From contig CAYIAA010000002.1 in NCBI GenBank assembly GCA_964361405.1, positions 5,299 to 69,298 on the forward strand: 64,000 bases of DNA, in the 5' to 3' direction. Shown one piece after another: positions 1 through 64,000 of this stretch. Every line of letters starts with the position of its first letter. Positions within the stretch are counted from its first letter, which is position 1. The DNA comes from an uncultured Candidatus Saccharibacteria bacterium (GTDB lineage: Bacteria; Patescibacteriota; Minisyncoccia; Phycocordibacterales; UBA3531). Below the pieces are notes generated by a model. It made no database searches and had not been told where the DNA came from. It saw nothing but the letters and a program-made list of their open reading frames with translations. Made by a program: the position numbers and the translations under genes.

Positions 1-711
1 GTTATTGAAGCGGTGAAACACGCCTCGTGGGTTCTGGGCGCGACCCCTACCTTGGAATGGATCAATGCGGAGGATTACGAGAAAAATCCAGCGAGGGTCA
101 AAGATCTCTTGGGCTACGACGGCATTGTGGTCCCCGGCGGATTTGGGACGCGAGGCGTCGAAGGGATACTAAAAGCGATCAAATTCGCCCGCGAGAAGAA
201 AATTCCATACCTCGGCCTGTGCTATGGGATGCAGTTGGCCGTTGTGGAGTTTGCGAGGTCTGTCGTTGGTATCCATGGAGCTCACACGCGCGAAGCAGGT
301 TCGAGTGTAAAGGATGCCGTTATTGACATACTTCCGGACCAGGTTTCGAAACTCAAAGAAAAAAATTATGGCGCCACGATGCGCCTCGGTGGGTACCCGG
401 CACGACTGAAGTTGGGTACCATCGCTCGCGCGGCTTATGGCACTGACCGCACCCGTGAGCGTCACCGCCATCGTTATGAAGTGAACCCGGCCTACATTGT
501 GCGGCTTGAAAAAAAAGGCCTTGTCTTTTCCGGTATCTCTCCGGACGGACGCTTGATGGAAATTACCGAGCTCCCGAAGAGTACACACCCATTCTTTCTA
601 GGAACGCAATTTCATCCCGAGCTCACGAGCACCCCGCTCCATCCGCACCCGCTCTTCACGGCCTTTATACGCGCATCTCTTTCTCGCATACCTCGCGTAA
701 AAAAATCGTGA
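1..711 (+). CDS. pyrG: CTP synthase, C-terminal glutamine amidotransferase part (5' truncated by window edge)
   Basis: Frame is open from nt 1; GATase motifs VVPGGFG ... LGLCYGMQ ... HPEL; stop TGA 709-711. Confidence 0.85.
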   Translation, partial: VIEAVKHASWVLGATPTLEWINAEDYEKNPARVKDLLGYDGIVVPGGFGTRGVEGILKAIKFAREKKIPYLGLCYGMQLAVVEFARSVVGIHGAHTREAGSSVKDAVIDILPDQVSKLKEKNYGATMRLGGYPARLKLGTIARAAYGTDRTRERHRHRYEVNPAYIVRLEKKGLVFSGISPDGRLMEITELPKSTHPFFLGTQFHPELTSTPLHPHPLFTAFIRASLSRIPRVKKS

Positions 712-772
712 GGCGGTAAACGGAAGGCAATCAAACTTCCTTTTTTTCGTTTTTCTGCTACCGTAGAAAGAT

Positions 773-844
773 TGCCGGGTCATCTAATTGGTAGGATACA
801 TGGCTCTGAACCATGGCATCTAGGTTCGACCCCTAGCCCGGCAG
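773..844 (+). tRNA. tRNA-Gln (anticodon CTG)
   Basis: Cloverleaf by hand: acceptor TGCCGGG/CCCGGCA with U1:A72 (typical of bacterial tRNA-Gln), D-stem ATCT/GGAT, anticodon stem CATGG/CCATG, loop CTCTGAA, T-arm CTAGG-TTCGACC-CCTAG; CCA not encoded. Confidence 0.85.
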
Positions 845-985
845 TTACGAAGTGTAACGGAATAATTGCCGGGCTAGGAAGGGAGGGGTTGGGAACCGTG
901 CTATGGTTCCCATGGAGGAAGGCAGCGAGTTTTCGAGCGTTGGAAAACCGTGGGTTTCCAAACCCCGTATGCCCGGCAGTTTTGA

Positions 986-1774
986 GTGGATGAACCTGCT
1001 ATACTGCTACGTATGTTCGACCTCTCGGGGAAAGTAGCGCTGGTGACGGGGGCTCGGCGGGGGATGGGAAGGACCCACGCGCTCGCGCTCGCGTCCCAAG
1101 GAGCGCGGGTTGTCATTACGGACGTTGACTTGAACGAGTGCCAGGTCGTTTGGGACGAAGTTTCCAAGAATGGTGGCGACGCTGTCTGTTTCAAAATGGA
1201 TGTTTCGGACGCATCCGAGGTCAATCGGGTGTTCGACGAAGCAGTGCAAAAATTCGGGCGCCTCGACATTCTCGTCAATAACGCTGGTATTTACTTCTCG
1301 AAACCGGCGCTCGATCTTACCGAAGCCGAGTGGGACAAAATGATAGGCGTCAATTTGAAAGGGCAGTTCCTGTGCGCGCAACGGGCCGCAAAGGAAATGG
1401 CGAAACACACATGGGGGAGAATTATTAACATTTCCTCCGTCGCTTCGGGGCAAGTGGGCGTCGGCTTTGCCGGCGGCGCACACTACACCGCTTCGAAGGG
1501 GGGCGTGATCGGGATGAGTGAAACTCTTGCGGTTGAATGGGCCCCGTTCGGCATCAACGTGAACGTTATCGCCCCCGGAGCGATTGATACGCCGATGATA
1601 GGAGCGGCCGAGATACCGAAAGAAGCGATGGATGCGATGCTCAAGCGCGTCCCGCTGAAAAGAATCGGCCGATCGGAGGAGGTTTCTGCCATGGTCGTTT
1701 TTCTCGCTTCGGAAGAAGCGAGCTACATAACCGGTGCCACGTTCTATGTGGACGGCGGTTGGCTCGCGGTGTAA
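986..1774 (+). CDS. short-chain dehydrogenase/reductase (FabG-like)
   Basis: Rossmann motif GKVALVTGARRGMG, NNAG motif, catalytic YTASK, PGAIDTP; alternative start ATG 1013. Confidence 0.85.
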   Translation: MDEPAILLRMFDLSGKVALVTGARRGMGRTHALALASQGARVVITDVDLNECQVVWDEVSKNGGDAVCFKMDVSDASEVNRVFDEAVQKFGRLDILVNNAGIYFSKPALDLTEAEWDKMIGVNLKGQFLCAQRAAKEMAKHTWGRIINISSVASGQVGVGFAGGAHYTASKGGVIGMSETLAVEWAPFGINVNVIAPGAIDTPMIGAAEIPKEAMDAMLKRVPLKRIGRSEEVSAMVVFLASEEASYITGATFYVDGGWLAV

Positions 1775-1848
1775 AAACTGCTTTTATTTATTATGCATTT
1801 CAGCAGAAACGTTATTACACTCCCGCTCTTCTTAGTCTCGCATAAATC

Positions 1849-2229
1849 ATGAATACATCCAGGCGGATCGTTATGTGGTCGGTCGTCGTTTTCCTTGTTG
1901 CCGTCGGTATCGGTGCGAGCGTGAGCTACAGCCGGAGACCCGGCCAATATGACTCTTTTGCCCAATGTCTAACCGAAAAAGGCGCGGTATTTTACGGCGC
2001 TTTCTGGTGCCCGCACTGCCAGAATCAAAAAGCGGCATTTGGTAAATCGGCACGCTACCTTCCCTATGTGGAGTGTTCGACGCCAGACGGCAGGGGCCAG
2101 TTTGCTCTCTGCACGGAGAGAGGTATTGAGGGGTATCCAACGTGGGAATTCTCCGATGGATCGCGTGAGTCAGGGGAAGTGACTTTCGCCAGACTCGCGG
2201 AGAAGACCGGCTGCCCCTTGCCGCAGTAG
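1849..2229 (+). CDS. membrane-anchored thioredoxin-fold thiol:disulfide oxidoreductase (DsbA/BdbD-like)
   Basis: N-terminal TM helix followed by CPHC active-site motif; immediately precedes a DsbB-like gene. Confidence 0.6.
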   Translation: MNTSRRIVMWSVVVFLVAVGIGASVSYSRRPGQYDSFAQCLTEKGAVFYGAFWCPHCQNQKAAFGKSARYLPYVECSTPDGRGQFALCTERGIEGYPTWEFSDGSRESGEVTFARLAEKTGCPLPQ

Positions 2230-2238
2230 AGTAGAGAG

Positions 2239-2796
2239 ATGACGCTTGTCTCCCTCACGAATACAGTCCTTTCTTTTGCCGCCGTGGCGGGGCAGGCAGG
2301 TATTCTTCTTCTCATCGGCCTGCTCGCATTTCGCCGGACAAGAGCACTGGAGCGTATCGGCAAAAGCGCTGTTCTGGTCTCTTTCGCCGTCGCGCTCGTG
2401 GCGACTCTCGGCAGCCTGCTTTACTCGGAAGTTATCGGTTATGAGCCGTGCAAACTCTGCTGGTTTCAGCGTATTTTCATGTACCCGGAAGTAATTCTCC
2501 TCGGCGTCGTACTTTGGAAAAAAAATGGAGCCGGTATTGTGGACGCGAGCGCAATTCTTTCTGCAATCGGAGCGGTTATTGCCGGCTATCACTATCTTCT
2601 GCAGGCCGATATCGCACCCGCGCTCCCGTGTTCCGCCACAGGGTATTTAGTCTCGTGTTCCGAACGGTTCGTGATGAGCTTCGGCTACATTACGATTCCG
2701 TTGATGACATTCACGGCCTTTGTGTTCATCACCCTCTTGCTCGTCATCTCAAAAATCCACGAGAAATCTGGTAAGGTGGCGAATATCCAGCGATAA
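2239..2796 (+). CDS. disulfide bond formation protein B (DsbB/BdbC family)
   Basis: Four TM segments; CKLCWFQR motif in first loop and a second Cys pair (PCSATGYLVSC); forms a pair with the upstream Trx-like gene. Confidence 0.65.
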   Translation: MTLVSLTNTVLSFAAVAGQAGILLLIGLLAFRRTRALERIGKSAVLVSFAVALVATLGSLLYSEVIGYEPCKLCWFQRIFMYPEVILLGVVLWKKNGAGIVDASAILSAIGAVIAGYHYLLQADIAPALPCSATGYLVSCSERFVMSFGYITIPLMTFTAFVFITLLLVISKIHEKSGKVANIQR

Positions 2797-2867
2797 GCCG
2801 CATAGACACAGAAATTTGAAATAGAGAACGCTTATAGTATTCTAAAATAATCATTCGATACCTCAAA

Positions 2868-3413
2868 TTGTTTTCCGTTCTCGTTCTCGTTGTGGCGCTC
2901 GCGTTCGTGACGATTTTTCTTGACCCCGGGCAAGTAGTCCCGGAGCTCGGGGTTCGAAACGTCTATGTGCTGACGTTTTTCCTCGCCGCCTTGGGCGGCG
3001 TGTCCGCGTTCACTGCGGCTGGATATTACTCAACGCTTTTTGCGCTTGCGCTTGGCGGGGCGAACCCCCTTATCTTGGCGCTCCTCTCCGCGCCCGGAGT
3101 CCTCATCGGCGATCTCGTTTTCTGGTACCTCGGACGGGCGGGGAAGCCGATCGCTGAAGCAGTTTTGAGTAAGCCGCTCCGCTCAATCCTTCGTTTTACG
3201 GAGCGGCAACCGCGACCGATGATTCCCATTTTTGTGTACATCTACACCGGACTCACGCCGCTTCCGGGCGATTTTCTAATGATCTCGCTTGCCATAATCG
3301 GCTACCCGCTCCGGAAGATTCTCATCCCGATTCTCCTCGGCAACTTTACGCTTGCGCTGATCGTCTCACTCTCCGCCGCCTACGGAGTCACGTTTGCCCG
3401 CTCTCTTTTTTAG
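2868..3413 (+). CDS. integral membrane protein, DedA/VTT-like (TTG start)
   Basis: Polytopic hydrophobic profile; PLPGDFLMISLAIIGYPLRK resembles a VTT-domain motif; weak family assignment. Confidence 0.4.
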   Translation: MFSVLVLVVALAFVTIFLDPGQVVPELGVRNVYVLTFFLAALGGVSAFTAAGYYSTLFALALGGANPLILALLSAPGVLIGDLVFWYLGRAGKPIAEAVLSKPLRSILRFTERQPRPMIPIFVYIYTGLTPLPGDFLMISLAIIGYPLRKILIPILLGNFTLALIVSLSAAYGVTFARSLF

Positions 3414-3535
3414 TCCGCGCTGTATGAATTCCGCATGTTTGTCGTTAGAGGAAGAGATTGCTAACACAAACTTCTTGAAGAGTAATATTTATGTATGTTA
3501 ATCTGATGTAGTCTATAAACTAAAATCAAAAAAAT

Positions 3536-4084
3536 ATGTTTGACGTTACACCCCAAACCCCCACTCATATACCCGAAGTTATATTTAAAACTCGTGTAAG
3601 GGATGAATCGGTAGGCGGAGAAAATCCATATCGCTGGCAGGATGTCAAAAGCGGAGAAATATTCAGTGGAAAAAAAGTAGTAGTGTTTGCTTTGCCGGGA
3701 GCTTTCACGCCAACATGCTCATCTACTCACTTGCCCGGCTACGAGTCACAGTATGATGAACTTAAAAAGCACGTTGCCGAAGTGTATTGTCTGTCCGTAA
3801 ATGATGCTTTTGTTATGAATAAATGGGGCAAGGATCAGGGAGTGACCAAGGTCAAACTTTTGCCCGATGGATCTGGCGAATTTACTAAAGCTATGGGAAT
3901 GCTAGTCAAAAAAGACAACTTAGGCTTCGGCGAGCGTTCTTGGCGATACAGCATGTATGTCGATAACGGTGAGATTAAAAAAGTATTTGCCGAAGCGGGG
4001 TTCGGTGACAACTGCCCAACTGATCCATTTGAAGTGAGTGATGCCGACACGATGCGTACATATCTTGAGAGCCAAAAAACGTAA
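3536..4084 (+). CDS. peroxiredoxin, Prx5-like (AhpC/TSA family)
   Basis: VVVFALPGAFTPTCS peroxidatic-Cys motif; length and pattern typical of the PRX5 subfamily. Confidence 0.85.
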   Translation: MFDVTPQTPTHIPEVIFKTRVRDESVGGENPYRWQDVKSGEIFSGKKVVVFALPGAFTPTCSSTHLPGYESQYDELKKHVAEVYCLSVNDAFVMNKWGKDQGVTKVKLLPDGSGEFTKAMGMLVKKDNLGFGERSWRYSMYVDNGEIKKVFAEAGFGDNCPTDPFEVSDADTMRTYLESQKT

Positions 4085-4380
4085 ACACATACATAGCACA
4101 GAAAGAAGAAATTAGCGTAGTACCAGAAAAAATTACAGACATTTCTATTTCGTACGAGGGCGGCATTCGTTAGGATTTTGAGCAGTTGTGGATTTTTGAA
4201 TACTGCCGTACTCTTTTTTGTATGGGACCTCTGGCTTCAAACGGGAGGCCTCGGACACCCAAAGACTTCGCGGGGCAGAGGCGCGTAGTTTTCTTTGACA
4301 AGCCACTCTATTGGGCAATTCACGATCGTTTCTGTCGGGAAGGATGACATTCGGAAGATTATCGCCGCCGCCTGGTTATT

Positions 4381-5031
4381 ATGAAACAACTCATCGATCA
4401 TCTCGTTGTATCTGGTGTCTTAAAAAGCCGGAGTATTATCAATGCGTTTCAATGTATAGATCGCGCGGATTTCGTGCCCGATGAATTTCGCGACAGCGCG
4501 TATGTCGACGAGCCTCTTCCGATCGGCTTCGGCCAAACAATCTCCCAGCCGTGGACCGTTGCCTTTATGCTTGAACTTTTAGCCCCCGAGCCTGGCGAGT
4601 GCATCCTTGACGTAGGGTTGGGGTCGGGCTGGCAGACCGCGCTTCTTGCCTACATCGTCTCGCATAGCCGCGAGGGTACCGAACTCCCGGAAAATCGATA
4701 CGGCCAGGTAATTGGCATTGAAGTGATTCCCGAACTTGCCCGTCGGGGTCGGGAAAATCTCTTTAAGTATAATTTCATCAAACGCGGAATTGTCGAGATC
4801 CACTGTTTAAATGCGGTGAAGGGATACCCTGGCGTTCGTAAGTTCGATCGCATTATCGCAGCCGCTTCCGCCACGGAAGTACCCGATGCATGGAAGAGCC
4901 AAGTAAAAATCGGCGGGCGTATCGTAGCTCCCATTGATTCGCATATCGTGGTTATGAAAAAAGAAAATCAAAAGGATTTTACAACCGAGCGACACGAAGG
5001 ATTTGCATTCGTTCCATTCGTGGAAAAATGA
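4381..5031 (+). CDS. pcm: protein-L-isoaspartate O-methyltransferase
   Basis: GQTISQPWTVAFMLELL and SAM motif ILDVGLGSGWQTALLA. Confidence 0.85.
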   Translation: MKQLIDHLVVSGVLKSRSIINAFQCIDRADFVPDEFRDSAYVDEPLPIGFGQTISQPWTVAFMLELLAPEPGECILDVGLGSGWQTALLAYIVSHSREGTELPENRYGQVIGIEVIPELARRGRENLFKYNFIKRGIVEIHCLNAVKGYPGVRKFDRIIAAASATEVPDAWKSQVKIGGRIVAPIDSHIVVMKKENQKDFTTERHEGFAFVPFVEK

Positions 5032-5564
5032 ATCGCGTAACTTTCAGACGACGCCTTACAGGAGAAAATACGCCCGCTCTCGCACGATTTCTTCTCGGGA
5101 AATATCTCGTGCGGCGAGTGAATGGACGCACTATTTCCTCCATGATTACCGAGGTCGAGGCCTACGATGGGAGAGAAGACAAGGCGTCACACGCCCATCG
5201 AGGGAAAACGAAAAGAAATAAGGTAATGTTTGGTCCTTCGGGTCGGTGGTATGTATACCTCGTCTATGGGATGCACTACATGGTGAATGTGGTAACCGGC
5301 CCTGTTGACTACCCGGCCGCGATTTTAATTCGCGGTGTTCTCGCCGTGAATGGGCCAGGGAGAGTTGCGCGACATTTTCACGTGGGTAGTGGTATGAATG
5401 ACAAGCCAATCAACCGTTCATCCGGTTTTTACATTCTTGACCGTGGTACGAGAATTCGCAAAGCCTCTATTTATCAGGGGAGAAGAATCGGCGTTCAGTA
5501 TGCCGGTCGTAAGTGGGCAGGGAAACCACTCCGATTTTTCATCACCGAAGGTATTGACGGATAG
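5028..5564 (+). CDS. DNA-3-methyladenine glycosylase (Mpg/AAG family)
   Basis: ITEVEAYDGREDKASHAHRGKTKRNKVMFGPSGRWYVYLVYGMHYMVNVV signature; ATGA overlap with pcm stop. Confidence 0.85.
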   Translation: MNRVTFRRRLTGENTPALARFLLGKYLVRRVNGRTISSMITEVEAYDGREDKASHAHRGKTKRNKVMFGPSGRWYVYLVYGMHYMVNVVTGPVDYPAAILIRGVLAVNGPGRVARHFHVGSGMNDKPINRSSGFYILDRGTRIRKASIYQGRRIGVQYAGRKWAGKPLRFFITEGIDG

Positions 5565-5623
5565 AGATAAATATACTAGAGTTTTCTTGGAGATTGTTCT
5601 AACCAAAAAGGGGGGGAATCCGT

Positions 5624-5923
5624 ATGTGCGATGCCATATTTCCGGAGGTTCTCGAAAAGCTTCGGAGAGAATGGAGGGAAAAGTCGGTAACTGTCGTCGG
5701 GAACGGCGAGATTATTGCGGGCCGCGTGGGGACATTCGAGATCAAGGACAATCTCGACGCTTTCGTGGTCATCACGAACTGCCGGTTTTGTCCCCAGTCG
5801 GGGGGTGATTGGCAGCCGACCGACTTGAGGGTTTATTCAGGGAAGATCACTGGTGTCGCCTGGAAAGATTTCAGCGGTGTTTCAAAATTCGAAGTGGGGG
5901 AGTACCGACTGGAAGTCCGGTGA
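5624..5923 (+). CDS. hypothetical protein (99 aa)
   Basis: ORF ends directly at a strong terminator; no recognisable motif. Confidence 0.35.
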   Translation: MCDAIFPEVLEKLRREWREKSVTVVGNGEIIAGRVGTFEIKDNLDAFVVITNCRFCPQSGGDWQPTDLRVYSGKITGVAWKDFSGVSKFEVGEYRLEVR

Positions 5924-5927
5924 GACT

Positions 5928-5972
5928 CTGCCCCATGATTCCAACAGGAATCATGGGGCAGTTTATTATATT
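5928..5972 (+). terminator. rho-independent terminator
   Basis: Perfect 15-bp stem CTGCCCCATGATTCC / GGAATCATGGGGCAG, loop AACA, then TTTATTATATT. Confidence 0.75.
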
Positions 5973-6011
5973 GAACCCTATATGTGTTAAAATTATATCT
6001 AATTCATAAGT

Positions 6012-7751
6012 ATGCCCGCAGGATTCATTGAGCTCACTCTGGTTATCGTTGTGGCGACTGTGCTCGGAATACTCGCGCGCCTCGCTCGTCAACCAACCGT
6101 ACTCGCCTATCTCTTTGCGGGTGTTTTGATTGGATACTTTAATTTTTTTAATGTTGCCGACCGCGAAACGTTTCAAGTCTTCGCTGACCTCGGCATCATG
6201 TTCCTCCTTTTCCTCGTTGGACTCGAGGTAAATTACCGCTCGCTCAAACTTGTCGGTTGGGGGTCGGCGATGATTGGTCTTATCCAGATAGTTGTTTCTG
6301 TAGCGGCGGGATATATCCTCGCGCGCTTCTTTGGCTACAGCCCTCTTGTCTCGAGCTACATTGCCGCCGCGGTTTCGTTTTCAAGCACTATCATTACGGT
6401 AAAAATTCTCTCGGATAAAGGAGACTTGAATAGTCTCTACGGCAAAATTGCGATTGGCGTTCTCCTTTTTCAAGATGTTTGTGCAGTTTTGATCTTGGTT
6501 GTTCTCACTGGTTTTGCCCCTCTTGTTCTTGAGGGTGCTGGGAGCGGATTTGGACTCGCTACCAAAGTCGCGCAAACACTTATCGGAGGCATACTGCTTT
6601 TTGTCGTCGCCTTCTATGCAAGTAAGAATGTAGTACCCAGATTTTTTCAATTTATTGCACGCTCACCCGAACTCCTATTTCTCGCGAGTCTCGCCTGGGT
6701 ATTTCTTTTCGCGAGCATCACCGGTCTCCTCGGCTTTCCTGTCGCTATCGGAGGACTCCTTGCGGGAATCACACTCGCGAATTCCTATGAACATTTTCAG
6801 ATAGCAAACCGTGTGCGCCCACTCCGCGACTTTTTTCTACTCATTTTTTTCGCGATTCTCGGTTCTTCGGTCGTACTCTCTAGTTTCACAGGAATCGTCG
6901 GAACCATCGTCGTATTTTCGGCACTCGTTCTTATTGGGAAGCCGATTATCGTATTTTTCGCAAGCTCACTCATGGGATACCGTAAACGCCCCTCGTTTCT
7001 TTCCGGAATTGCACTTGGACAGATTTCTGAATTCAGTCTCATTCTCGCCGCGGCGGGATATCAACTGGGGCACTTATCTTCGGATGTGGTGGCGCTTATA
7101 ACCGCCGTTGGCATTGTGACAATTACGGTTTCGACATACATAGAAACGGGAGGAGAGTCACTCTATGCCAGACTGAACCCATATATTTCCTTTTTTGAGA
7201 GAGGGGGGATTCGTGATGTCCGTAGCGAGAGCACTCCGCGAGGCAGTATCGTGCTTATCGGTTTCCACCGGACTGGGAGAAGTATTGCCGATGCTCTCGG
7301 GGTTCGCTCAGATCTTCTGGTAATCGACTTCGATCCCGAAGCGGTAGGAGTACTTAAAGAGCGGGGAATTGCTTTCGTCTTTGGAGATATGACTGATCCG
7401 GACATTATTGAACGAGCGTACCTCCGCAACGCGAAACTGGTTATTTCAACGAGCCCCGACATTGAGTCGAATGTGATGCTCTTACACGCGCTCAAGCGCA
7501 GAGAAGGTACAGGAGATCTTGCCCGAGGGGTTCCTCGGATTATTACGCGCGCCCGAACTGACCATGAAGCAGAAGCGCTCTATGAAGCTGGCGCGGATTA
7601 TGTGCTCCTTCCGCATGCCGCTGCCGGCGAGTATCTTGGACACTCCATCACCCATGACCCTGAACTTCGATTTATCGACAAGGCACGGCGTGGGACGGGA
7701 GTTGCCCCAGCAAAGAAACCCAACCTCTCGCCGCGGGGGAGTTATTTTTAG
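6012..7751 (+). CDS. monovalent cation:proton antiporter (CPA2/Kef-type) with C-terminal RCK/TrkA-N domain
   Basis: About 12 TM segments with the Na_H exchanger pattern; C-terminal Rossmann segment IVLIGFHRTGRSIADAL ... LVIDFDPE. Confidence 0.85.
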   Translation: MPAGFIELTLVIVVATVLGILARLARQPTVLAYLFAGVLIGYFNFFNVADRETFQVFADLGIMFLLFLVGLEVNYRSLKLVGWGSAMIGLIQIVVSVAAGYILARFFGYSPLVSSYIAAAVSFSSTIITVKILSDKGDLNSLYGKIAIGVLLFQDVCAVLILVVLTGFAPLVLEGAGSGFGLATKVAQTLIGGILLFVVAFYASKNVVPRFFQFIARSPELLFLASLAWVFLFASITGLLGFPVAIGGLLAGITLANSYEHFQIANRVRPLRDFFLLIFFAILGSSVVLSSFTGIVGTIVVFSALVLIGKPIIVFFASSLMGYRKRPSFLSGIALGQISEFSLILAAAGYQLGHLSSDVVALITAVGIVTITVSTYIETGGESLYARLNPYISFFERGGIRDVRSESTPRGSIVLIGFHRTGRSIADALGVRSDLLVIDFDPEAVGVLKERGIAFVFGDMTDPDIIERAYLRNAKLVISTSPDIESNVMLLHALKRREGTGDLARGVPRIITRARTDHEAEALYEAGADYVLLPHAAAGEYLGHSITHDPELRFIDKARRGTGVAPAKKPNLSPRGSYF

Positions 7752-7754
7752 AGT

Positions 7755-8012
7755 ATGCAAGGAAAATTTAAAGAACGTGTACTTCGGATTGTAGAGCGTA
7801 TTCCGCGCGGGAGTGTTTTAAGTTATCAAGAAGTTGCGAAGAGGGCGGGAAATTCCCGTGCGGCGAGGGCCGTAGGGAATATTATGGCTGCGAATGAGAG
7901 TTCGGATATTCCTTGCCACCGAGTCATCCGATCAGATGGTACACACGGCGGATACCGGAGGGGAACGAAAAAGAAAATAGAGATGCTTCGGAAAGAAAAC
8001 GCGCTATACTAA
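7755..8012 (+). CDS. MGMT-family DNA-binding domain protein (O6-alkylguanine alkyltransferase C-terminal domain only)
   Basis: IPRGSVLSYQEVA ... PCHRVIRSDG (PCHRV active-site motif) in an 85-aa protein. Confidence 0.7.
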   Translation: MQGKFKERVLRIVERIPRGSVLSYQEVAKRAGNSRAARAVGNIMAANESSDIPCHRVIRSDGTHGGYRRGTKKKIEMLRKENALY

Positions 8013-8016
8013 TTCC

Positions 8017-9690
8017 ATGACTTTGTTCTCGAGAGTGAATACCTCGGAGAGAGTGTCCGCACTCCTCATTATTTTTTTCTTGATTGCGCCGCTTCTTGTG
8101 GTGAGTACACCACAAGAAGTCGGAGCGGTTGGGGGAGGCACTTTCACCGATGGAGAGATTATAGACCTCGCAAGACCAGGCGCTGTACGCATTATTACGC
8201 ATGCGCGAGGAACTGCCATCTACAAACCATTTTTTATTGACTTAAATACACTCAATCCGTACACGAATCCGGAACGCGACAGCATTCGAATTTCCTTTGA
8301 CGAATACATTGTCGGTTCAGGCGTACTTGTCAGTTCCAATGGCCACATTTTAACGCTTCTCGGCACGGCGGGTAGGGCGGGTGCGGAGATGAAAGTAGTG
8401 TCCGGAATCGCTCGCGGCGTTCTCGAAGATGAAGTTCGACAGCTTAGCCCGGCGGATCTCGCGGAATTTGAGAGAACGATTTCCGAAGAGGAAAACCAGG
8501 TTCTGATGCGCACACTCCTCTCGCGCATTGAATTTCTTGATGTGATAGAGGAGGTACGGGTGGTTTCATACGAGCACTCTGAAGGTGAAATCCCGGAAAT
8601 ATTTGAAAATGCTATTCCCGCTAAGGTAATCAAAGTAGGTGAATTCTCTACAGAAGAGTATGACGCGTATGTGGTGTTAAAAGTCGAGAAAGAAAACTCT
8701 CACGCTTTGCCGCTTCTTGGTATTTCTAATGGAGTTCTGGGTGGAGAGGATTTAATCGGGACAGCGGTATATGCTTTCCAATTTGGGAATCCAAAGAGAG
8801 GTGAAGGTGGTCGCATTCTCGCACTAGAGCTCAAGCGGGGAGTACTCGATTCTTCTGGGGATCCCAACCTACTAAAAACTTCAATCACACTTGATGAAGG
8901 GTCACGATCTGGACCGATTTTTGATGAGACAGGGGTGGTTCGCGGGCTCGTGAGTTTCCCTTTGCCCGCGGCCTATTCTTCCTTGGAGAAGAGAGAGGCC
9001 CTCTCTGTACCCATCGGTCTCGCGCGGAGCGTACTTGAAGCCGCCGGAGTTAGTGCCGAAGCGGGTGAGTATTATTCTTACCTAAAGAGTGGACTCGAGT
9101 ATTTACATGAGCGTTCCTGTGATCAGGCGATTCAATCCTTCGAAGAAGCGAAGAAGGTGACAGGAAATTTTGTTTCGGGTGGTGCTCTAGACTCTTATAT
9201 CCACACATGTAGCGAGCTAATCGGGCGCGGCAATTCACTCGACACTCTTTGGGACTCTTTCACCGAATTCCTTGGACGACTTGGACCAAGCATTTGGTTA
9301 CTCATTTTTGGTGCTCTCGTTACGGTGCTTCTCATTGCCTCAGTCGCTATGCGTTTAAAGAAAGAAGAAGTGCCCCAATCATCTCGAGAGGGGTCTATAC
9401 GTCGTGGTCTCTCAGGTAGTGCAGTGCTCAATCCGAAAGAGGAGAAGAATGAGGCGGCACAACCTGAGAAAGCGAAAGCCAGAGAGAGAGAAGTGTCTCC
9501 GGCGGACTTAGATGCGGAGGCGTCGCGGGAGATATCTACGTTAAAGCCGGAGAAGATTGACCGTTATGTTATCAATATGAAAAATGCCGGAATGGGCGAA
9601 GACACCATCATCGAACAGCTTCAACGCATCGGCTTTTCACAGGAGCAAATCTACGAAGCGGTAGTGAAGCCGCATTTCAGAGCGCGTTAA
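8017..9690 (+). CDS. membrane-anchored trypsin-like serine protease (S1 family) with cytoplasmic tail
   Basis: Signal/TM at N-terminus, GSGVLVSSNGHILT (catalytic His region), EGSRSGPIFD (GxSGxP-like Ser region), internal TM SIWLLIFGALVTVLLIASVA, K/E-rich tail. Confidence 0.6.
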   Translation: MTLFSRVNTSERVSALLIIFFLIAPLLVVSTPQEVGAVGGGTFTDGEIIDLARPGAVRIITHARGTAIYKPFFIDLNTLNPYTNPERDSIRISFDEYIVGSGVLVSSNGHILTLLGTAGRAGAEMKVVSGIARGVLEDEVRQLSPADLAEFERTISEEENQVLMRTLLSRIEFLDVIEEVRVVSYEHSEGEIPEIFENAIPAKVIKVGEFSTEEYDAYVVLKVEKENSHALPLLGISNGVLGGEDLIGTAVYAFQFGNPKRGEGGRILALELKRGVLDSSGDPNLLKTSITLDEGSRSGPIFDETGVVRGLVSFPLPAAYSSLEKREALSVPIGLARSVLEAAGVSAEAGEYYSYLKSGLEYLHERSCDQAIQSFEEAKKVTGNFVSGGALDSYIHTCSELIGRGNSLDTLWDSFTEFLGRLGPSIWLLIFGALVTVLLIASVAMRLKKEEVPQSSREGSIRRGLSGSAVLNPKEEKNEAAQPEKAKAREREVSPADLDAEASREISTLKPEKIDRYVINMKNAGMGEDTIIEQLQRIGFSQEQIYEAVVKPHFRAR

Positions 9691-10139
9691 GTAAGCACTT
9701 CATCAACAATTTTTTTGACGAGACCCCCATCGACTTTTCCCTTCAAGTCCGCCATAAGCGCACTCATCAATTTTCCTGCGCCGTCTTTACTGTTCACGCC
9801 GAGCGCGGTTTTCTTTTTCATCGCGAGATCCCGCACATCTCTCTCGGAGAGCTGTGCGGGAAGATAGGGAACGAGGAATGCAATCTCCGCGCGTTCTCCC
9901 TCAGACAAATCTTTTCTCCCGCCTTTTTCGAATTGTTCGATGGAATCTTTTCTCTGTTTGACTTGCCGGGCGATGACGGCGGTCGCTTCTTCGTCCGTTA
10001 AGAATTCGGTCGGTTTCCGCTTTTTCGCGACGAGTTCGTTCGTGAATGCCGCGAGGAGCCCGCGGAGTGTGTCGAGTTTTACGCTTTCGCGTGCGAGCAT
10101 CGCTTTCTTGATATCGTCTTTTATTTGTTGGTGAAGCAT
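9687..10139 (-). CDS. GatB/YqeY domain protein
   Basis: MLHQQIKDDIKKAMLARE ... typical YqeY profile; start at ATG 10139 (the ORF-track TTG start at 10208 would run through the terminator palindrome). Confidence 0.75.
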   Translation of the reverse strand: MLHQQIKDDIKKAMLARESVKLDTLRGLLAAFTNELVAKKRKPTEFLTDEEATAVIARQVKQRKDSIEQFEKGGRKDLSEGERAEIAFLVPYLPAQLSERDVRDLAMKKKTALGVNSKDGAGKLMSALMADLKGKVDGGLVKKIVDEVLT

Positions 10140-10169
10140 GGCAAAAAAAGTATAGCACAGAAAAAAGTA

Positions 10170-10201
10170 GGGGTGGAAATCATATGATTTCCACCCCTTT
10201 T
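10170..10201. terminator. bidirectional rho-independent terminator (perfect 28-bp palindrome)
   Basis: GGGGTGGAAATCAT|ATGATTTCCACCCC followed by T-runs on both strands; lies 5 nt after the stop of the minus-strand mini-gene 10205-10438. Confidence 0.65.
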
Positions 10202-10204
10202 CGT

Positions 10205-10438
10205 TCAAGCCGACTCGCGACTTCTTTTCCTTCTCCGTGCAATCTCCCGGTACCTGAGTTCCCGACAGATCTGGGATACCCTGTGCCGGAATTCCTCCTG
10301 CGTGCAGTTGTGCAAGCGTTCCTGTCGGAGTACTTGTCCTGCGAGCCCAGGGATCGTGAGTCGACCTTTGTTCTGTGGAGCAAGGCGGACTACCTCATCC
10401 GCCAAGCGACGAAAGTTGAGTGCCAATGCTTTGGGCAT
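10205..10438 (-). CDS. small basic hypothetical protein (77 aa), GC-rich
   Basis: Own promoter-like TTGCAA-N17-TATAAT, SD GGGGGGTGA 5 nt before ATG, own terminator; local GC above neighbours. Confidence 0.45.
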   Translation of the reverse strand: MPKALALNFRRLADEVVRLAPQNKGRLTIPGLAGQVLRQERLHNCTQEEFRHRVSQICRELRYREIARRRKRSRESA

Positions 10439-10537
10439 TTTTCACCCCCCGTATCTTTCCTTATTATACTACTTTTTATATATTTTGCAAGTCCTTGGAG
10501 AAGGCCCCACCTCCTTATCGTGATACCATAGGCCACA

Positions 10538-11485
10538 ATGGAGCCGAAAAAACCTCGAGTCGTCATTGTCCACGGATGGGCCAGCTCGCCCGAGGATGCG
10601 TGGCTTCCATGGCTTCGCCGTGAACTTGAGTCTCGCGGTGTCGAGGTCATAGCACCGGCATTTCCAAACCCGAAAGAGCCCGATATTTCCGCATGGATTT
10701 CTCTATTGAGAGAATCAGTCCAAGCGCCGGATGAAAATACCCACTTCGTGGGACACAGTCTTGGTGGGTACGTTATTCTCAAATTTATTGAAAGTCTTCC
10801 TGCCGGCATAATGGTGGGAGGGGTTGTGTCGGTTGCATCTCGGATAAAGAAAGAAGGGAAGGTTGAAATAGACGTACGTAAAGTGCGGGAGAGTACGCGG
10901 GAAATTACCGCGTTTTTTTCAGATAACGATTACTATGTGCCAGTAGAGGAAGCGGCAGAGTGGCGAAAGCACCTTTCTGCAAGTACTACGCTTCTCAAAG
11001 GACAGGGGCATTTTTCCCGACGGGAAAAAATGACAGAACTTCCGATTGTACTTGAACTTATTCTCCAAATGTCAGGCTTTATCGCGCTTCCTCCTCGAGT
11101 GGGCGTGGCACTCCTCCGCGAAGGGAAAGTGCTCTTGATACGGCGGCTCTGGGACGGACAGGAGTATTATGCATTTCCTGGCGGAGGGATCGAAGAGGGC
11201 GAAGGAATAGATCAGGCGATTGAACGGGAAATTAAAGAAGAATTACAGCTTACGATCCTTGTCGGAGAACCATTTCTTAAAATCATGAACTTGGGGCGCT
11301 GGGAGACATTTTTTCTCATTCGCGATTTTGTCGGAGAACCGATAAAAAGCGCCGAACTTTTGGATACGACAGAGCGTGGGAGTCACGACCTTGTGTGGCT
11401 TACGTATGAAGAGTGTGCGAAGGCCTCCGCGGTGTATCCGGAGCGAGCACGGAGAGCACTTCTTTCAGAGTTGGAAAAGGTATGA
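10538..11485 (+). CDS. fusion protein: RBBP9/YdeN-like alpha/beta serine hydrolase + NUDIX hydrolase
   Basis: N-terminus VVIVHGWASSPEDAWLPWL ... FVGHSLGG (Ser_hydrolase pattern); C-terminal Nudix box GGGIEEGEGIDQAIEREIKEELQL. Confidence 0.7.
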   Translation: MEPKKPRVVIVHGWASSPEDAWLPWLRRELESRGVEVIAPAFPNPKEPDISAWISLLRESVQAPDENTHFVGHSLGGYVILKFIESLPAGIMVGGVVSVASRIKKEGKVEIDVRKVRESTREITAFFSDNDYYVPVEEAAEWRKHLSASTTLLKGQGHFSRREKMTELPIVLELILQMSGFIALPPRVGVALLREGKVLLIRRLWDGQEYYAFPGGGIEEGEGIDQAIEREIKEELQLTILVGEPFLKIMNLGRWETFFLIRDFVGEPIKSAELLDTTERGSHDLVWLTYEECAKASAVYPERARRALLSELEKV

Positions 11486-14469
11486 CCGGGAGAGCTTTTA
11501 CTAATCTCTATCGGCGGCTCAATCCCGAGCAGCGTGATGCAGTCGATGCCATCGAGGGGCCGGTGATGGTTGTCGCTGGACCCGGTACCGGAAAAACCGA
11601 AGTGCTTACGCTTCGCATCGCCAACATTCTCCGGAAAACTGATACTCCCCCGGAGGGAATTCTTGCTCTCACCTTTACCGACTCCGGCGTTTACTCGATG
11701 CGGCGGCGTTTGGTTGAAATCGTGGGAAGTGATGCGTACCGTGTCACCATTGCCACTTTCCATGGTTTTGCAAACGAAATTATCCGATCAAATCCGGGTG
11801 AATTTCCGGGAATCGTCGGGTCCGTCCACATACCTGCAATTGAGCAAATCAAAATCCTTGAGGCTATCGTCAAAGAGATGAAGCTTCCGCTATTAAAACC
11901 CTTCGGTGATCCTTTGTTTTACCTCTACCCACTCTCCCGCGCGATTGGGGATTTGAAAAAAGATGCGATTACGCCGGATGATCTTGAAAAAGAAAACCGT
12001 GCCGAGGAAATAAAACTCAAAAATCTTCCTGACCTCACCTACGAAAAGGGGGTGCGGAAGGGTACGATGCGCAGAATTTACCGCGCCAAGTTTAAAGACA
12101 TCGCAAAGATAGGGGAACTTTCCCGAGTGTATCGCGCATACCAGAAAGTGCTCGTCAAGGAGAAATTTTATGATTACGATGACATGATTGCGGAAGTTGT
12201 CAGGGCGCTTACAAAGAGCGAAGACTTGCGGCTTACTCTACAGGAAACCTATCTCTATGTTCTCGCGGATGAACACCAGGATGCAAACCGTGCGCAGAAT
12301 AAACTGCTCGAACTCTTGGCATCTTTCCACGATCCGTATCCGAATCTATTCATTGTCGGCGATGAAAAGCAGGCGATTTTCCGTTTTCAAGGTGCCTCCC
12401 TTGAAAACTTTCTCTACTTTAAGAGGCGCTACCCGAGGGCTCTCCTCGTGACGCTTTTGAGGAATTATCGCTCAACCAAAGCCTTACTCGGCGCCGCCGG
12501 AAGTATGATCGCGCGGAGCGGGATGCGTGTTTTAGGAAGCGAGGCATCCTTAATCGCGGTAGGGAGTAGAAAGGGAGAAGGTGTTCTTATTTACCCTTTT
12601 TCTTCCTCGGACCACGAAGTTAAATTTTTGTCCGCGGATATCAAAGAAGAACTCGCGAAAGGAACCCCTCCGGGGGAAATTGCCATTCTCTATCACGACA
12701 ATAAAGATGCTCTCCCTATCGCCGCCCTACTCTCGCGCTGCGGTATTCCGTTCGTAATTGAATCTGCCGAGGATGTCCTATCCGACTCTGACATAGTGAA
12801 GCTTGTCATGCTTCTCACCGCAGTCGAGCATTTCGGCGACGACGAAAAAGTTCTTGCGGCACTCCACCTTGATTTCCTTGGTATCCCGAGTCTCGATATC
12901 TTTCGCATTGCCGGCGAACGGAGTCGATCACACCTGCCCATCGTCGAGATTATACATTCGAAATCTGCACTCACCGCCGTCTCAGTCGGAGAATGTGAGC
13001 GAGTTCTTTCTTTTGCGCGCAATCTTTCTTTATGGCACAAAGCATCCAAGAATAAAAATCTCACCGAACTCCTTGAACTTGTTACCGAAGAATCTGGTTT
13101 CCTTGGGCATGTGATTTCACGACCCGATGCATTCGAGAAGCTTGAAAAAATCGATGCGCTCTTTAGCGAAGCGCGCAGGGTTCTCGGCACCCACCGCTCT
13201 TTTAAGCTTGCGGACTTTCTCGCTCACCTCGACCTTCTCGCGAAGTACCGTCTTTTTTCTTCCACTCGGTCGGCTGAAGGAAGATTTTCCCGCGTACACT
13301 TGCTCACGGCGCACCGCGCGAAGGGACTTGAGTTTGATGTTGTCTATATCACCGGGGCGACCGAAGGTCACTGGGGAGGACGAAGGAGATCAGTTTCCTT
13401 GCCGCTTCCCACGTCCGTAGGCACCGCCACCGACTCGATTGACGACGAGCGGCGGCTTTTTTACGTTGCGCTTACCCGTGCACGACGGAAGGTCGCGATA
13501 ACGTACTCTACGAAGGACGAACGGGGGAAAAACCTTCTTCCAGTCCAGTTTGTTGAGGAAATTGCTCTCGAGATGAAGCGTATTGTGCCTACGGAGGAAA
13601 TCGAGGCGATTGCAATGCGCTCACGGCTAAAAAAGAAGCCCATTCTAGCCCCCGCTCGTTCACCCCTTAAGGAAAAGGAATATTTGAACTCTCTCTTTCT
13701 TGAGCGGGGGCTTTCCGTCACCGCACTTAATAATTATCTCACCTGCCCGTGGCGGTATTTTTATGTGAACCTTCTTCGCGTTCCCGAAGCAAAAGGGAAA
13801 CACCAGATGTATGGCACCGCAGTACATACGGCGCTCAAGGAGTTTTTCGACGCGCTCCGAGGAGGCCGGAATATCGGAAAAAAAGAACTCCTTAGAATTT
13901 TTTCCGGACACCTGCGTCGGGAGCCGCTCTCTCGAGACGAACTTTCCGAGTCACTCGCGAAAGGAAAGCGCGCTCTTCGCGGATACCATGATCGGTATCG
14001 GAAGGAATGGAGTCCAAATATCATGAATGAATTTAGCGTTCGCGGCGTTCTCCTTGATGAGAAAATTCCTTTAACCGGCAAACTCGATAAGATCGAATTT
14101 CTTGATGCCGTTGGGCACGTCAATGTTGTTGATTATAAAACTGGAAGACCGCGATCGCGCGCTGTGATAGAAGGGAAAACCAAGGGCGGGGACGGAGCAT
14201 ACAAGCGTCAGCTCGTTTTCTATAAACTTCTTCTTGACCGCTATTTGGGAGGGAAGTACCACATGGTTTCCGGCGACATTGATTTTATCGAGCCGGATGC
14301 GAGCGGGAAATTTAGAAAAGAACGGTTTTTGATTGAAAGAACGGACGTCAACGCGCTTGAGGAAGTGGTGGGGCGTGTATCAAAGGAAATCCTGTCGCTC
14401 TCGTTTTGGGGCCGGAGGTGTAGAGATAAGGAATGTCGGTATTGCCGACTTGCAAAGATGAAGGAATAA
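11482..14469 (+). CDS. UvrD/PcrA-family DNA helicase with C-terminal Cas4/AddB-like Fe-S PD-(D/E)xK nuclease domain
   Basis: Walker A AGPGTGKT, helicase motifs (LADEHQD, VGDEKQAIFRFQGA, LLRNYRST); C-terminus VVDYKTGRP ... YKRQL plus Cys cluster C(TCPWRY) ... CRDKECRYC; ATGA overlap with the upstream stop. Confidence 0.8.
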   Translation: MTGRAFTNLYRRLNPEQRDAVDAIEGPVMVVAGPGTGKTEVLTLRIANILRKTDTPPEGILALTFTDSGVYSMRRRLVEIVGSDAYRVTIATFHGFANEIIRSNPGEFPGIVGSVHIPAIEQIKILEAIVKEMKLPLLKPFGDPLFYLYPLSRAIGDLKKDAITPDDLEKENRAEEIKLKNLPDLTYEKGVRKGTMRRIYRAKFKDIAKIGELSRVYRAYQKVLVKEKFYDYDDMIAEVVRALTKSEDLRLTLQETYLYVLADEHQDANRAQNKLLELLASFHDPYPNLFIVGDEKQAIFRFQGASLENFLYFKRRYPRALLVTLLRNYRSTKALLGAAGSMIARSGMRVLGSEASLIAVGSRKGEGVLIYPFSSSDHEVKFLSADIKEELAKGTPPGEIAILYHDNKDALPIAALLSRCGIPFVIESAEDVLSDSDIVKLVMLLTAVEHFGDDEKVLAALHLDFLGIPSLDIFRIAGERSRSHLPIVEIIHSKSALTAVSVGECERVLSFARNLSLWHKASKNKNLTELLELVTEESGFLGHVISRPDAFEKLEKIDALFSEARRVLGTHRSFKLADFLAHLDLLAKYRLFSSTRSAEGRFSRVHLLTAHRAKGLEFDVVYITGATEGHWGGRRRSVSLPLPTSVGTATDSIDDERRLFYVALTRARRKVAITYSTKDERGKNLLPVQFVEEIALEMKRIVPTEEIEAIAMRSRLKKKPILAPARSPLKEKEYLNSLFLERGLSVTALNNYLTCPWRYFYVNLLRVPEAKGKHQMYGTAVHTALKEFFDALRGGRNIGKKELLRIFSGHLRREPLSRDELSESLAKGKRALRGYHDRYRKEWSPNIMNEFSVRGVLLDEKIPLTGKLDKIEFLDAVGHVNVVDYKTGRPRSRAVIEGKTKGGDGAYKRQLVFYKLLLDRYLGGKYHMVSGDIDFIEPDASGKFRKERFLIERTDVNALEEVVGRVSKEILSLSFWGRRCRDKECRYCRLAKMKE

Positions 14470-14485
14470 TCGCCTCAAATGAAAA

Positions 14486-14523
14486 GGCCGCGGTCTTCAC
14501 ACTCTTGTGTGAAAACCGCGGCC
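14486..14523. terminator. hairpin terminator between convergent genes
   Basis: GGCCGCGGT-cttcacactcttgtgtgaaa-ACCGCGGCC; U-tract is on the minus-strand side (TTTTCATTT), so it mainly serves the minus-strand gene. Confidence 0.55.
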
Positions 14524-14538
14524 CAGAGCCTGTGTCGG

Positions 14539-15198
14539 CTAGTGAATGACTCGTCCCTCCTTCGACTTCGAGCGGAGTTCGTCGCCGATCGAGACACGGA
14601 GATCACTCCCCCTTGTCTTGGTCGCCGCGGATGATTTCCCCTCTTCGGAATCACCGTTCTCTTCGATGGTGATTCCGAAGAGGGAGAGCACTTCCTGTTG
14701 GTGTGCCCGATGGAGATCGCGTGCCGTGATCTTCTCCTTGAGCTCCTTCTCCTGCACTTCAAGGCCGGCGATCTTTCTCTTGGTCATTTCAATCTCTTTG
14801 TCGATCCAGTCGAGTCGGCCCCTCCAATAGTCGGTAGCTAGGGTGGAGAACTTCTCCCTCGGAATCTCCCTTCCCTGTGACCCGCCCACCTTCTTTCGGA
14901 GAGCTTCGACACAGTGATGACACCCAGTGCGCCGAATTTTGTCCGAGTGCACCTCAGCCTTGGTGACTAGGTAGTTCACCCAGCCGTTCTCCTTGATGAG
15001 TGGCCCAGTGCCAAGACATCCCTGCGAGTTCTTCTTGAGGAAGTTGAATTCGCAGACGAATGGTTGATCAGGTCGTGCCGCCACTTCCTCTCTCTTCGTG
15101 ACGAACTCCCCGTATCTCTTCTGGTTGTCCGCGAGGCGGTTCACGACCTCTCCGAGGGTATCCTCGTAGGTCTTTGTCGGTACCTCTTTGGTCGACAT
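14539..15198 (-). CDS. hypothetical protein with Zn-binding-like Cys/His motif and coiled coil (219 aa), GC-rich
   Basis: C-x21-C ... CHHC motif, K/E-rich coiled-coil segment, GAG/AAG/CTC/GTC-rich codon usage unlike the flanking genes. Confidence 0.5.
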   Translation of the reverse strand: MSTKEVPTKTYEDTLGEVVNRLADNQKRYGEFVTKREEVAARPDQPFVCEFNFLKKNSQGCLGTGPLIKENGWVNYLVTKAEVHSDKIRRTGCHHCVEALRKKVGGSQGREIPREKFSTLATDYWRGRLDWIDKEIEMTKRKIAGLEVQEKELKEKITARDLHRAHQQEVLSLFGITIEENGDSEEGKSSAATKTRGSDLRVSIGDELRSKSKEGRVIH

Positions 15199-15330
15199 TG
15201 GCCTTTCTCCTATTCGATAGTTGTACAGAGCGCCAAAGAACTTTTCAATGGCACTAGGAACATTCTCTTTTTATTTAAGCATATCATAATATTTTTGTCA
15301 AGTATCATCGGACTCTCACCCTGCGTTACT

Positions 15331-16050
15331 ATGGTTCCTATGGCAAGTAATAGTAATGAAAGAGCGAAGGCCTTATGGCTTTCTCCGACAGGTGTACAGG
15401 GTCTCGAGCGTTGTCCGCGGTGCTTTTGGCTCAAGTACCGGAAAGGTGTCCACCAGCCGGAGGGTATTGTGTCGCGACTTGCGAACCGTTTCGACTCCGT
15501 CATAAAAAAATACTTCGATGCATATCGCCCCAAGCTCCCGCCGATAATCTCAAACACCTTAGAGGGCACACTTGAAGACCCCTTTCAGGAAAAATACTTT
15601 TATCGGCACGATGAGCGCTATGGCTATCTCGGCAAATTGGATGAGTGTATCATCGCCTTGGACGGGCGGCGTTCAGTAGTTGACCACAAAACGTCGAGCT
15701 CGGATCCGCGTGAAAAACAAACACTCTCCGCCTACCAGGACCAGCTAAACTCATATGCATGGCTTCTTGAAGAAAGCGGGAAGAAGACTTCCGGTGTCGG
15801 CCACCTCATCTACTTTTACCCGGATCATGCCGATGACCTCGAAAAGAGGTTTCCAATGGTAGTACACGTTTCAACGCTCACGACGAATTCGGATGCGGCA
15901 AAGCGAAAGTTTCTCCACGCACTCGACGTGCTTGAGAGCGCGATGCCCTCCCCCTCGGCCGATTGCCCCTTTTGTTCGTGGCACTCGAAAATGAAGGACG
16001 TCACCGCACCTTCTTCGCGCAAGGCGAAAGATCAGGAGTCCTTATTTTAA
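15331..16050 (+). CDS. PD-(D/E)xK nuclease, Cas4/RecB-like with 4-Cys cluster
   Basis: CPRCFWLKY at the N-terminus, VVDHKTSS (D/ExK core), DCPFCSWHSK at the C-terminus; start ATG 15331 (ORF-track start 15064 overlaps the divergent gene). Confidence 0.65.
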   Translation: MVPMASNSNERAKALWLSPTGVQGLERCPRCFWLKYRKGVHQPEGIVSRLANRFDSVIKKYFDAYRPKLPPIISNTLEGTLEDPFQEKYFYRHDERYGYLGKLDECIIALDGRRSVVDHKTSSSDPREKQTLSAYQDQLNSYAWLLEESGKKTSGVGHLIYFYPDHADDLEKRFPMVVHVSTLTTNSDAAKRKFLHALDVLESAMPSPSADCPFCSWHSKMKDVTAPSSRKAKDQESLF

Positions 16051-16057
16051 TGCTTTT

Positions 16058-16083
16058 ATATCAAGTGCCATCCTTGATATTTT
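16058..16083 (+). terminator. rho-independent terminator
   Basis: ATATCAAG-tgccatc-CTTGATAT followed by TTTAAT. Confidence 0.5.
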
Positions 16084-16100
16084 AATGTGGGCTTCGACTC

Positions 16101-17948
16101 CTAAACTTCAAGCAGGACCGGAAGTATAATCGGCCGCTTCTTAGTTTGATTAAAAAGAAATTTTCCGATTGTTTCGCGTACGTTATTTTTCACAAAGTCG
16201 AAATTGATGGGGCGCATGGGCCCAATCGAATCTTCGACAGACTTTTTGACGAGGAGGCGGGTTTGATTTAAGAGGTCTTGCGACTCTTTCAGGTAGATGA
16301 ACCCGCGCGAAATGATGTCCGGAGATTTTTTAATCTTCCCGCTTTTCGTGTCGATTACGGCGACGATGACGAACATGCCGTCCTGCGCCAAAACTTGCCG
16401 GTCGCGGATTACAACCTCTTTCACGTCGCCGCGGCCGAGCCCGTCAACCATGACGATGCCTGCCGGGGCTCCTTGTTTTGCCGCCTGGATTTTCTCTCCG
16501 CCCCCGGTAATCTCGATGATCATGCCGTTGTCGGGAATTACTATGTTGCTTTCCGCTATGCCGGCCGCCTTCGCAACAGCTCCGTGGACACGGAGCATAT
16601 AGTGGTAGCCGTGGACGGGGATAAAGAACTTCGGTTTCAGCGTGGAAATAATCCACTTCGCTTCTTCTTTGTAGGCATGTCCGCTCGAATGGACGTTAGC
16701 GACGTCTTGGTGGAGGATGGAGGCACCCTGGCGCGAGAGGTTGTCTTTTAGTTTCTGCACATCGCGCTCATTTCCCGGAATGACGGATGAAGAAAGAACG
16801 ACTACGTCGGTTTTATTAATCTTGATGTGCTTATGCTGACGGTTTGCAATCCGCATGAGTGCCGCGAATTCATCTCCTTGCGCGCCGGTCGCCAAAATGA
16901 TGATTTTATTCGGTGGATGAGAACCCATTTCTTCAACGGGGATGATTGTGTGTTTTTTAGGTTTGAGTAACCCCAGCTCCTTTGCGATTTCAACGTTAAT
17001 TTTCATTGACCTTCCTTCGATCACTACCTTTTTTCCGAGTTCCTCCGCGGTGTAGATGATGTAGATAATGCGTTCGAGGAGCGAGGAGAAAATTCCGATG
17101 ATGAGTCGCCCTTTTGCCTCGCTCACAATTTGGCGGAGATTCTCATGCACAGCTCGTTCGGCAAAGCTGAAGCCCTCCCGCTCGGTGTTGGTCGAATCCG
17201 CAAGGAGAAGCAGATTTTTCTGCGAACCAATTGCCGTGAAGATCTCGACTTCATGCGGGAGCGGCACACCGTCCTGGTGGTCGATTTTGAGATCGCCCGA
17301 ATGGATGATATTCCCGTGCGGGGTTTCAATGATGACCCCCATGGCGTCGGGAATAGTGTGCGTGACGGCAAAGAAGCGAGCAGAGAGTAATGGCCCGAAG
17401 GGAATGACCCCCTCTTTTTCAATGATGTTTAAATTGAGTTTCGGAAGGTGAGGGAACTCCGATTGCCGTTTTCTGATGATGGCGGCAGTGAGTTCCCGTG
17501 CATAAATCGGTGGGTTCCCGATTTTTTCTATGATAAAAGGAATGCCTCCGACGTGGTCGAGGTGACCGTGCGTAATGATGAGGCCGCGGATGGAGCTTTT
17601 CCGCGCTTCGAGGTAGCCAGTGTCGGGAATGATGTAGTCGACGCCGGGCGCTTCATCGCCCGGGAATTGGATACCGGCATCAACGATGACGATTTCGTTC
17701 TTGTATTCGATAACCGTCATGTTTTTTCCGATTTCCTCGACCCCGCCGAGTGGAATAACCCGGATAGTCTCGTCTAATGGGCCGCGGCGTGGAACCTGAC
17801 GCGGTTCTCGGCGCATTCCTCCGCGGGGTCGACCCATGCCGCGAGGAGGATGTGCGCTTCCTTGTCCACGCACTCCGAAGTGCCTACGCGGCCCCTGCCG
17901 CGGACGCTTTGCTCCGTGTCCTTGTCCTTCTCGTATCGTTGTTTCCAT
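16101..17948 (-). CDS. rnj: ribonuclease J (beta-CASP metallo-beta-lactamase) with Arg/Gly-rich N-terminal extension
   Basis: ITHGHLDHVGG, beta-CASP region, C-terminal domain; start ATG 17948 lies 4 nt after the upstream stop; N-terminus GQGHGAKRPRQGPRRHFGVRGQG ... RGMGRPRGGMRR. Confidence 0.85.
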   Translation of the reverse strand: METTIREGQGHGAKRPRQGPRRHFGVRGQGSAHPPRGMGRPRGGMRREPRQVPRRGPLDETIRVIPLGGVEEIGKNMTVIEYKNEIVIVDAGIQFPGDEAPGVDYIIPDTGYLEARKSSIRGLIITHGHLDHVGGIPFIIEKIGNPPIYARELTAAIIRKRQSEFPHLPKLNLNIIEKEGVIPFGPLLSARFFAVTHTIPDAMGVIIETPHGNIIHSGDLKIDHQDGVPLPHEVEIFTAIGSQKNLLLLADSTNTEREGFSFAERAVHENLRQIVSEAKGRLIIGIFSSLLERIIYIIYTAEELGKKVVIEGRSMKINVEIAKELGLLKPKKHTIIPVEEMGSHPPNKIIILATGAQGDEFAALMRIANRQHKHIKINKTDVVVLSSSVIPGNERDVQKLKDNLSRQGASILHQDVANVHSSGHAYKEEAKWIISTLKPKFFIPVHGYHYMLRVHGAVAKAAGIAESNIVIPDNGMIIEITGGGEKIQAAKQGAPAGIVMVDGLGRGDVKEVVIRDRQVLAQDGMFVIVAVIDTKSGKIKKSPDIISRGFIYLKESQDLLNQTRLLVKKSVEDSIGPMRPINFDFVKNNVRETIGKFLFNQTKKRPIILPVLLEV

Positions 17949-17952
17949 AGTG

Positions 17953-19767
17953 TTAGTTCTCTCTGTGAGGATCTTTAGAAATTGGGTGGTTAAAAATTGG
18001 CCAGATGCTCTCGGTATAGAGGTGCCAGGCATACACATTCAAATATCGCTCTGACTGTACCGTAAGGGCAACGGGTGAAATGCCTTTTACGCGTTCAGGA
18101 ATGATGTAGAGAAAGTTTGGAGCGTAGAGAAAAATTGCGGGGATATCCTTTTCCACCGTTTCTTGGAATTCTTTGTACATCCTCTCGCGCTCTGCCCGAT
18201 TCTCGGTTTTCCTCGCGTTCTCGAGGAGTTTGTCCACGGTGACGTTCGCATAGAGCGCGACATTGAGTCCGGGGTCAAGCCGTTGGGATGAGTGCCAGAA
18301 AGCGAAAGGGTCGGGGTCTCTTCCGATAATCTCTCCAAAAAGGAGAGCATCGTAGTCGCGTTGGCGAATGATGTTTTGGTTCAAATCCCCGGTTTCAAAA
18401 ACACGTATCTCCACTTGGGCGCCCAAACGCTCCCACGTTTCCTTTACTATTTCTGCCACGGCTTTGAGTTCTGGAACATCAGCTGTCGCGAGGTGGAATG
18501 AAAGTTTTTCTTCGTTTTTTTTCTCCGTTTTCGTGAAGATATTGTCAGAGGGGTTACGTTTCCACCCATCTTCAATGAGAGAGAGTGCCGCGAGTTCAAG
18601 TGGGTTTGTTGTTGAAGCAGTGGCAGCTGCTACAGCACGAATTCCCGAAATGTAGCCGAGTGCCCCCGGTGGAATCGGTCCTTCGATCGGAGACCCGTAG
18701 CCGCTCAGCACTTCTTCCACAATACCCCCCGTACTAAGTGCATCACGGAGTGCACGTCGCACGGCGAGGCTGGTGAATATCCGCGCATGGTCTTGGTTAA
18801 AGAAGACGCCGAATACTCGTGTCAGTGGAAATTCGATAATGCGGCTCGCCCGCTCTTCTTTCATGAGAGCTGAATTTGGTGAAAGTCCTCCGACAAGCTC
18901 GAAAGCGCCGTTCCTAAAAGCATTCTCAAGTGTCGTTTCATTCGGATAGAATCGGAGGCGAATCCGATCGATAAAAGGTTCCCCGAGCGCAAAATGTTCG
19001 AACGACTTCAAGTCATAGTATTCGGGTACCCCCACCTCGTTTCGAACGATGCCTTCCACTTTATATGGACCGCCCCCAACAGGACTTATGTTAAACGTGC
19101 TTACGCCGAATTCCTCGGCCGAGATAGTGCCCCAGATGTGTTTTGGAATAATGCCAAGAGTGGCATTTTCAGGAAAAGGAGAATAAGGCTGTTTCAAACT
19201 GAATTCCACGGTGCGCTCGTCAATTTTTTGAACCACCACCCCCTCCCAGCTTGCCCTCCGTGAGCTTTTCACCAGCGGGTCAGTAATTTTTTTTATGGTG
19301 AAGACAACGTCGTCCGCCGTGATTGGTACGCCGTCATGCCATATGAGCCCAGGACGGAGCGTGAAGGTATAGGTGAGGCCGTCAGGAGATACGGAGTAGC
19401 TCTCCGCGAGATCGGGGATGAGATTGCCACTCTCTCCGACGCGAAGGAGTCCGGAGTAGAGGAGTGCGACAAGGTCTTTATCTGCCTCGGAAACGGCGAG
19501 GAGTGGGTTCACGAAGCGGGGACTCCCGACGATACCTTCGGAGATTCCACCGCCATGAACTGGCACTATGGAGGAAACGCTTCCATTAACCCGGGTGAGT
19601 ATTCCGAGTACACTTGCGATGGAAATCCAAAAAAGTGCCCAGAATATAATCCGTTCACGGAGTGAAAACTCGCGAATAATGCGTGGAATGTCGCTCTCCC
19701 GCGACAAATCTGCCCCGCCGAGGAAGGGAAATGTGTATTCCTTTTTGAGTGCGTCAGGTAATTTCAC
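17953..19767 (-). CDS. extracellular solute-binding protein family 5 (OppA/DppA-like), N-terminally membrane-anchored
   Basis: TM IIFWALFWISIASVLGIL followed by the family-5 SBP profile (PYKVEGIVRNE ..., FRNGAFELVGG). Confidence 0.75.
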   Translation of the reverse strand: MKLPDALKKEYTFPFLGGADLSRESDIPRIIREFSLRERIIFWALFWISIASVLGILTRVNGSVSSIVPVHGGGISEGIVGSPRFVNPLLAVSEADKDLVALLYSGLLRVGESGNLIPDLAESYSVSPDGLTYTFTLRPGLIWHDGVPITADDVVFTIKKITDPLVKSSRRASWEGVVVQKIDERTVEFSLKQPYSPFPENATLGIIPKHIWGTISAEEFGVSTFNISPVGGGPYKVEGIVRNEVGVPEYYDLKSFEHFALGEPFIDRIRLRFYPNETTLENAFRNGAFELVGGLSPNSALMKEERASRIIEFPLTRVFGVFFNQDHARIFTSLAVRRALRDALSTGGIVEEVLSGYGSPIEGPIPPGALGYISGIRAVAAATASTTNPLELAALSLIEDGWKRNPSDNIFTKTEKKNEEKLSFHLATADVPELKAVAEIVKETWERLGAQVEIRVFETGDLNQNIIRQRDYDALLFGEIIGRDPDPFAFWHSSQRLDPGLNVALYANVTVDKLLENARKTENRAERERMYKEFQETVEKDIPAIFLYAPNFLYIIPERVKGISPVALTVQSERYLNVYAWHLYTESIWPIFNHPISKDPHREN

Positions 19768-19840
19768 TGTTACAAAAATTCTAGGTTAGAGAAAGAAATG
19801 GGTGAATAAATAAAAGAGTTTGCGAGAAAAAGGCTCTTCT

Positions 19841-20074
19841 CTAGACGAGGAGCGCCGCGAGCGACGTGAGACCGAACAAAATTGCAATAACGATGGTTCC
19901 AATGAATAGAATCCGTTCAATACCTCTCCGGGTGTAGTAGTTTCCACCGCCTCCTCCGCCACCGAACGTTGTGCCTAAGCCACCCTCGTCAGAGCGCTGA
20001 AGGAGAATGGCGGCGATGAGCGCCCCCGAGAGGGCGATTTGCACCCACGGGAGGGCGCTCGAGAGAGTTACCAT
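19841..20074 (-). CDS. secG: preprotein translocase subunit SecG
   Basis: MVTLSSALPWVQIALSGALIAAILLQRSDEGGLG ... FGGGGGG ... TM2; start ATG 20074. Confidence 0.75.
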   Translation of the reverse strand: MVTLSSALPWVQIALSGALIAAILLQRSDEGGLGTTFGGGGGGGNYYTRRGIERILFIGTIVIAILFGLTSLAALLV

Positions 20075-20104
20075 ACGTGAAAGTGAGTATAGCGTAGCGG
20101 TTAC

Positions 20105-20151
20105 GATACTGTCAAGCTCAGTGTTGACAGTATCTGGGAAACGACTATACT
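20105..20151 (+). promoter_or_regulatory. groESL promoter (TTGACA-16-TATACT) overlapped by a perfect 11-bp inverted repeat
   Basis: GATACTGTCAA-N8-TTGACAGTATC (20105-20134); -35 TTGACA at 20124-20129, -10 TATACT at 20146-20151; no CIRCE consensus present. Confidence 0.5.
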
Positions 20152-20236
20152 GGTTCCGACAACAGATTCTTTTTCTCCTTTTTTTCATTTTTAACACTGG
20201 GGATTATTAGTAAAGCCAAAGATAAGGGTATGGCGT

Positions 20237-20554
20237 ATGAGTACCAAACAAACCAGAACGATTATTAAACCACTCGGGGATCGTGTCCTCGTTGAACCGA
20301 TCAGCCCAGATGACCTTCTGTTGAAGACGAAGGGCGGAATTATCATTCCCGAGACCGTCGATAAAGAAAGGCCGGAGCGGGGGAGAGTGGTTGCCGTGGG
20401 GCCCGGGAAAATCGAAGAAGGACGCATAGTGCCGATGTCCGTAAAGAAAGGCCAAATCGTCATTTTTTCGAAATATGGTCCGGATGAAATCAAGGTAGAC
20501 GGCAAAGAATATTTCATTTTGAGCGAGTCGAGTATTTTAGCGGTGATCGAATAA
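20237..20554 (+). CDS. groES: co-chaperonin GroES
   Basis: IKPLGDRVLV ... GGIIIPETVDKE ... GRVVAVGPG. Confidence 0.9.
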   Translation: MSTKQTRTIIKPLGDRVLVEPISPDDLLLKTKGGIIIPETVDKERPERGRVVAVGPGKIEEGRIVPMSVKKGQIVIFSKYGPDEIKVDGKEYFILSESSILAVIE

Positions 20555-20572
20555 CGTATCAGAATAACGAAT

Positions 20573-22237
20573 ATGACAGCAAAACAAATTCTCTTTAACG
20601 ATGAAGCCCGAGCAGGTCTCAAGCGCGGTATCGACAAGCTTTCACAGGCAGTCAAAATGACGCTCGGCCCGCGCGGCAGGGCAGTGGTAATCGAAAAGGG
20701 CTATGGAGCCCCGCAGGTAACCTTGGACGGTGTGACGGTTGCAAAAGAGATTGAGCTTGAGGAAAAGTTCGAGAATCTTGGCGCAGATTTAATCAAACAA
20801 GCGGCGGAAAAGACAAATGACCTTGTGGGCGATGGAACTACGACGTCCGTCATTATTGCGCACTCTATTATAGAAGAGGGCGAGAAAGCGGTCCGTGAAA
20901 AGAGTTTTAACGTCATCCAGCTTGCCGACGAACTGATGGCGGGAACAGAGTCTGTGATCCGCTCGCTCGAAGACCAGAAGGAACCCATCAATGACCAGAA
21001 GAAGATTGAAGAGGTCGCCGCGCTCTCGGCGAAAGACGCGGATATTGGCAAATTGATCGCCACTGTCATCGCAAAAGTCGGCAAAGACGGTGTGGTGACG
21101 ATCGAAGACTCAAATACCATGGTGAGCGATTTCGAGCTCGTCGAGGGTATGCAGTTTGACCGCGGCTACATTTCGCCTTACATGATCACGAATCCCGATA
21201 AGATGGAGGCGCAGTACTCCGACCCTTACATCCTCATTACCGATAAAAAGATTTCATCCATTAAGGAAATTCTTCCGATCCTCGAGACGCTTGCGGCGCA
21301 AGGAAAGAAAGAACTTGTCATTATTGCCGACGAGATTGAAGGAGAGGCTTTGGCGACACTCGTCGTGAATAAACTCCGCGGAATTTTGCACACGCTCGCA
21401 ATCAAGTCCCCGGGCTACGGAGACCGAAAGAAAGAAATGCTTGAAGACATTGCGATTATGACCGGTGGCAAAGTGGTCTCGGAAGACATTGGTCTTAAGC
21501 TTGAAGGCGTCGGACTTGAAGTTTTGGGACGGGCGCGCAAAGTAATCGCGACGAAAGATGCAACGACGGTCGTCGGCGGAAAGGGCAAGAAAGCCGACAT
21601 TGAAAACCGGCTGAAACAGCTTCGGAAACAGCTTGAGCTTTCTGACTCGACATTTGACAAGGAAAAATTTGAAGAGCGTATCGGAAAACTCTCTGGAGGC
21701 GTTGCCGTGATTAAAGTCGGCGCTCCGACGGAGTCGGCACAGAAGGAATTGAAACAGCGCGTTGAAGACGCCGTTGCGGCGACGAAAGCAGCGATGGAAG
21801 AGGGAATCGTTCCCGGCGGCGGCATCGCGCTTTTTAACATCGCGTCGGGGAAAACGGGTAAGGCGACGTCAGACGAAGTTTCTGCTCGGGCGAAAGAAAT
21901 TCTCGCGGGGGCACTCCGCGCGCCGCTCACCGCAATCATCGAGAACAGCGGCAAGTCAGCACCGGACACCATTCGTGCGCTTGAGGAAGGAAAGCGTGAC
22001 GCGAAATCCGCTTCGGCGCGGACATGGCTCGGTTTTAATGCCGTCACGAATAAAGTCGAAGATTTGAAGCGCGCAGGCATCATTGACCCCTTGAAAGTGA
22101 CGAAAACTGCATTCTTAAATGCTGTTTCTATTGCGGCCAGCTACCTTACGATTGGCGCCGCAATTGCCGATATCCCGAAGAAAGACGAACCAGGACACCC
22201 AGGCGGCGGAGGCATGCCTGGCGGGATGGATTATTAA
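20573..22237 (+). CDS. groEL: chaperonin GroEL
   Basis: Full-length Hsp60 with GDGTTT, VEGMQFDRGYISPY, C-terminal GGM tail. Confidence 0.95.
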   Translation: MTAKQILFNDEARAGLKRGIDKLSQAVKMTLGPRGRAVVIEKGYGAPQVTLDGVTVAKEIELEEKFENLGADLIKQAAEKTNDLVGDGTTTSVIIAHSIIEEGEKAVREKSFNVIQLADELMAGTESVIRSLEDQKEPINDQKKIEEVAALSAKDADIGKLIATVIAKVGKDGVVTIEDSNTMVSDFELVEGMQFDRGYISPYMITNPDKMEAQYSDPYILITDKKISSIKEILPILETLAAQGKKELVIIADEIEGEALATLVVNKLRGILHTLAIKSPGYGDRKKEMLEDIAIMTGGKVVSEDIGLKLEGVGLEVLGRARKVIATKDATTVVGGKGKKADIENRLKQLRKQLELSDSTFDKEKFEERIGKLSGGVAVIKVGAPTESAQKELKQRVEDAVAATKAAMEEGIVPGGGIALFNIASGKTGKATSDEVSARAKEILAGALRAPLTAIIENSGKSAPDTIRALEEGKRDAKSASARTWLGFNAVTNKVEDLKRAGIIDPLKVTKTAFLNAVSIAASYLTIGAAIADIPKKDEPGHPGGGGMPGGMDY

Positions 22238-22294
22238 CAGCAGGTTTGGTGAAGGTGGCGGAGTTTTTCACGCCCCGATGCTATACTATAGCAG

Positions 22295-23266
22295 ATGATG
22301 TGGTCAGAGATGAACGAGCGTAAGGTTTTTGTAGCCGCTCTTGGCAGTGTACTGGGGATCATACTCCTCATTATCGGTGCCGCCTTTCTCACGCAGGGCG
22401 GACGAATTGACAGGAGTCTCTCCACCGGCGAAAGTGCTGGGGGCGTTTCAGGCAGGCCCGCGGCCGATATGGCCGAAGATGCCTTCTATAGTAATAGGAA
22501 TAGTAAAGAGTTTCCTCCGATCTATCCCACTCCAGAGCCGGGCAACTCCCGCACCACAGGCAGAGATCGCTCTGTCATACAAACTGCCTCTCTTTCGCTT
22601 CTCGTCACCAAAGCTGAAGAAACAGTACAGGCGGTTACTGATTTGGTTTTGGGTGCAGGCGGATTTGTAGAAAACATTGATCTTTTCGAAGTGAGTGAGG
22701 ATGTTAAGAATGGCAGTATGGTGGTGCGAGTACCCGAGGATAAACTTCGCACGATGACGGAGTCTATTAAAGGACTCGCTATCCGTGTCGAGCATGAGAG
22801 TTTGAATTCGCAGGATGTGACGGACCAGATTGTTGATCTCGAGGCCCGTCTCAAGAATCTCCGCGCGTCCGAGGTACAGCTTCGCACACTTCTTGCCCGG
22901 GCGGGTGAGATTGCAGACATTCTCGAAGTTGAGCGTGAATTGACGCGGACACGGGGAGAAATCGAGCAATATCAAGCCCAGCTTGAAAGTGTGAAATCAC
23001 GCGTTTCTTACTCCATCATTTCACTTGAGCTTACCTCGGAGCCTGATACGAAAGTTTTCGGAGTTCACTGGCGGCCGCTCTACGTGGCGAAGTTATCTCT
23101 CCGTACGACACTTGAAGACGCGAGAAACTTTATCGACGGACTCATTCTTTTCGTTGTTCGTCTCCCATTCCTCCTCGCTAAACTTGCAATCTATCTTCTA
23201 GGACTCTTTATTATCTACGTTCTCGGGAGGAAACTTTATTACTGGGGACAAGAGAAGTTCCTATAA
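22295..23266 (+). CDS. DUF4349-like membrane protein (N-terminal TM, central coiled coil, C-terminal TM)
   Basis: Topology and coiled-coil LEARLKNLRASEVQL ... GEIEQYQAQLESVK; domain recalled as DUF4349, modest certainty. Confidence 0.45.
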   Translation: MMWSEMNERKVFVAALGSVLGIILLIIGAAFLTQGGRIDRSLSTGESAGGVSGRPAADMAEDAFYSNRNSKEFPPIYPTPEPGNSRTTGRDRSVIQTASLSLLVTKAEETVQAVTDLVLGAGGFVENIDLFEVSEDVKNGSMVVRVPEDKLRTMTESIKGLAIRVEHESLNSQDVTDQIVDLEARLKNLRASEVQLRTLLARAGEIADILEVERELTRTRGEIEQYQAQLESVKSRVSYSIISLELTSEPDTKVFGVHWRPLYVAKLSLRTTLEDARNFIDGLILFVVRLPFLLAKLAIYLLGLFIIYVLGRKLYYWGQEKFL

Positions 23267-23280
23267 AAATTAGTATCACT

Positions 23281-23838
23281 ATGAATATCTTACTTATTAT
23301 TCTTGCTGTTATCGGGGTAATCGTGCTCTGGATTGTTTTTATCTACAACCATTTCGTTCGCCTCGTAAATCGAGCGAAGGAAGCGTGGGCGGACATTGAA
23401 GTGCAGTTGAAGCGTCGCTATGACTTGATTCCGAACCTTGTCACGACGGTGAAGGGCTATGCCACACATGAACGGGAGGCTTTTGAGAATGTGACTACTG
23501 CCCGCGCAGCCGCGCTCGGCGCGGGAACCGTGGCCGACCATGCGAAAGCGGAAAATGTTTTGACCGGGGCGCTTAAATCGGTCTTCGCGATTTCCGAAGC
23601 GTACCCGGATCTTAAGGCGAATACGAACTTTCTTGAACTTCAGCGTGAGCTCTCCGACACGGAAAACAAAATTCAAGCGGCGCGGCGTTTCTACAATACG
23701 AACGTGAGGGACCTAAATACCGGCATCGAATCATTCCCGGGAAATGTGATTGCATCTACATTTAAATTCACGAAGCAAGAATTTTTTGACCTCGACGAAG
23801 CTCCGGAGTCGCGCGCAGTTCCGGAAGTGAAGTTCTAG
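23281..23838 (+). CDS. LemA family protein
   Basis: N-terminal TM, then YNHFVRLVNRAKEAWADIEVQLKRRYDLIPNLV ... ENKIQAARRFYNTNVRDLN. Confidence 0.85.
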   Translation: MNILLIILAVIGVIVLWIVFIYNHFVRLVNRAKEAWADIEVQLKRRYDLIPNLVTTVKGYATHEREAFENVTTARAAALGAGTVADHAKAENVLTGALKSVFAISEAYPDLKANTNFLELQRELSDTENKIQAARRFYNTNVRDLNTGIESFPGNVIASTFKFTKQEFFDLDEAPESRAVPEVKF

Positions 23839-23847
23839 AAGGCTCCT

Positions 23848-24753
23848 GTGTCACTCTATACGCACCAAGAAGCCAATGTCCGGAAGACATGGCTCCTCAT
23901 AACGTTTTTCCTCGTTCTTGTGACGAGCGTGGGGTATGCCTTCTCGCAAATTTACGGCAATCCCTCGATTGTTATCATCGCTTTTGCCGCGAGTGTGGTG
24001 ATGAGCGTCAGCTCCTACTGGTTCTCGGATAAAATTGTGATCGCTTCGATGGGCGCGCGAGTGCTTCCAGATGTCGAGGCGCCAGACCTTCACAACATCG
24101 TTGAAAATCTCGCTATTACCGCCGGTCTCCCCAAGCCGAGAATCTATATTGTGGATTCACCACAGCCAAACGCTTTTGCCACCGGCCGTGACAAAGAACA
24201 TGCCGTGGTCGCCGTCACAACTGGACTTCTCACACTACTTGACCATTCCGAGCTTGAAGGGGTGCTTGCGCATGAGCTCTCCCACGTTGGGAATCGGGAC
24301 GTGCTCGTTTCAACCGTCGTAGTAGTTCTTTTGGGGGCTGTCCAATTGCTCTCCGATTTTTTTCTTCGTTCTCTCCGCTTCGGTGGGCTTGGAGGAGGAC
24401 GAGATAGGAATTCTGGGCAAGCGCAAGCGATATTTTTTTTGTTAGGAATTGCTCTCGCCATTCTTGCGCCAATTGCGGCAGTATTGATTCAGCTCGCGGT
24501 TTCGCGGAAGCGTGAGTTTCTCGCGGATGCCTCGGGTGCCCTTTTAACGCGCTATCCCGATGGCCTTGCCTCGGCGCTCGAGAAGATTCATCGCGATCAT
24601 ACGCCAATGGGGCAAGCGAACCATGCAACGGCTCATCTCTGGTTTGATGACCCCTACCAGGGGAAGCAAAATACTGTCAAGTGGTTTGCAAAAATCTTCA
24701 TGACCCACCCACCGGTGGAAGACCGGATTGCCGCCCTCCGCGGAGAAAGGTAG
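23848..24753 (+). CDS. htpX: M48-family zinc metalloprotease (HtpX-like)
   Basis: HELSHVGNRD zinc motif, 4 TM segments; GTG start. Confidence 0.8.
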   Translation: MSLYTHQEANVRKTWLLITFFLVLVTSVGYAFSQIYGNPSIVIIAFAASVVMSVSSYWFSDKIVIASMGARVLPDVEAPDLHNIVENLAITAGLPKPRIYIVDSPQPNAFATGRDKEHAVVAVTTGLLTLLDHSELEGVLAHELSHVGNRDVLVSTVVVVLLGAVQLLSDFFLRSLRFGGLGGGRDRNSGQAQAIFFLLGIALAILAPIAAVLIQLAVSRKREFLADASGALLTRYPDGLASALEKIHRDHTPMGQANHATAHLWFDDPYQGKQNTVKWFAKIFMTHPPVEDRIAALRGER

Positions 24754-24815
24754 AGTGTTCACGGAAGGAAAGATATTTCAACATCGGGCTTTGCTTCTCA
24801 AGCAATTCTCCTATC

Positions 24816-24998
24816 CTCATTAAACAAGTTGCAGATGCATTTGGAAAAATGCAAATTATACCTCATATTGATAAGCGAGGACAAAATATCTATTTATATC
24901 GTGAGGATGCTGTTCAGCGATACCTAAAGCGATTTGGTACCTCAAACGAACGAATTAGTTCTGTGTATCGTTATTGGAAGGGTGCCAGAGTGGTCTAA
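24816..24998 (+). pseudogene. remnant of an excisionase/MerR-like HTH gene abutting tRNA-Ser
   Basis: In-frame peptide LIKQVADAFGK-MQIIPHIDKRGQNIYLYREDAVQRYLKRFG is homologous to the intact HTH gene at 31430-31636; it has no start upstream of helix 1 and its 3' end reads into tRNA-Ser. Confidence 0.3.
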
Positions 24999-25065
24999 TG
25001 GACATGCTTGGAAAGCATGCGTACGGGAAACCGTACCGGGAGTTCGAATCTCCCCCCTTCCGCCA
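24976..25065 (+). tRNA. tRNA-Ser (anticodon GGA), CCA encoded
   Basis: Acceptor GGAAGGG/CCCTTCC, anticodon stem CATGC/GCATG, loop TTGGAAA, long variable arm CGTACGGGAAACCGTACC, T-arm GGGAG-TTCGAAT-CTCCC, 3' GCCA. Confidence 0.85.
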
Positions 25066-25207
25066 AAATTCGGAATCAGAAGAAACGGACAAAGCGGGGT
25101 CACGCCGAAGGCGCGACACTAATACATTCCCCCCGTCGAATTCAGAATCCAAAAGGTTTTTCCACGCTCTCTGGTTTCTCTCTTGGACGTTTGATAAAGT
25201 GTAGGCG

Positions 25208-25765
25208 ATGATTGCGAATGTCTATCTTCTTCTTTTCGTCGGACTTTTTCTCGGCGGGGAAACAGTCTTGATTCCGGCAGTCTATTTTGCCTTAAATGGT
25301 GATTTGGATTTGCTGACGCTCTTTGCTATCTCTATTTTTGCGACACTCATATCGGACTCTCTTTGGTATATGTTTGGTCGCGTCGCGAAATTTGACAGAA
25401 TCGCTCGGTGGCCAATCGTGGGGCGGCAAGCGGGCGTGATAGCAAAAATATCGGGGGTTTTCCGCGCGCACAGCTTGAAAATTCTTTTTGGATCAAAATT
25501 CGTCTACGGCACGAGAGTTGCGGCACAAATCCTTTCGGGTGCCTATGCTGTGCCTTTTTTCCACTACCTTCTTGTGAATATCGTTGGCGTCTTAGCACTT
25601 CAGGGATATATTGTTCTCCTTGCACTTTCTCTCGACCGCGGACTTGGAGAAGTTAAAGGTTTTTTCTACGGCACGGAAGTGTTTTTTGCGGTCTTTCTCG
25701 TATTTCTCATCGCACTCCACTTATGGATACACAAAACGGTAAAAAAACTTTGGTTTCAGCAATAA
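25208..25765 (+). CDS. DedA/SNARE-associated (VTT) family membrane protein
   Basis: Polytopic membrane protein; GETVLIPAVYF ... FGSKFVYGTRVAAQIL pattern. Confidence 0.55.
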   Translation: MIANVYLLLFVGLFLGGETVLIPAVYFALNGDLDLLTLFAISIFATLISDSLWYMFGRVAKFDRIARWPIVGRQAGVIAKISGVFRAHSLKILFGSKFVYGTRVAAQILSGAYAVPFFHYLLVNIVGVLALQGYIVLLALSLDRGLGEVKGFFYGTEVFFAVFLVFLIALHLWIHKTVKKLWFQQ

Positions 25766-26469
25766 TTCCTGCGTTTAACGAAGAGGAAACGATCGGTGAA
25801 GTTATTCACTCTGCCTCGAGACACCCGCTTATCGGGGAAATTCTTGTCGTTGACGATGGTTCCTCGGATCGGACTGCCGAGCGCGCTCGAGAGGCTGGCG
25901 CGCGGGTGATTTCCCTTTCTGAAAATTGCGGCAAGGCCGAAGCACTTGAAGCAGGTGTTCGCGAAGCTCTACATGACGTTCTTCTTTTCCTCGATGCTGA
26001 TATTTCCGGACTTACCCGAGAGTCTATACACCACCTTGTGATGCCTGTGGTAAGTGGCCGCCATGAACACTATGTTGGGCTCCGCGGCCGGAAGTTTTTT
26101 CTTCTCAACCGGTTTCTTCACCTCGTCCCCATTTTGGGTGGCGAGCGCGCACTTACTCGCAATCTCTGGGAACAGGTGCCACATGACTACAAGAAAGGGT
26201 TCCAAATCGAAATCGCTCTCAACTATTTTTCAAAAAAAACAAAAGGTAATATGGGGTTTGAAGTTATTCATGGACTTACCCACCGCACCAAGGAAAAGAA
26301 ATTTGGATTACTTGAGGGATTTCTGCGGCGTATTGGGATGTCGGGCGAGGTTCTTCTCATCGCGACGAAGCTCTATGTTTTGGAAGAGGTAAAACAAAAA
26401 TTCGCCACACTTTCGAAGTCGCTTCGGCTCCGTTGGGAGAATTCTCTCGTGCGAAGCAAGGATCTTTGA
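25723..26469 (+). CDS. glycosyltransferase family 2
   Basis: VSAIIPAFNEEETIGEVI ... VVDDGSSDRT ... LFLDADI (DxD); 43-nt overlap with upstream gene, alternative start TTG near 25750. Confidence 0.75.
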   Translation: MDTQNGKKTLVSAIIPAFNEEETIGEVIHSASRHPLIGEILVVDDGSSDRTAERAREAGARVISLSENCGKAEALEAGVREALHDVLLFLDADISGLTRESIHHLVMPVVSGRHEHYVGLRGRKFFLLNRFLHLVPILGGERALTRNLWEQVPHDYKKGFQIEIALNYFSKKTKGNMGFEVIHGLTHRTKEKKFGLLEGFLRRIGMSGEVLLIATKLYVLEEVKQKFATLSKSLRLRWENSLVRSKDL

Positions 26470-26532
26470 TAGGCCCATCGAATGTGAGTTCATGTTATAC
26501 TGAATCAATAGTATCAATAGGGTGAAATAGGT

Positions 26533-26949
26533 ATGATTAATGTAGCAGTTAATTATCCCGCAGTTCTAGTCGGAGGTGTCATCTATATTGCGCTCGGATT
26601 TCTCTGGTACTCACCGATACTTTTCGGGAAGCGTTTTATGATGCTCATGGGATGGGGTCCGGAGAAGATGAAGGAGAAACCCAAGGGAATGGAGAAAACA
26701 TACGCAATGAGTTTTCTCTCCGCACTCGTCATGAGCTTCGCTCTTTCGGTGCTTTCGGGCTACGCAGGTGTGGGTACAGCTCTCGCTGGAGCGAAACTTG
26801 GACTCTTAGCCGGAGTCGGTTTTGTAGCGACGTCGACACTCTCAAGCGTTCTCTATGAGAAAAAGTCTTTCGAACTCTATCTCATTAACGCCGGTTACTA
26901 CGTCGTCGTGCTTGTAGTGGTCGGCGCTTTACTCGCTATCTGGGTATAA
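26533..26949 (+). CDS. DUF1761-family membrane protein
   Basis: YPAVLVGGVIYIALGFLWYSPILFGKRFM signature; 4 TM segments. Confidence 0.55.
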   Translation: MINVAVNYPAVLVGGVIYIALGFLWYSPILFGKRFMMLMGWGPEKMKEKPKGMEKTYAMSFLSALVMSFALSVLSGYAGVGTALAGAKLGLLAGVGFVATSTLSSVLYEKKSFELYLINAGYYVVVLVVVGALLAIWV

Positions 26950-26958
26950 GGCGGCTCA

Positions 26959-27534
26959 ATGGAGCTCCGTAAGGGAATAACGTGCTTGCGGCGCGGGGGC
27001 GTTCTGGTAGCTCCCACCGACACGCTCTATGGAGTTCTCGGGAATGCCCTGTCCCGATCAACCGTCGCTCGCATCGAGCGCATTAAAGGGCGCAGTAGAG
27101 AGAAGCCCTTCATTATTTTACTGGGCTCGGTTCGGAATCTCGGTCGCTTCGGTGTTTCTCCTTCGGTCTCGGAGCGGAAAATACTCGACCGTCTCTGGCC
27201 CGGGAAAGTGAGTGTCGTATTTCAGTGTAGAGGTGAGCGTTTTCGTTATCTCCACCGTGGGACAAAGACACTTGCATTTCGTGTTCCGAAAAAGAAAATG
27301 CTTACCGTATTTCTCAAGCACGTGGGTCCTCTCGTCGCACCATCCGCAAATCCGGAAGGGAAGCGGCCCGCACGGAGTATCCGCGAGGCGCGGAATTATT
27401 TTGGTGAAAAGGTTGACCTCTATATTCCCGGAGGGACATTGCGCGGTAAGCCGTCAACGATTATCATGATGCACAGCGGAAAAGTAAAAGTACTCCGAAA
27501 GGGAGCTAAACAAATTAATTTTTTAACACCATGA
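26959..27534 (+). CDS. tsaC: L-threonylcarbamoyladenylate synthase (TsaC/YrdC family)
   Basis: GGVLVAPTDTLYGVLGNA ... KGRSREKPFIIL ... LVAPSANPEGKRPA. Confidence 0.85.
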   Translation: MELRKGITCLRRGGVLVAPTDTLYGVLGNALSRSTVARIERIKGRSREKPFIILLGSVRNLGRFGVSPSVSERKILDRLWPGKVSVVFQCRGERFRYLHRGTKTLAFRVPKKKMLTVFLKHVGPLVAPSANPEGKRPARSIREARNYFGEKVDLYIPGGTLRGKPSTIIMMHSGKVKVLRKGAKQINFLTP

Positions 27535-27977
27535 AACTATTTCTTCTACGGCACACTGAATATACTCCGGATTTTTCCATTGCCGGGAATGTTGACCCAG
27601 GCCTTTCGGAAGATGGAAAAAAACACGCAGAAGTATTGGCAGAAAAACTCGCCGGAGAAACATACAACTATATTTTTGTCAGCCCGAAAAAAAGAACGCT
27701 CGAAACGGTATTGCCGCTCATTGAACGTTTAAAAAATATTGAACCGATGGAAAATAATTTTCTTCTCGAGGGTGACTCACTCGAAGAAACGTTTGGACGA
27801 GCGCAATCATTTCTCGATTTTCTAAAAAAAGATTTTCAGGACGCTACAGTGCTTACGTGCGGACACCAAATATCTCTTTCATGTCTTGCACTTCTTCTGC
27901 GAGGTGAACCACTTGAGCGATTTAGCGATACGGAACCGTTTGAATACGGCGAGGTACGGACATTCGGCGTGAAATGA
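27531..27977 (+). CDS. histidine phosphatase family protein (SixA/PGM-like)
   Basis: LLRHTE catalytic RHG-type motif and a second His in TCGHQISL; 4-nt overlap with tsaC. Confidence 0.65.
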   Translation: MKLFLLRHTEYTPDFSIAGNVDPGLSEDGKKHAEVLAEKLAGETYNYIFVSPKKRTLETVLPLIERLKNIEPMENNFLLEGDSLEETFGRAQSFLDFLKKDFQDATVLTCGHQISLSCLALLLRGEPLERFSDTEPFEYGEVRTFGVK

Positions 27978-27981
27978 AATA

Positions 27982-28021
27982 AGTAATGCCCACCACGCAA
28001 CTCTGCGTGGTGGGCATTACT
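27982..28021. terminator. bidirectional hairpin terminator (perfect 18-bp stem)
   Basis: AGTAATGCCCACCACGCA-ACTC-TGCGTGGTGGGCATTACT between convergent genes. Confidence 0.65.
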
Positions 28022-28334
28022 CCAGTCTCAATCGACAAGGAGCGTGGACGAAAAACCGTCCGCGGAACCATTCTTTCTTCCCATCGGGAAGTGCAATGAG
28101 AAGGAGCTGTGAATGCATGAAGTTTCCGCATGTTTGCTTATGTTTGCGGAGATCAGGGTCCGCGGGACCCATACACGTACAGCGCCCAATTCCAGGTTCT
28201 TTTCTGATTTCAAGAACCTCACGTGGCCCATCGTCGTACCTGTCGATGAAATGTTCAACGAGTCCACGCATAATCTCATAGGGGTCGCAGATGTTCGGGA
28301 TTACCCATTCCCCTTTCTTGAATTCAACAGCCAT
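28017..28334 (-). CDS. hypothetical protein (105 aa)
   Basis: ORF with a convergent terminator; Cys/His-containing (CTCMGP ... CGNFMH); no family recognised. Confidence 0.35.
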   Translation of the reverse strand: MAVEFKKGEWVIPNICDPYEIMRGLVEHFIDRYDDGPREVLEIRKEPGIGRCTCMGPADPDLRKHKQTCGNFMHSQLLLIALPDGKKEWFRGRFFVHAPCRLRLE

Positions 28335-28658
28335 AGTTTCTCCTTGACCGCATCCGCGGAGAGAATTGTGGAAGGTCTAACCCAGCTCAAGCATAGGGGA
28401 GTATGCTCCACGTTGTCAATCAGGAGTGACACTACATAAATCATTAAGTGTCAATAGCTCCCACTCCGAACAATTTTTCAAAAAGAAAGAAACAACTCAA
28501 AAAAAGTCTTACTGCTTCCCCTGCGTCCGGCTGGTGAGATTTTTTTGTTTTACAAAACTCTTTTTTTGTTTTCTTTTCCGTTTTCTATCGGTTATCCACT
28601 TTTTTGTCGAACAGTTGCGATTACAATACAATTTACCAATGAATTTTTTCTTCTAAAA

Positions 28659-30992
28659 ATGAAAGGAAAAGGGGAAACTCAATTAAAGGGACGAACATTA
28701 CCGGGAAAAATTCGGAAGCGCGACGGATCTGTTGCGGCGTTTGACCTTGAACGTATTTCAGTCGCCGTTGGGAAGGCAATGAAGGCCTCCGGTGAGCTCA
28801 ATGGCGATAAAGGACCCGAAATCGTTGCCGCCGCAGTGGGTCAAGACCTTGCGCATGTTGTTAAGACGAGCAAAAACTACGTCCCAACAGTCGAAGAAGT
28901 GCAGGATTTGGTGGAACGACAGCTTATTTTGCACCGGTATGCCCGTGCAGCTAAGGCATATATTCTTTACCGCGACAAACGAGCAGAAGTTCGTCGTTCT
29001 GAGAAAGCGGTTCCGGAGAAAGTAAAAGAACTTACTGCGGAGAGCAAGAAATATTTCAAGAACCAACTTGCTGAATTCGTTTTCTATACGACGTACTCGA
29101 AATGGATTCCGGAGGAATCACGACGTGAGACGTGGATTGAGACTTCGGAGCGTTATATGTCGTTTATGCGAGAAACGCTCGACGACAAGCTCACGGAAAA
29201 GGAGTACGAAGAAATTCGTGAATATATACTCGAGATGAAAGCACTCGGATCCATGCGTCTTCTTTGGAGCGCGGGACCGGCGGTGCGGAAATCAAATGTC
29301 ACCGCGTACAACTGTTCTTTTGTTGCACCGACCGAGTGGCAAGACTTCGGCGAGATTGCCTACATTTCGATGTGCGGCACCGGTGTCGGATTTTCCGTCG
29401 AGCATCAAAACATTGAACGACTTCCGTTTATTGAACGTCAAACCGAAGAAAAACTCCCGACTCACGTTGTGCTTGATTCAAAAGAAGGGTGGGCAGATGC
29501 GCTCGTTCTTGGGATGAAGACATGGGCTTCCGGAAAAGACATTGAGTTTGATTATTCAAAGGTGCGTCCGCAGGGTTCACGGCTCGTCACTATGGGTGGT
29601 CGCGCATCGGGCCCCGGACCTCTCCGACAACTTCTCGACTTCACGCGCGAAAAAATGTTTAACCGCCAAGGAAGACGGCTCACTACACTCGATGCTCACG
29701 ACATCATTTGTAAGATTGGCGAAGTTGTTGTCGCAGGCGGCGTGAGGCGGAGTGCACTCATTTCGCTCTCTGATCTCGACGATATTTCTATGAGAGAAGC
29801 GAAGAATGGGCAATTTTATCTCACGAACCCACAGCGCTCCATGGCGAATAATTCTGCGGTCTATAACGAAAAGCCGACTGAAAAAGAATTTCTCGCCGAG
29901 TGGAGTAACTTAGTTGCCTCCGGGTCTGGCGAGCGGGGGATTTTCAATCGAAGCACTCTGAAAAAGCAACTCCCCGCGCGAAGGTGGAAGATATTTGAAC
30001 CAGAGCGTTTTGTAGCGGGAACTAATCCGTGCGGGGAGATTATTCTCAAACCGAAGCAGTTCTGCAATTTAACCGAAGTGGTTGCTCGAGCGGAAGATAC
30101 CGAGGATACACTCCTCGAAAAGACCAGGATTGCAACGATTCTGGGCACCTACCAGTCCATGCTCACTAACTTTAAGTATTTATCCCCGGAGTGGAAAAAG
30201 AATTGTGATGAAGAACGTTTGCTTGGGGTGTCTATTACTGGGCAATGGGACTGTAAGGTAGTGCGGAATCCGAACACGCTTCGAAAAATGAAGGAGGTTG
30301 CGATTGAAACGAACCGGAAGTATGCCACACGCTTCGGTATCAATGCATCAACTGCAATTACGTGCGTAAAACCTTCCGGAAACGGTTCACAGCTTTTTGA
30401 TTCGTCTTCGGGTATGCACCCGCGACATGCACGATTCTACATTCGCCGCGTGAGAATCGAACGACACAATCCGCTTTTCGCAATGCTCCGCGACATGGGA
30501 GTTCCAACACATCCAGAAGTCGGTTCTACAGAAGATACGGCAAATACATTCGTACTTGAGTTTCCCGTAAAGGCACCGAAGGGAACAACACACTTCAAGG
30601 ATGATGTGTCAGCGCATGAACTGCTTGAGTACTGGAAGATGGTGAAAGAAAATTATACTGAACACAATCCTTCAACGACAATTTCCGTAGATGAGGGAGA
30701 ATGGCTTGAAGTTGCCCACTGGGTGTATGCACACTGGGATATCATTGGCGGCCTCTCGTTTTTGCCGCGGAGTGAGCACGTTTATAAACTCGCGCCCTAT
30801 GAAGCAGTCACTGAAGAGCGTTATAATGAACTCTCGAAGAATTTTCCCGAGATTGATTTTTCAAAGATTGTACTCTATGAGTATGACGACACAACCACTG
30901 GTTCAAAGGAACTCGCCTGTGTTTCGGGAACGTGCGAAATCGATATGCCTCATGTGCAAGTCATCGATGACGCCAAGGCAGTTGCAAAATAA
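28659..30992 (+). CDS. nrdJ: class II (adenosylcobalamin-dependent) ribonucleotide reductase with N-terminal ATP-cone
   Basis: ATP-cone IRKRDGSVAAFDLERISVAVGKAM; active-site NPCGEI; C-terminal redox pair CVSGTCE; start ATG 28659. Confidence 0.9.
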   Translation: MKGKGETQLKGRTLPGKIRKRDGSVAAFDLERISVAVGKAMKASGELNGDKGPEIVAAAVGQDLAHVVKTSKNYVPTVEEVQDLVERQLILHRYARAAKAYILYRDKRAEVRRSEKAVPEKVKELTAESKKYFKNQLAEFVFYTTYSKWIPEESRRETWIETSERYMSFMRETLDDKLTEKEYEEIREYILEMKALGSMRLLWSAGPAVRKSNVTAYNCSFVAPTEWQDFGEIAYISMCGTGVGFSVEHQNIERLPFIERQTEEKLPTHVVLDSKEGWADALVLGMKTWASGKDIEFDYSKVRPQGSRLVTMGGRASGPGPLRQLLDFTREKMFNRQGRRLTTLDAHDIICKIGEVVVAGGVRRSALISLSDLDDISMREAKNGQFYLTNPQRSMANNSAVYNEKPTEKEFLAEWSNLVASGSGERGIFNRSTLKKQLPARRWKIFEPERFVAGTNPCGEIILKPKQFCNLTEVVARAEDTEDTLLEKTRIATILGTYQSMLTNFKYLSPEWKKNCDEERLLGVSITGQWDCKVVRNPNTLRKMKEVAIETNRKYATRFGINASTAITCVKPSGNGSQLFDSSSGMHPRHARFYIRRVRIERHNPLFAMLRDMGVPTHPEVGSTEDTANTFVLEFPVKAPKGTTHFKDDVSAHELLEYWKMVKENYTEHNPSTTISVDEGEWLEVAHWVYAHWDIIGGLSFLPRSEHVYKLAPYEAVTEERYNELSKNFPEIDFSKIVLYEYDDTTTGSKELACVSGTCEIDMPHVQVIDDAKAVAK

Positions 30993-31020
30993 GAAAAGGT
31001 TATTTATACTCTAATTCGGT

Positions 31021-31366
31021 TTTGTGCCGGATAGGTGCTCTTCGCTTCATGCGGGGAGAGGAAAGTCCGAACACTCACACACGGAAGTGTGTAGCAAGGT
31101 AGCGGGTAACGCCCGTCGGGAGTAATCCTAGAGATGCGAACAGAGACGTTGCTCTCCGAAAGGAGAGCAACATCATCTGATAAATCAGATGATGAGTCCC
31201 GACAGAAATGTCGGGAGTGAAACGGCAAAATTCTTACCTGAGTGCAAGGCCGAGTCCCGCCTTTTGGCGGGAAGCGCCGCTTGATCCCCTCGGCGACGTC
31301 GGGACCAGATAGATACCTATCGTTCCGCTTTGAGCGGAATACAGAATTCGGCTTATAGGCACAAAG
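31021..31366 (+). ncRNA. rnpB: RNase P RNA (bacterial type A)
   Basis: P4 halves GAGGAAAGTCCGAAC ... and ... ACAGAATTCGGCTTATAGG; GGTAACGCC ... GGGAGTAA module; P1 pairing TTTGTGCC/GGCACAAA. Confidence 0.85.
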
Positions 31367-31382
31367 CAAGAACTATGAAAAA

Positions 31383-31408
31383 CCCCGCCTTACTGGCGGG
31401 GTTTTTCT
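31383..31408. terminator. bidirectional rho-independent terminator
   Basis: CCCCGCC-ttact-GGCGGGG followed by TTTTTCT; A-run on the other side serves the minus-strand gene. Confidence 0.7.
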
Positions 31409-31429
31409 ACCTCATCCTCAATTGAATTA

Positions 31430-31636
31430 CTAGAGAAGCAAGGTCAAGGTGCCAGAGCGTTTTCTGGTGCCGTGTTTTTTTGCAAAGCGTTCAAGTTCTG
31501 CAACCCGGTAGATTCGGTAGCGGTTTTTACTACGCCGTGCCTTCAATTTCCCCGAGCGGTCCCAACCCCGAAGTGTTCCCACGGAGACCCCGAGGATTTC
31601 AGCTGCAGTTTGAATGGTGATGCCGCCTTTGAGCAT
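31430..31636 (-). CDS. excisionase/MerR-like helix-turn-helix DNA-binding protein (69 aa)
   Basis: ITIQTAAEILGVSVGTLRGWDRSGKLKARRSKNRYRIYRVAELERF; start chosen at M19 (ATG 31636); the TTG at 31690 would leave no divergent promoter space before murJ. Confidence 0.65.
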   Translation of the reverse strand: MLKGGITIQTAAEILGVSVGTLRGWDRSGKLKARRSKNRYRIYRVAELERFAKKHGTRKRSGTLTLLL

Positions 31637-31692
31637 GTAAATCGTGTTTTCCCCATCATACACCATCAGAAGAGCTGTGGTACTATTCAAAA

Positions 31693-33378
31693 GTGGTAAA
31701 ACGGGTCACGGCACTCCTCCACAGGGAATATAACGGCCTCCATGAGGCCGCGTTTCTTTTGGCAGTATCCGCGGTGGGGGCACAGATTCTCGGACTTATT
31801 CGTGACCGCATTTTCGCCGCTACATTCGGGGCAACATCCCAACTCGATGTCTACTACGCCGCATTTCGTATTCCGGATTTTCTCTATGTTTCGGTTGCAT
31901 CATTCGTATCCGTTTCGGTGCTCATTCCTTTTATTGTTGAAAAACTTACTACCCGTGACCACGAGAGCGTAAAGAGATTCTTGAGTTCCATATTTGCGGT
32001 GTATGCCGCGATGATGTTTCTCGGGGTCGTGTGCGCTTATTTCGCCATTCCGTACCTCACAGGATTCGTGGTTCCCGGATTTAATGCTACCGCTCAGGGT
32101 GATTTTATACTGCTTTCGCGTATTCTTCTTCTCTCCCCAGTCCTCCTTGGTCTCTCGAGTTTTTTTGGAAGCATAAATCAAGCATCGCGGAGATTTTTGA
32201 ATATTGCCCTTGCACCTATTCTCTATAACGCCGGCATTATCATCGGGGCGCTTTTTTTCTATCCGAGCATGGGAGTTGTCGGTCTCGTCCTCGGTGTTCT
32301 CTTGGGTGCCTTTCTCCATCTCGCGATTCAAATTCCGTCTGTCGTACGCGAGAGATTGATGCCCGAGAGGACAAATTTTCAGTGGTCAGCCGATCTTAGG
32401 GCTGTTACCCTGCTTTCCCTTCCGCGGACTGTGGCGCTTGGCGCGCATACAATCGTTATCATCGTACTCACTGCCATAGCTTCCCAGATGTCGGAGGGGT
32501 CTATTGCCATATTTACGTTCGCGTATAATCTTCAATCGGTGCCGCTTGCCATTGTGGGAGCAAGCTATTCTGTTGCGGCATTCCCGACACTTGCTTCACT
32601 CTTTGCGAACGGCGAACGTCGAGCGTTTGTTGACCATATCGTGACTGCGGGACGCCATATTTTATTTTGGTCAATCCCAATTGCTTCACTCTTTATCGTT
32701 TTGCGCGCACAAATTGTCCGAAGCATCTTGGGGGCCGGTGCATTCAATTGGGAGGCGACACGTCTCACTGCCGCAGCACTTGCACTTTTCTCCGTGAGTG
32801 TCGCCGCGCAGAGTTTGGTGCTTCTCTTCGTCCGCGGTTACTATGCAGCCGGGAATACGAGAAAACCTCTCCTCCTCAATGTTGTTTCGTCAGTGGGGAC
32901 TGTACTTCTCGTGCTATTTTTTACGAAGTTTCTTAATACGGCGGGGGAAGTACGGTTTTTCTTTGAGGCGCTTCTTAAAGTCGAAGGTATACCCGGTACG
33001 GATGTTCTTATTCTTCCACTCGCATTTTCAGTGGGAGCGCTTGCGAATGTTCTTTTTCTTTCTCTCGCGTTCCGGCGGGATTTCCGAGAACACTACTCAT
33101 CTATCCGAAGAAATGTTCTCCATTCATTCGGAGCGGCTGTCATCATGGGTTTTGTCGCATACCAGGCGCTCAAAGTTCTTGACGATGTTTTTGATATTAC
33201 GACATTTGTCGGAATTTTCCTGCAAGGACTTGGCGCCGGTATCGCGGGGATAGCCACGGGTATTCTCGTTCTCATGGTACTCGAAAACCATGAACTCCGT
33301 GAATTACGGCAGGCTCTTGGACGGCGTATTCCGGGACTTCGACCATTTATTTCGAGTCCGGACGATTTTGAGCGATAG
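31693..33378 (+). CDS. murJ: lipid II flippase MurJ (MviN)
   Basis: 14-TM profile with GAQILGLIRDRIFAATFG ... LDVYYAAFRIPDFLY; GTG start. Confidence 0.85.
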   Translation: MVKRVTALLHREYNGLHEAAFLLAVSAVGAQILGLIRDRIFAATFGATSQLDVYYAAFRIPDFLYVSVASFVSVSVLIPFIVEKLTTRDHESVKRFLSSIFAVYAAMMFLGVVCAYFAIPYLTGFVVPGFNATAQGDFILLSRILLLSPVLLGLSSFFGSINQASRRFLNIALAPILYNAGIIIGALFFYPSMGVVGLVLGVLLGAFLHLAIQIPSVVRERLMPERTNFQWSADLRAVTLLSLPRTVALGAHTIVIIVLTAIASQMSEGSIAIFTFAYNLQSVPLAIVGASYSVAAFPTLASLFANGERRAFVDHIVTAGRHILFWSIPIASLFIVLRAQIVRSILGAGAFNWEATRLTAAALALFSVSVAAQSLVLLFVRGYYAAGNTRKPLLLNVVSSVGTVLLVLFFTKFLNTAGEVRFFFEALLKVEGIPGTDVLILPLAFSVGALANVLFLSLAFRRDFREHYSSIRRNVLHSFGAAVIMGFVAYQALKVLDDVFDITTFVGIFLQGLGAGIAGIATGILVLMVLENHELRELRQALGRRIPGLRPFISSPDDFER

Positions 33379-33491
33379 TATTCGTCGGAACCTATTGACA
33401 ATAAAGAGTCTTTCACTTATATTAATACCGGACCGGAGTAGAGTGTACTCCTGTTCTTGTTCTTGAAAATCGAAAATGGAAGGGGGGACTA

Positions 33492-33704
33492 ATGCTACCC
33501 GTAGAGAACGCGACCTCGATATCGGACGACCAGCTCGAGAGGTTCCTCACGAAGAAATTCGGCGTGGAGTACTTGGTGAAGGTCACCCAGGCCGAGGTCA
33601 AGGAGGCCGCGGAAGAGATACACGCACACAGAGGGCGTGATGTCGCATTCCGCAACGTGGATCCAGCGCGCATCGCTCGGAGCCGCGTGGTATTCTCGAC
33701 GTAG
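33492..33704 (+). CDS. small acidic hypothetical protein (70 aa), GC-rich
   Basis: Strong SD GGAAGGGGGG 5 nt upstream, own downstream terminator, GAG/AAG/GTC/GCC codon bias unlike neighbours. Confidence 0.4.
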   Translation: MLPVENATSISDDQLERFLTKKFGVEYLVKVTQAEVKEAAEEIHAHRGRDVAFRNVDPARIARSRVVFST

Positions 33705-33759
33705 GATACCAATTCAAGTTCGAGCGGAGCTCCTAGTTCCGCACCCCCCAACCCCCCAG

Positions 33760-33820
33760 CGCGATGGGAGCCCGTACCGGTGTTTATACCGGCCGAGACT
33801 CCCGTCGCGTTTTCGTTTTT
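33760..33820 (+). terminator. compound hairpin terminator
   Basis: Outer stem CGCGATGGGAG/CTCCCGTCGCG, inner CCGGT-gtttat-ACCGG, followed by TTTTCGTTTTT. Confidence 0.45.
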
Positions 33821-33834
33821 ACGTATTTTTCAGT

Positions 33835-35646
33835 ATGATGCATCCACATATGGACCCATCTCTCATCAGAAATTTTTCCATCATCGCGCATATTGATCAC
33901 GGCAAGTCCACACTTGCCGACCGCATGCTTGAACTTACTGCCACTGTCGAGAAGCGCAAAATGCGCGAGCAGGTACTCGACCAGATGGAGCTTGAGCGCG
34001 AACGAGGTATCACCATTAAGATGCAGCCAGTCAAGATGCGTTACACTTCTCTCGGGAAAACGTACCAGCTTAATTTAATTGATACACCTGGCCACATTGA
34101 TTTTTCCTATGAGGTGTCGCGGTCTTTGCGCGCGGTTGAGGGAGTGATACTTCTCGTTGATGCTACGCAGGGAATAGAAGCACAGACACTCTCCGTTCTC
34201 GACGCGGCGCGTGAACATAATCTCGTCGTAATCCCCGTCGTCAATAAGATTGATCTTCAGAATGCAGAAGTCGAAGAGACCCGCTCTGCCCTCGCCGAAC
34301 TCCTCTCCGAAGATCCTTCCCGCGTTCTCTTGGTTTCTGGAAAGACCGGTCTTGGTGTCGGGGACCTTCTTCAGTCAGTCGTCGAGCGTATTCCGGCTCC
34401 AGGCGAGGGCCCGACGAATGAAAAATCCTGTCGCGGACTTATTTTTGATTCAGAGTATACTACACATCGAGGGATTATTGTCTCGGTGCGGATGTTTGAG
34501 GGATCGGTTTCCGAAGGCGACGAGCTTTCTTTTTCACATGCCGGTATCAGTTTTAATGCGCAGGAGGTCGGCATTTTTTCCCCGGAGCGGAGACAAACGG
34601 ATTCTCTCGCCTCGGGCGAGATTGGGTACGTCGTGACCGGACTCAAAGAGCCAGGACTCGTGCAGGTTGGCGATACGCTTCTCCGGAAGAATTCTCAACT
34701 CGCTCCGATTCCGGGTTACCAGAGACCTCAACCGGTGGTTTTTGCCTCGCTCTACCCAGAAGAACAGGATGATATTACAGCGCTCTCACACTCTCTCACC
34801 AAGCTCCGTCTCTCCGATTCATCGCTTACCTTCGAAGAGGAAGCGTCAGATGCGCTTGGGAAAGGCTTCCGGTGCGGATTCCTGGGACTACTCCACCTTG
34901 AAATTATCGCCGAGCGATTGAAGCGCGAGTTTAATCAAAATCTCATCGTGACGAGTCCAACGATTAGTTTTGAGGTCCATCTCCGAGGCGGTCGCACCGA
35001 AATTGTTCGTTCTCCTTCTCGATTTCCCGATGAAGGAGTGATTGAAAGCGTCCTTGAGCCGTGGGTGATTTGCCGGTTGATTACGCCTCCAGAATACATT
35101 GGGCAGTGTCTACAGCTTCTCTACGAACATGAAGCAGAGGTGGGGGAGACCATGACTCTGCGCGGCAACCGCACGTCACTCAATGCAGAGATGCCACTCC
35201 GTGAGCTCATGCGCGGATTTTTTGATGCACTGAAGAGCGCGACCAAAGGATACGCTTCACTCTCGTACCGTATGATTGGGATGCGAGAAGCCGATGTGGT
35301 GCGTCTCGACATTCTTCTCGCGGATGAAGTTGCGCTTCCGCTTACGCGTATTGTCTCCGTGAGGCGCGTGGAACATGAGGCCCAGTCGCTTGCCCAGCGG
35401 CTAGAGGAGAACTTACCGCGCCAGCTTTTTGCCTTAAAAATCCAAGCCCGCGCCCGAGGTCGTATCATCGCTTCGCGCACACTCTCCGCGCTCCGGAAAG
35501 ACGTCACTGGGTATCTTTATGGAGGAGATGTGACGCGGAAAATGAAACTCCTCGAGAAGCAGAAAAAAGGAAAAAAGAAGCTCGCGAAGCAAGGTCGCGT
35601 TAAAATCCCGCAAGACGTATTTCTCAAACTTGTCCGCCGTTCCTAG
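33835..35646 (+). CDS. lepA: elongation factor 4 (LepA)
   Basis: IIAHIDHGKSTLADR, DTPGHIDF, NKIDL, LepA C-terminal domain; start ATG 33835. Confidence 0.9.
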   Translation: MMHPHMDPSLIRNFSIIAHIDHGKSTLADRMLELTATVEKRKMREQVLDQMELERERGITIKMQPVKMRYTSLGKTYQLNLIDTPGHIDFSYEVSRSLRAVEGVILLVDATQGIEAQTLSVLDAAREHNLVVIPVVNKIDLQNAEVEETRSALAELLSEDPSRVLLVSGKTGLGVGDLLQSVVERIPAPGEGPTNEKSCRGLIFDSEYTTHRGIIVSVRMFEGSVSEGDELSFSHAGISFNAQEVGIFSPERRQTDSLASGEIGYVVTGLKEPGLVQVGDTLLRKNSQLAPIPGYQRPQPVVFASLYPEEQDDITALSHSLTKLRLSDSSLTFEEEASDALGKGFRCGFLGLLHLEIIAERLKREFNQNLIVTSPTISFEVHLRGGRTEIVRSPSRFPDEGVIESVLEPWVICRLITPPEYIGQCLQLLYEHEAEVGETMTLRGNRTSLNAEMPLRELMRGFFDALKSATKGYASLSYRMIGMREADVVRLDILLADEVALPLTRIVSVRRVEHEAQSLAQRLEENLPRQLFALKIQARARGRIIASRTLSALRKDVTGYLYGGDVTRKMKLLEKQKKGKKKLAKQGRVKIPQDVFLKLVRRS

Positions 35647-35851
35647 ATATCTCTCTCGACACCGAGGATTTATGAGAAGAGCGGTAGATAGAGAAGGACC
35701 ATACTTGCGATGACGATGATGGAGATTATGGACCAGATAATGCGCACTCTGCGTCGGTGTCGTTCCTTGATGAACATATGCGTTGCCTCCTGTTTCGATT
35801 TTATTATAATACATCTATTATACGCGGCGGGGCCGGGTATGAACACTGCCA

Positions 35852-36223
35852 ATGCGGAGAAATGAGAGACGGAAAAGAAAATTTTCGCTGAAAAGCTACG
35901 GTGTAGCCCTTGGTTTGATCGCCCTCATCGTTTTCCTCGCGAAGCCGGTGTGGGGCGTGTATCAGAAGGAGAGGGCAGTGCGGGCGGAGGAGCGCGAGAC
36001 CAGAAGAGAGCTTAATACACTTCTCGAGCGCAAGGCATTTCTTGAGACCGAGGTGGCGCGTCTCTCGAGTGGGCGGGGTATTGAGGAAGAGGTACGGACC
36101 AAGTTCCCCGTAGCACAGCCAGGCGAAGAAGTTATTGTCGTTGTTGATGAAGAAGGGACTGCCACGTCTTCAGCGAGTGCTCAAGGAGGTTTTTGGAGTA
36201 AGATATTTCCCTGGTTCAGGTAA
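35852..36223 (+). CDS. septum formation initiator-like protein (FtsB/DivIC-like)
   Basis: N-terminal basic stretch, single TM, coiled coil ELNTLLERKAFLETEVARL. Confidence 0.45.
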   Translation: MRRNERRKRKFSLKSYGVALGLIALIVFLAKPVWGVYQKERAVRAEERETRRELNTLLERKAFLETEVARLSSGRGIEEEVRTKFPVAQPGEEVIVVVDEEGTATSSASAQGGFWSKIFPWFR

Positions 36224-36256
36224 GGGAGTGGAGGTTGGTCTGGATATCTCGGATAA

Positions 36257-36327
36257 GCGGGTGTGGTTTAGTGGTAGAACAGTTGCTTCCCAAGCAACGG
36301 GCTGGGGTTCGATTCCCCGCACCCGCA
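36257..36327 (+). tRNA. tRNA-Gly (anticodon CCC)
   Basis: Acceptor GCGGGTG/CACCCGC, anticodon stem GTTGC/GCAAC, loop TTCCCAA, T-loop TTCGATT; 3' end anchored by ORF-frame arithmetic. Confidence 0.85.
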
Positions 36328-36330
36328 TCT

Positions 36331-36621
36331 GTGGCAAGAAAATTTAAGATCAAAAAAGAAAATTTCACCTGTAGTCACTGTAGTACAAGTGTCTGCGGCG
36401 ACGGGTATACAAATCACTGTCCAGCGTGCCTGTGGAGCAAGCACGTTGATGTCTATCCGGGAGATCGCGCGGAATTCTGCGGTGGAGCGATGCGCCCAAA
36501 GAGTGTCTTAATGAAGGCTGGGAGTTACACTATCACGCATGTCTGTGAACTTTGTGGGGCACAGCGATTGTGTAAAACATCTCCTGGTGACAACTTTGAA
36601 GCCATACTCGCCCTGTGTTAG
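36331..36621 (+). CDS. RNHCP-domain zinc-ribbon protein
   Basis: CSHCSTSVCGDGYTNHCPACLW ... C..C..C; only candidate start is the GTG 4 nt after the tRNA-Gly 3' end. Confidence 0.55.
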   Translation: MARKFKIKKENFTCSHCSTSVCGDGYTNHCPACLWSKHVDVYPGDRAEFCGGAMRPKSVLMKAGSYTITHVCELCGAQRLCKTSPGDNFEAILALC

Positions 36622-37151
36622 CATGTGAACACTCTCTGATGCAAAGCCGTTACTACATTAAGGATATTGTCTATGGTGCTAATGACGGCATTATCACGAC
36701 CTTTGCCATTGTGTCCGGAGTCATCGGCGCAGGGCTCTCGATGAGGACAGTGCTCATCATCGGAACCGCATCGCTCGCCGCCGATGCATTCTCCATGGCG
36801 AGCTCGAGCTATCTCGGCTCTCTATCAGAGCGCGCCGCCTTCCCACGCTTACGAGATGAAGGGGTCGTGGAGCGTCACACGAACCCGCTTACTGCCGCCC
36901 TCATCACTTTTATTTCCTTCGTGGTTGCCGGATCGATGCCACTCCTTCCGTACGTTATCTTCCGCGGAGAGGGGTTTGTGTTTTTCTTTACCGCGACCGT
37001 GACAGGACTTGCGCTCTTTCTCGCGGGGGCGCTCCGGTCGCATTTTACCCACCGCAATTTTGTCGTGAGCGGTATTGAGATGCTTGTGGTTGGTGGGATT
37101 GCCGCGGGTATTGCCTTTACGCTTGGAAAGCTGGTAAGTATCCTGACATAG
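36615..37151 (+). CDS. VIT1/CCC1-family iron/manganese transporter
   Basis: DGIITTFAIVSGVIGA ... 5 TM segments; GTG 36615 overlaps the upstream stop; alternative ATG at 36639. Confidence 0.7.
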   Translation: MLACEHSLMQSRYYIKDIVYGANDGIITTFAIVSGVIGAGLSMRTVLIIGTASLAADAFSMASSSYLGSLSERAAFPRLRDEGVVERHTNPLTAALITFISFVVAGSMPLLPYVIFRGEGFVFFFTATVTGLALFLAGALRSHFTHRNFVVSGIEMLVVGGIAAGIAFTLGKLVSILT

Positions 37152-37262
37152 ACTCCCCGTAGCCCCGACGCAAGGTCGGGGTCCCGACTATAACGTCGGG
37201 ATTCAATGGACTCGATAAGCAATGTGCTGACACCCCGGTATTTTGCTATAGTCTGAAATGTT
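37152..37262 (+). repeat. degenerate tRNA-Arg 5' fragment with two CCCGAC/GTCGGG hairpins
   Basis: ACTCCCCGTAG (37152-37162) and TTCAATGGA copy the tRNA 5' acceptor and D-loop; hairpins CCCCGAC-gcaag-GTCGGGG (37163-37181) and CCCGAC-tataac-GTCGGG (37183-37200). Confidence 0.45.
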
Positions 37263-37264
37263 TC

Positions 37265-37336
37265 CTCCCCGTAGTTCAATGGATAGAACAAGGGACTCCT
37301 AAGCCCTAGATGCAGGTTCGATTCCTGCCGGGGGGA
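37265..37336 (+). tRNA. tRNA-Arg (anticodon CCT)
   Basis: Acceptor CTCCCCG/CGGGGGG (U2:G71), D-arm GTTC-AATGGATA-GAAC, anticodon loop CTCCTAA, T-arm GCAGG-TTCGATT-CCTGC; A31-G39 mismatch in the anticodon stem. Confidence 0.75.
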
Positions 37337-37454
37337 GCGAAGCGAGCCGCGGAGAAAACCCCAAGGGAGTTTTCGTCAAGAATCGAAGGCCGGACCCCGA
37401 CCTGTCGGGGGAGGCGGGGTCGCGACTTCCCGCAGTGGCGGGAAAGTTGTGACT

Positions 37455-37471
37455 GATTCCTGCCGGGGGGA
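37455..37471 (+). repeat. 17-nt direct repeat of the tRNA-Arg 3' end (att-like)
   Basis: GATTCCTGCCGGGGGGA is identical to 37320-37336; a third hairpin CCCCGA-cctg-TCGGGG (37395-37410) lies between the copies. Confidence 0.6.
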
Positions 37472-37513
37472 TGTTTGAAATGACAATTAGTTTTGCTAGA
37501 ATGAGTGTAGCCT

Positions 37514-37789
37514 ATGTCTGATGAAGGAATAGAGGCCCTAGTGCGTGAAAACCTTGCGTTAAGCCAGGAGAACCACCGCCTCCTTAAAAAGCTCTACAAT
37601 CAAGCGCGTATCTCACGGGCAGTGAAATCTCTGTACTGGCTTTTCATTATCGGATCCGCATTCGGAGCTTACTATTTTCTTCAGCCGTACCTCGAAACGC
37701 TTATGAGCACGTACGAAAAGGCAAACAGCATTCTCGAGGATCCCCGTTCATTTCTTCCCGGAAATGTTATCGATGGAGGGGCTCAGTAA
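37514..37789 (+). CDS. hypothetical small membrane protein (91 aa)
   Basis: -10-like TAGAAT upstream; one TM (LYWLFIIGSAFGAYYFL). Confidence 0.35.
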   Translation: MSDEGIEALVRENLALSQENHRLLKKLYNQARISRAVKSLYWLFIIGSAFGAYYFLQPYLETLMSTYEKANSILEDPRSFLPGNVIDGGAQ

Positions 37790-37804
37790 GAGAAACTGTT
37801 TTTT

Positions 37805-37877
37805 CGCTGGGATAGCTCAGTTGGTAGAGCATCTGCCTGAAGAGCAGAGGGTCGGCAGTTCGAGCCTGCCTCCCAGC
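37805..37877 (+). tRNA. tRNA-Phe (anticodon GAA)
   Basis: GCTGGGA-TA-GCTC-AGTTGGTA-GAGC, anticodon loop CTGAAGA, T-arm GGCAG-TTCGAGC-CTGCC, acceptor TCCCAGC + A. Confidence 0.9.
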
Positions 37878-37996
37878 ACATTCAGTCCAAGGCCGACCAA
37901 TCTTGGGTTGGGATACATGTAAACTCATTGTGCTACTTTCTATCGGGTCGAAGAGTAACACATTAGTAAGTTATTTATTCTGAATATAGAGAAAAT

Positions 37997-38245
37997 ATGG
38001 AAAAAGAAATAGGCAAGGTTACGCATTGGTACAATAAAATTTCCGTCGCCGTTATCAAGCTCACCGGAGGGCTTAAGACTGGAGACACAATCAAAGTGAA
38101 ACACGGAGAAGAAGAATCTGAAGAGACCGTTTCGTCGATGCAGATTGATCACGAGGCAGTGGAATCTGCTAAAAAAGGAGATGAAGTTGCCGTCAAACTT
38201 TCAGGCGAAGCGCGGGACGGCTCCACAGTTTTCAAAGTTTCATAA
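37997..38245 (+). CDS. small beta-barrel protein resembling EF-Tu domain 2
   Basis: GKVTHWYNKISVAVIKLTGGLKTGDTIKV ... VSSMQIDHEAVESAKKGDEVAVKL (translation-factor domain II pattern). Confidence 0.4.
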   Translation: MEKEIGKVTHWYNKISVAVIKLTGGLKTGDTIKVKHGEEESEETVSSMQIDHEAVESAKKGDEVAVKLSGEARDGSTVFKVS

Positions 38246-38333
38246 TTTCTCGACTACTCACTTTTACGTTTTCAAAAACACCTCTCTCTTTTTTTGGCAG
38301 GGGTGTTTTTGAAATGGGAGGTGACGTATCCGT

Positions 38334-38792
38334 TTAGCTTGATTTAACTCTCACTTTTTGGATTCTTTCTTTGTCTATTTTTGGAAGTCGGATAGTGAGG
38401 AGGCCTTGTTTTTCGGTTGCCTCGGCGCTCTCGGCGTCCACTTCCTGCGGCAAGAGGATACTCCGAGAGAATGATCCCCAGTAGAGCTCTTTGAGGAAAT
38501 AGTCGTTTTCGAGGGCCGTGGTTTCGGCCTGGCGTTTACCTTGAATCGTCACCATCTCTCGCGAAATGGTTATCTGGAGGTCTTCGGGTTTAACGCCGGC
38601 AACCATAGTTTTGACAATGATTGCGTCCGGCGTTTGGTGGACGTCTACCAAGAGTTGTCCTTCGTCGGCCTCGGTTTCCATCCAATCCGTGCGTTTAGAC
38701 GGTTTGCCGCTCGCCCCGAGCACGGTACTATCGTCTTCAATGTGGATGCTTCCTGTGAGTCGTTCGAAAAAAGAGCGTTTGTTCCTCGGCAT
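38334..38792 (-). CDS. Hsp20/alpha-crystallin small heat-shock protein
   Basis: ACD pattern DVHQTPDAIIVKTMVAGVKPEDLQITI ... GLLTIRLPK. Confidence 0.85.
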   Translation of the reverse strand: MPRNKRSFFERLTGSIHIEDDSTVLGASGKPSKRTDWMETEADEGQLLVDVHQTPDAIIVKTMVAGVKPEDLQITISREMVTIQGKRQAETTALENDYFLKELYWGSFSRSILLPQEVDAESAEATEKQGLLTIRLPKIDKERIQKVRVKSS

Positions 38793-38794
38793 AC

Positions 38795-39526
38795 TTAGGA
38801 GATATGTTTTAAGTGTTTAATTTTTTGAAATACACCAATCAGAATAAAGGTGATGAACCAGAGAAATGCGAACGTGAGAATCGTCACTACCCCTTCACCT
38901 CCTTTCAGTATAAAGAAATTAAATACCGCGTGCAAGAGAATGACACTTCCAAGTCCCGTTGCGATTGCCGTCGTATGTCGCTTTTTCCAGAAGGTGTAGG
39001 CAAGGAACCCTCCGAGGAGTCCGGAACTTACCACATGGAGAAGTGTTGCTCCAACGAAGCGAAGGCTTCCGGAGTAGACGAGGAGATTTACGCCGAAGTG
39101 GAGGGTGAGTCCTCGTTCGACGAAGAGGGCATTTTCGAATGCGGCGAAGCCGAGCGCCGCAGAGATAAGGTAAATCATTGTATCGACCGGCTCGTCGAAA
39201 TCTTTATTGTGGCGGAAGCTTGAGAGGTATGCGGCGGCTAATTTTACGCTCTCTTCCACGGCCGCGAAAGCGAGTAGTGCAGGAAAACTGAAATCAAGGT
39301 TGCCCAGCTGGTTTGTGGCAGAGTATCCCAAGAATTCCGCAATGATGCGCTCTATGAGAAGTGCCACGGGAACGAGGAGTGCTCCGGCAGCAAATGCTTT
39401 GAATATTCTCCGTTTTGGCTCGGGGTGTTTTTCATCTTCGAGGAGCCAGAGAAAAAGCCATATCAGCGCAGGAAGAACACCGCCGAGGAATGCGAATGAA
39501 AATGTCTCGGTGAATGTTTGATGCAT
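38795..39526 (-). CDS. prsW: PrsW-family intramembrane glutamic protease
   Basis: EESVK (EExxK), FAAFENALF (FxxxE) and HxxxN-like motifs across 6-7 TM segments. Confidence 0.7.
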   Translation of the reverse strand: MHQTFTETFSFAFLGGVLPALIWLFLWLLEDEKHPEPKRRIFKAFAAGALLVPVALLIERIIAEFLGYSATNQLGNLDFSFPALLAFAAVEESVKLAAAYLSSFRHNKDFDEPVDTMIYLISAALGFAAFENALFVERGLTLHFGVNLLVYSGSLRFVGATLLHVVSSGLLGGFLAYTFWKKRHTTAIATGLGSVILLHAVFNFFILKGGEGVVTILTFAFLWFITFILIGVFQKIKHLKHIS

Positions 39527-39536
39527 AGCGCGCTTG

Positions 39537-41684
39537 TTATGTCTTTGGCCAGGATTCGATCATGAGAAGCCCACTCACGCCGGGTAACATGCTCCAGATT
39601 TCTTCGGTGATGAAGGGCATAAAAGGATGGAGAAGTTTTAATATGTCGGTGAGAATCTGCAAAAGGAGTGCCTGGCGAGAGCGTTTTTCCTCCTTGCTCC
39701 CGTCTTTCAAGATTAGTTTACTTTCCTCGAGAATCGTATCCGCAAAAGTATGCCAGACATAATGATAGAGTTTTTCACCGGCCAGGTAGAAACGGTACTC
39801 GTCAATATCTTTGGTGATATCCTGAACGACTCCACGAAATTCCTCAATCCGTTGTGTATCGTTTTTGGTATACTCGGAAGTAATTCCTTCAGCGGAAGAA
39901 GTGTTTTCGAGAACAAATCGCGCGACATTCCAGAGTTTATTTGCGAAGAGCTTATAACCCCGAATTTTTTCTTCATAGAGGGCAGTCGTCGTGCCGGGAG
40001 TGTTTCCAATAATGAGACCCATGCGGAGCGCATCAGTTCCATACTTTTTAGCGAGTAGGATGGGGTCTATAACATTTCCCTTGCTCTTACTCATTTTTTG
40101 ACCGTCTTTCGCGGTTACAATCCCATGAAGATAGACGATATTGAATGGAACTTTCTTCGTCCGGTAGAGCCCGAGCATAATCATCCGCGCAACCCAGAAA
40201 AAAATAATTTCCCCTGCGGTTTCCATGACCTGGGTCGGGTAGAAGGTTTTGAAATCAGCATTGTCTGGGTATCCAAGGGTCGCAAATGGCCACTGCCCGG
40301 ACGAAAACCATGTGTCGAACGTGTCGGTATCTTTACTCCACTCGCCACCCGAGGGCTCGCCCGTGGGAGCTACGCCCGAGGGTGGCGATTCTCCGACGAA
40401 AATATCGGGCGGTTTTCCTGTCCCTCTCTCTCGATACCATGCAGGGATAGGAATGCCCCAGACGATTTGACGTGAAATATTCCAGTCCTCGATTGAGCGG
40501 AGCCAATGAAGGACTATTTTTTTATAGTGCTCGGGATAAAAGACGATTTCTCCACTCTCAATCGCCCGTATTGCGGGCTCGGCGAGCGGACCCATCGTAA
40601 CGAACCACTGCGGAAGTATGCGCGGCTCAAGCACTCTGCCGCACTTGTAGCAGAGTTTGACGCTGTGTTTGTATGTTACATCAACCTTCTCAAGGAGACC
40701 GGCCTTCTCGAGGTCGGCTACCACTTTCTTTCGCGCTTCGGAGACACTAAGGCCTTCATACTTCCCGCACCGACTGTTCAATTTTCCGTACTGGTCGATG
40801 ACCTCAAGAGTGGGAAGATTGTGCCGCTGTGCCACGTCGAAGTCGTTCGGATCGTGAGCCGGTGTGATTTTCACGACCCCTGTCCCAAATGTAGGGTCGA
40901 CGTAGTCGTCGGCGATGACTTTGAGTTTGACCGGACCAATCAATCCTTGAAACTCAATCTCTTTGCCAACCCATTCTTTATAGCGCTCGTCATTCGGGTT
41001 CACGGCAAGAGCTGTATCGCCGAATTTGGTTTCCGGACGCACGGTGGCGATTGTAAATGGCCCGTAGCGCATATAGTAGAGTGGGTCGGTGCGCTCCTCT
41101 GCTGTCGTTTCGAGTTCAGAGAGGGATGTTTGATGTTTGGTACACCAGTTCACACTCCGTTCTCCACGGTAGGCGAGGCCTTCACGATAGAGTTCCTCGA
41201 AAGTTTTGTAGACGGTTTTTACAATGTCGGGGTCGAGGGTGAACTTCTCGCGGCTCCAGTCGCACGATGCCCCCAGCTGTCGCAATTGATTTTCCATAAA
41301 CGTTTTGTTGGCAAGCGTAAACTCAAGGATCTCCGCACGGAGCTTGTCGGGGTCCATTCCGAAGCGCGTCCGACCTTGTTTTTCCAACTCTTTTTCATAC
41401 ACAACCTGTGTTTCAAATCCCGCGTGGTCGGCTCCCGGGAGCCAGAGCGGTTTTTTCCCCTGCATCCGCTGGTAGCGGATAATCAGATCTTCAATGGCAA
41501 CGAAGACACCGTGGCCTGCGTGGAGCGACCCATTCGCGTTCGGCGGAGGCATGATGATGGTGAACGGTTCCTGGTGCCGCGGGGGGAGTTTGTCGGGGTT
41601 AAAAAAACCGCTCTCTTCCCAGAGTCGGTAGATATTTGGTTCAGTTGTGATGGGGTCGTAGGGTTTCCGGAGACGTTCGTTCAT
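39537..41684 (-). CDS. valS: valyl-tRNA synthetase (short, 715 aa)
   Basis: HAGHG (HIGH), KMSKSKGN, GTGVVKITPAHDPNDF editing-domain signature. Confidence 0.9.
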   Translation of the reverse strand: MNERLRKPYDPITTEPNIYRLWEESGFFNPDKLPPRHQEPFTIIMPPPNANGSLHAGHGVFVAIEDLIIRYQRMQGKKPLWLPGADHAGFETQVVYEKELEKQGRTRFGMDPDKLRAEILEFTLANKTFMENQLRQLGASCDWSREKFTLDPDIVKTVYKTFEELYREGLAYRGERSVNWCTKHQTSLSELETTAEERTDPLYYMRYGPFTIATVRPETKFGDTALAVNPNDERYKEWVGKEIEFQGLIGPVKLKVIADDYVDPTFGTGVVKITPAHDPNDFDVAQRHNLPTLEVIDQYGKLNSRCGKYEGLSVSEARKKVVADLEKAGLLEKVDVTYKHSVKLCYKCGRVLEPRILPQWFVTMGPLAEPAIRAIESGEIVFYPEHYKKIVLHWLRSIEDWNISRQIVWGIPIPAWYRERGTGKPPDIFVGESPPSGVAPTGEPSGGEWSKDTDTFDTWFSSGQWPFATLGYPDNADFKTFYPTQVMETAGEIIFFWVARMIMLGLYRTKKVPFNIVYLHGIVTAKDGQKMSKSKGNVIDPILLAKKYGTDALRMGLIIGNTPGTTTALYEEKIRGYKLFANKLWNVARFVLENTSSAEGITSEYTKNDTQRIEEFRGVVQDITKDIDEYRFYLAGEKLYHYVWHTFADTILEESKLILKDGSKEEKRSRQALLLQILTDILKLLHPFMPFITEEIWSMLPGVSGLLMIESWPKT

Positions 41685-41708
41685 CTCGTGATGATAGCAA
41701 AAAAGGTT

Positions 41709-42857
41709 CTAACGTAAAACCAATACGCCGCGGGCTTCGAGCTCTTCCTCCGGCCCTTGCGACTCGCCGCTCTCGCGCCGGAGATATCCAGCCGCCGCGA
41801 TCATAGTAGCGTTGTCGGTTGCGTGAGCGGGTGCAGGAAAGAGAACTGGAATGCCATCTTTTTCAAATTCACGCGCAAAGGTCTCCCGAATGCGGCGGTT
41901 TGCCGAGACTCCGCCGCCAACGATGAGGGTCTTTACATCGTGTCGTCGTGCTGCGATGCGCGTTTTCATAAGGAGAACGTCAGTGACTGCTCGTTCAAAT
42001 TCCTCTGCAATGTCAGCTTTGATTGCATCGGTCAATGTCGGGATTTTCTTAACCGCATAGAGAACGGCGGTTTTGAGTCCCGAGAAAGAAAAGTCGAGGT
42101 TGCCACTCCCCGCCATCGGTCGAGGCAAATGAATGAGAAACTTACCCGTGGCGCTCTCCGCAAGTTTTGAAATCTCCGGGCCGCCGGGATAGGGGAGTCC
42201 TAATATTCGCGCAACTTTGTCGAAGGCTTCCCCCACTGCATCATCCCGTGTCTCACCGAGGAGTACGTATTGGCACCAGCCGTGGAGGAGAACGAGCTCG
42301 GTGTGCCCGCCGCTAATAAGGAGGGCAAGTGCTGGAAATATCACCTGCTCGCCTTCCAGGAGCGCTGAAACGAGATGTCCTTCCATGTGGTTTGTTGGAA
42401 TAATACGTTTTTCCCAGAGGACGGCGAGTGCACGCGCGAAGTTGATGCCAACCCAGAGGGCGGGTTCGAGTCCGGGGCCACGGGTTACGGCAATAGCGTC
42501 GATGTACGGGATAGAGATACGAGCCGTGAAGGAAAGAAGTTGATCGGCAAGACCCTCTTCGCGAGAGAGAATTGTGCGTACCATTTCTTCTCTTTCTTGA
42601 CTTGTTTTGACCCGCTCACCGTTTGGGGGTAGGTTCGCATTTTCCAATGCTTTTTCGAGAAGCCTTACGAGATGTTTCACATGTTCGCGTTTTGCGAGTG
42701 TAGGCACCACGCCGCCGAAGGGGGCATGGGTTTTTGTCTGAGAGAACGTGACCTCCGAGAGTATATGAAATTGCGGACTTAAAAGCCCACCTGATCCTTT
42801 CACGATGGCAATCGCCGTCTCATCACAACTTGTTTCAATGCCGAGAATGATTTTCAT
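41709..42857 (-). CDS. tsaD: tRNA N6-adenosine threonylcarbamoyltransferase TsaD
   Basis: ILGIETSCDETAIAIV, GGVVPTLAKREH, HMEGH metal site; about 40-aa C-terminal extension. Confidence 0.85.
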   Translation of the reverse strand: MKIILGIETSCDETAIAIVKGSGGLLSPQFHILSEVTFSQTKTHAPFGGVVPTLAKREHVKHLVRLLEKALENANLPPNGERVKTSQEREEMVRTILSREEGLADQLLSFTARISIPYIDAIAVTRGPGLEPALWVGINFARALAVLWEKRIIPTNHMEGHLVSALLEGEQVIFPALALLISGGHTELVLLHGWCQYVLLGETRDDAVGEAFDKVARILGLPYPGGPEISKLAESATGKFLIHLPRPMAGSGNLDFSFSGLKTAVLYAVKKIPTLTDAIKADIAEEFERAVTDVLLMKTRIAARRHDVKTLIVGGGVSANRRIRETFAREFEKDGIPVLFPAPAHATDNATMIAAAGYLRRESGESQGPEEELEARGVLVLR

Positions 42858-42865
42858 GTGGGATG

Positions 42866-42939
42866 TGAGCCCGGGCCGAGTCGAACGGCCGACCTTTACG
42901 ATGTCAACGTAACGCTCTAACCAACTGAGCTACGGGCTC
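42866..42939 (-). tRNA. tRNA-Val (anticodon GAC)
   Basis: Reverse-complement cloverleaf: GAGCCCG-TA-GCTC-AGTTGGTTA-GAGC, anticodon loop TTGACAT, T-arm GGCCG-TTCGACT-CGGCC. Confidence 0.85.
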
Positions 42940-42941
42940 TC

Positions 42942-43013
42942 TGACCCTACCGGGAGTCGAACCCGGATTTACGCCTTGAAAGAGCGCTGTCCTAACCGTT
43001 AGACGATAGGGCC
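42942..43013 (-). tRNA. tRNA-Glu (anticodon TTC)
   Basis: Reverse complement: GGCCCTA-TC-GTCT-AACGGTTA-GGAC, anticodon loop CTTTCAA, T-arm CGGGT-TCGACTC-CCGGT. Confidence 0.85.
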
Positions 43014-43074
43014 TTATCGCGAACTATATCCTATTCACGAAGCGCGTACAAATATGGTACGGTTCATTCTGTGA

Positions 43075-43164
43075 GGAGGCGTGGCTGAGAGGTTGAAGGC
43101 GCCACACTCGAAATGTGGTATTCGGGGAACCGGATCGGAGGTTCGAATCCTCCCGCCTCCGCCA
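43075..43164 (+). tRNA. tRNA-Ser (anticodon CGA), CCA encoded
   Basis: Acceptor GGAGGCG/CGCCTCC, anticodon stem CCACA/TGTGG, loop CTCGAAA, long variable arm, T-arm GGAGG-TTCGAAT-CCTCC, 3' GCCA; end anchored to the downstream ATG. Confidence 0.85.
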
Positions 43165-43166
43165 AA

Positions 43167-43649
43167 ATGTTAAAAATAAAACCGTTCAAACAAAAACCTT
43201 CATCCTGCGGACCAGCGTCATTAAAAATGGTGCTGGGATATTACGGAGTTACAAAAAGCGAGAAAGAGTTGGGAAGATTATCCGGGTGCACCAAAGCTCA
43301 CGGCACCAAAACCAAAGGCTTGCTTAAAGCTGCCAAGCACTCCGGTTTTACAGGATTCATAAAAGACTTTTCGGACATTAAGGATATACGGCATTACGTA
43401 ACAAAGAAAAAGATACCGGTCATCGTAAACTGGTTTTCGGTAAGCGAAGGGCACTATAGCGTGGTGGCGGGCATAGATAAAGAGAAAATCTATTTAGAAG
43501 ACCCCGAATTCGGACGTATGCGGTCAATGCGACTCAATGATTTCAAGGCCGTCTGGTTTGATTTTTCGTCGCCTTGGCTGAAATCAAAGAGTGATTTGGT
43601 GATACGGAGAATGCCCGTAGTAGTCCCTAAAACGAAAAAGCTTGGTTAG
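43167..43649 (+). CDS. peptidase C39-like (papain-fold cysteine peptidase) domain protein
   Basis: QKPSSCGPASLKMVLGYYG (catalytic Cys region) and GHYSVVAGID (His region); ATG 2 nt after the tRNA CCA. Confidence 0.6.
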   Translation: MLKIKPFKQKPSSCGPASLKMVLGYYGVTKSEKELGRLSGCTKAHGTKTKGLLKAAKHSGFTGFIKDFSDIKDIRHYVTKKKIPVIVNWFSVSEGHYSVVAGIDKEKIYLEDPEFGRMRSMRLNDFKAVWFDFSSPWLKSKSDLVIRRMPVVVPKTKKLG

Positions 43650-43727
43650 GGATTTAGAATTGATTTTTATTGCTAGCTTTGCTAGCGTACACAAGGAAAC
43701 TGAAAAACCAAAAACAGAAAGGAGGGT

Positions 43728-44198
43728 TTGGTGGAACTCTTGCAAACACCAGTAGAGGAGCTTTTAAGAAGGCTCTTTCAAGGGTCAGTAGAATGGTTTC
43801 GCTTTTTTGCGAAACACTCCCGTTGCGTTCACGGCAAGACCAGGCGCGCTTTCAAGGTCACAGTCCTCGGAGTCGAATGTCAGTTGGAGAAGTCACTCAT
43901 GTGTCCGGTCTGTACGGAGCGCTATCTCAATGAGTTCAGCACGCTCTGTGCCTCGTGCGAGCGACCCATCTTTCCCGGGACACCCGTGGGGAAGGCGGGG
44001 TGGGAGGGTGCAACTCATCCATTCATTCATTTGACGAAAGGGTGTTGTGACACCATGGCTCTTTATTGTGGACGATGGGGTGGAGGTAACCTTATCACGC
44101 TCCACGAATTGGACCCGGAGAAGTACTTGGCAGGAACGTCATCGGTGGCGGAGCACGCCTTCAAGTCCCACCGTGGGGTTATCGAGAACGTGGACTAG
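43728..44198 (+). CDS. Cys-rich (putative zinc-binding) hypothetical protein (156 aa)
   Basis: SD AGGAGG then GTG; C-x-H ... CPVC ... C..C ... CC pattern; GC above local average. Confidence 0.4.
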   Translation: MVELLQTPVEELLRRLFQGSVEWFRFFAKHSRCVHGKTRRAFKVTVLGVECQLEKSLMCPVCTERYLNEFSTLCASCERPIFPGTPVGKAGWEGATHPFIHLTKGCCDTMALYCGRWGGGNLITLHELDPEKYLAGTSSVAEHAFKSHRGVIENVD

Positions 44199-44222
44199 TT
44201 ACAGTACCTCGACCCACATCCT

Positions 44223-44259
44223 AAATGGGGGTCATGTCTCAACGACGTGACCCCCATTT
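44223..44259 (+). terminator. hairpin terminator
   Basis: AAATGGGGGTCA-13 nt loop-TGACCCCCATTT followed by CTTTATG. Confidence 0.45.
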
Positions 44260-44285
44260 CTTTATGAAAGAATTTTTCCCAACCT

Positions 44286-45458
44286 CTATTTTTTTCCTCT
44301 CCTCAAGAATGCCGGGATTGAAGACCAGTCATCCTCTTCTTTTTCCTTTTCTTTGAGTTCTTTAAGTCCATCTTTTCCGATTCCTATTGGGAGAGTTTTT
44401 GGGGTCTCATGTTTCATCTGGCGCCTTTCAATAGGTGCCTCTTTCTCGATAATGGGGACTTGTTTCACTTCCGGTGTATGAAAAACAGCTTTTTTGAACG
44501 TTCCTTCGGGGAATCCCGACGCAATGGCAGTCACCTTAACCTCTCCTTTTTTCAAGCGGTCGTCATGGATGGTACCGAAGATGATTCTCGCATCTTTATC
44601 AACCGACTCGGTAATAACCTTCGCAGCCTCCTGAATTTCAAACATAGTGAGGTCGTCGCCTCCTGCGATTGCGAAGAGCACTCCACGAGCGCCATCAATC
44701 GAGATATCGAGAAGCGGGGAGTTAATTGCCGCGCGCGCGGCTTCTTCGGCGCGTTTCTCTCCCGTGCCATAGCCGATGCCCATTAAGGCAGACCCGGCAT
44801 TCTGGAGCACCGCTTTAATATCGGCGAAGTCGAGGTTAATGACACCTGGCGTGGTGATGAGGTCGGAGATGCCTTCCACTGCACGGCGGAGAATGTCGTC
44901 GCACATGGCAAACGCACTTTTAGCCGTGGTTTCTCGGTCAACCACGGCGAGCAGGCGGTCGTTCGGTATCACGATGAGCGCATCCACACTTTTCTTCAAC
45001 TCATCGAGCCCTTGCTCGGCGAGATACATGCGCTGGGTACCTTCAAAGAAGAACGGTTTTGTAACAACAGCAATGGTAAGAACTCCGGCTTCCTTCGCGG
45101 TCTTGGCAATCACCGGAGCCGCACCGGTACCGGTTCCACCACCCAAGCCGCACGTAACGAAGACCATGTCGGCCCCCTTGATGATGTCTTGAACTTCCTC
45201 AATCGTTTCTTCGGCGGCGCGCTTCCCGAGTTCCGCATTCATTCCGGTTCCCAGACCTTTGGTCAGATTTTTTCCTATGTGAATTTTCTTTGGTGCGAGG
45301 CAGTGATGAAGATCCTGCGCGTCGGTATTGAGTGCGATGAACTCGACGCCTTTCACTTTCGAGCTCACCATATGCGAGGTGGCATTACAGCCGGAGCCAC
45401 CTACTCCGATTACTTTAATGCGTGCAAAAGTTTCCATTTCCGGGTTGATATTAGGCAT
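44286..45458 (-). CDS. ftsZ: cell division GTPase FtsZ
   Basis: GVGGSGCNA, GGGTGTGAAPVIA tubulin signature. Confidence 0.95.
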   Translation of the reverse strand: MPNINPEMETFARIKVIGVGGSGCNATSHMVSSKVKGVEFIALNTDAQDLHHCLAPKKIHIGKNLTKGLGTGMNAELGKRAAEETIEEVQDIIKGADMVFVTCGLGGGTGTGAAPVIAKTAKEAGVLTIAVVTKPFFFEGTQRMYLAEQGLDELKKSVDALIVIPNDRLLAVVDRETTAKSAFAMCDDILRRAVEGISDLITTPGVINLDFADIKAVLQNAGSALMGIGYGTGEKRAEEAARAAINSPLLDISIDGARGVLFAIAGGDDLTMFEIQEAAKVITESVDKDARIIFGTIHDDRLKKGEVKVTAIASGFPEGTFKKAVFHTPEVKQVPIIEKEAPIERRQMKHETPKTLPIGIGKDGLKELKEKEKEEDDWSSIPAFLRRGKK

Positions 45459-45566
45459 ATGTAGACTAACCCACTCTCCACTCTGGGCTGTCCAGAAAAC
45501 GTTTTAGCTTTTCTGTCCATCCGTCGAGGAGAAGCGGTATGGGGAGAGGATAGCAGAGAGAGCAGT

Positions 45567-46772
45567 CTATGGCAAGAAGTGACGCGAGAAACTCCGAAGA
45601 GAGTTTGTTATATCGCGCGAGAAGACGGAGAACCCAAAGGAACCACGGGTATTTCGGGGATCAAGTCCGTAGGCTGCGAGCCCGTAGGCAACAGCAAATG
45701 TCGGATCGGAAATAGCGAGACGGCCCGCTCGCGGATCATCGTGCCCCATTGAAACATTCACCGGAAATAGCGTGCGGGTGACGCGCGCGGGGAGGCGGAG
45801 CTCTCGCCGCGCAAATTCGTCTACGCCGGGTATCAAGGCACCTCCGCCGGTGAGTACAATGCCCGCAGGCAAGAGTCCATTTCTTCCGATTTTCTCAAGG
45901 TGTTTTTCAATGAGCTCAAAAATGTCGGAGAGGCGAGCTTCGATGATGTCGTCAATTTTTCTTTTTGCGGGCCCGGATTTTTCTCCGCCACGTTTCAGTT
46001 CTTCCGCGTCTTCAAGCGAGATGCGAAGTCCGAGCGCGATGTCGTTCGTAATCGCTTTTGATCCAACCGGAAATACTGCAGCGGAAACGAGCGAACCGTC
46101 TTCGAAGACGGCAATATGCGTGGTATCTGACCCGATGTCGGCAAGCACGCATCCGACTGCGCGCTGTGGTTTCGTGATAGAGACGAAACTCGATGCGATA
46201 GGTGAGGGGACAAGGTCGCCGTCACGGAGCGTGAGCCCGTGCGATTCAAAGAGATCCTCAAGGTTATCTAAATGCTGGCGGAGATAGGAAAGGAAATGCA
46301 CACGCGCTTCAAGCTTGAGTCCTGTCATCCCGACAGGACTTGCGAAGACGCGTTCACGATCGAGTTTAAATCCAACGGGAATTTCTGAAAGAATAGTTCT
46401 ATTTGCGGCCCCGGGGAGGCGTTCTCGTGCAGCGTCAACGACGCGCGACACATCGTCCTCGGTGATGATATTATCAGCGCGTGAGACGGCGATAGAACTT
46501 TCGAGTACCACCCCGGTAAGGGGAATTCCTCCCACCGCAACCAGAGTACGTCGCGCGCGCACTCCCGTCGTGCGTTCAACCTCTTTTACAAGCCCTTCAA
46601 TAGATTCTCCCGCGTCGTCGGGGTCAGAAATATAGCCTTGTTTAAAGCCAAGAGAGGGTCTTTTCACCACAGCAAGAACTTTCGGAGGTGCATCGCCTTC
46701 CCCCCGCTCAAGCACAACCGCTTTTACGGAACTGTCTCCGGGGTCAATCCCCATGATGATTGAACGTGGCAT
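45567..46772 (-). CDS. ftsA: cell division protein FtsA
   Basis: Actin-fold ATPase: IMGIDPGDSSVKAVV ... DIGSDTTHIAVF ... VLTGGGALIPG. Confidence 0.9.
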   Translation of the reverse strand: MPRSIIMGIDPGDSSVKAVVLERGEGDAPPKVLAVVKRPSLGFKQGYISDPDDAGESIEGLVKEVERTTGVRARRTLVAVGGIPLTGVVLESSIAVSRADNIITEDDVSRVVDAARERLPGAANRTILSEIPVGFKLDRERVFASPVGMTGLKLEARVHFLSYLRQHLDNLEDLFESHGLTLRDGDLVPSPIASSFVSITKPQRAVGCVLADIGSDTTHIAVFEDGSLVSAAVFPVGSKAITNDIALGLRISLEDAEELKRGGEKSGPAKRKIDDIIEARLSDIFELIEKHLEKIGRNGLLPAGIVLTGGGALIPGVDEFARRELRLPARVTRTLFPVNVSMGHDDPRAGRLAISDPTFAVAYGLAAYGLDPRNTRGSFGFSVFSRDITNSLRSFSRHFLP

Positions 46773-46837
46773 TGAAAAATAAAGCGCCCGCTATCGAGCC
46801 TTCGCCCTATCACACCCGAGATTACTTCCCAACGGGT

Positions 46838-47224
46838 TTAGACGAACCGACTCATGAGCTCTCGCTCTGTGCGTTCCATTGTACTACCGTGGCGGTATCC
46901 CTTCAAATGAAGGAGTCCGTGGATAAAGAGATATGCGCTCTGACGGCGGGCATTTATCCCGAGTGAGCGTGCCTCACTTTCTGCTTGTTTAAGGTTGAGC
47001 ACCACTTCTCCCATATCTGGAGAAATCGGGAATGAAAGGACATTTGCCGGCTTATTTTTTTTTCGGTAGAGGCGGTTCAATGCCTTCGAGCGCGCATCGC
47101 CGACGAAGACGAGACTCATATCGTAGCCCTTTCCCAGCACACGCTCTGCGATTTCCTGCCATACTACCCGAGGGGGGTGTCTCTTAGTGAGATTTACGAT
47201 TCCAAACATCAGCAAGCTTTCCAA
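46838..47224 (-). CDS. ybeY: endoribonuclease YbeY
   Basis: FIHGLLHLKGYRH (H3xH5xH motif). Confidence 0.85.
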   Translation of the reverse strand: MESLLMFGIVNLTKRHPPRVVWQEIAERVLGKGYDMSLVFVGDARSKALNRLYRKKNKPANVLSFPISPDMGEVVLNLKQAESEARSLGINARRQSAYLFIHGLLHLKGYRHGSTMERTERELMSRFV

Positions 47225-47432
47225 GCTTTCTCAATTTTTCGATTTCTTTTATGCGCTCAATGCGATTTAAGGCGTAGCGTTTCTTTGCGTAGTCGGATTG
47301 CGGCCGTTCTCTCCGTCGAACTCTCTTTGCGATTTTAAGTATTGACGCTCCTTGAACCCTCCGTGAAAATCGTCGAAGCAGACTTCCGGATGTTTCGTGC
47401 TTGTTTTTCTTGACTTCAATAACAGTAACCAT
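47184..47432 (-). CDS. rpsU: 30S ribosomal protein bS21
   Basis: MVTVIEVKK ... LLRRFSRRV ... AKKRY basic profile; SD AAGGTAGG; start ATG 47432 lies 25 nt past the hisS stop. Confidence 0.7.
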   Translation of the reverse strand: MVTVIEVKKNKHETSGSLLRRFSRRVQGASILKIAKRVRRRERPQSDYAKKRYALNRIERIKEIEKLRKLGKLADVWNRKSH

Positions 47433-47457
47433 GCGACCTACCTTAGCACACCGAGCG

Positions 47458-48852
47458 CTATCGGGCAATTTTTTGTTTGATGTAGTCGGAGAGTCCCGCT
47501 ATAGCCACCGTTTCTTGCGAGCGGGTATCCATATTCCGGATGATGATGGTGTTATCGATCACTTCTTTTTGCCCCAAGATGAGCACCCAGGGGATTCCGA
47601 GGCGCTCCGCCATGGCGAGCTGGACGGAAAGCGTGTCCTTCGAGAGCGACTGCTTTACGGGGACTTTTGCCTGCCGGAGTGATTCAATAATGGGGATACT
47701 TTTCAACTTTGCATCAAAGCCAAGCTGAATGAAAAATGCTCGGGGTTTTTTTACGATGCGCGGAGGGGGAATATTCGCACGGGCTACTTCGAGCACCCGA
47801 TCAACGCCAATCGCTCCCCCGACTGCGGCGATATTTTTCTTACTCCCGAGTGTTCGTGAGAGATAGTCGTAGCGTCCTCCGGAGGCGAGTGCGAGCGGCG
47901 CGGGCCCGCTTGCCGGCGAGGCAGGGACATTCATCTTTTTATCTTCTCCGCCTTCGACTTCGGCAGGAGTGTCTTCAAATATTTCAAAAACCGTGCGGGA
48001 GTAATAATCAAGTCCGCGCACAAGCCGACTGTTTATTTTGTAGGGAATCTCCATGGACTCGAGATATTCAAGTACTTCTTTGAAGTGTTGTTTCGCGGGA
48101 CCGAAGAGGTGATCAATTGCCTCGGGCGCGTCGGCTTTAAAAGGTTCTACGGTCGGATCTTTGGAATCGAGGAGGCGGATGGGGTTTCGCTTCAAGAGTT
48201 CGCGCGCGTGAGTTGAGAGTTTACTTTCGAATTTTCTGAAATAGGTGGTAAGAGCTTTACGGTATACAAGGTGACACTCTTTGTCTCCTAAAGTATTCAG
48301 TTCTACGGTGAGATTCTTAAGCCCCACCTCTCCCAAGATGAGAAGAAGGAGTTTGATAACGAGCGTGTCGGCAATACTTTTTTCGGTGCCGATTACTTCA
48401 AGCCCGAATTGCCGGAGTTCTCGCAAGCGCCCGCGCTGGGGATTTTCATGGCGGAAAAAAGGTCCATAGTAGTAGAGAAGTGTCGGCTGTGGTTGGGATT
48501 GGAGCCCGGTTTCGAGGTATGCCCGCAAGATTGGTGCCGTTCCTTCAGGTCGGAGCACGAGGCGGTCTCCACCCTTTGTTTTCAGGCGGTACATTTCTTT
48601 TTCTATAATGTCCGTATATTCTCCGATTCCGCCGAATACCTCCTCGCGTTCAAGGATAGGAGTCTCGATTGGTTGGAAGCCGTAGTAGAGAGCGACCTCG
48701 GCTGCGCGCTCATAGAATCCTTGGTAGGCGAAAAAGTCGGCGCCGACGATGTCACGCATCCCCTTCGGTGTGCGCGTCTCGAGTGTTTTTTTTTCAACAC
48801 TCGGCGTCTCTTCAGACTCGTTCTCTTGAGGATGTGCTTTCGCTCGCGGCAT
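47458..48852 (-). CDS. hisS: histidyl-tRNA synthetase
   Basis: Class II motif 2 FRHENPQRGRLRELRQFGLEVIG; start ATG 48852 (5 nt gap to lepB). Confidence 0.9.
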   Translation of the reverse strand: MPRAKAHPQENESEETPSVEKKTLETRTPKGMRDIVGADFFAYQGFYERAAEVALYYGFQPIETPILEREEVFGGIGEYTDIIEKEMYRLKTKGGDRLVLRPEGTAPILRAYLETGLQSQPQPTLLYYYGPFFRHENPQRGRLRELRQFGLEVIGTEKSIADTLVIKLLLLILGEVGLKNLTVELNTLGDKECHLVYRKALTTYFRKFESKLSTHARELLKRNPIRLLDSKDPTVEPFKADAPEAIDHLFGPAKQHFKEVLEYLESMEIPYKINSRLVRGLDYYSRTVFEIFEDTPAEVEGGEDKKMNVPASPASGPAPLALASGGRYDYLSRTLGSKKNIAAVGGAIGVDRVLEVARANIPPPRIVKKPRAFFIQLGFDAKLKSIPIIESLRQAKVPVKQSLSKDTLSVQLAMAERLGIPWVLILGQKEVIDNTIIIRNMDTRSQETVAIAGLSDYIKQKIAR

Positions 48853-48857
48853 AGTAC

Positions 48858-49400
48858 TTACTTTTCCACGACTCCAGGGAAGAGTTCGACTCTCGTCAAA
48901 GGAAGAAGGCGCAAGATAACGCGTCCGACGATTAAGTTTTCCGGCACCGGTCCCCATGTGCGGGAATCGGAACTCGCGGATCGATTGTCGCCCATAACAA
49001 AATACTCTTTCGATTCGAGTGACGCGTCGTCCCGCGGGAGGATTGGTTTTGACGGAAGATATGACTCGTCAATTTTTTCGCGTTTGTCATCCACCATGAC
49101 GAAGATGTCGGAGTCTCTGATCTCAAGCACTTCATTCGGGAGTCCGATGATGCGTTTAATGAAAAATTTCGAGTGATCTTTTGGGTAACGAAAAATGACG
49201 ATCTCGCCGCGCGCGGGTTCACGGAAACGGTACGAGAGCTCATCCACAATCAAGTATTCGCCATCTCCGAATGTCGGTACCATTGATTCCCCAGAAACGA
49301 CGAAGGGTTGGGCGATGTAGAGTTTTATCGGTAGCGTGATGGCAAGCGCGATTACGAAGTAGGTGATAAACTCGCGCACATACTTCGAGAGACTATTCAT
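48858..49400 (-). CDS. lepB: signal peptidase I
   Basis: VSGESMVPTF (Ser box), GDNRSASSDSR, single N-terminal TM. Confidence 0.85.
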   Translation of the reverse strand: MNSLSKYVREFITYFVIALAITLPIKLYIAQPFVVSGESMVPTFGDGEYLIVDELSYRFREPARGEIVIFRYPKDHSKFFIKRIIGLPNEVLEIRDSDIFVMVDDKREKIDESYLPSKPILPRDDASLESKEYFVMGDNRSASSDSRTWGPVPENLIVGRVILRLLPLTRVELFPGVVEK

Positions 49401-49464
49401 GTGCCGACATGGTAGTACAAAATCCCCGTTGGCGCAAGAACACAGCTATGGTATGTTTTTTACT

Positions 49465-50058
49465 ATGCATATTCTCGTCGGCCTGGGGAATCCTGGAGTG
49501 GAGTACGCACTCTCGCGGCACAGTGTTGGACGCGACATGATACTGCGTTTTCTTCGTGCGGAGGGTTTTGATGTGCCGAAAATGGATTCGAAACGTACTG
49601 CGCTCGTCTCGGAAGGAAAACTTTCAAAAGGTGGCGAGAGAGTGACTTTGGTTATTCCAGAGAGTTTCATGAACGACTCGGGTCCCGTCATCAAACGATT
49701 CGTGAAAAATGCGCGGGACCGGAGCCGACTCATCGTACTCCACGACGACCTTGATCTCCCGCTTGGCTCAATAAAAATTTCTTTCGGGCGCGGCAGTGGC
49801 GGACACCGTGGGGTGGAATCTGTCTCGAATGCTCTTAGGAGCAAGGATTTTACCCGCGTTCGCATCGGTATTTCGCCGGAGTTAAAAAAAGGAGGCGTGA
49901 AGAAGCCTTCGGGAGGGGAAAAAACAATCTCTTATGTGCTGGGGAAGTTTTCACCCCGAGAGCGAGCGGCATTGGGGAGAATCACAAAACGAATTCGAGA
50001 AGTCCTTATCTCTCTCGTTTCGGAAGGAACCGAACGCGCGATGAACCGCTTTAACTAG
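49465..50058 (+). CDS. pth: peptidyl-tRNA hydrolase
   Basis: ILVGLGNPGVEYALSRHSVG ... start ATG 49465 (ORF-track start 49363 overlaps lepB divergently). Confidence 0.85.
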   Translation: MHILVGLGNPGVEYALSRHSVGRDMILRFLRAEGFDVPKMDSKRTALVSEGKLSKGGERVTLVIPESFMNDSGPVIKRFVKNARDRSRLIVLHDDLDLPLGSIKISFGRGSGGHRGVESVSNALRSKDFTRVRIGISPELKKGGVKKPSGGEKTISYVLGKFSPRERAALGRITKRIREVLISLVSEGTERAMNRFN

Positions 50059-50068
50059 ATTCCCCTTA

Positions 50069-51184
50069 CTACTTCACAAGGACGAGCGTCATCCGCTGGT
50101 CTTTGGGTTCGAAGAGTGTAATCGTGAATTCATAGGTTTTGCCAAGCTCGAGAAATTGCTGAAGTTTTTCCGCCGAGGCGAATTCGGAGATATGGATGAG
50201 TCCGGCGACTCCCGCTTCAATCGAGACGAGAGCGCCATAGCGATTATATTTGATGACGACTCCTTTCACGTGGTCGCCTTTCTGGTAACGACTCTCCGCC
50301 ATACCCCACGGATTTTCTTTCAGAGCTTTGATCGAGAGTGAAATTTTATCATCTTTGATTTCGATGATTTTTGCTTCGACGTGATCTCCCACACGGTAGA
50401 GCGTTCGGGGGTTTTCAACGAGCGACCAGTCGATTTCTGAAATGTGGACGAGTCCTTCGAGCCCCTCTTCGATTTTCACGAAGACGCCGAAGTCAACCGC
50501 GCCCGTCACCTCGCCCTCGACACGATCGCCGACATGGTATTTTTCAATGAGACGCTGTTTCCCGACTACATCCCCGTTCTTTTCGGAGAAAATAAGTTTC
50601 CCTTCACCCGGATCTGCGGTAATGATTGAAACATTGAGTTTTACCCCAACGAGTTTTCGCAGTTCTTCAAAAATTTTGTCCTTATCGCCGTCTCCCACGC
50701 GCGGATAGTGTTCGGGTTTTAGTTGGGAAGCTGGCAGAAAACCCGATATACCTTGCCACTCGAGAATAAGCCCTCCTTTATTGGCTTCAAGAACGGGAAG
50801 TTCAAAGAACATTTTTTCTTTGACTGCGGCTTCGGCATCTCCCCAGATAACCGCTTGTTTCGCTTCGCGCAGGGACAACTCAATGTAACCATCCTCGTTT
50901 TCGACGTCGATAATTTTGGCAACGACGGTGTCACTGAGATTTACTTTCTTGATGACGTCGCGCGCGTTTAAGTATTCCCTTCCATAGATTATCCCGGTGC
51001 CGAACGCCCCGAGGTCGATGTACACATGGCGGGAGTCCTTACTGATGACCGTGCCGGTCGCTAAATCACCCTCTTTCGGAGGTGGTACAGTACGTTCGAT
51101 AAACGCCTCCATCCGAGCCGCGACCTTCTCCGACTCATCTAACTGGGCGTCTGGAATAAGGAGTGTTTCGGTCCCCGTACTCAT
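50069..51184 (-). CDS. rpsA: 30S ribosomal protein S1 (4 S1 domains, short form)
   Basis: Repeated S1 OB-fold units (GxV ... G.V ... F.V). Confidence 0.85.
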   Translation of the reverse strand: MSTGTETLLIPDAQLDESEKVAARMEAFIERTVPPPKEGDLATGTVISKDSRHVYIDLGAFGTGIIYGREYLNARDVIKKVNLSDTVVAKIIDVENEDGYIELSLREAKQAVIWGDAEAAVKEKMFFELPVLEANKGGLILEWQGISGFLPASQLKPEHYPRVGDGDKDKIFEELRKLVGVKLNVSIITADPGEGKLIFSEKNGDVVGKQRLIEKYHVGDRVEGEVTGAVDFGVFVKIEEGLEGLVHISEIDWSLVENPRTLYRVGDHVEAKIIEIKDDKISLSIKALKENPWGMAESRYQKGDHVKGVVIKYNRYGALVSIEAGVAGLIHISEFASAEKLQQFLELGKTYEFTITLFEPKDQRMTLVLVK

Positions 51185-51320
51185 TGTGTTCCACCCGCCT
51201 TTTCTCTCTTACGCATAGTGCACTAGAGTATAGCCGCATACTGCCCTTTTGCAAGCGTTTTTCCCGAGCGAGGGCTTAAAAAGCCTTTATTTTCTTGAAT
51301 GAATCGGGTATACTAAAGAA

Positions 51321-51971
51321 GTGGTAATTACCTATTTAGGTAAGGATTTTATACGGATTAATTCAGGCGAGCGGACCCTCGCACTCTCTCCTCGGGCAAG
51401 CGAGGATGGGCGGCGAATAGGGAGTTTCGGGGCGGATATTGCCATGGCTTCGGTGCGTGACCAGGACCATGCGGCTTTTGACCATGTGACGCACGGAAAG
51501 ACAGAACCCTTTACCATTCATGGCCCCGGCGAGTATGAAGTCGGTGGCATTTCGATTATCGGGGTTGCAAGTGATCGTGTGCGCACTTCGGATAATCGCG
51601 AGAGGGTGAATACGGCCTATGTAATCGGGCTTGAGGGTATCCGCCTCTGTCATATAGGACTTCACAGGAAAGCGGGCTTTGATGCCGGGGTAGGTGAGGC
51701 GCTTGGAGGAATTGACGTTCTTTTTATTTCGATTGGTGGAGAGACGGGACTTGATCATACCGGGGCGCAAAAAGTAGTCGCGGCGCTTGAGCCCAAGATG
51801 ATTATTCCGCTCCGCGTTTCCGGGGAGCACGGAGAAAAAGAATTCAAGGCATTTCTGAAAGAGTCGGGTGAGGGGAGTACAGAGGCGGTCGGAAAATTGA
51901 CTTTAAAGAAAAAAGATCTTGAAGGGAAAGATGGGGAGGTCGTTGTGCTCGAGCGCGCCATAGAAGGGTAG
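51321..51971 (+). CDS. MBL-fold metal-dependent hydrolase (UPF0173-like)
   Basis: ITYLGKDFIRIN ... HVTHGKTEP ... HIGLHRK ... pattern. Confidence 0.65.
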   Translation: MVITYLGKDFIRINSGERTLALSPRASEDGRRIGSFGADIAMASVRDQDHAAFDHVTHGKTEPFTIHGPGEYEVGGISIIGVASDRVRTSDNRERVNTAYVIGLEGIRLCHIGLHRKAGFDAGVGEALGGIDVLFISIGGETGLDHTGAQKVVAALEPKMIIPLRVSGEHGEKEFKAFLKESGEGSTEAVGKLTLKKKDLEGKDGEVVVLERAIEG

Positions 51972-51972
51972 T

Positions 51973-52257
51973 ATGTCTTTTTTTGATTACTTGGAGAAGC
52001 TGCGCGAGCTCCCGGAGTCGACACGGCAGAAGATTCTTTTGCTATCAAGCATTGCGCTTACTCTTTTCATTACGGTAGCTTGGTTCTCGAGCTTCCGACT
52101 TGAGCCGCTTCAAGGTGGAGAAGACATTAAAAGAGAGGAAACACAGGCGAGTCAACCACTAAACTTTTTCGAATCTGTGAGAGGTGTAGTGAGTGACGTC
52201 GCGCACGGATTTGGAGTCATACGGAATCGAGTAAAAAGCGAATTCGAAAAACTATGA
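51973..52257 (+). CDS. hypothetical membrane-anchored protein (94 aa)
   Basis: Single [20 protein letters not shown]; tightly packed between the MBL gene and gyrA. Confidence 0.3.
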
Positions 52258-54728
52258 AGGATAAGGATAAAGAAGTAAAAAAAGACGAAGGAACCGAGCG
52301 GGTTGTTGTTGTGGACATCGTTCCGGAAATGCGGGAGTCCTATCTCGACTATGCGATGTCGGTTATTGTTTCTCGCGCACTTCCCGATGTCCGAGATGGA
52401 CTTAAACCGGTGCACCGGAGAATTCTCTATGATATGCACGAGCTCGGACTTACTCACACCGCGCGTTTCCGAAAATCAGCCATGGTTGTCGGCGACGTAA
52501 TCGCAAAATATCACCCGCATGGCGAGTCCGCAGTGTACGATTCACTTGTTCGGATGGCACAAGATTTCACGACCCGCTACCCGCTCATTAGCCCGCAAGG
52601 AAACTTCGGCTCTCTTGACGGCGATCCACCGGCGGCTTATCGCTACACGGAAGCGAAACTTTCCCGCATTGCCTCTGAAATGGTACGTGACCTCGAGAAG
52701 GACACGGTTGAGTGGAAACCAAACTATGACAATACCCGCCGCGAGCCGTGGGTACTTCCCGCACTTCTCCCGAATTTATTACTGAACGGTACGCTTGGTA
52801 TTGCCGTTGGCATGGCGACGAAGATTCCACCGCATAATCTCCGCGAAATCGTTGATGCGCTTATCCATCTTGCCGAGCACCCACGCGCCGACACCGAGGA
52901 CTTACTTGCCTATGTCAAAGGGCCGGACTTTCCCACCGGCGGCATTGTGTATAACGCGCGGGATATTCGCCACGCGTATACGCATGGGCGAGGAGGGGTT
53001 GTCGTCCGCGGAGAAGCGGAAATCGTTGAAGATGATAAGGAATCTTCCATTGTTATTACATCAATCCCATATCAGGTCAATAAGGCCGAGCTCATCATGA
53101 AGATGGCCGACCTTGTCAGGGAAAAGAAGATTGACGGAATCAGGGATTTGCGAGACGAGTCCACGAAAGACGTGCGAATTGTCGTCGAGTTAAAGCACGG
53201 TTCATACCCTGAAAAGGTGCTCAACTTCCTCTATAAGCACACTGACCTTGAAACCGTTTTTCATTTCAATATGCTCGCGCTCTCGGGCGGTGTGCCGAAA
53301 CTCCTATCGCTTCGGGATATCCTCGAAGAATTTATCGAGCACCGGCGTTTGGTCGTGACGCGTCAAACGCGCTACGACCTCGCGCGCGCCGAGGAGCGGG
53401 CGCATATCCTCGAGGGGCTTAAAATTGCGCTCGACGACATTGATGCCGTCATTAAGACGATTAAATCATCGCGAGATACGGATGAGGCGAAAAAGAATCT
53501 CATGACCAAGTTCAAACTTTCGGAGATTCAAGCGGTGGCGATTCTTGATATGAAGCTTTCAAAGCTTGCCGGACTTGAACGAAAGCGCGTCGAGGAGGAA
53601 CTCAAAGAAAAAAAAGCGCTTATCAAAGAATTGAAAAGCATATTGGCTGACCCGAAGAAGGTACTGGGAATCGTTATCGAAGGATTTCGGCGTCTCTCCC
53701 GCGAATATGGTGATGAACGAAGGACAAAAGTAGTGACGCATGAGGCGAAGGCGATATCACTCGAAGACACCGTACCGGATGTTGAGAACGTTCTCGTTTT
53801 GACGCAGGGGGGATATGTGAAGCGCACCGACCCGAAGGAGTTCCGTCTTCAGCGTCGTGGCGGAGTCGGTGTGTCGGATCTCTCGACCCGCGAAGAGGAT
53901 TTCGTCCGGATTTTTCTTACGGCAAGCACACACTGCGATCTTCTGTTTTTCACCGACCGTGGCAAAGTTTACCAAATGAAATTCTATGACATTCCGGAAG
54001 GGAAACGTGCAACGCGCGGTAAGGCGATCGTGAATTTTCTCTCGATTGCCGCCGGTGAACGGGTAACGTCTGTGCTTCCCGTTCCTCGCACGTCACGCGG
54101 AGCAAATTCTGCCGCTCTCATGGTGACGCGCCGGGGCGTGGTGAAAAAAGTCCTGATGGAGAGTTTTAAAGACGTGCGGCGGAGCGGTATCATTGCCCTT
54201 TCTCTCGGGTCTGGCGATGAGCTTCTCGCTGTCCGCGTAGTTGAAAAAGGCGATGATGTTTTGCTCGCCACTCGGAATGGTCAATCGATTCGGTTTTCCG
54301 AGTCAAATATCCGGGCGATGGGACGCACGGCGGGAGGTGTTACCGGAATAAAACTCGCTTCATCTGACGCCATTGTGGGCGCGGTGGTCTCACCACACGC
54401 GGACGGTGGAGATGAAACATCTCTCCTTGTGGTGAGCGAACAGGGGTTCGGAAAAAGGACGCGGATAAAAGAATACCGTCTCCAGCGCCGCGGCGGGAGC
54501 GGAGTGAAAACATTTAAGGTGACGACGAAGACCGGAAAAGTGATTGCCGCACGGGCCCTCCGAGGCTCCCTCGGTGAGCTTCTTGCCATATCGAGACAGG
54601 GGGTGGCCATTAAAGTACCGCTCGCGCAAATTCCGCTCCAAGGCCGTCAAACCCAAGGGGTGCGCGTGATGCGGCCGCGTTCCGGGGATGCACTCGCATC
54701 GGTGACCTGTCTTGAAGAAGTTTTATAA
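52254..54728 (+). CDS. gyrA: DNA gyrase subunit A
   Basis: [26 protein letters not shown] (catalytic Tyr region), GyrA-box, beta-pinwheel repeats. Confidence 0.95.
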
Positions 54729-54786
54729 TTGCTCTTGGTGTGCAAAAGAGCCTTCTCGGGTGGAGCGCCACGGTATAGAATAGAGT

Positions 54787-55332
54787 ATGCCCTTCAGTGA
54801 CCCAGAGAAGAATATCCGGTATTTGAAACTTGAAGAAGGAATGCGTGTGGCGGACTTCGGGACTGGTTCAGGCGCCTACGTAGCCGCACTCGCAGAGCGA
54901 GTTGGGAATACGGGCAAGGTGTATGCCATTGATATCCAACAAGAGCTTCTCCGCACGCTCGAGCGGAATTTGCGTGAGCAAGAAGTCAAAAATGTTGAAT
55001 TTGTATGGTCGGATCTTGATGAGCCGAGTGGGTCAAAACTTCAAGCTGGATCACAGGGTGCCGTCGTTATTGCAAATCTCCTCTTTCAATCGGAAAATAA
55101 ACTCGGGCTCTTTCGTGAAGCATGGCGTGTGCTTAAGCCCAGCGGAGTGCTCTTGGTAGTCGACTGGAGCGATTCTTTTTCAAACTTGGGGCCGGTGCCC
55201 GAGGCGGTAGTGACTCTCACACAAGCGAAATCGCTCTTGAGCGAAGCGGGATTTACCCCAGAGCGCGAATTTGAGGCAGGAGATCACCACTACGGCATCG
55301 TTTCCCGGAAAGACCGAAAAGAAAAACTATGA
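54787..55332 (+). CDS. class I SAM-dependent methyltransferase
   Basis: Motif I VADFGTGSGAY; post-I acidic residue; motif II VVIANLLF. Confidence 0.75.
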   Translation: MPFSDPEKNIRYLKLEEGMRVADFGTGSGAYVAALAERVGNTGKVYAIDIQQELLRTLERNLREQEVKNVEFVWSDLDEPSGSKLQAGSQGAVVIANLLFQSENKLGLFREAWRVLKPSGVLLVVDWSDSFSNLGPVPEAVVTLTQAKSLLSEAGFTPEREFEAGDHHYGIVSRKDRKEKL

Positions 55333-56651
55333 GCGGACTTCAAGTAGGAATGATTATTTTTTTCCTCGCCCTTGCAATTTTAGGCGTCCTTCTTTTTGCC
55401 GGTATCATACCGGGGTTTAGTGGAACGACCTCTTCACGGGAAAGCGCCGTCAAAATTTTGATATGGGGAACATTGCCTCATGAAGATGTTGAAAAAGTAT
55501 CCGATGCCTTTGTGAAGCGCGAGCGCGGTCGGTTTGACATCACCTATGTTGTGCAATCAAGCGAGAATTTGGAAATAAATCTTCTTCGCGCCATCGCAGA
55601 CGGCAGTGCACCGGACATCATTCTTTTTCCTGATGACCTTCTCCTCTCTCTTGAGAACCAGTTTTTTACGATTCCGCCCGAGTCAATGAATGAGCGCGCT
55701 TTCCGCGAACGATTCGCGGAAGCGGGCGAACTTTTTAGTGTTCCTCAAGGAATCCTCGCTCTTCCCATCGCACTTGATCCGGTCGTTATGTACTGGAATC
55801 GTGACATTTTCAAGGAAGTGGGTGTCTTGAAGCCTCCGGAGTATTGGGATGAACTCTTCGATTTTGCGAAGCGTACTTCTGTGAAAGATTCCTCCGGCAA
55901 AGTGCTTTTAAGCGCTGTTTCGCTCGGGGAAACCCGAAACATTACGCACTCAAAAGAAATATTAAGCACACTCTTTATGCAGACGGGGACACCGATTACC
56001 CGTCGTACACCTGCTGGGCGCGTGGTCTCGGAACTTGTACGGCGTGACGAAAACTCACCTGTCACGCCGGCAGAATCTGGACTCGTTTTTTATACAGATT
56101 TTTCGAATCCCGCGAAGCCACACTATTCATGGAACGGTTCATTGCCTCAATCGCGTGATGCCTTTGGCGCGGAACTGCTCGCGATTTATTTTGGACTCGC
56201 GAGCGATCTTGAGACAATTCGGAGTGGGAACCCCCATCTTAATTTCGATGTGACGGAGGTTCCTCAAATCCGAGATGGACGATCAAAATTAACGTGGACA
56301 AAAATATTCGGAGGAGCTGTGCTTAAAAGTTCAAAACAAATTGGCTCCGCTCTCGAAGTGCTCTATGCTTTAACGGACGCCGAAAGCGAAAAACTGTTTT
56401 CTGAAGTGCTTAATCTTCCTCCGGCGCGTCGGGACTTGCTTTCCACTGCGCATCCGGATCCTTACAGTGCTAGTTTCTATCGTTCCGCCGCGTTTGGAAA
56501 GGGATGGCTTGACCCTAACCAAGCACGCACGATGACTATTTTTCAAGATATGGTCGACAAAGTAACCGCTCGACGGATAACACCTTCGGTCGCGGTCTTT
56601 GATGCGGGGGAACAGCTCAGTGAGGCGCTCGAAAGTCTCGACGTACGATGA
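55329..56651 (+). CDS. membrane-anchored extracellular solute-binding protein family 1-like
   Basis: N-terminal TM then family-1 SBP pattern (ILIWGTL ..., ALPIALDPVVMYWNRDIF, YWDELFDFAK); ATGA overlaps on both sides. Confidence 0.6.
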   Translation: MSGLQVGMIIFFLALAILGVLLFAGIIPGFSGTTSSRESAVKILIWGTLPHEDVEKVSDAFVKRERGRFDITYVVQSSENLEINLLRAIADGSAPDIILFPDDLLLSLENQFFTIPPESMNERAFRERFAEAGELFSVPQGILALPIALDPVVMYWNRDIFKEVGVLKPPEYWDELFDFAKRTSVKDSSGKVLLSAVSLGETRNITHSKEILSTLFMQTGTPITRRTPAGRVVSELVRRDENSPVTPAESGLVFYTDFSNPAKPHYSWNGSLPQSRDAFGAELLAIYFGLASDLETIRSGNPHLNFDVTEVPQIRDGRSKLTWTKIFGGAVLKSSKQIGSALEVLYALTDAESEKLFSEVLNLPPARRDLLSTAHPDPYSASFYRSAAFGKGWLDPNQARTMTIFQDMVDKVTARRITPSVAVFDAGEQLSEALESLDVR

Positions 56652-57103
56652 TGCCGCACACGTTTTTCATATCCGCTCTTCTTACTAGTTTCTTTCTCCC
56701 CGTAGTGGCATTTGGAGCGCTTGTTACGTGCGGCACGTCAACAACTGCACCTTGCACAATCTGCGACTTCTATCAGCTCGTAAAGACGCTTACTGATTTT
56801 CTCCTCATCATCATCGTACCGCTTGCGATACTTGCCTTGGCTGTAGGCGGGATTTATTTACTCGCGGCAGGCGGTAGGGAGTCATGGGTGTCGCGCGGCA
56901 AGGAAATTATATGGTCGGCCGTTATCGGGGTATTGATCGCGCTCGTTGCGTGGATTGCAGTGAATACGATTATGTCGCTTTTGATTGATCCTGTTACGTT
57001 CCCCTTGCCGTGGAATCAATTTCCATCGTGTTCTACTGCACCGGGGTCATCAAGCGGCAGTGCGGGTGGTTTCCGTGGCGGTGGCGCAAGCGGCAGTTTT
57101 TAA
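56648..57103 (+). CDS. pilin-like small secreted/membrane protein P1 (T4SS-pilin/TrbC-VirB2-like), divergent member
   Basis: Signal peptide, core LLIIIVPLAILALAVGGIYLLAAGG ... IIWSAVIGVLIALVAWIAVN, extra Cys pairs, Gly-rich tail. Confidence 0.55.
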   Translation: MMPHTFFISALLTSFFLPVVAFGALVTCGTSTTAPCTICDFYQLVKTLTDFLLIIIVPLAILALAVGGIYLLAAGGRESWVSRGKEIIWSAVIGVLIALVAWIAVNTIMSLLIDPVTFPLPWNQFPSCSTAPGSSSGSAGGFRGGGASGSF

Positions 57104-57128
57104 CAGCGAATTACATTTCAGACTTCAT

Positions 57129-57545
57129 ATGAAAAACCTTGTCCACAGCTTTAAAAAAACGTTATTTCATAAAGCTTTTTTTTGGTCTATCCTTAGCCTA
57201 GGTGTTCTGGGGATAGAGAAGGCGTATGCAACACATATACCTGGGCATTCGTCTGGGGGGCCAACTCCGCCCTCGACTGGCGACGGACTCACTAACCCGT
57301 TGAGGGCCGACAGTCTTGTTGAACTTCTTGAAGGGTTTGTAGAAGTAATTCTCACTGTTGCCATTCCCATTGCGGCAGTATTCATCATCTACGCCGGACT
57401 TCTCTTTGTGACGGCTGGCGGCAATGAGACCAAGATCGCATCGGCGAAAAAGACGTTTTACTGGACTATTATCGGTGTAACGGTGCTTCTTGGCGCAAGT
57501 ATCATCATTCGAGTGATTACGGAGACCGTGACGGGGCTGAACTAG
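57129..57545 (+). CDS. pilin-like protein P2 (T4SS-pilin/TrbC-VirB2-like)
   Basis: Core VEVILTVAIPIAAVFIIYAGLLFVTAGGNETKIASAKKTFYWTIIGVTVLLGASIIIRVI. Confidence 0.6.
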   Translation: MKNLVHSFKKTLFHKAFFWSILSLGVLGIEKAYATHIPGHSSGGPTPPSTGDGLTNPLRADSLVELLEGFVEVILTVAIPIAAVFIIYAGLLFVTAGGNETKIASAKKTFYWTIIGVTVLLGASIIIRVITETVTGLN

Positions 57546-57620
57546 CCGAACTCGCTTTACCAGAAATAATACAAAGGTCGTTCTTAATTTATTAACAGTT
57601 TAAGTTTGAGGTCGTTCACA

Positions 57621-57983
57621 ATGAATAAACTTGCAAAAGTCGTATCAGGTGGTGTCACTAGCTCCATCCTATTGCCCCTCTTCGCATTTGCGCAGGCGGG
57701 GAGTATAGAGGAGTTATTCGACACGATCTTTAATCTCCTGAACCAGCTCGTCCCTATTCTCATCGCCATTGCGGTTGTGTATTTCATCTGGGGAGTGTTG
57801 CAGTTCGTTACCGCAGGTGCTGACGAGGAAAAAAGGAAGAGCGGACGAAACACAATGATTTTTGGCATTATTGCCATCTTTGTCATTGTATCGGTGTGGG
57901 GATTGGTGAATATTCTCGAGGGAACATTCGGTCTCTCGGAGGAGGGAGCACTTCCGGGTCCAGAATTGCCTTCACCGAGATAA
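57621..57983 (+). CDS. pilin-like protein P3
   Basis: Signal peptide ending AQA; core LVPILIAIAVVYFIWGVLQFVTAGADEEKRKSGRNTMIFGIIAIFVIVSVWGLVN. Confidence 0.6.
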   Translation: MNKLAKVVSGGVTSSILLPLFAFAQAGSIEELFDTIFNLLNQLVPILIAIAVVYFIWGVLQFVTAGADEEKRKSGRNTMIFGIIAIFVIVSVWGLVNILEGTFGLSEEGALPGPELPSPR

Positions 57984-57990
57984 GTCTTAC

Positions 57991-58269
57991 ATGAGCGTTT
58001 TGATTGCCGTTGCCCATGCCCAGGGCACGGCGGAGCGCTTTGTTGGGAGGTTGGTTGGTGATGTTCTCCAGCCGATTGTCTACCTCTTAATCACTCTTGC
58101 GATAGTTTTCTTCCTCTGGGGTGTTGTTCAATTTATTAGCGGCGCGGATAATGCGGAGCGCGTCGGAGAAGGACGAAACCACATACTCTGGGGGCTTGTT
58201 GGACTCTTCATCATGGTGAGCGTCGTTGGCATTATGAACTTACTGTGTAACTCAATAGGGGCTTGCTAA
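57991..58269 (+). CDS. pilin-like protein P4
   Basis: Core LQPIVYLLITLAIVFFLWGVVQFISGADNAERVGEGRNHILWGLVGLFIMVSVVGIMN; TAATG overlap with P5. Confidence 0.6.
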   Translation: MSVLIAVAHAQGTAERFVGRLVGDVLQPIVYLLITLAIVFFLWGVVQFISGADNAERVGEGRNHILWGLVGLFIMVSVVGIMNLLCNSIGAC

Positions 58270-58622
58270 TGCGAAAAATACTGGATTGGAGTGTCTTCTT
58301 GGTCATAATTCTCGCGCTTATCGCATTCCCGAAAGGGGTTGGGGCACAGGTGGATGACCTTGGTGACCTCGTTGAGGTGATACTTGAACTCTTGAATAGC
58401 GTTGTTGCACTCATCGTCGCCCTCGCGGTTGTGATCTTCATCTGGGGTATTCTCAAATATATTAGCGCTGGCGAGAGTGAGGAGAAGATTCGCGAAGGAA
58501 GAAACTATATTATCTACGGAATCATCGGTATCTTCGTCATGGTAAGTGTTTGGGGATTGGTAGCTCTTCTCTCGAATACCTTTCAGCTCGATACGTCGAG
58601 TTTGCCAACACCGAATATTTAA
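58269..58622 (+). CDS. pilin-like protein P5
   Basis: Signal peptide ending GAQ; core VVALIVALAVVIFIWGILKYISAGESEEKIREGRNYIIYGIIGIFVMVSVWGLVA. Confidence 0.6.
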   Translation: MRKILDWSVFLVIILALIAFPKGVGAQVDDLGDLVEVILELLNSVVALIVALAVVIFIWGILKYISAGESEEKIREGRNYIIYGIIGIFVMVSVWGLVALLSNTFQLDTSSLPTPNI

Positions 58623-58685
58623 GGGGAAGAGGAGGAGGAGATAGCGCAAAGTGTCTATTTCCGGAACGACCTCATCTAAAAAAAG

Positions 58686-58724
58686 AAGAGGAGCAGGGGG
58701 ATTGAACCCCGTGCTCCTCTTTTG
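58686..58724 (+). terminator. rho-independent terminator of the pilin-like array
   Basis: AAGAGGAGCA-GGGGgattgaaCCCCg-TGCTCCTCTT followed by TTT. Confidence 0.65.
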
Positions 58725-58775
58725 CGTCTCATATTTCCCAAAGGAATAGGACGTTTGTGTACTTTTTTCTTTGAT

Positions 58776-59432
58776 CTACCTCCTAGTCGGTTTTTCGTTG
58801 AAGGTCACGGGTTCGTAGGTATGGTCACCTGCTCTGTCACCAGTTAAAAGTTTTCCTTGGCAGGAAAACTTTTTTCCTACTTGTCTACAGGCAAGCCACC
58901 CGCTTCGCTCATGGAAGCCATCTGCAGTGTTTGACCATCGCCAGCTTGCTTCCACCGGTTTCCCGAAGTTGTTCTCCGGGAACGGCTTTGTGCGGATCTC
59001 ACCTTCCGGTTCGTAGTAAGCCCACCTTCCTGTTCCTCTATAGACGATGACCACTTGGACATACCCACTACTTGGGTACTCGAGGTGAGCCGTGGCGGAC
59101 ATACATCTGTCGGCGGGAATCAACCCTTCCTGAAATTCTTCGACTTCATTTCCAATTCCCATATCAATGCCACCGAAGCAGTATGTGCCTTCCCGATTTG
59201 CGAAGAGTTCTGAAAGACCGGAGACGTTTGGATACCGATGCCAACCGAGATAGAGAGCAACTAGAACGCAGACGACAAGTGTTCCGATGAAGAACTGCCG
59301 TTTCGATGGCCGTTCCACATCCTGTACCAAACTTGCCGTTGTTGCCAGTAGCCTGCCCCCGTATCTTCTCGAAAGTCCCACGAGGACAATTGCAAGAAGC
59401 CCAACGACGAGAAGAATAACTTCAGGACGCAT
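58776..59432 (-). CDS. hypothetical membrane protein (2 N-terminal TM + soluble domain), possible SPFH partner
   Basis: Operon-like 4-nt spacing after the SPFH gene; TM helices VILLVVGLLAIVLVGL and FIGTLVVCVLVALYLGW. Confidence 0.4.
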   Translation of the reverse strand: MRPEVILLVVGLLAIVLVGLSRRYGGRLLATTASLVQDVERPSKRQFFIGTLVVCVLVALYLGWHRYPNVSGLSELFANREGTYCFGGIDMGIGNEVEEFQEGLIPADRCMSATAHLEYPSSGYVQVVIVYRGTGRWAYYEPEGEIRTKPFPENNFGKPVEASWRWSNTADGFHERSGWLACRQVGKKFSCQGKLLTGDRAGDHTYEPVTFNEKPTRR

Positions 59433-59435
59433 GCG

Positions 59436-60608
59436 CTACCCCTTTTCTTCCGGGGGAGTTTCTCTGTCACCGTCCTTCAGGCTACCAGCAATCCCGCTTG
59501 CGACCCCAATGAGTTCCGCGAGCCCGCCAGTGCCGACAATGACCGTCTTCTGACCTGGGTTCTCGGTGATTACCCGCGCGGTTTCTGCACCAAGAACTGC
59601 CATAGCTGGAACACCAAGTTCCGTCGCCTGTCTCTTGTAGCCGGCAGTACGACCGTCGATACGAGCTTGTTCTCCAAGTCCGTCACCTTCGCCCTCAAGC
59701 CGACGCTTCTCTTTTTCACCTTCCGCTGTCGTCATGGTAGCAACTTTTTGTGCAGCTGCCATTGACATCTTCTGAATTTCCTCATTCAACGAGTGAGCTG
59801 GAAGCAACTGCTTGATTTGAACTGTCGCCATTGATATGCCGAAGTCGTTGTTGTCCGCAAATTCTTCAACCGCCCGCCTTGCTTTCTCGGTGTAACGGTT
59901 GAGATCTTTGTTGATGACCGCTGGAGTAAACTTTCCGAAGTCATCAGCGATCGCTCCGAGCGCGATATCGTTCAGTATTCGATCTGCTTCCCCAGTTGTC
60001 CCGACCGTTGTCAGGAACTTGCAGAAGTCATCGATGCGGTAGACCGCGAAGATGGGAACTTCAAGCGTTACCCGTCGATTGAGCGGGTCATCTTCGCCCA
60101 GATCCCGTCTGGGGTCATTGGGATCATTGGTGTCAGGTTTCGACGGATAGCCGAAGGTGATCCTATTCGGAGGAAAAAATCCTTCCGGTGAAGTACCATC
60201 CCCACGATAGATTTTTTCTGGGTTCGCTGGCCACTCCCGTTCGATGTTGAGTCTCGCCTCCTCCTCTAGAGTGCAGATGAAGAGTGGAACAAAACAAAGA
60301 CCAGATGACACGTTATAGATCGGCTTACCGAAGAGTAGAACAGCTCCAAGTCTCGTTGGGCCAACTATTTTGAAGCTTGCCACTATGTAGAGCATTTGTA
60401 GTACCAGGAGTAAGCCTCCCGCACTCCACTCTACTTCGAAGAAGGAATCCTTGAACGTAGTTCCTTGGAGTTGGAGAACGATCTCGATCGCGAAAAAGAT
60501 AACACTCACAAAGCCAACCACGACCCAGAACGACCATATCTTTCGAGCTAATGGTTCTGAGGGTATCTGTGCAGGAGGTTGTTCCTGCCTCTCTGGTTCG
60601 GGTATCAC
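59436..60608 (-). CDS. SPFH/band-7 (stomatin/flotillin-like) domain protein
   Basis: N-terminal TM, band-7 core (VGPTRLGAVLLFGKPIYNV ... TLEVPIFAVYRIDD), C-terminal coiled coil (EKEKRRLEGEGDGLGEQARIDG). Confidence 0.7.
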   Translation of the reverse strand: MIPEPERQEQPPAQIPSEPLARKIWSFWVVVGFVSVIFFAIEIVLQLQGTTFKDSFFEVEWSAGGLLLVLQMLYIVASFKIVGPTRLGAVLLFGKPIYNVSSGLCFVPLFICTLEEEARLNIEREWPANPEKIYRGDGTSPEGFFPPNRITFGYPSKPDTNDPNDPRRDLGEDDPLNRRVTLEVPIFAVYRIDDFCKFLTTVGTTGEADRILNDIALGAIADDFGKFTPAVINKDLNRYTEKARRAVEEFADNNDFGISMATVQIKQLLPAHSLNEEIQKMSMAAAQKVATMTTAEGEKEKRRLEGEGDGLGEQARIDGRTAGYKRQATELGVPAMAVLGAETARVITENPGQKTVIVGTGGLAELIGVASGIAGSLKDGDRETPPEEKG

Positions 60609-60777
60609 AATTATTTTCCTTTCCCTTTCCGCTGAATAGCGTGAGGTAGAGTTACTGTCAAAGAAAGCATCACTTTGATGCTAATCTGTACTTAACTATG
60701 CATATTTATTGTGAAAAGTCAAGGTGCTACGACTGTAGAATACTTATAGTGGGAATTACTCACAAGTTTGTATGCAA

Positions 60778-60828
60778 AATAAAAAAGGCCGCCAAATTAA
60801 CCTAAAGGTTGAATATTGGCGGTCCTTT
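60778..60828 (-). terminator. rho-independent terminator (minus strand)
   Basis: AAAGGACCGCCAA-loop-TTGGCGGCCTTT on the minus strand followed by TTTTTTATTTT. Confidence 0.5.
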
Positions 60829-60851
60829 GTGAGGCCATGGAAAGTCAAGAC

Positions 60852-61175
60852 CTACACCTGCTTCTCCTGTGGTTTCTCTGACTCCTCGATGATAATATCG
60901 AAGACCTTATCGAGAAACCTTTTTGCTCCTTCCTTGTCTCCACTGCTGATATAGACAGCCAGGATTTCTTCTATCTGACGGCGACGTGTCGAGCCGTTGG
61001 GAAGGAACTTACCGAATCCTGTCCCACCAATGATGAGGGATGCTCGGTATTCCCAGGTCTGCAGTGGATGCCCATTTTCCTTTTCCACTGCTTTGTGTAG
61101 TGCTGTGCGGATGATTTCTCGAGTAGCGCTAATCTCTTGCTTCAACAGGTCGGAAAGATTCATCATAAACCTCAA
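60852..61175 (-). CDS. hypothetical protein (about 103-107 aa)
   Basis: Lies downstream of the minus-strand tRNA cluster and has its own terminator; no recognised family. Confidence 0.4.
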   Translation of the reverse strand: MRFMMNLSDLLKQEISATREIIRTALHKAVEKENGHPLQTWEYRASLIIGGTGFGKFLPNGSTRRRQIEEILAVYISSGDKEGAKRFLDKVFDIIIEESEKPQEKQV

Positions 61176-61268
61176 TTTTTAGAGAAGGGCTTGCGGGAAC
61201 GACTTGCTCCTACTAACTTCTCCAACTTCCGTCAGCAACATGTCATATTTGTTGATAGTTTGTCAAGG

Positions 61269-61351
61269 TGCCGGGGGAGAGACTTGAACTCTCACGAGCT
61301 TGCGCTCACAAGGTCCTAAACCTTGCGTGTCTGCCATTCCACCACCCCGGC
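61269..61351 (-). tRNA. tRNA-Leu (anticodon TAG)
   Basis: Reverse complement: GCCGGGG ... anticodon stem CAAGG/CCTTG, loop TTTAGGA, long variable arm, T-arm GAGAG-TTCAAGT-CTCTC. Confidence 0.85.
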
Positions 61352-61381
61352 TTATGCGAACATACCGGTTTGAGTTCTCGC

Positions 61382-61454
61382 TCCGCCCACCAGGATTCGA
61401 ACCTGGGACCGTTCGCTTAAGAGGCGACTGCTCTACCGACTGAGCTATGGGCGG
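61382..61454 (-). tRNA. tRNA-Lys (anticodon CTT)
   Basis: Reverse complement: CCGCCCA-TA-GCTC-AGTCGGTA-GAGC, anticodon loop CTCTTAA, T-arm CCAGG-TTCGAAT-CCTGG; G27-A43 mismatch. Confidence 0.8.
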
Positions 61455-61533
61455 AGCGAGAACTCAAACAGAGTTACTAGTTTTACTATTTTTTTGACAA
61501 ATATCTTCCCTTCGTTTTATTTTTTTTCCAACG

Positions 61534-61621
61534 TGGTGCCCGGGGTGGGGGTCGAACCCACATGAGCTTTCGCTCACAACATTTTAAGTGTTGTGCGTCT
61601 ACCAAATTTCGCCACCCGGGC
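61534..61621 (-). tRNA. tRNA-Leu (anticodon TAA), CCA encoded
   Basis: Reverse complement: GCCCGGG ... anticodon stem CAACA/TGTTG, loop CTTAAAA, long variable arm, T-arm GTGGG-TTCGACC-CCCAC, 3' ACCA. Confidence 0.85.
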
Positions 61622-61646
61622 TTTCTAGGTATTTTGATTTACCTTA

Positions 61647-61718
61647 AGGCCTGGGGGAGAATCGAACTCCCGTGTAAGGGTTTTGCAGACCCTCGCCTTA
61701 CCACTTGGCTACCAGGCC
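61647..61718 (-). tRNA. tRNA-Cys (anticodon GCA)
   Basis: Reverse complement: GGCCTGG-TA-GCC-AAGTGGTAA-GGC, anticodon loop CTGCAAA, T-arm GGGAG-TTCGATT-CTCCC, U73 discriminator. Confidence 0.85.
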
Positions 61719-61729
61719 ACTTTTTTTAT

Positions 61730-62053
61730 CTAGAGCGTGTCAAGGAGCTCATCGATGCGGTTCCGATTTTTCTCTCCGCTGTCGGCGATGAACGTGAAGC
61801 GGGGCACGGTCCTCATTTTGGTTTGCGAGTTGATAAAAGAACGCAGTCTGCCCGAGAGCGCCTCAAGCTTTCGGAGTACTTCCCCCTCCTCAATTTCAGG
61901 GTAGATACTTACGCGCACTACTGCCCCACCCAAGTCTTTTCTCAAGTCACAGCCGGTTACGGTGATTACCGCCGTTTTAACTCCGTGGGTTTTAAGAAAA
62001 TCTCCGGCTAAATTCCTAAAGAGCGCCTCAAGACGCTTCTTTCTCTCGGGCAT
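61730..62053 (-). CDS. rbfA: ribosome-binding factor A
   Basis: RLEALFRNLAGDFLKT ... AVITVTGCDLRKDLGGAVVRVSI; immediately downstream of infB. Confidence 0.85.
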   Translation of the reverse strand: MPERKKRLEALFRNLAGDFLKTHGVKTAVITVTGCDLRKDLGGAVVRVSIYPEIEEGEVLRKLEALSGRLRSFINSQTKMRTVPRFTFIADSGEKNRNRIDELLDTL

Positions 62054-62065
62054 GAGTGAATGCTA

Positions 62066-63670
62066 CTAGAGCGAGCCGGAACTTTCAACGTCCGGAGTCC
62101 TGCCTACCGGCCTAGCCCGGCTGACACCGGTAGGCAGGGCAGGCAGGCCTTTCAATTCGTCTCCGAGCGCAATCGAAGTTTTCGCTTCAACCATAATTCC
62201 GGCGTGTGTTCCTTCACTGGCCTCGGCGGCGGCGACTCGATCAACTTGAAGCTCAATGATTTTACCTTTCCCGATTTCAAAATTGTTGCGGAGGATTGAG
62301 ACACCCGCTCCCTTTTTGAAGGTACCTTCACTCACGGCTACTCCGACGAGCTGACGGGACTTTGTTTTTCCGAAGAGCTTAATCACTTTTCCGGTGATAC
62401 GCTCTTCCGGAACGGGCGGTGGCGGTAAGCGTCTTTTAATCTCGCTCGCGAGAAATTCAGTCAATTTGTAAATCACGTCGAAGGTGTGTGGGGTAATTTT
62501 GTATCGGTCGAGGAGGTCTTTAGTTTTCCGATCAACACCCACGTGGAATCCAAGCATGATTGGGTCTTCGGCGGTTGCGGCGAGTTTAATGTCGCCCTCT
62601 CCGATGTCTCCGATACCCTTCGCAAGAATTTTGATCCGTGCGGGAAGAACGGAGAGTTTACCGAGCTCATGCTCAAGCGCCTCCATCGTTCCATTCGCAT
62701 CGGTTTTGATTATGATCGGGATAACCGTTTCTTCGGAGGGTTCGTTTTTCTCTCGTCCGGGGACTCGGGTGCGTTCACCTACTCTCCGCGCGGCAAGCTC
62801 TTTTTGATACAGGTCCACCTCTCCTTTTGAGCGGAGAGTTTTTAACACTGACCCCGGTTCAGGGAGATCGCGGAGGCCGTAGATATGCGCCGGGGATGAC
62901 GCAGAGAGTTCCGAGACACTCTTTCCGAGGAAGTTTTCTAGGCGCTTTATTTTAACCGGTTCACAGCCATAAACCGCCACCAATTCTCCAGAGAGAAGCG
63001 TGCCGTTTTTGATGATAGCCACTGCGAGGATTCCCGAGCGCGGTTCAACGCGGGACTCAAGGATAAATCCTTCCGCTCCCGTTTCCGGATTTTGTTTGAG
63101 TTCAGCAAGGTCGGCTATCAGAAGGATTATGTCAAGAAGTTCCGGGATTCCTTCACCGTTTTTTGCCGAGACCGGCACGGCGGGAACTGAGCCGCCATAA
63201 CCCTCGATGTAGACCCCCGCTTCGGCAAGTTGTTGTTTTACCAAGTTCGGGTTTGCAGACGGGCGATCCATCTTCGTTATGGCAACCACAAAGGGTGTTT
63301 TTGATTCCTCGAGAAGCTTAATGCACTCGAGTGTTTGAGGTTTTACTCCTTCTTCGGCGGAGACGACGAGAATGGCGACGTCTGCCACACTCGTGCCACG
63401 GCTCCGCATAGTGGTGAACGCTTCATGTCCCGGCGTATCGATGAAAGTGATTCGTCGCGGAGTGCCATCCTCGCCTTGGTGAGTGATTTCGTAAGCACTC
63501 GTATGTTGGGTGATACCACCGGCTTCTCCTAAAACGGTATTTGCTTTTCTGATGTAATCGAGGAGTGTTGACTTCCCGTGGTCAACATGTCCAAGCACGG
63601 TCACTACAGGCGGCCGTGAAAGCGGTTTCTTGAGAGTGTGAATTTCGGTTTTGTCTCGTTTTGGTTTCAT
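62066..63670 (-). CDS. infB: translation initiation factor IF-2 (short form, 534 aa)
   Basis: [24 protein letters not shown]; beta-barrel and C-terminal domains present, N-terminal domains absent. Confidence 0.9.
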
Positions 63671-63724
63671 AGAGAATAGAAAATGAAAGAGCGTGGCGGT
63701 GAAAAGCGATGTCTATCGCCATAA

Positions 63725-63985
63725 TTAGTTTGCCGGTGGTTTTTCGCTTGCTCGAGTGATTGCTCCTTCTTCCTCGCGTGAGAGTTCGTAGCTTGACTTC
63801 AAGTTTTTGACCGGCTTCGCGTAGATGCTTGTCCGTTCTCGAGAATAAAGGCTTGATAAAACGATTCCATCACCGTCTTCATTTAAGAGGGCGGCGGCAA
63901 AACTTTGGTTTCCCCCAGAGTCGGGGAATGCATTAAATCGGAGGACATGGGATCCGCGCAATGCCTTTTTGAGCCGAGTGTTCAT
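63725..63985 (-). CDS. hypothetical protein upstream of infB (possibly partial or continuing beyond the window)
   Basis: ORF only; no ylxR or L7Ae motif recognised. Confidence 0.25.
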   Translation of the reverse strand: MNTRLKKALRGSHVLRFNAFPDSGGNQSFAAALLNEDGDGIVLSSLYSRERTSIYAKPVKNLKSSYELSREEEGAITRASEKPPAN

Positions 63986-64000
63986 GTCTTCAAGTCTGAT

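What the first reader, a model, noticed from the sequence alone, without database searches (positions are those of the whole stretch)
11482..16083. Minimal AddAB-like module: UvrD helicase fused to an Fe-S PD-(D/E)xK nuclease plus a standalone Cas4-like 4-Cys nuclease, interrupted by a foreign-looking gene
The 995-aa UvrD/PcrA-type helicase ends in a PD-(D/E)xK nuclease domain (VVDYKTGRP ... YKRQL) that carries the Cas4/AddB-type cysteine arrangement: one Cys at the domain N-terminus and a C-x4-C-x2-C cluster at the C-terminus. About 850 bp downstream is a 239-aa PD-(D/E)xK nuclease with CxxC at both ends (CPRC ... DCPFC), again Cas4/RecB-like. A helicase-nuclease plus a second Fe-S nuclease is the logic of AddAB or AdnAB end-resection machines, but here the second subunit is reduced to a bare nuclease. 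The two genes are separated by a convergently transcribed, GC-richer Zn-motif gene. No cas1, cas2 or CRISPR array is nearby, so a CRISPR adaptation role is unlikely. It is either a minimalist recombination-repair machine or a defence-type helicase-nuclease system.
Basis: partly seen in the sequence, partly recalled or inferred. Interest (0 to 1): 0.6.

Follow-up and report, generated by a model that had tools for sequence, protein, structure and literature searches.

The report
Two unlinked CPR housekeeping nucleases
The helicase-nuclease fusion and the small Cas4-like nuclease are both real and look catalytically intact, but each belongs to its own family found across Patescibacteria (CPR). 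They sit side by side only in this lineage, so they are not a two-gene AddAB-like or defence module.

Summary
Observation confirmed. Gene 11482-14469 encodes a 995-aa UvrD/PcrA-type helicase with a C-terminal PD-(D/E)xK nuclease domain. Its catalytic residues and four cysteines (C755, C980-x4-C985-x2-C988) are invariant in 20 orthologs. Gene 15331-16050 encodes a 239-aa Cas4-like nuclease with invariant CxxC...CxxC and D, DxK and QxxxY motifs.

The "minimal AddAB-like module" reading is not supported. Of 80 genomes carrying the small nuclease, one has the helicase within 10 kb. Of 80 metagenomic loci carrying the helicase, none has the small nuclease. Only near-identical relatives (87% identity) share the arrangement. 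Three syntenic relatives have an MFS transporter in that slot instead.

In deeply diverged CPR bacteria the helicase-nuclease lies downstream of rpoC-dnaG-rpoD, a housekeeping context and not a defence context. Its nuclease domain is structurally closest to the Fe-S, 5'-strand nucleases of AdnA and AddB, yet it is attached to an intact motor. A single-chain end-resection or fork-processing enzyme is therefore plausible.

The small nuclease has no conserved neighbour. The gene between them is a lineage-restricted, GC3-rich ORFan.

UvrD-Cas4-like fusions and solo Cas4 in CPR were already described (Hudaiberdiev 2017). These are new members of known kinds, of modest interest.

The parts
11482..14469 (+). 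Helicase-nuclease gene (995 aa): a UvrD/PcrA-type SF1A helicase fused to a C-terminal 4-Cys PD-(D/E)xK nuclease. Its ATG overlaps the stop codon of the upstream Ser_hydrolase-NUDIX gene by 4 nt.
   Evidence: Pfam and NCBIfam hits. The gene call and a 100% identical protein, P0121. Invariant motifs in 20 orthologs.
11518..13512 (+). Helicase core (residues 13-677) with all SF1A motifs intact: GPGTGKT, DEHQD, GDEKQAIFRFQGA, NYRS, TAHRAKGLEF and YVALTRA.
   Evidence: UvrD-helicase 13-318 and UvrD_C 324-677. The best solved relative by sequence is PcrA 1pjr, E 3e-67. Invariant columns are listed.
13711..14451 (+). Nuclease domain (residues 744-990). Invariant residues are C755, H782, D869, D884-x-K886, Q910...Y914 and C980-x4-C985-x2-C988.
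   Evidence: PDDEXK_1, 87.3 bits. AF2 model with pLDDT 91.4. The Foldseek top hits are the AdnA nuclease domain (TMq 0.60, rmsd 3.7 A), RecE and the AddB nuclease.
14485..14524 (.). An 18-bp-stem, GC-rich hairpin between the convergent stop codons of the helicase gene and the 219-aa gene. It is a likely intrinsic terminator, with a T-rich tail on the minus strand.
   Evidence: Terminator scan and the sequence itself.
14539..15198 (-). Lineage-restricted 219-aa ORFan with four conserved Cys (C49, C61, C93-x2-C96) and a charged, probably coiled-coil C-terminal half. It is not part of any conserved module.
   Evidence: No Pfam, NCBIfam or PADLOC hit. Only itself and one homolog (63% by BLASTP; 65% in the codon alignment) were found among 5.8 billion proteins and 1.8 billion representatives. 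dN/dS is 0.31. GC3 is 0.705.
15199..15330 (.). AT-rich divergent intergenic region, from which the 219-aa gene and the small nuclease gene must each be transcribed. The small nuclease therefore has its own promoter region.
   Evidence: Sequence. Only weak promoter-like matches were found. Promoter use is inferred.
15331..16050 (+). Stand-alone 239-aa Cas4-like PD-(D/E)xK nuclease. Invariant residues are C28-x2-C31, D104, C106, D118-x-K120, Q138...Y142 and C212-x2-C215.
   Evidence: PDDEXK_1, 47 bits. 561 homologs, mostly 52-64% identical among the best 120 and named Patescibacteria group where a source names them. Alignment A1. AF2 model with pLDDT 86.9. Foldseek top hits are Cas4 SSO0001, Cas4-Cas1, the AdnA nuclease, lambda exonuclease/RecE, EXO5 and MGME1.

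Best explanation
These are two independent, vertically inherited housekeeping DNA-processing genes of a Patescibacteria (CPR) chromosome. They are neighbours here by lineage-specific gene order, not as a module.

(a) The 995-aa protein belongs to a family found across Parcubacteria. It joins an intact UvrD/PcrA-type 3'-5' SF1A motor to a C-terminal nuclease domain of the AdnA/AddB/Cas4 type that probably binds an iron-sulfur cluster. The inferred mechanism is that the motor tracks the 3' strand while the attached nuclease cuts the displaced 5' strand. In one polypeptide this would produce the 3' single-stranded tail needed by RecA, or process forks and flaps during replication and transcription conflicts. 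The family is frequently encoded just downstream of rpoC-dnaG-rpoD, which points to a core replication, transcription or repair role.

(b) The 239-aa protein belongs to a separate, very strongly conserved CPR-wide solo Cas4-like nuclease family. Its four putative metal ligands are arranged 2+2 (CxxC...CxxC). It is inferred to be a metal-cluster-stabilised single-strand DNA exo/endonuclease that acts on its own.

(c) The 219-aa gene between them is a fast-evolving, GC3-rich ORFan of this lineage.

Shown here: domain content, residue conservation, fold relationships and the lack of conserved linkage. Inferred: metal cluster identity, nuclease polarity and biological role.
For: Lack of linkage:
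- The helicase lies within 10 kb of the small nuclease in 1 of 80 loci; 57 of those loci have at least 4 kb upstream.
- The small nuclease lies within 10 kb of the helicase in 0 of 80 loci.
- Three syntenic loci (YqeY-helicase-X-RNase J-SBP) have an MFS transporter at position X.
- The adjacency is kept only in close relatives: one with an 87%-identical helicase (full arrangement) and one with a 90%-identical nuclease, whose short contig shows a minus-strand gene and an unidentified, cut gene upstream.

Housekeeping context:
- rpoD lies upstream of the helicase in 26-30 of 80 loci, dnaG in 22-23 and rpoC in 18. The helicases in the rpoD-linked loci are only about 40% identical to one another (minimum 34%).
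- The window itself carries RNase J, GroEL, RNR, GyrA, aminoacyl-tRNA synthetases, IF-2, tRNAs and RNase P.
- No neighbour of the small nuclease recurs in more than 15 of 80 loci, and the recurring ones are unrelated genes: cyclophilin, MraY, M23 peptidase, MalQ and BipA.

Intact enzymes: helicase and nuclease motifs and the cysteines are invariant.

Fold:
- The helicase's nuclease domain is closest to AdnA (TMq 0.60) and AddB. The AdnA nuclease carries an Fe-S cluster and handles the 5' strand (PMC8789073).
- The small nuclease is closest to Cas4 SSO0001.
- The two nuclease domains are only remote homologs: hhalign probability 90%, E 1.5e-6.

Purifying selection: dN/dS is 0.07 for the helicase and 0.10 for the nuclease.

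Literature: UvrD-Cas4-like fusions, and solo Cas4 enriched in CPR, are described in PMC5704561.
Against: - No experiment exists for either family.
- Metal content, nuclease polarity and substrate are inferred from distant structural relatives (13-19% identity).
- The flanks held are only +/-10 kb and many contigs are shorter, so co-occurrence in the same genomes, and cooperation in trans, could not be tested and is not excluded.
- In AdnAB and AddAB the Fe-S nuclease sits on the inactive motor-like subunit. A single active motor carrying it has no studied precedent, so the proposed strand geometry is conjecture.
- The rpoD linkage is present in only about half of the loci that have enough upstream sequence, and it is absent in this window.
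Confidence: 0.72

Rival explanations
1. One reading: the helicase-nuclease and the small nuclease are the two subunits of a minimal AddAB/AdnAB-like end-resection machine encoded as one module, secondarily interrupted by a foreign gene.
For: - Both proteins carry intact RecB/Cas4-type nuclease sites with four Cys.
- They lie 862 bp apart here, and the order is kept in close relatives.
- The intervening gene is a compositional outlier and an ORFan.
- AddAB and AdnAB do use two nucleases (PMC3321194 and PMC8789073).
Against: - Co-location was seen in 1 of 80 and 0 of 80 related loci.
- Syntenic relatives have an MFS transporter in the slot.
- The two genes are separated by a convergent gene and a terminator hairpin, so they are separate transcription units.
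- The small protein has no helicase-like domain, unlike AddB and AdnA.
- AddA and AddB equivalog models score far below their cut-offs.
Confidence: 0.05
2. The two proteins cooperate in trans as a CPR-specific resection or repair pair although they are encoded apart. The fused nuclease would take one strand and the solo Cas4-like nuclease the other.
For: - Both families are widespread in Patescibacteria.
- Both are present in this genome and in locus L080.
- Known resection machines use two nucleases of opposite strand specificity (PMC8789073).
- Hudaiberdiev 2017 notes unfused UvrD plus Cas4-like operons in Clostridiales.
Against: - There is no linkage signal at all, whereas subunits of obligate complexes are usually co-encoded.
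- The named source records of the two families only partly overlap: many small-nuclease loci are labelled Microgenomates-group, while the helicase hits are labelled Parcubacteria. This was not tested rigorously.
- No interaction evidence exists.
Confidence: 0.15
3. One or both genes form an anti-phage defence system: Gabija-like, or the UvrD-Cas4 defence-associated helicase-nuclease of Hudaiberdiev 2017.
For: - PADLOC GajB models hit the helicase (E 8.6e-74), and Cas4 models hit the small nuclease weakly.
- UvrD-Cas4 fusions elsewhere sit beside type III R-M or Dcm-Vsr genes (PMC5704561).
Against: - The GajB hits cover only the generic UvrD core, and no GajA/OLD-type partner is nearby.
- No R-M, Dcm or Vsr genes are among the called genes or conserved neighbours.
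- Near-universal, vertically conserved, single-copy genes in a dnaG-rpoD context, under strong purifying selection, are atypical of defence genes.
- The window is entirely housekeeping.
Confidence: 0.05

Closest known systems
UvrD-Cas4-like fusion proteins (largest branch of pfam12705; Hudaiberdiev et al. 2017, PMC5704561)
   Same: Same architecture: an N-terminal UvrD-like SF1 3'-5' helicase with a C-terminal Cas4-like PF12705 nuclease carrying cysteines. That paper also predicted a role analogous to the RecB and AddB nucleases, and noted that many such genes are stand-alone or in non-conserved contexts.
   Different: The conserved contexts described there are type III R-M and Dcm-Vsr defence loci. 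Here the conserved context is rpoC-dnaG-rpoD. Whether the CPR family falls inside that monophyletic fusion clade was not tested.
Mycobacterial AdnAB (AdnA nuclease domain)
   Same: It is the best structural match to the fused nuclease domain: TMq 0.60, rmsd 3.7 A over about 235 columns. The AdnA nuclease holds an Fe-S cluster and cleaves the unwound 5' strand, and it is a UvrD-like motor plus C-terminal RecB-like nuclease chain.
   Different: AdnAB is a heterodimer of two motor-nuclease chains encoded together, and AdnA's motor is inactive. Here there is a single chain with all motor motifs intact and no adjacent paralog. Sequence identity is only 18-19%.
AddAB (Bacillus-type helicase-nuclease)
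   Same: It has an SF1A motor plus RecB-family nucleases. The AddB nuclease has one N-terminal Cys and three C-terminal Cys binding an Fe-S cluster. The AddB nuclease domain is among the top fold hits.
   Different: AddB is a roughly 1150-aa inactive-helicase scaffold that recognises Chi, and AddA's own nuclease lacks the cluster. The AddA and AddB models score 123 and 40 bits against cut-offs of 708 and 904. The cysteine spacing here is C-x4-C-x2-C, whereas the canonical spacing, from my own knowledge, is C-x2-C-x5-C.
Cas4 / solo-Cas4 (e.g. SSO0001; solo-Cas4 enriched in CPR and DPANN)
   Same: The small nuclease's top fold hit is Cas4 SSO0001. It has weak Cas4 HMM hits, the D / DxK / QxxxY active site, and four Cys bridging the N- and C-termini. 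It is CPR-wide with a Nanoarchaeia-labelled relative (L069), which matches the description of CPR solo-Cas4 grouping with DPANN.
   Different: It scores below the Cas4 equivalog cut-off (27.6 against 65 bits) and has no cas or CRISPR context. The ligand arrangement is 2+2 (CxxC...CxxC) instead of 1+3, and there is a fifth invariant Cys (C106) beside the active-site Asp. It is unusually strongly conserved, with about 60% mean column identity in an alignment whose named members span Parcubacteria- and Microgenomates-group lineages.
PcrA/UvrD
   Same: PcrA is the best sequence match for the motor: TIGR01073 at 315 bits, and PDB 1pjr at E 3e-67. The genomic setting is housekeeping.
   Different: It scores below the equivalog cut-off (911 bits). 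The last ~90 positions of the PcrA model are not matched and are replaced by a ~280-aa nuclease domain.

Membership tests
AddAB | AddA subunit recognised by the AddA equivalog models | tested here: not met
   TIGR02785 scores 123.5 bits against a cut-off of 707.65. TIGR02784 scores 110.8 against 860.75.
AddAB | AddB subunit: a large inactive helicase-like scaffold with a C-terminal Fe-S nuclease | tested here: not met
   The 239-aa protein has only a nuclease domain. The AddB models hit only the helicase protein, at 40 and 28 bits against cut-offs of 904 and 487.
AddAB / AdnAB | The two subunit genes are adjacent and co-transcribed, and this linkage is conserved across relatives | tested here: not met
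   Linkage was found in 1 of 80 and 0 of 80 loci. A convergent gene and a terminator hairpin lie between the two genes.
AdnAB | Two paralogous motor-nuclease chains | tested here: not met
   No second helicase-nuclease lies next to the gene in any of 80 loci; only split ORFs were seen in two loci.
PD-(D/E)xK nuclease superfamily, PF12705 (Cas4-like/AddB-like) | Pfam gathering score reached, with conserved D, (D/E)xK and QxxxY catalytic motifs | tested here: met
   Scores of 87.3 and 47.0 bits against a cut-off of 22. D869/D884/K886/Q910/Y914 and D104/D118/K120/Q138/Y142 are invariant. Fold searches agree.
Fe-S cluster ('iron staple') nucleases (AddB, AdnA, Cas4, Dna2, EXO5) | Four conserved Cys bridging the N- and C-terminal ends of the nuclease domain and binding an Fe-S cluster | tested here: inconclusive
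   Four invariant Cys are present in both proteins, but with non-canonical spacing (1+3 as C-x4-C-x2-C, and 2+2). The identity of the metal (4Fe-4S, 2Fe-2S or Zn) cannot be determined with these tools.
CRISPR-associated Cas4 | Cas4 equivalog score reached, with cas1/cas2/CRISPR context | tested here: not met
   TIGR00372 scores 27.6 and 30.4 bits against a cut-off of 65. No cas genes are among the called genes, and there is no repeat array.
UvrD-Cas4-like fusion family (Hudaiberdiev 2017) | A UvrD-like SF1 helicase fused N-terminally to a PF12705 Cas4-like nuclease | tested here: met
   Domain order UvrD-helicase, UvrD_C, PDDEXK_1. All of the best 120 homologs listed carry the same Pfam domains.
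UvrD-Cas4-like fusion family (Hudaiberdiev 2017) | Membership of the single monophyletic fusion clade; association with type III R-M or Dcm-Vsr | not tested
   No phylogeny against that paper's set was made. No R-M, Dcm or Vsr genes are among the conserved neighbours here.
PcrA/UvrD equivalogs | Equivalog cut-off reached; complete SF1A motifs | tested here: inconclusive
   The motifs are complete and invariant, but TIGR01073 scores 314.6 bits against a cut-off of 911.2, and the C-terminal part of the model is unmatched.
Gabija (GajA-GajB) | A GajB-like UvrD helicase encoded next to a GajA OLD-family ATPase-TOPRIM nuclease | tested here: not met
   GajB HMMs hit the helicase core, but the neighbours are a Ser_hydrolase-NUDIX gene, an ORFan, the PDDEXK nuclease and RNase J.

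The most novel reading that the evidence does not exclude
The CPR helicase-nuclease is a complete single-polypeptide double-strand-break resection or fork-processing machine. It would combine an active UvrD/PcrA motor with an AdnA/AddB-type Fe-S 5'-strand nuclease in place of PcrA's C-terminal domain. It would replace RecBCD/AddAB/AdnAB in these reduced genomes and be tied to the dnaG-rpoD operon. The ultra-conserved solo Cas4-like nuclease, with its re-shuffled 2+2 Cys metal site, would be its trans-acting second nuclease, or alternatively a CPR-specific essential DNA-processing enzyme.
Probability: 0.15. Interest if true: 0.6.

Novelty: new member of a known kind. Interest (0 to 1): 0.3.

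Why it matters
The proposed two-gene module does not exist, so nothing new follows at the system level.

What remains are two uncharacterised nuclease families that are unusually well conserved across a huge, mostly uncultivated bacterial radiation with minimal genomes. If the fused protein is the main end-resection or conflict-resolving enzyme of CPR bacteria, it would be the simplest known bacterial motor-nuclease and an easy biochemical target. The small nuclease's 2+2 cysteine arrangement would extend the known variants of the "iron staple" in Cas4/AddB-type nucleases.

Both points are incremental to what comparative genomics has already described.

Tried and rejected
- AddAB/AdnAB module: rejected by two reciprocal neighbourhood surveys of 80 loci each.
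- Defence system: PADLOC gave only generic GajB and weak Cas4 hits with no partner genes, and the context is housekeeping.
- CRISPR adaptation: no cas genes and no arrays.
- Conserved partner of the small nuclease: none. The largest neighbour cluster occurs in 15 of 80 loci and is a cyclophilin.
- Sequence-profile searches of the PDB were nearly empty. There were 0 hits for the helicase's nuclease domain and only marginal Cas4 hits for the small nuclease. Fold searches were needed instead.
- Homologs of the 219-aa gene: two database-wide searches found only one close relative, plus one weak 29-residue match. No function could be assigned, and the "Zn motif" remains unverified.
- Promoter scan: only weak consensus matches, not above expectation (7 found against 3.8 +/- 2.1 expected).

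Full report
**What is in the sequence.** The region holds three genes.
- Gene 11482-14469 (+) encodes a 995-aa protein. Its ATG overlaps the stop codon of an upstream Ser_hydrolase-NUDIX fusion gene by 4 nt.
- Gene 14539-15198 (-) encodes a 219-aa protein.
- Gene 15331-16050 (+) encodes a 239-aa protein.

RNase J and a solute-binding protein follow on the minus strand. The window is a Patescibacteria (CPR) chromosome segment full of core genes: 12 tRNAs, RNase P RNA, GroEL, ribonucleotide reductase, GyrA, MurJ, LepA, IF-2 and aminoacyl-tRNA synthetases. There are no cas genes and no repeat arrays.

The 995-aa protein has UvrD-helicase, UvrD_C and PDDEXK_1 domains, all well above the Pfam cut-offs.
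- In an alignment with 19 orthologs of 47-87% identity, every SF1A helicase motif is invariant.
- The nuclease residues H782, D869, D884-x-K886 and Q910...Y914 are also invariant.
- So are the four cysteines C755 and C980-x4-C985-x2-C988.

The 239-aa protein reaches the PDDEXK_1 cut-off (47 bits against 22). In 21 sequences it has invariant C28-x2-C31, D104, C106, D118-x-K120, Q138...Y142 and C212-x2-C215.

A profile-profile comparison shows that the two nuclease domains are remote homologs (probability 90%, E 1.5e-6). It aligns CPFC of the small protein with CEFC of the fusion. Relative to the fusion, the small protein therefore lacks the first of the three C-terminal cysteines (the equivalent of C980) and has a second N-terminal one. 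That gives a 2+2 arrangement in place of 1+3.

The middle gene is indeed GC-richer. Its GC3 is 0.705, against a gene mean of 0.535 with sd 0.053.

**The two nuclease genes are not a module.** I ran two reciprocal neighbourhood surveys.
- Nuclease-centred survey.
  - I fetched 80 genome loci encoding relatives of the small nuclease (46-62% identity; Parcubacteria, Kerfeldbacteria, Microgenomates-group phyla and others) with up to 10 kb on each side.
  - A tblastn search with the helicase found it in only one locus, L080, about 8 kb away on the opposite strand. 57 of the loci have at least 4 kb upstream.
- Helicase-centred survey.
  - I fetched 80 metagenomic loci encoding orthologs of the helicase-nuclease (36-47% identity).
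  - None contains the small nuclease, the 219-aa gene or the NUDIX gene.
- Chance expectation: two genes placed at random in a ~1 Mb genome fall within 10 kb of each other about 2% of the time, so these counts are what chance gives.
- Syntenic relatives: three helicase loci keep the wider synteny YqeY-helicase-X-RNase J-SBP. At X they carry an MFS transporter on the minus strand, not the ORFan plus nuclease.
- Close relatives.
  - The helicase/ORFan/nuclease/RNase J order is seen in contigs of the same organism and in a relative whose helicase is 87% identical.
  - A short contig from a relative with a 90%-identical nuclease is consistent with it.
  - It is already absent at 59-62% nuclease identity (L001 and L002).
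- Transcription units in the window.
  - The helicase gene ends 16 nt before an 18-bp-stem GC-rich hairpin (14485-14524), shared with the convergent ORFan gene.
  - The small nuclease starts after a 132-bp divergent intergenic region. The two nuclease genes are therefore separate transcription units.

**What the helicase-nuclease is.** More than 100 proteins of about 1000 aa with the same architecture were listed, from Parcubacteria-type bacteria. Databases name them "ATP-dependent DNA helicase", "PcrA" or "UvrD/REP helicase".

Conserved genomic context:
- Upstream: rpoD in 26-30 of 80 loci (54 loci have at least 2 kb upstream), dnaG in 22-23 and rpoC in 18.
- Downstream: a DsbA-like thioredoxin, an RNase_H_2/PolB-exo-like 3'-5' exonuclease, HisRS and BacA.
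- This holds among helicases that are only about 40% (minimum 34%) identical to each other.
- This is a core information-processing context, not a defence island.

Domain relationships:
- The motor is most like PcrA (TIGR01073 at 315 bits, below the equivalog cut-off of 911; PDB 1pjr at E 3e-67). The last ~90 positions of the PcrA model are not matched.
- An AF2 model of the C-terminal 281 residues (pLDDT 91.4) is closest to the nuclease domain of mycobacterial AdnA (TMq 0.60, rmsd 3.7 A). RecE and the AddB nuclease domain follow, and Cas4 and EXO5 rank further down.
[quoted passage not shown] In AdnAB this nuclease sits on a "motor-like" chain. AddB is described as having an "inactivated helicase domain" (PMC3321194 abstract).
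- Here the same kind of nuclease is attached to a motor with all catalytic motifs intact, and no paralogous second chain is encoded nearby.

Most likely mechanism (inferred, not shown): a single chain translocates 3'-5' on one strand and cuts the displaced 5' strand. This would generate 3' tails for RecA, or trim forks and flaps during replication-transcription conflicts.

**What the small nuclease is.**
- There are 561 homologs. The best 120 listed are mostly 52-64% identical (three closer relatives reach 78-90%), and 58 alignment columns are invariant. Where a source names them, they are from the Patescibacteria group.
- One Nanoarchaeia-labelled contig (L069) encodes a 49%-identical copy.
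- No neighbour recurs in more than 15 of 80 loci, and those that recur are unrelated housekeeping genes.
- The AF2 model (pLDDT 86.9) is closest to Cas4 SSO0001. The Cas4-Cas1 fusion, the AdnA nuclease, lambda exonuclease/RecE, EXO5, MGME1 and ACE1 follow.
- Cas4 HMMs match only below their cut-offs.
- It is best described as a solo Cas4-like (PF12705) nuclease acting on its own, probably a metal-cluster-stabilised single-strand DNA exo/endonuclease. Its cellular role is unknown; repair, or processing of imported DNA, are guesses.

**The middle gene.**
- Two database-wide searches found only the identical protein and one close homolog in the close relative (63% by BLASTP; 65% in the codon alignment). 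The only other hit was a weak 29-residue match.
- It is under weaker purifying selection than its neighbours: dN/dS is 0.31, against 0.07-0.12.
- It is a GC3 outlier.
- It is a real but lineage-restricted gene, possibly recently acquired. It does not interrupt anything, because there is no module to interrupt.

**Comparison with what is known.** Hudaiberdiev et al. 2017 (PMC5704561) already reported three relevant findings:
- The largest PF12705 branch consists of Cas4-like nucleases fused to UvrD-like helicases. They predicted a RecB/AddB-like role for these, and found them either beside type III R-M or Dcm-Vsr genes, or stand-alone.
- Solo Cas4 is encoded in many CPR genomes, and some group with DPANN homologs.
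- Unfused UvrD plus Cas4-like operons exist in Clostridiales.

Both proteins here are therefore new members of described kinds. Three points may go beyond that paper, though none of them was searched for in it or elsewhere: the deep rpoC-dnaG-rpoD linkage of the CPR fusion family, the AdnA/AddB-like (not Cas4-like) fold affinity of its nuclease domain, and the non-canonical cysteine spacings. The canonical C-x2-C-x5-C spacing is from my own knowledge, not from a tool result here.

**Verdict.** No experiment exists for either family, so mechanism, metal content and any cooperation in trans remain open. Interest is modest (0.3).

Noticed in passing
window 10538-11485 (+): A 315-aa fusion of a Ser_hydrolase (alpha/beta hydrolase) domain and a NUDIX domain. 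Its stop codon overlaps the helicase ATG by 4 nt, so it is probably co-transcribed with the helicase here. It was not found next to the helicase in any of 80 related loci. One homolog lay about 2 kb from the small nuclease in L075.
   Followed up: partly
window 14539-15198 (-): A 219-aa ORFan with four conserved Cys and a charged C-terminal half. GC3 is 0.705, 3.2 sd above the gene mean, and dN/dS is 0.31. Its dS against the relative (0.68) is about half that of its neighbours (1.1-1.3), which is unexplained.
   Followed up: partly
window 14485-14524: A very strong hairpin (18-bp stem, 11 G-C pairs) between the convergent helicase and ORFan genes. It is a likely terminator, with a T-rich tail only on the minus strand.
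   Followed up: partly
L095 13132-14322, L108 13323-14495, L145 13586-14917 (all minus strand): In relatives that keep the YqeY-helicase...RNase J-SBP synteny, the slot between the helicase and RNase J holds an MFS transporter instead of the ORFan plus small nuclease. This slot is a variable spot.
   Followed up: yes
L085-L164 (helicase loci), e.g. L111 2836-9790: The rpoC-dnaG-rpoD-helicase-nuclease gene order recurs in loci whose helicases are only 34-40% identical. A small RNase_H_2/PolB-exo-like 3'-5' exonuclease (about 190 aa) lies about 2 kb downstream on the opposite strand in 23-24 of 80 loci. It might be a functional partner or may simply reflect clade synteny.
   Followed up: partly
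L069 3846-4481: A contig labelled Candidatus Nanoarchaeia (DPANN archaeon) encodes a 49%-identical copy of the small nuclease. This could be CPR-DPANN sharing, as reported for solo-Cas4, or a binning error.
   Followed up: no
window 16101-18038 (-): RNase J has an N-terminal extension of about 90 aa that is rich in Arg, Gly and Pro, lying ahead of the metallo-beta-lactamase domain. The public gene call starts 30 codons downstream of the longest ORF (615 aa against 645 aa).
   Followed up: no
window 15331-16050, residue C106: A fifth invariant cysteine sits directly after the active-site Asp-Glu (LDEC) in the small nuclease family. It has no counterpart in the helicase's nuclease domain, and its role is unknown.
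   Followed up: no
window 20012-20057: The only tandem repeat in the window: a 21-nt unit, 2.2 copies, 80% matches. It is probably trivial.
   Followed up: no

What the first reader, a model, noticed from the sequence alone, without database searches (positions are those of the whole stretch)
24816..25065. Truncated excisionase-like HTH gene running into tRNA-Ser(GGA)
Between htpX and tRNA-Ser there is an in-frame peptide (LIKQVADAFGKMQIIPHIDKRGQNIYLYREDAVQRYLKRFG) clearly homologous to the intact HTH gene at 31430-31636 (ITIQTAAEILGVSVGT ... RYRIYRVAELERFAKKHG). It lacks a start codon before helix 1, and its reading frame continues into the first 23 nt of the tRNA. An excisionase or MerR-type HTH next to a tRNA is the usual residue of a tRNA-targeting integrative element whose integrase has been lost.
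Basis: seen in the sequence. Interest (0 to 1): 0.5.

Follow-up and report, generated by a model that had tools for sequence, protein, structure and literature searches.

The report
Homing-endonuclease relic fused to tRNA-Ser
The short reading frame that runs into tRNA-Ser(GGA) is not a leftover excisionase but the decayed tail of a selfish LAGLIDADG homing-endonuclease gene, from a family that in Patescibacteria always sits against this tRNA and borrows the tRNA's first bases for its last codons and stop codon.

Summary
The frame is real. It runs 24681-24998 on the + strand, has no ATG before 24849, and its TAA stop lies 23 nt inside tRNA-Ser(GGA) (24976-25065). The claimed homology to the HTH gene at 31430-31690 fails: no BLASTP alignment, hhalign probability 1.4%, no Pfam HTH hit.

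The peptide instead matches two-motif LAGLIDADG homing endonucleases. These run 189-213 aa as called and about 225 aa from the conserved upstream ATG. Database E-values reach 1e-23, and tblastn of full-length members against the window gives 1e-25. The window keeps only the last ~71 codons and has lost both catalytic motifs.

In 76 of 80 metagenomic loci with a full-length gene, tRNA-Ser(GGA) follows directly, and the stop codon usually lies 14-64 nt inside the tRNA. No intron ribozyme was found, and there were no hits in viral contigs.

Upstream of many full-length genes lies a 5' fragment of a different tRNA-Ser variant, then an inverted repeat and an extended -10 promoter. This suggests the cassette is inserted inside the tRNA gene and carries a replacement 5' segment.

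Verdict: the window holds an inactive relic of a selfish element. The family's architecture appears undescribed in the library searched and is moderately interesting.

The parts
23848..24753 (+). htpX (Peptidase_M48), the left neighbour. Its stop codon lies 11 nt before the first remnant codon that aligns with the endonuclease family.
   Evidence: ORF list. Homologues of this gene in related loci are Pfam Peptidase_M48. LemA-htpX lies upstream of tRNA-Ser(GGA) in many Patescibacteria.
24754..24764 (+). Deletion junction: 11 nt between the htpX stop and the first codon that aligns with the endonuclease family.
   Evidence: Alignments A1-A3 and tblastn limits. The left-end parts seen in intact loci (tRNA 5' fragment, inverted repeat, extended -10 promoter, ~133 codons) are absent here.
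24765..24974 (+). Relic of the LAGLIDADG homing endonuclease gene: 70 codons (KERYFNIGLCF...SSVYRY), equivalent to about residues 134-202 of a 208-aa member. Both catalytic LAGLIDADG motifs are missing.
   Evidence: Homologues at E 1e-17 to 1e-23. tblastn with six full-length members gives E 6e-18 to 1.7e-25. All 24 invariant or nearly invariant family columns in this stretch are kept, and identity to the consensus is 69% against 67.8+-6.8% for intact members.
24975..24998 (+). Tail of the frame, dictated by the tRNA gene: W-K-G-A-R-V-V-stop. tRNA +1 is the second base of the Trp codon, and the TAA lies in the D-loop.
   Evidence: Sequence. The same tails (W[KR][GD]ARVV and others) occur in family members. 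Among the 76 metagenomic loci with a tRNA detected, 71 have a stop 14-64 nt inside the tRNA.
24849..24998 (+). 49-aa ORF (P0001) that sources of the protein collection (NCBI, Logan, ENA) call from the only in-frame ATG. It lies wholly inside the relic.
   Evidence: No name or function is given, and there is no evidence of expression.
24976..25065 (+). Intact tRNA-Ser(GGA) with CCA encoded. Its 5' part, GGAAGGGTGCCAGAGTGGTCTAATGG, is the D-arm variant typical of endonuclease-occupied loci.
   Evidence: ARAGORN and Rfam at 54.8 bits. The first 45 nt are identical to the tRNAs of L121 (full-length gene) and one base different from L084 (relic) and L109 (full-length gene).
31430..31690 (-). It is unrelated to the relic.
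   Evidence: Pfam HTH_17 1.4e-10 and MerR 1.8e-10. It has its own conserved homologues. hhalign against the relic family gives 1.4%.

Best explanation
The stretch 24765-24998 is what remains of a free-standing, intron-less LAGLIDADG homing endonuclease gene that once sat directly 5' of tRNA-Ser(GGA).

Shown for intact relatives:
- The gene encodes a monomeric two-motif enzyme. Motif 1 is GIMxGDGG and motif 2 is VRGLxDTDGC.
- It has no stop codon of its own. The reading frame enters the tRNA gene and stops at a UAA, UGA or UAG that happens to lie in the D-arm or further in.
- At the left end of many intact cassettes lies a 5' fragment (positions 1 to ~26) of a different tRNA-Ser(GGA) sequence variant. 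The order is: a -10-like box, the fragment, an inverted copy of its D-arm, an extended -10 promoter, then the ATG.

Inferred mechanism:
- The enzyme cuts an unoccupied tRNA-Ser(GGA) gene in its 5' half.
- Repair copies the cassette into the break.
- The cassette restores the gene because it carries a replacement 5' tRNA segment, or a whole tRNA, of a variant the enzyme does not cut. That segment doubles as the end of its own coding sequence.
- Once fixed, the endonuclease is useless and decays.

In this genome, a deletion running from just after the htpX stop codon to about codon 133 removed the tRNA fragment, the promoter, the whole N-terminal domain and the second LAGLIDADG helix. What is left cannot be a nuclease. 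At most it serves as 5' leader DNA for the tRNA. Erosion is bounded on the left by htpX and on the right by the tRNA, which is why the tRNA-proximal end survives.
For: Identity of the fragment:
- The 76-aa query finds five proteins at 59-66% identity, E 1e-17 to 5e-23.
- A profile search finds 127 relatives. The full-length ones are 189-213 aa, and some are annotated as LAGLIDADG or intein/homing endonuclease.
- Pfam LAGLIDADG_3 is above the curated cut-off in six of the eight family members tested: the five full-length proteins at 23.3-37.1 bits and the 138-aa truncated P0012 at 25.8, against a cut-off of 22.5.
- An AlphaFold model of P0019 has pLDDT 93.8. Its best PDB match is I-Tsp061I (2dch, E 5.6e-12, TM 0.71), followed by I-AniI, the bI3 maturase, E-DreI and I-OnuI.
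- The window fragment aligns without gaps to the last ~71 residues and keeps every conserved column.

Link to the tRNA:
- All five closest homologues lie directly upstream of tRNA-Ser(GGA) or at a contig end.
- 76 of 80 metagenomic loci have tRNA-Ser(GGA) on the same strand at the end of the gene.
- The stop lies 14, 15, 16, 23, 24, 44, 47 or 64 nt inside the tRNA in 71 of these 76 loci.
- Upstream genes vary: htpX directly, htpX plus 0.7-1.6 kb of other genes, or no htpX at all.

Free-standing: Rfam finds no intron in 20 loci.

Mobility and decay:
- 0 of 30 htpX-tRNA-Ser loci from species-representative genomes carry the gene.
- Endonuclease identity tracks host HtpX identity only weakly (Spearman 0.24). 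Hosts with 80-83% identical HtpX carry endonucleases only 53-59% identical.
- Stray tRNA fragments occur. L110 has a 19-nt 5' fragment after the gene, then an intact tRNA of the other variant. L099 has the gene plus only ~24 nt of tRNA. L007, L096 and L128 have extra 3' fragments.
- Many relics have different 5' break points, and internal-deletion forms keep both ends.

Left-end architecture:
- 13 of 62 unique upstream regions hold a near-complete tRNA 5' fragment, against about 0 expected.
- About 40 of the 62 hold a CTAG-centred inverted repeat at a fixed distance from the start, 18 of them with perfect arms of 8 nt or more.
- 31 of the 62 hold TGnTATAAT within 40 nt of the start.

tRNA variant association: occupied loci split 62:14 between the 'UG' and 'UC' D-arm variants, unoccupied loci 10:20, Fisher p 4e-6.
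Against: - No cleavage assay exists. Target site, cut position and current mobility are inferred.
- The tRNA-variant association is not corrected for phylogeny.
- The inverted repeat at the left end shows no covariation above shuffles (142/500), so its role is unknown.
- The searches used C-terminal profiles and patterns. They could not have found relics that keep only the N-terminal end, so the apparent rule that the tRNA-proximal end always survives is partly ascertainment.
- The window fragment is as close to the family consensus as intact genes and has no internal stop. This fits a recent deletion but does not exclude selection on the fragment.
- Nearest sampled relatives are only ~69% identical in DNA and synonymous sites are saturated, so the age of the truncation cannot be estimated.
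- How this tRNA is transcribed after loss of both upstream promoters is unknown. The consensus scan finds no sigma-70-like site on the + strand.
Confidence: 0.88

Rival explanations
1. One reading: a truncated excisionase or MerR-type HTH gene, paralogous to the gene at 31430-31690, left by a tRNA-targeting integrative element that lost its integrase.
For: A local similarity exists between YLYREDAVQRYLKRFG and YRIYRVAELERFAKKHG: Smith-Waterman score 39-44, p about 0.002 against shuffles of this one pair. The fragment does abut a tRNA.
Against: - No BLASTP alignment at E<=100.
- The score is what the best of 2784 six-frame chunks is expected to reach.
- hhalign gives probability 1.4%, and there is no Pfam HTH hit.
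- Strong, full-length homology to LAGLIDADG endonucleases explains every residue.
- There are no att repeats.
- The fragment lies 5' of the tRNA, while integrase islands lie 3'.
Confidence: 0.01
2. A chance open frame in AT-rich intergenic DNA with no coding history.
For: The region is 36-41% G+C against about 50% for neighbouring genes. It has no canonical start or obvious ribosome-binding site.
Against: E-values of 1e-23 against 5.8 billion proteins and 1.7e-25 by tblastn. All 24 invariant or nearly invariant family columns within the retained stretch are kept.
Confidence: 0.01
3. The fragment is kept because it now does something. It might be a small protein (the 49-aa ORF from ATG 24849, or a longer product from a non-canonical start), for example a DNA-binding half-domain that shields the tRNA gene from related endonucleases. 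Or it might be DNA or RNA needed for transcription or 5' processing of tRNA-Ser(GGA).
For: - The frame is intact over 78 codons, and its identity to the family consensus equals that of intact genes.
- Many lineages keep the same tRNA-proximal part.
- Both upstream promoters seen in intact loci are deleted here, so the tRNA needs another source of transcription.
- No terminator is predicted between htpX and the tRNA.
Against: - By the model, the retained piece lacks the LAGLIDADG helix and the first beta strand of its domain, so it is unlikely to fold alone.
- A cluster of residues never seen in intact members (AFGKMQ in place of IFEEFG) includes the very ATG.
- Third codon positions vary freely just upstream of the tRNA, for example TAT/TAC. 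This argues against a conserved DNA signal there (by eye).
- Retention of the tRNA-proximal end follows simply from deletions being unable to enter the tRNA.
- The database search could only see open frames, which biases the sample.
Confidence: 0.1

Closest known systems
Monomeric two-motif LAGLIDADG homing endonucleases of rRNA group I introns: archaeal I-Tsp061I (PDB 2dch) and I-DmoI, and the LAGLIDADG genes in rRNA insertion sequences of CPR bacteria (PMC11270868)
   Same: Same fold and two-motif organisation with conserved acidic residues. Sporadic distribution with decayed copies. Same host phylum for the CPR rRNA cases.
   Different: Here no intron ribozyme surrounds the gene. The target is a tRNA gene, not rRNA. 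The ORF ends inside the target gene, and a duplicated 5' piece of the target flanks the cassette. Sequence similarity to solved enzymes is marginal: E 0.0025, 21% identity.
Free-standing homing endonucleases of T4-like phages that work by intron-less homing, such as SegB in the T4 tRNA gene cluster and SegF (own knowledge of the literature; not read here)
   Same: No intron or intein. The gene sits between or next to host genes. Spread is presumed to occur by double-strand-break repair with co-conversion of flanking markers, and the donor is protected by sequence differences in the target.
   Different: Those enzymes are GIY-YIG proteins in phage genomes and do not share codons with a tRNA. 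This family is LAGLIDADG, chromosomal in Patescibacteria, and absent from 2.9 million viral contigs.
Integrase-type genomic islands and prophages that integrate into tRNA genes
   Same: A mobile element targets a tRNA gene and keeps it functional by bringing a replacement copy of the displaced segment. Partial tRNA copies mark the borders.
   Different: Integrase elements replace the 3' part of the tRNA and lie downstream of it, with a tyrosine integrase and often an Xis/HTH. Here the duplicated part is the 5' end, the element lies upstream, and there is no recombinase or att repeat.
Group I introns in tRNA genes of Patescibacteria (PMC13011429)
   Same: Same phylum, and tRNA genes act as landing sites for selfish elements. 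A few of those introns carry endonuclease genes.
   Different: Those are ribozyme introns in the anticodon loop of tRNA-Asn and tRNA-Asp, and their endonucleases are HNH. That paper mentions no tRNA-Ser or free-standing LAGLIDADG case.

Membership tests
LAGLIDADG homing endonuclease (the gene family the relic derives from) | Significant sequence match to a LAGLIDADG family model | tested here: met
   Six of the eight family members tested reach or exceed the Pfam LAGLIDADG_3 cut-off of 22.5 bits, scoring 23.3-37.1. The window frame alone reaches only 13.7 bits, E 0.075. It is tied to the family by E 1e-23 and 1.7e-25.
LAGLIDADG homing endonuclease (the gene family the relic derives from) | Two alpha-beta-beta-alpha-beta-beta-alpha domains packed through the LAGLIDADG helices | tested here: met
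   The AlphaFold model of P0019 has pLDDT 93.8 and pTM 0.86. Foldseek top hits are all LAGLIDADG enzymes, with 2dch at TM 0.71 and E 5.6e-12. This is a prediction, not an experiment.
LAGLIDADG homing endonuclease (the gene family the relic derives from) | Conserved acidic residue at the end of each LAGLIDADG motif | tested here: met
   GDGG is present in all 26 full-length sequences, and DTDG is nearly invariant (alignment A3).
LAGLIDADG homing endonuclease (the window copy as an active enzyme) | The copy itself carries the motifs and a complete domain | tested here: not met
   The window keeps only the columns after the second motif and first strand: no GDGG and no DTDG. It is a relic, not an enzyme.
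LAGLIDADG homing endonuclease (the gene family the relic derives from) | Site-specific cleavage of the unoccupied target and copying into it (homing) | not testable with these tools
   Only indirect signs are available: patchy distribution, weak agreement with the host marker, stray tRNA fragments and decayed copies.
Excisionase / MerR-type HTH (Pfam HTH_17, MerR) | Match to the HTH profile, or to the window's own HTH gene | tested here: not met
   No Pfam HTH hit at E<=10. No BLASTP alignment. hhalign gives 1.4%.
tRNA-targeting integrative element (integrase type) | Direct repeat of part of the tRNA (att) bounding an island, and a recombinase gene | tested here: not met
   Neither tRNA end recurs anywhere in the 64 kb at up to 3 mismatches. 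No local repeats were found. Judged by their translations, the ORFs from 22 to 34 kb look like housekeeping genes; only three of them, all on the htpX-tRNA flanks, were run against Pfam, and the rest of the window was not screened for recombinases.
Intron-encoded endonuclease (group I or II intron) | A ribozyme structure around the gene | tested here: not met
   No intron family reaches the Rfam gathering score in the window or in 20 occupied loci.

The most novel reading that the evidence does not exclude
Patescibacteria harbour an undescribed kind of intron-less LAGLIDADG homing cassette that invades the tRNA-Ser(GGA) gene itself, near the D-arm/anticodon-stem junction.

- It leaves the resident 5' ~26 nt stranded upstream.
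- It rebuilds a working tRNA from a replacement 5' segment that it carries.
- That segment is also the last 4-21 codons and the stop codon of the endonuclease.

One consequence would follow. RNase P cleavage at tRNA +1 would cut the stop codon off the endonuclease mRNA, so tRNA maturation and endonuclease expression would compete.

The window holds a decayed copy of this cassette.
Probability: 0.45. Interest if true: 0.75.

Novelty: new variant of a known kind. Interest (0 to 1): 0.55.

Why it matters
For this genome the matter is small. A 'hypothetical protein' of 49 aa should be annotated as a homing-endonuclease pseudogene, and there is no hidden integrative island here.

The family it belongs to is more interesting.

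- It would be a bacterial, chromosomal, intron-less LAGLIDADG endonuclease with a single, highly conserved target: one tRNA gene.
- It appears to solve the problem of inserting into an essential RNA gene without an intron, by bringing a replacement 5' segment that doubles as its own coding end.
- That would add a new way in which selfish endonucleases coexist with essential genes.
- It would explain sequence-variant turnover of tRNA-Ser(GGA) in these reduced genomes.
- It offers compact (~190-225 aa) monomeric meganuclease scaffolds with a predictable target.
- It warns annotators that ORFs ending inside tRNA genes can be real.

Tried and rejected
- **HTH homology:** tested by BLASTP, Smith-Waterman with shuffles and a window-wide six-frame null, Pfam and hhalign. 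Rejected.
- **Peptide against 80 htpX loci of related genomes:** tblastn found nothing. Full-length endonucleases against the same loci also found nothing.
- **Phage origin:** no relative in the viral contig collection.
- **Intron context:** Rfam finds none.
- **att-like repeats or stray tRNA pieces in the window:** none. One search returned nothing only because I mistyped the pattern.
- **Promoter or terminator between htpX and the tRNA:** no + strand hit. I could not show a conserved promoter inside the gene's 3' end; codon third positions vary there.
- **Selection on the left-end hairpin as a structure:** covariation is not above shuffles, although by eye some arms seemed to co-vary. I withdraw that impression.
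- **Dating the truncation by dN/dS:** synonymous sites are saturated and the nearest relative is 69% identical. L167, which shares the unusual FGK residues, is no closer (~68%) and is itself a frameshifted pseudogene.
- **A trace of the tRNA 5' fragment at the window junction (24740-24765):** the resemblance is weak and falls in htpX's last codons. Not claimed.
- **Shared deletion break point with L083:** considered as evidence for an ancient, selected truncation. Rejected because relics show many different break points.
- **Organism name:** the cluster look-up gave none.

Full report
**1. What is at the coordinates**

The window looks like a Patescibacteria (Parcubacteria-type) genome. The best HtpX relatives in species-representative genomes are 55-67% identical, and most of them come from that group.

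- htpX ends at 24753. tRNA-Ser(GGA) occupies 24976-25065, with CCA encoded.
- One frame is open from 24681, inside htpX, to a TAA at 24996-24998.
The only in-frame ATG is at 24849.
- The stop lies 23 nt inside the tRNA, in its D-loop. tRNA position +1 is the second base of a Trp codon.
- A contig assembled independently from run ERR3858115 is identical over 1739 nt across the htpX-remnant junction and into the start of the tRNA.

The descriptive half of the observation therefore holds.

**2. The claimed HTH homology does not hold**

The comparator gene (31430-31690, minus strand) is a genuine HTH_17/MerR protein at E 1e-10. The comparison with the peptide fails at every level.

- BLASTP finds no alignment between the two peptides at E<=100.
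- The best local alignment scores 44. It ranks first among 2784 six-frame chunks of the window, but four chunks score 39, and the tail predicts about one hit at 44 or above by chance.
- A profile-profile comparison of the two families gives probability 1.4% over 19 columns.
- The only Pfam hint for the frame was LAGLIDADG_3 at E 0.075.

**3. What the peptide really is**

- A search of 5.8 billion proteins with 76 residues of the frame returned the locally annotated 49-aa ORF plus five proteins at 59-66% identity (E 2e-17 to 5e-23). They begin at or near MDTDGC, a LAGLIDADG motif.
- A profile of these found 127 relatives. The complete ones are 189-213 aa as called, and about 225 aa from the conserved upstream ATG.
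- The complete ones carry two motifs, GIMxGDGG and VRGLxDTDGC, and pass the Pfam LAGLIDADG_3 cut-off. Where named, they come from Patescibacteria.
- A model of one member (pLDDT 93.8) matches monomeric LAGLIDADG enzymes. I-Tsp061I is the best hit (TM 0.71, E 5.6e-12), followed by I-AniI, the bI3 maturase, E-DreI and I-OnuI.
- Full-length members hit the window only at 24765-24995, with residues ~134-208 of 208, at E down to 1.7e-25.

The window thus keeps the last ~71 codons of the gene's own sequence: one strand, a helix, two strands and the terminal helices of the C-terminal domain. It has neither catalytic motif.

**4. The link with the tRNA is a property of the whole family**

- Four of the five closest homologues lie directly against tRNA-Ser(GGA). 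The fifth ends at a contig edge, inside what reads as the first bases of the tRNA.
- Of 80 metagenomic loci with a full-length gene, 76 have tRNA-Ser(GGA) on the same strand at the gene's end. Of the other four, three are cut off by the contig end within 42 nt of the gene. The fourth (L099) has only the first ~24 nt of the tRNA, followed by unrelated DNA.
- In 71 of the 76 loci the stop codon lies 14-64 nt inside the tRNA. This explains the recurrent C-terminal tails W(K/R)(G/D)ARVV and ...ARAVEWATLER, the latter reading through the GGA anticodon.
- Upstream genes vary: htpX adjacent, htpX plus other genes, or no htpX. The downstream genes tested from the window have no match in these loci.
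- Rfam finds no intron in 20 such loci, and the viral collection holds no relative.

**5. Signs of a selfish life cycle**

- None of 30 htpX-tRNA-Ser loci from species representatives carries the gene.
- Endonuclease and HtpX identities correlate only weakly (Spearman 0.24, Mantel r 0.37). Hosts with 80-83% identical HtpX carry endonucleases that are 53-59% identical.
- Decayed copies are common and are broken at many different points. Some are internal deletions that keep both ends (P0082, P0140). One (L167) is frameshifted and sits next to an internally deleted tRNA.

**6. Architecture of intact cassettes**

This part is new to me, and I found it in none of the papers I could search. Upstream of the start codon, 62 unique loci give the consensus ATAGTGGTCTAGTGC - 12-18 nt - GCACTAGACC - aa - TGnTATAAT - ~7 nt - ATG.

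- The first block is the D-arm of a tRNA-Ser.
- In 13 loci the complete 5' 26 nt of a tRNA-Ser (GGAGGCGTCGCATAGTGGTCTAGTGC, at most 5 mismatches) is present, against about zero expected. In several loci it has a -10-like box of its own upstream.
- This fragment is of the 'UC' D-arm variant. In 10 of these 13 loci the intact tRNA downstream of the gene is of the 'UG' variant. Two (L095, L110) carry the 'UC' variant, and one (L123) ends before the tRNA.
- Across loci, occupied sites split 62 'UG' to 14 'UC', and unoccupied sites 10 to 20 (Fisher p 4e-6, not corrected for phylogeny).
- L110 carries, after the gene, a 19-nt 'UG' 5' fragment, then 26 nt, then an intact 'UC' tRNA. L007, L096 and L128 have extra tRNA 3' fragments.

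The simplest reading is as follows. The cassette sits inside a tRNA-Ser gene near position 26. It brings a replacement 5' segment, or a whole tRNA, of a variant that the enzyme presumably does not cut.

The inverted repeat is conserved: 81% of cells are paired, against 26-37% when the partner is slid. Covariation is not above shuffles (142/500), so I cannot say that it acts as a structure.

**7. Back to the window**

- Everything left of codon ~133 is gone: the tRNA fragment, the inverted repeat, the promoter and the N-terminal domain. The relic starts 11 nt after the htpX stop.
- Its tRNA is of the 'UG' variant. Its first 45 nt are identical to the tRNA of L121 (full-length gene) and differ by one base from those of L084 and L109.
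- The retained codons are 69% identical to the family consensus, against 67.8+-6.8% for intact genes. All conserved columns are kept.
- Eight residues are never seen in intact members, four of them within the six-residue stretch AFGKMQ, which supplies the ATG of the annotated ORF.
- Divergence from every sampled relative is large (at most 69% DNA identity, synonymous sites saturated), so the deletion cannot be dated.

I read the fragment as an inert relic. It survives because deletions can enter neither htpX nor the tRNA. A residual role as tRNA leader or promoter DNA, or as a small protein, is not excluded, and I give it about 10%.

**8. Comparison with what is known**

- The papers I could search describe LAGLIDADG genes in rRNA insertions of CPR bacteria (PMC11270868), and group I introns, with HNH genes, in tRNA-Asn and tRNA-Asp of Patescibacteria (PMC13011429). 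Neither mentions a free-standing LAGLIDADG gene at tRNA-Ser.
- In mechanism the nearest analogue is intron-less homing by the free-standing Seg endonucleases of phage T4. This rests on my own knowledge.
- In logic the nearest analogue is integrase islands that carry a replacement piece of their target tRNA, but with the opposite end of the tRNA and no recombinase.

**9. Verdict**

- The window feature is an ordinary pseudogene of an unusual family, and the family's architecture deserves a look by someone who can do the cleavage assay.

Noticed in passing
window 31019-31371 (+): Bacterial RNase P RNA class A (132 bits, E 3e-40). It lies 58 nt from the 3' end of the convergent small HTH_17/MerR gene (31430-31690, minus strand). 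In L143 an RNase P RNA lies ~600 nt downstream of the tRNA-Ser.
   Followed up: no
L010:4979-5239: In a related genome the htpX-tRNA-Ser gap holds an 86-aa GIY-YIG catalytic-domain ORF (Pfam 1.7e-14). Its last codons and stop also lie 15 nt inside tRNA-Ser(GGA). A second nuclease family therefore shows the same overlap at the same tRNA.
   Followed up: partly
L084:565-981: An HNH endonuclease ORF (Pfam 1.2e-05, above cut-off) lies 138 nt downstream of the tRNA-Ser that carries a LAGLIDADG relic upstream.
   Followed up: no
L001-L060, between htpX and tRNA-Ser(GGA): The htpX to tRNA-Ser(GGA) order is widely conserved in Patescibacteria, but the gap ranges from 17 to 2084 nt. By their sequences the cargo looks variable: a pyruvate-kinase-like gene, GGDEF-like proteins, membrane proteins and a DUF7387 protein. 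Only the GIY-YIG (L010) and DUF7387 (L054) ORFs were checked against Pfam.
   Followed up: partly
L007:5847-5875: A locus without the endonuclease has a second, orphan tRNA 3' fragment (T-arm plus acceptor end) 37 nt after its intact tRNA-Ser. From that point on it is 90% identical to the occupied locus L160. This looks like the scar of a tRNA replacement.
   Followed up: partly
L167:1200-1770: A frameshifted, nearly full-length endonuclease pseudogene is followed by a tRNA-Ser that lacks its D and anticodon arms, and then by another tRNA 3'-end fragment ~150 nt further on. The 3' ends are identical to the window's tRNA.
   Followed up: partly
L086-L165, 20-70 nt upstream of the endonuclease start: A conserved CTAG-centred inverted repeat (GGTCTAGTGC ... 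GCACTAGACC) lies between the stranded tRNA 5' fragment and the extended -10 promoter. Its function is unknown, and no significant covariation was found.
   Followed up: yes
window 24800-24950: The relic is 36% G+C against about 50% in the flanking genes, which fits a foreign origin or relaxed constraint.
   Followed up: no
window 25208-25765 and 25723-26469 (+): The VTT/DedA-like gene downstream of the tRNA (Pfam 32.5 bits, just below the 33.9 cut-off) overlaps the next ORF by 43 nt. By its sequence that next ORF looks like a glycosyltransferase.
   Followed up: no

What the first reader, a model, noticed from the sequence alone, without database searches (positions are those of the whole stretch)
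37152..37475. tRNA-Arg(CCT) locus with a duplicated 3' end, a duplicated 5' fragment and a family of CCCGAC/GTCGGG hairpins, probably an integration/excision scar
The last 17 nt of tRNA-Arg (GATTCCTGCCGGGGGGA, 37320-37336) recur perfectly 119 bp downstream (37455-37471), the classic signature of site-specific integration into a tRNA 3' end (attL/attR). Upstream, an 11-nt copy of the tRNA 5' acceptor plus TAG (ACTCCCCGTAG) and a D-loop-like TTCAATGGA are interrupted by two GC hairpins sharing a CCCGAC/GTCGGG core. A third copy of the hairpin motif lies between the direct repeats. The interval between the repeats is too small for an intact element, so this is either a scar left by excision or a miniature non-autonomous element. 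No integrase gene is seen nearby, but the locus is flanked by a cluster of small hypothetical genes and two more tRNAs (Gly, Phe).
Basis: seen in the sequence. Interest (0 to 1): 0.6.

Follow-up and report, generated by a model that had tools for sequence, protein, structure and literature searches.

The report
Split tRNA-Arg gene rebuilt around hairpin inserts
In this Patescibacteria genome the original tRNA-Arg(CCT) gene has been pulled apart by small gene-less, hairpin-rich insertions that carry a working replacement copy, and a similar hairpin module sits behind tRNA-Gln, so this looks like a recurring but still unexplained way of remodelling tRNA gene ends rather than a live mobile element.

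Summary
tRNA-Arg(CCT) lies at 37265-37336. Its last 17 nt recur exactly at 37455-37471. Its first 19 nt lie upstream (37153-62 and 37202-10), split by a 39-nt double hairpin.

Related metagenome contigs show the history:
- One relative (L010) has a single intact tRNA running from the VIT1 stop codon to the promoter of the next gene.
- Four others (L017-L020) have tRNA, a ~121-nt insert and the displaced 3' end.
- Only the window lineage also has the displaced 5' end.

So the two fragments are the ends of the ancestral gene, and the working tRNA lies inside inserted DNA.

No integrase, cargo or parent element was found. The insert is not a neutral scar. It keeps strong hairpins, and it differs at about 33 positions between strains that otherwise differ by 1 SNP in 5 kb. 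It also contains an antisense copy of the tRNA T-loop.

tRNA-Gln (773-980) has the same layout. There the module is 97% conserved in a relative, against 60-77% for the flanks.

Best reading: a relic of T-loop-type site-specific insertion, later remodelled by hairpin-driven copying. The surviving hairpin module probably acts as a structured tRNA trailer. Confidence is moderate, and the origin is not proven.

The parts
36615..37151 (+). VIT1-family transporter gene. Its stop codon TAG (37149-51) is followed by A and then the ancestral tRNA start.
   Evidence: Pfam VIT1, E=1e-37. The same stop+A+tRNA junction is seen in L010, L012/L019, L016-L022.
37153..37162 (+). Ancestral 5' end of tRNA-Arg (positions 1-10, CTCCCCGTAG), left in place.
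   Evidence: Exact 10-mer match to 37265-74. It occupies the position of the tRNA start in all relatives. The junction is confirmed by L014 and L015.
37163..37201 (+). 39-nt double hairpin inserted between positions 10 and 11 of the displaced 5' fragment (CCCCGAC-GCAAG-GTCGGGG, then TCCCGAC-TATAAC-GTCGGGA).
   Evidence: It matches the reverse complement of the X2 hairpin plus flank at 19 of 22 positions, and 0 of 2000 shuffles score as well. It is absent from all relatives.
37202..37210 (+). Ancestral tRNA positions 11-19 (TTCAATGGA), the end of the displaced 5' fragment.
   Evidence: Exact 9-mer. The sequence beyond it has no significant similarity to the rest of the tRNA.
37211..37264 (+). 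X1: a 54-nt segment of unknown origin in front of the working tRNA. It carries an extended -10-like TGCTATAGT at 37244-52 (inferred promoter).
   Evidence: No source sequence was found in the window or the related loci. The consensus promoter scan did not flag it.
37265..37336 (+). Functional tRNA-Arg(CCT). CCA is not encoded. The T arm is GCAGG/CCTGC.
   Evidence: ARAGORN; Rfam tRNA, 62.4 bits.
37337..37454 (+). X2: the 118-nt hairpin-rich insert. It contains hairpin A' (37354-74), the antisense T-loop motif GAATCGAA (37380-87), hairpin B' CCCCGACCTGTCGGGG (37395-410), and the long hairpin C' (37419-53), which abuts the 3' fragment.
   Evidence: RNA fold -63.4 kcal/mol, z=-2.5. The sense strand folds 7.5 kcal/mol better than the antisense strand. 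No Rfam family matches. Relatives carry a 120-121-nt counterpart at the same position.
37455..37471 (+). Displaced ancestral 3' end of tRNA-Arg (T-loop GATT through discriminator A). It is still joined to the original downstream flank.
   Evidence: Exact 17-mer. It is followed by TGTTTGAAAT, as is the single tRNA copy in L010.
37475..37502 (+). Promoter-like site (TTGAAA-16-TAGAAT, with TG) of the 91-aa gene at 37514-37789. This is the conserved right-hand flank of the ancestral tRNA.
   Evidence: Conserved in L010 and L016-L020.
773..844 (+). tRNA-Gln(CTG), head of a second locus with the same layout.
845..866 (+). Spacer with a small hairpin between tRNA-Gln and its antisense copy. It is flipped in the relative L080.
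   Evidence: Window 845-878 matches L080 4413-4380 in reverse orientation at 31 of 34 positions.
867..979 (+). 113-nt structured module. It starts with TGCCGGGCTAGG (the antisense of the tRNA-Gln 3' end). A decayed inverted copy of the tRNA continues for about 46 nt of tRNA sequence. Two hairpins follow (890-912 and 927-948). It ends with ACCCCGTATGCCCGGCAG (962-979), a direct copy of the tRNA 3' end starting in the T-loop.
   Evidence: p<0.001 against the reverse-complemented tRNA. Fold z=-4.3. There are 3 substitutions in 113 nt against L080, while the flanks are 60-77% identical. No Rfam hit.

Best explanation
The locus is the rebuilt remains of one tRNA-Arg(CCT) gene.

Shown:
- The ancestral gene ran from one base after the VIT1 stop codon (37153) to the base before the promoter of the 91-aa gene (37471).
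- About 120 nt now sit between a complete tRNA 3' end and the displaced original 3' end. The duplicated block starts in the T-loop and ends at the discriminator.
- In the window lineage only, the first 19 nt were also displaced. The working tRNA now lies 112 nt further downstream, behind a 54-nt segment with its own promoter-like box.
- A 39-nt double hairpin, copied in inverted orientation from the hairpin in the downstream insert, was later inserted into the dead 5' piece.

Inferred:
- The first event was an integrase-type, T-loop site-specific insertion whose coding part has been lost, or it was a gene-less module from the start.
- Hairpin-driven template switching during replication then remodelled the DNA. 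That would account for the inverted copies, the flipped loop and the swapped hairpins.
- The surviving hairpin module is kept because, as part of the tRNA transcript, it acts as a structured trailer that ends, insulates or helps process the transcript.

Nothing indicates that it is mobile today.
For: - Unoccupied, 3'-only and 3'+5' states are seen in relatives at an identical position.
- The repeat boundaries (T-loop position 57 to the discriminator) match the regenerated-target-plus-displaced-fragment geometry of tRNA-targeting integrases (PMC4383910, PMC1762012). Phage contigs elsewhere carry this same tRNA-Arg 3' block without a tRNA (L005, L006).
- The 17-mer is unique to the locus.
- The double hairpin is an inverted copy of the X2 hairpin.
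- The tRNA-Gln spacer is flipped between two genomes. tRNA-Arg is inverted in the more distant relative L025, with gene order otherwise kept.
- The hairpins are maintained although the sequence turns over: fold z-scores are -2.5, -3.8 and -3.8. Stems are compensated between the two insert types (CCAC/GUGG versus CCCA/UGGG, read from the sequences and the fold). All three changes in hairpin B keep the pair as G.U.
- The sense strand folds 5-12 kcal/mol better than the antisense strand in all Arg and Gln modules.
- The Gln module is 97% conserved against 60-77% flanks.
- The whole stretch 37153-37471 folds at z=-5.1 with the tRNA cloverleaf intact.
Against: - No integrase, cargo or parent element was found. 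There is none inside the insert and none among the 19 window ORFs scanned. Viral contigs gave nothing for the junctions or motifs, and phage records match only the tRNA part.
- Displacement of a 5' fragment is not the usual integrase outcome.
- The window insert and the L017/L019 inserts are not significantly alike in sequence (p about 0.3). A shared origin therefore rests on position, length (118-121 nt), two shared 8-mers in the same order, and layout.
- Inverted tRNA-derived segments, and nearly the same length at two unrelated tRNAs, are not predicted by random decay of an island.
- No U-tract terminators were detected, so a terminator role is only a guess.
- There are no expression data.
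Confidence: 0.45

Rival explanations
1. No mobile element was ever involved. The direct-inverted-direct pattern of tRNA-derived pieces arose by replication template switching (fold-back synthesis and re-priming) at the stable tRNA T-arm. Later template switches then created, flipped and replaced hairpins.
For: - An inverted partial copy of tRNA-Gln, collinear over about 46 nt, is followed by a direct 3' copy.
- Antisense copies of the tRNA's own 3' half lie behind tRNA-Arg and tRNA-Gly.
- The Gln spacer is flipped at 31 of 34 positions, and the double hairpin is an inverted copy of a neighbouring hairpin.
- Hairpin A is replaced by another perfect stem between genomes that are otherwise identical.
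- Template switching is known to create perfect hairpins in one step (PMC10710096).
- The Gln proximal and distal flanks are weakly alike just past the tRNA end (TTACGAAGTG versus TTTTGA-GTG, read).
Against: - In the Arg locus the repeat ends exactly at the discriminator, with no flank identity beyond it.
- Most of X1 and X2 has no local source sequence.
- The model does not predict the same boundary (T-loop to tRNA end) and the same length at two loci.
- L019's hairpin arms have no nearby template.
Confidence: 0.25
2. The modules behind tRNA-Arg and tRNA-Gln are genes for small structured RNAs under selection. Each is closed by a helix between an antisense segment and a sense copy of its tRNA's 3' end (a tRNA-like minihelix in the Gln case). 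The tRNA-processing enzymes would cut them out, and the duplicated 3' end would then be a functional part rather than a by-product.
For: - The Gln module has 3 changes in 113 nt while the flanks are 60-77% identical.
- It begins with the acceptor 5' strand plus the T-stem 5' strand and ends with T-stem 3', acceptor 3' and discriminator G, with fold z of -4.3 and -5.5.
- In the L019 fold, GGGAAUC pairs with GAUUCCU of the distal fragment and encloses two hairpins.
- Folding favours the sense strand.
- The antisense motif tracks the proximal tRNA's own T-stem version in each lineage.
Against: - Only two Gln sequences are available, and recent recombination could give the same conservation pattern.
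- The Arg inserts vary wildly within one species, and one relative lacks the insert altogether (L010).
- There is no sequence similarity between the Arg and Gln modules and no Rfam family.
- There is no covariation statistic worth the name with 2-3 sequences.
Confidence: 0.2
3. It is an active miniature non-autonomous integrative element (CIME-like), moved in trans by an integrase encoded elsewhere in the genome or by a phage.
For: - The module is flanked by direct att-like repeats.
- It shows presence, absence and variant states among relatives.
- Near-identical strains carry different alleles.
- Sizes are similar at two tRNAs (118-121 nt for Arg and 117 nt for Gln).
Against: - A double-stranded circle of about 135 bp is too small for ordinary tyrosine-recombinase excision.
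- The ends of the two Arg alleles stay identical while the middle changes, which is not what whole-cassette exchange predicts.
- No copy of any module was found elsewhere and no integrase was seen.
- The Arg and Gln modules share no sequence outside the tRNA-derived parts.
Confidence: 0.08
4. It is an assembly artefact: a collapsed or chimeric join of tRNA-containing reads from mixed strains.
For: - Short-read contigs of the same strain break inside this locus (L001 and L002 start at 37299; L014 and L015 end in the hairpins).
- One related contig (L016) does look chimeric across the shared tRNA.
Against: - Both outer junctions and the whole X2-plus-fragment stretch are reproduced in independent samples.
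- Relatives assembled by other groups show the 3' arrangement five times.
- The fragments sit exactly at the ancestral gene ends, which a chimera would not produce.
Confidence: 0.02

Closest known systems
tRNA-targeting genomic islands and prophages with tyrosine integrases (T-loop sublocation, such as mycobacteriophage Ms6; Islander-type islands)
   Same: A regenerated complete tRNA is followed by inserted DNA and then a direct copy of the tRNA 3' part, from the T-loop to the 3' end. A relative has the unoccupied site with a single copy.
   Different: The bounded DNA is only 118-121 nt, with no integrase and no cargo. A 5' fragment is displaced as well. The insert carries an antisense piece of the tRNA. 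No parent element was found anywhere that was searched.
CIMEs (cis-mobilizable elements): att-flanked, gene-poor derivatives of integrative elements in streptococci (named from my own knowledge, not checked in a paper here)
   Same: A short segment bounded by attL/attR-like repeats at a tRNA 3' end, lacking its own recombination genes.
   Different: CIMEs are kilobase-scale and are recognisably derived from a known ICE with the same att site. Here there are about 120 nt, no related autonomous element is known, and mobilisation is untested.
Template-switch mutations and hairpin-associated minute inversions (de novo hairpins from replication template switching, PMC10710096; loop inversions in plastid non-coding DNA, from my own knowledge)
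   Same: Inverted local copies, a hairpin loop flipped between close relatives, and perfect stems replaced in one step without gradual change.
   Different: Those processes do not by themselves explain a duplication that ends exactly at the tRNA 3' end, nor the arrival of sequence with no local template.
Integrase-driven inversions between tRNA genes in Thermococcales (PMC5495485)
   Same: tRNA gene sequences act as substrates for rearrangement. In the relative L025 tRNA-Arg is inverted within conserved gene order.
   Different: Those are large chromosomal inversions between distant tRNA genes with a known plasmid integrase. Here the events span tens to hundreds of bases and no enzyme has been identified.
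REP/BIME-type intergenic hairpin repeats
   Same: Short GC-rich hairpins in transcribed intergenic DNA, with mosaic arrangements that vary between strains.
   Different: The CCCGAC/GTCGGG hairpins are confined to this locus (plus one helix of RNase P RNA) in 64 kb. They are not dispersed, and no RAYT-type gene was seen.

Membership tests
tRNA-integrated genomic island / prophage (tyrosine integrase) | A regenerated tRNA gene plus a displaced 3' fragment in direct orientation, with the identity block starting at the anticodon loop, T-loop or 3' end | tested here: met
   The exact 17-nt repeat starts in the T-loop (GATT) and ends at discriminator A. The same holds in L017-L020.
tRNA-integrated genomic island / prophage (tyrosine integrase) | An integrase gene inside the bounded segment | tested here: not met
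   The bounded segment is 118 nt. Its only ORF is a 48-aa frame that starts inside the tRNA. No integrase domain was found in the 19 ORFs scanned, neighbours included.
tRNA-integrated genomic island / prophage (tyrosine integrase) | An unoccupied site with one copy of the repeat in a related genome | tested here: met
   In L010 the tRNA is followed directly by TGTTTGAAAT and the 91-aa gene. Whether that state is primary or a secondary deletion is unresolved.
tRNA-integrated genomic island / prophage (tyrosine integrase) | A related occupied site or free element carrying the same att core | tested here: not met
   The viral-contig junction scans gave chance hits or none. Phage records match only the tRNA. 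The genome scan found no relatives. Coverage of this lineage in those collections is poor.
CIME-like non-autonomous integrative element | Excision or integration driven in trans by a cognate integrase | not testable with these tools
   This needs the complete genome, read-level data or an experiment.
MITE / IS-derived miniature transposon | Terminal inverted repeats at the element ends, a short target duplication, and many dispersed copies | tested here: not met
   The insert ends (GCGAAG... and ...GTGACT) are not inverted repeats. The duplication is 17 nt long. No further copies were found in the window or the related loci.
Any described RNA family (Rfam 15) | A match at or near the gathering score | tested here: not met
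   Only the tRNAs and RNase P RNA pass. The permissive scans of 37100-37520 and 760-1010 gave only noise of at most 19 bits.
Intrinsic terminator | A GC-rich hairpin followed by a U tract | tested here: not met
   No plus-strand terminator-like site was found in 36000-38400. None of the hairpins is followed by a T run.
Template-switch / hairpin-mediated rearrangement | Inverted local copies and loop inversion between inverted arms | tested here: met
   The double hairpin matches the reverse complement of X2 at 19 of 22 positions, with 0 of 2000 shuffles as good. The Gln spacer is flipped at 31 of 34 positions. An inverted tRNA-Gln copy is present, p<0.001.

The most novel reading that the evidence does not exclude
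The ~115-135-nt modules behind tRNA-Arg and tRNA-Gln would be an undescribed class of tRNA-templated structured RNA elements in Patescibacteria. Each is built from an antisense and a sense copy of its own tRNA's 3' half, and these close a two-hairpin domain. Selection would maintain them, and RNase P and RNase Z may release them as tRNA-like minihelices. On this reading the duplicated tRNA end is a working part of the element, not a recombination by-product.
Probability: 0.18. Interest if true: 0.7.

Novelty: new variant of a known kind. Interest (0 to 1): 0.45.

Why it matters
Displaced tRNA fragments are the standard markers used to delimit genomic islands. Here the same signature bounds only about 120 nt of hairpins, it persists across species-level divergence, and the working tRNA is nested inside the ends of its predecessor.

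This matters in three ways:
- Island-finding methods would misread such loci.
- In these small-genome bacteria, tRNA gene ends appear to be hot spots for small-scale DNA remodelling: insertion, inversion and hairpin swapping.
- If the modules are kept for a function at the RNA level, they are a cheap new type of tRNA-linked structured RNA, testable by RNA-seq. If they are only relics, the locus is a tidy textbook case and little more.

Tried and rejected
- Pseudo-tRNA idea: I asked whether the upstream piece is a decayed whole tRNA (AATGGA|CTCGATAAGC looked like the anticodon arm). Local alignment of X1 against tRNA positions 17-72 scores below most shuffles (1746 of 2000 score at least as well). 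The fragment is only 19 nt.
- X1 as a copy of the downstream promoter: they share only TTTTGCTA, p about 0.07. TTTGCTANANT does occur only at these two sites in the window. I left this as weak.
- Tandem duplication of a unit of 17 nt plus flank: the sequence after the distal copy is unlike X2.
- Homology of the window insert with the L017/L019 inserts: not significant, so I do not claim a single shared insertion event.
- Homology between the Arg and Gln modules: not significant. The shared 9-mer GAGTTTTCG is probably chance.
- Parent element search: the 17-mer in viral contigs hits phage tRNAs, prophage-border tRNAs from unrelated bacteria and two att-like partial copies. The junction 15-19-mers gave chance hits or nothing. 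Module motifs gave nothing. The phage database matches only the tRNA.
- The 48-aa ORF 37310-37456 across X2 is closed early in the relatives, so it is spurious.
- attC, dif and IS200/IS605 ends were compared by eye only. No core motifs were seen and these were not pursued.
- RNAalifold on the two insert types misaligns the swapped hairpin A, so its covariation counts are usable only for hairpins B and C.

Full report
**1. What is in the sequence**

ARAGORN and Rfam both place a normal tRNA-Arg(CCT) at 37265-37336. Its last 17 nt, GATTCCTGCCGGGGGGA, recur exactly at 37455-37471 and nowhere else in the 64 kb, even with two mismatches allowed. Chance expectation is 0.01, and 0 of 100 shuffles gave two copies.

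Upstream, CTCCCCGTAG (37153-62) and TTCAATGGA (37202-10) equal tRNA positions 1-10 and 11-19. They are separated by two adjacent hairpins, CCCCGAC-GCAAG-GTCGGGG and TCCCGAC-TATAAC-GTCGGGA. A third hairpin with the same core lies between the 17-mers at 37395-37410. The CCCGAC...GTCGGG pattern gives 4 hits against 0.05 expected, and the fourth is a helix of RNase P RNA.

The neighbourhood is housekeeping: LepA, DivIC, tRNA-Gly, a VIT1 transporter, the tRNA-Arg locus, a 91-aa membrane protein, tRNA-Phe, HSP20, PrsW and a class I tRNA synthetase (probably LeuRS). Source names on VIT1 and SDR homologues place the organism in Patescibacteria (Parcubacteria/Paceibacteria group).

Independent short-read assemblies of the same strain reproduce both outer parts of the locus (L014, L015, L001, L002). 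It is therefore not an assembly artefact.

**2. What the relatives show**

Contigs encoding close homologues of the flanking proteins gave three other states of the same locus.

- L010: VIT1 stop TAG, one A, one intact tRNA-Arg, then TGTTTGAAAT and the promoter and gene of the 91-aa protein.
- L017, L018, L020 and L019 (the same contig as L012): the tRNA sits in the same place directly after the stop codon. It is followed by a 120-121-nt insert, then GATTCCTGCCGGGGGG(GGGG)A, then TTTGAAATG and the same promoter.
- None of the relatives has the 5' fragment, the double hairpin or the 54-nt segment X1.

So window positions 37153 and 37471 are the two ends of the ancestral gene. The upstream 19 nt and the downstream 17 nt are its remains, still attached to their original flanks. 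The present tRNA lies inside DNA that was not there originally.

X1 carries an extended -10-like TGCTATAGT. This may replace the transcription the tRNA used to receive from VIT1, which is an inference. X1 has no detectable source, and the 5' fragment does not continue into a decayed tRNA.

**3. Does it fit integrase-type integration?**

The duplicated block starts in the T-loop and ends at the discriminator base. That is the known geometry for elements that integrate into a tRNA gene and regenerate it while displacing the original fragment (PMC4383910; T-loop example PMC1762012). A relative with a single copy exists. Phage contigs from other environments carry this same tRNA-Arg 3' block without a tRNA (L005, L006).

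Against this, the bounded DNA is 118 nt with no gene. None of the 19 ORFs scanned has an integrase domain. Searches of viral contigs and phage records for the junctions and for insert motifs found only chance hits or the tRNA itself. Displacement of a 5' fragment is also not what these integrases normally leave behind. The locus therefore fails membership as an island. At most it is a relic or a gene-less derivative.

**4. The insert is not an inert scar**

All three versions of the Arg insert fold into dense hairpins: -63, -61 and -60 kcal/mol, with z of -2.5, -3.8 and -3.8.

L019 and L018 belong to one species. Between L019 positions 523 and 5561 they differ at a single SNP, except for a cluster of about 33 differences at 3487-3572, inside the insert. 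The tRNA, the 91-aa gene, its promoter, the tRNA-Phe region and HSP20 are 100% identical, while the insert is 76% identical.

Hairpin A is replaced by a different perfect stem. Its outer stem changes from CCAC/GUGG to CCCA/UGGG. All three changes in hairpin B keep pairing through G.U.

The window insert is not significantly similar in sequence to these (p about 0.3). It does have the same length, the same start motif (GAAGCGAG), the same internal GAATCGAA and a hairpin abutting the 3' fragment.

GAATCGAA is the reverse complement of the T-loop. In each lineage the extended motif matches that lineage's own proximal T-stem version: window CTTGAC~CCTGCC, L017 GGGAATCGAA~TTCGATTCCC.

In every Arg and Gln module the tRNA-sense strand folds 5-12 kcal/mol better than the opposite strand. 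This points weakly to structure at the RNA level.

**5. A second locus with the same layout**

Screening all 12 tRNAs of the window for nearby copies of their own ends picked out tRNA-Gln (773-844).

- After a 22-nt spacer comes TGCCGGGCTAGG, the exact antisense of the tRNA's last 12 paired nucleotides.
- It continues as a decayed inverted copy collinear with about 46 nt of the tRNA (p<0.001).
- Two hairpins follow.
- Then comes ACCCCGTATGCCCGGCAG, a direct copy of the tRNA 3' end starting in the T-loop.
- 117 nt separate the tRNA end from this direct copy, against 118-121 nt in the Arg locus.

The 113-nt module folds at z=-4.3 and matches no Rfam family. A relative (L080) has the same arrangement. 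The module differs at 3 of 113 positions, while the flanking intergenic DNA is 60-77% identical. The 22-nt spacer is flipped, matching at 31 of 34 positions in reverse orientation.

In the L017 lineage tRNA-Gly also has a 76-nt insertion carrying GGGAATCGAA (the antisense of its own T-loop and stem), which the window lacks. In the more distant relative L025, tRNA-Arg is inverted within conserved gene order.

**6. Reading**

The double hairpin in the dead 5' piece is an inverted copy of the X2 hairpin plus flank: 19 of 22 positions, with 0 of 2000 shuffles as good. Taken with the flipped spacer and the swapped hairpins, this shows hairpin-mediated copying at work. That kind of process is known to make perfect hairpins in single steps (PMC10710096).

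I therefore commit to a composite explanation:
- a T-loop-type site-specific insertion, or gene-less module, produced the 3' duplication;
- a second rearrangement in the window lineage displaced the 5' end;
- template switching then remodelled the hairpins;
- the module persists because it serves as a structured trailer of the tRNA transcript.

Confidence is 0.45. The main rival is a purely replicative origin through fold-back duplication, with no element ever present (0.25). It explains the inverted copies well, but not the exact tRNA-end boundary or the sequence that has no local template. A selected small RNA (0.2) rests mostly on the conservation of the Gln module in only two sequences. 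Current mobility (0.08) and an artefact (0.02) are unlikely.

**7. Limits**

- The lineage is rare in the collections: the 91-aa protein has only eight homologues.
- The genome scan failed.
- Only 2-3 distinct sequences are available per module, so no covariation statistic is meaningful.
- Whether L010 never had the insert or lost it cannot be decided. The three lineages are about equally distant at 79-83%.
- There are no expression data.

Noticed in passing
window 773-980: tRNA-Gln(CTG) is followed by a 22-nt spacer, an inverted partial copy of itself, two hairpins and a direct copy of its last 18 nt. The 113-nt module (867-979) is 97% conserved in relative L080, while the flanks are 60-77% identical. 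It matches no Rfam family.
   Followed up: partly
window 845-878 vs L080 4380-4413: The spacer between the tRNA-Gln 3' end and its antisense copy is flipped between the two genomes (31 of 34 identical in reverse orientation). This is a minute inversion within a 12-13-bp inverted repeat.
   Followed up: partly
L018 2513-2588 (also L017, L019, L020, L021); window 36328-36330: In the L017 lineage a 76-nt insertion lies between tRNA-Gly(CCC) and the RNHCP-domain gene. It contains GGGAATCGAA, the antisense of that tRNA's T-loop and stem. It is absent from the window and has no direct 3' copy and little predicted structure.
   Followed up: partly
L025 4511-4650: In a more distant relative (VIT1 57% identical) the gene order LepA-DivIC-RNHCP-VIT1...HSP20-PrsW-synthetase is kept. 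tRNA-Arg(CCT) lies on the opposite strand, with AATCGAA in its 66-nt trailer.
   Followed up: no
window 31197-31216 vs 37182-37201: A helix of RNase P RNA (TCCCGAC-AGAAAT-GTCGGGA) has exactly the same 7-bp stem as the second hairpin of the double hairpin. It could be chance or a copying source; this is unexplained.
   Followed up: no
L019 191-522 vs L018: There are 18 SNPs in about 330 nt of the LepA gene between contigs that are otherwise nearly identical. This looks like a recombination import, so the hypervariable insert could also be an imported tract.
   Followed up: no
L016 (whole contig) vs L010, L017, L021: L016 joins an L010-type VIT1 gene (84% identical to the L017 type) to downstream DNA that is 100% L017-type, across the shared tRNA. 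A second contig from the same sample (L021) ends inside the tRNA. L016 is probably a chimeric assembly and was not counted as independent evidence.
   Followed up: partly
L017/L018/L019 vs L020, distal fragment (e.g. L019 3601-3621): The G run of the displaced 3' fragment is 10 G in three contigs and 6 G in L020 and the window. This is homopolymer length variation in the non-functional copy.
   Followed up: no
L010, L016-L020 tRNA-Arg T arm: The relatives' tRNA has T stem GGAGG/CCCCC, with an A.C mismatch. Their displaced fragment keeps CCTGC, the version that pairs perfectly in the window tRNA and in unrelated bacteria (L007, L008).
   Followed up: partly
window 5928-5961, 8092-8119, 10169-10198, 27982-28021, 31377-31407: There are long perfect hairpins with 12-18-bp stems elsewhere in the window. 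The script reported 37 GC-rich perfect hairpins (several are nested calls of one hairpin) against 2-12 in shuffles. They are probably terminators, the last one lying just after RNase P RNA.
   Followed up: no
window 37997-38245: An 82-aa ORF after tRNA-Phe has weak hits to EF-Tu domain 2 and domain 4 models, below the curated cut-offs. It is conserved as a called gene in the relatives.
   Followed up: no
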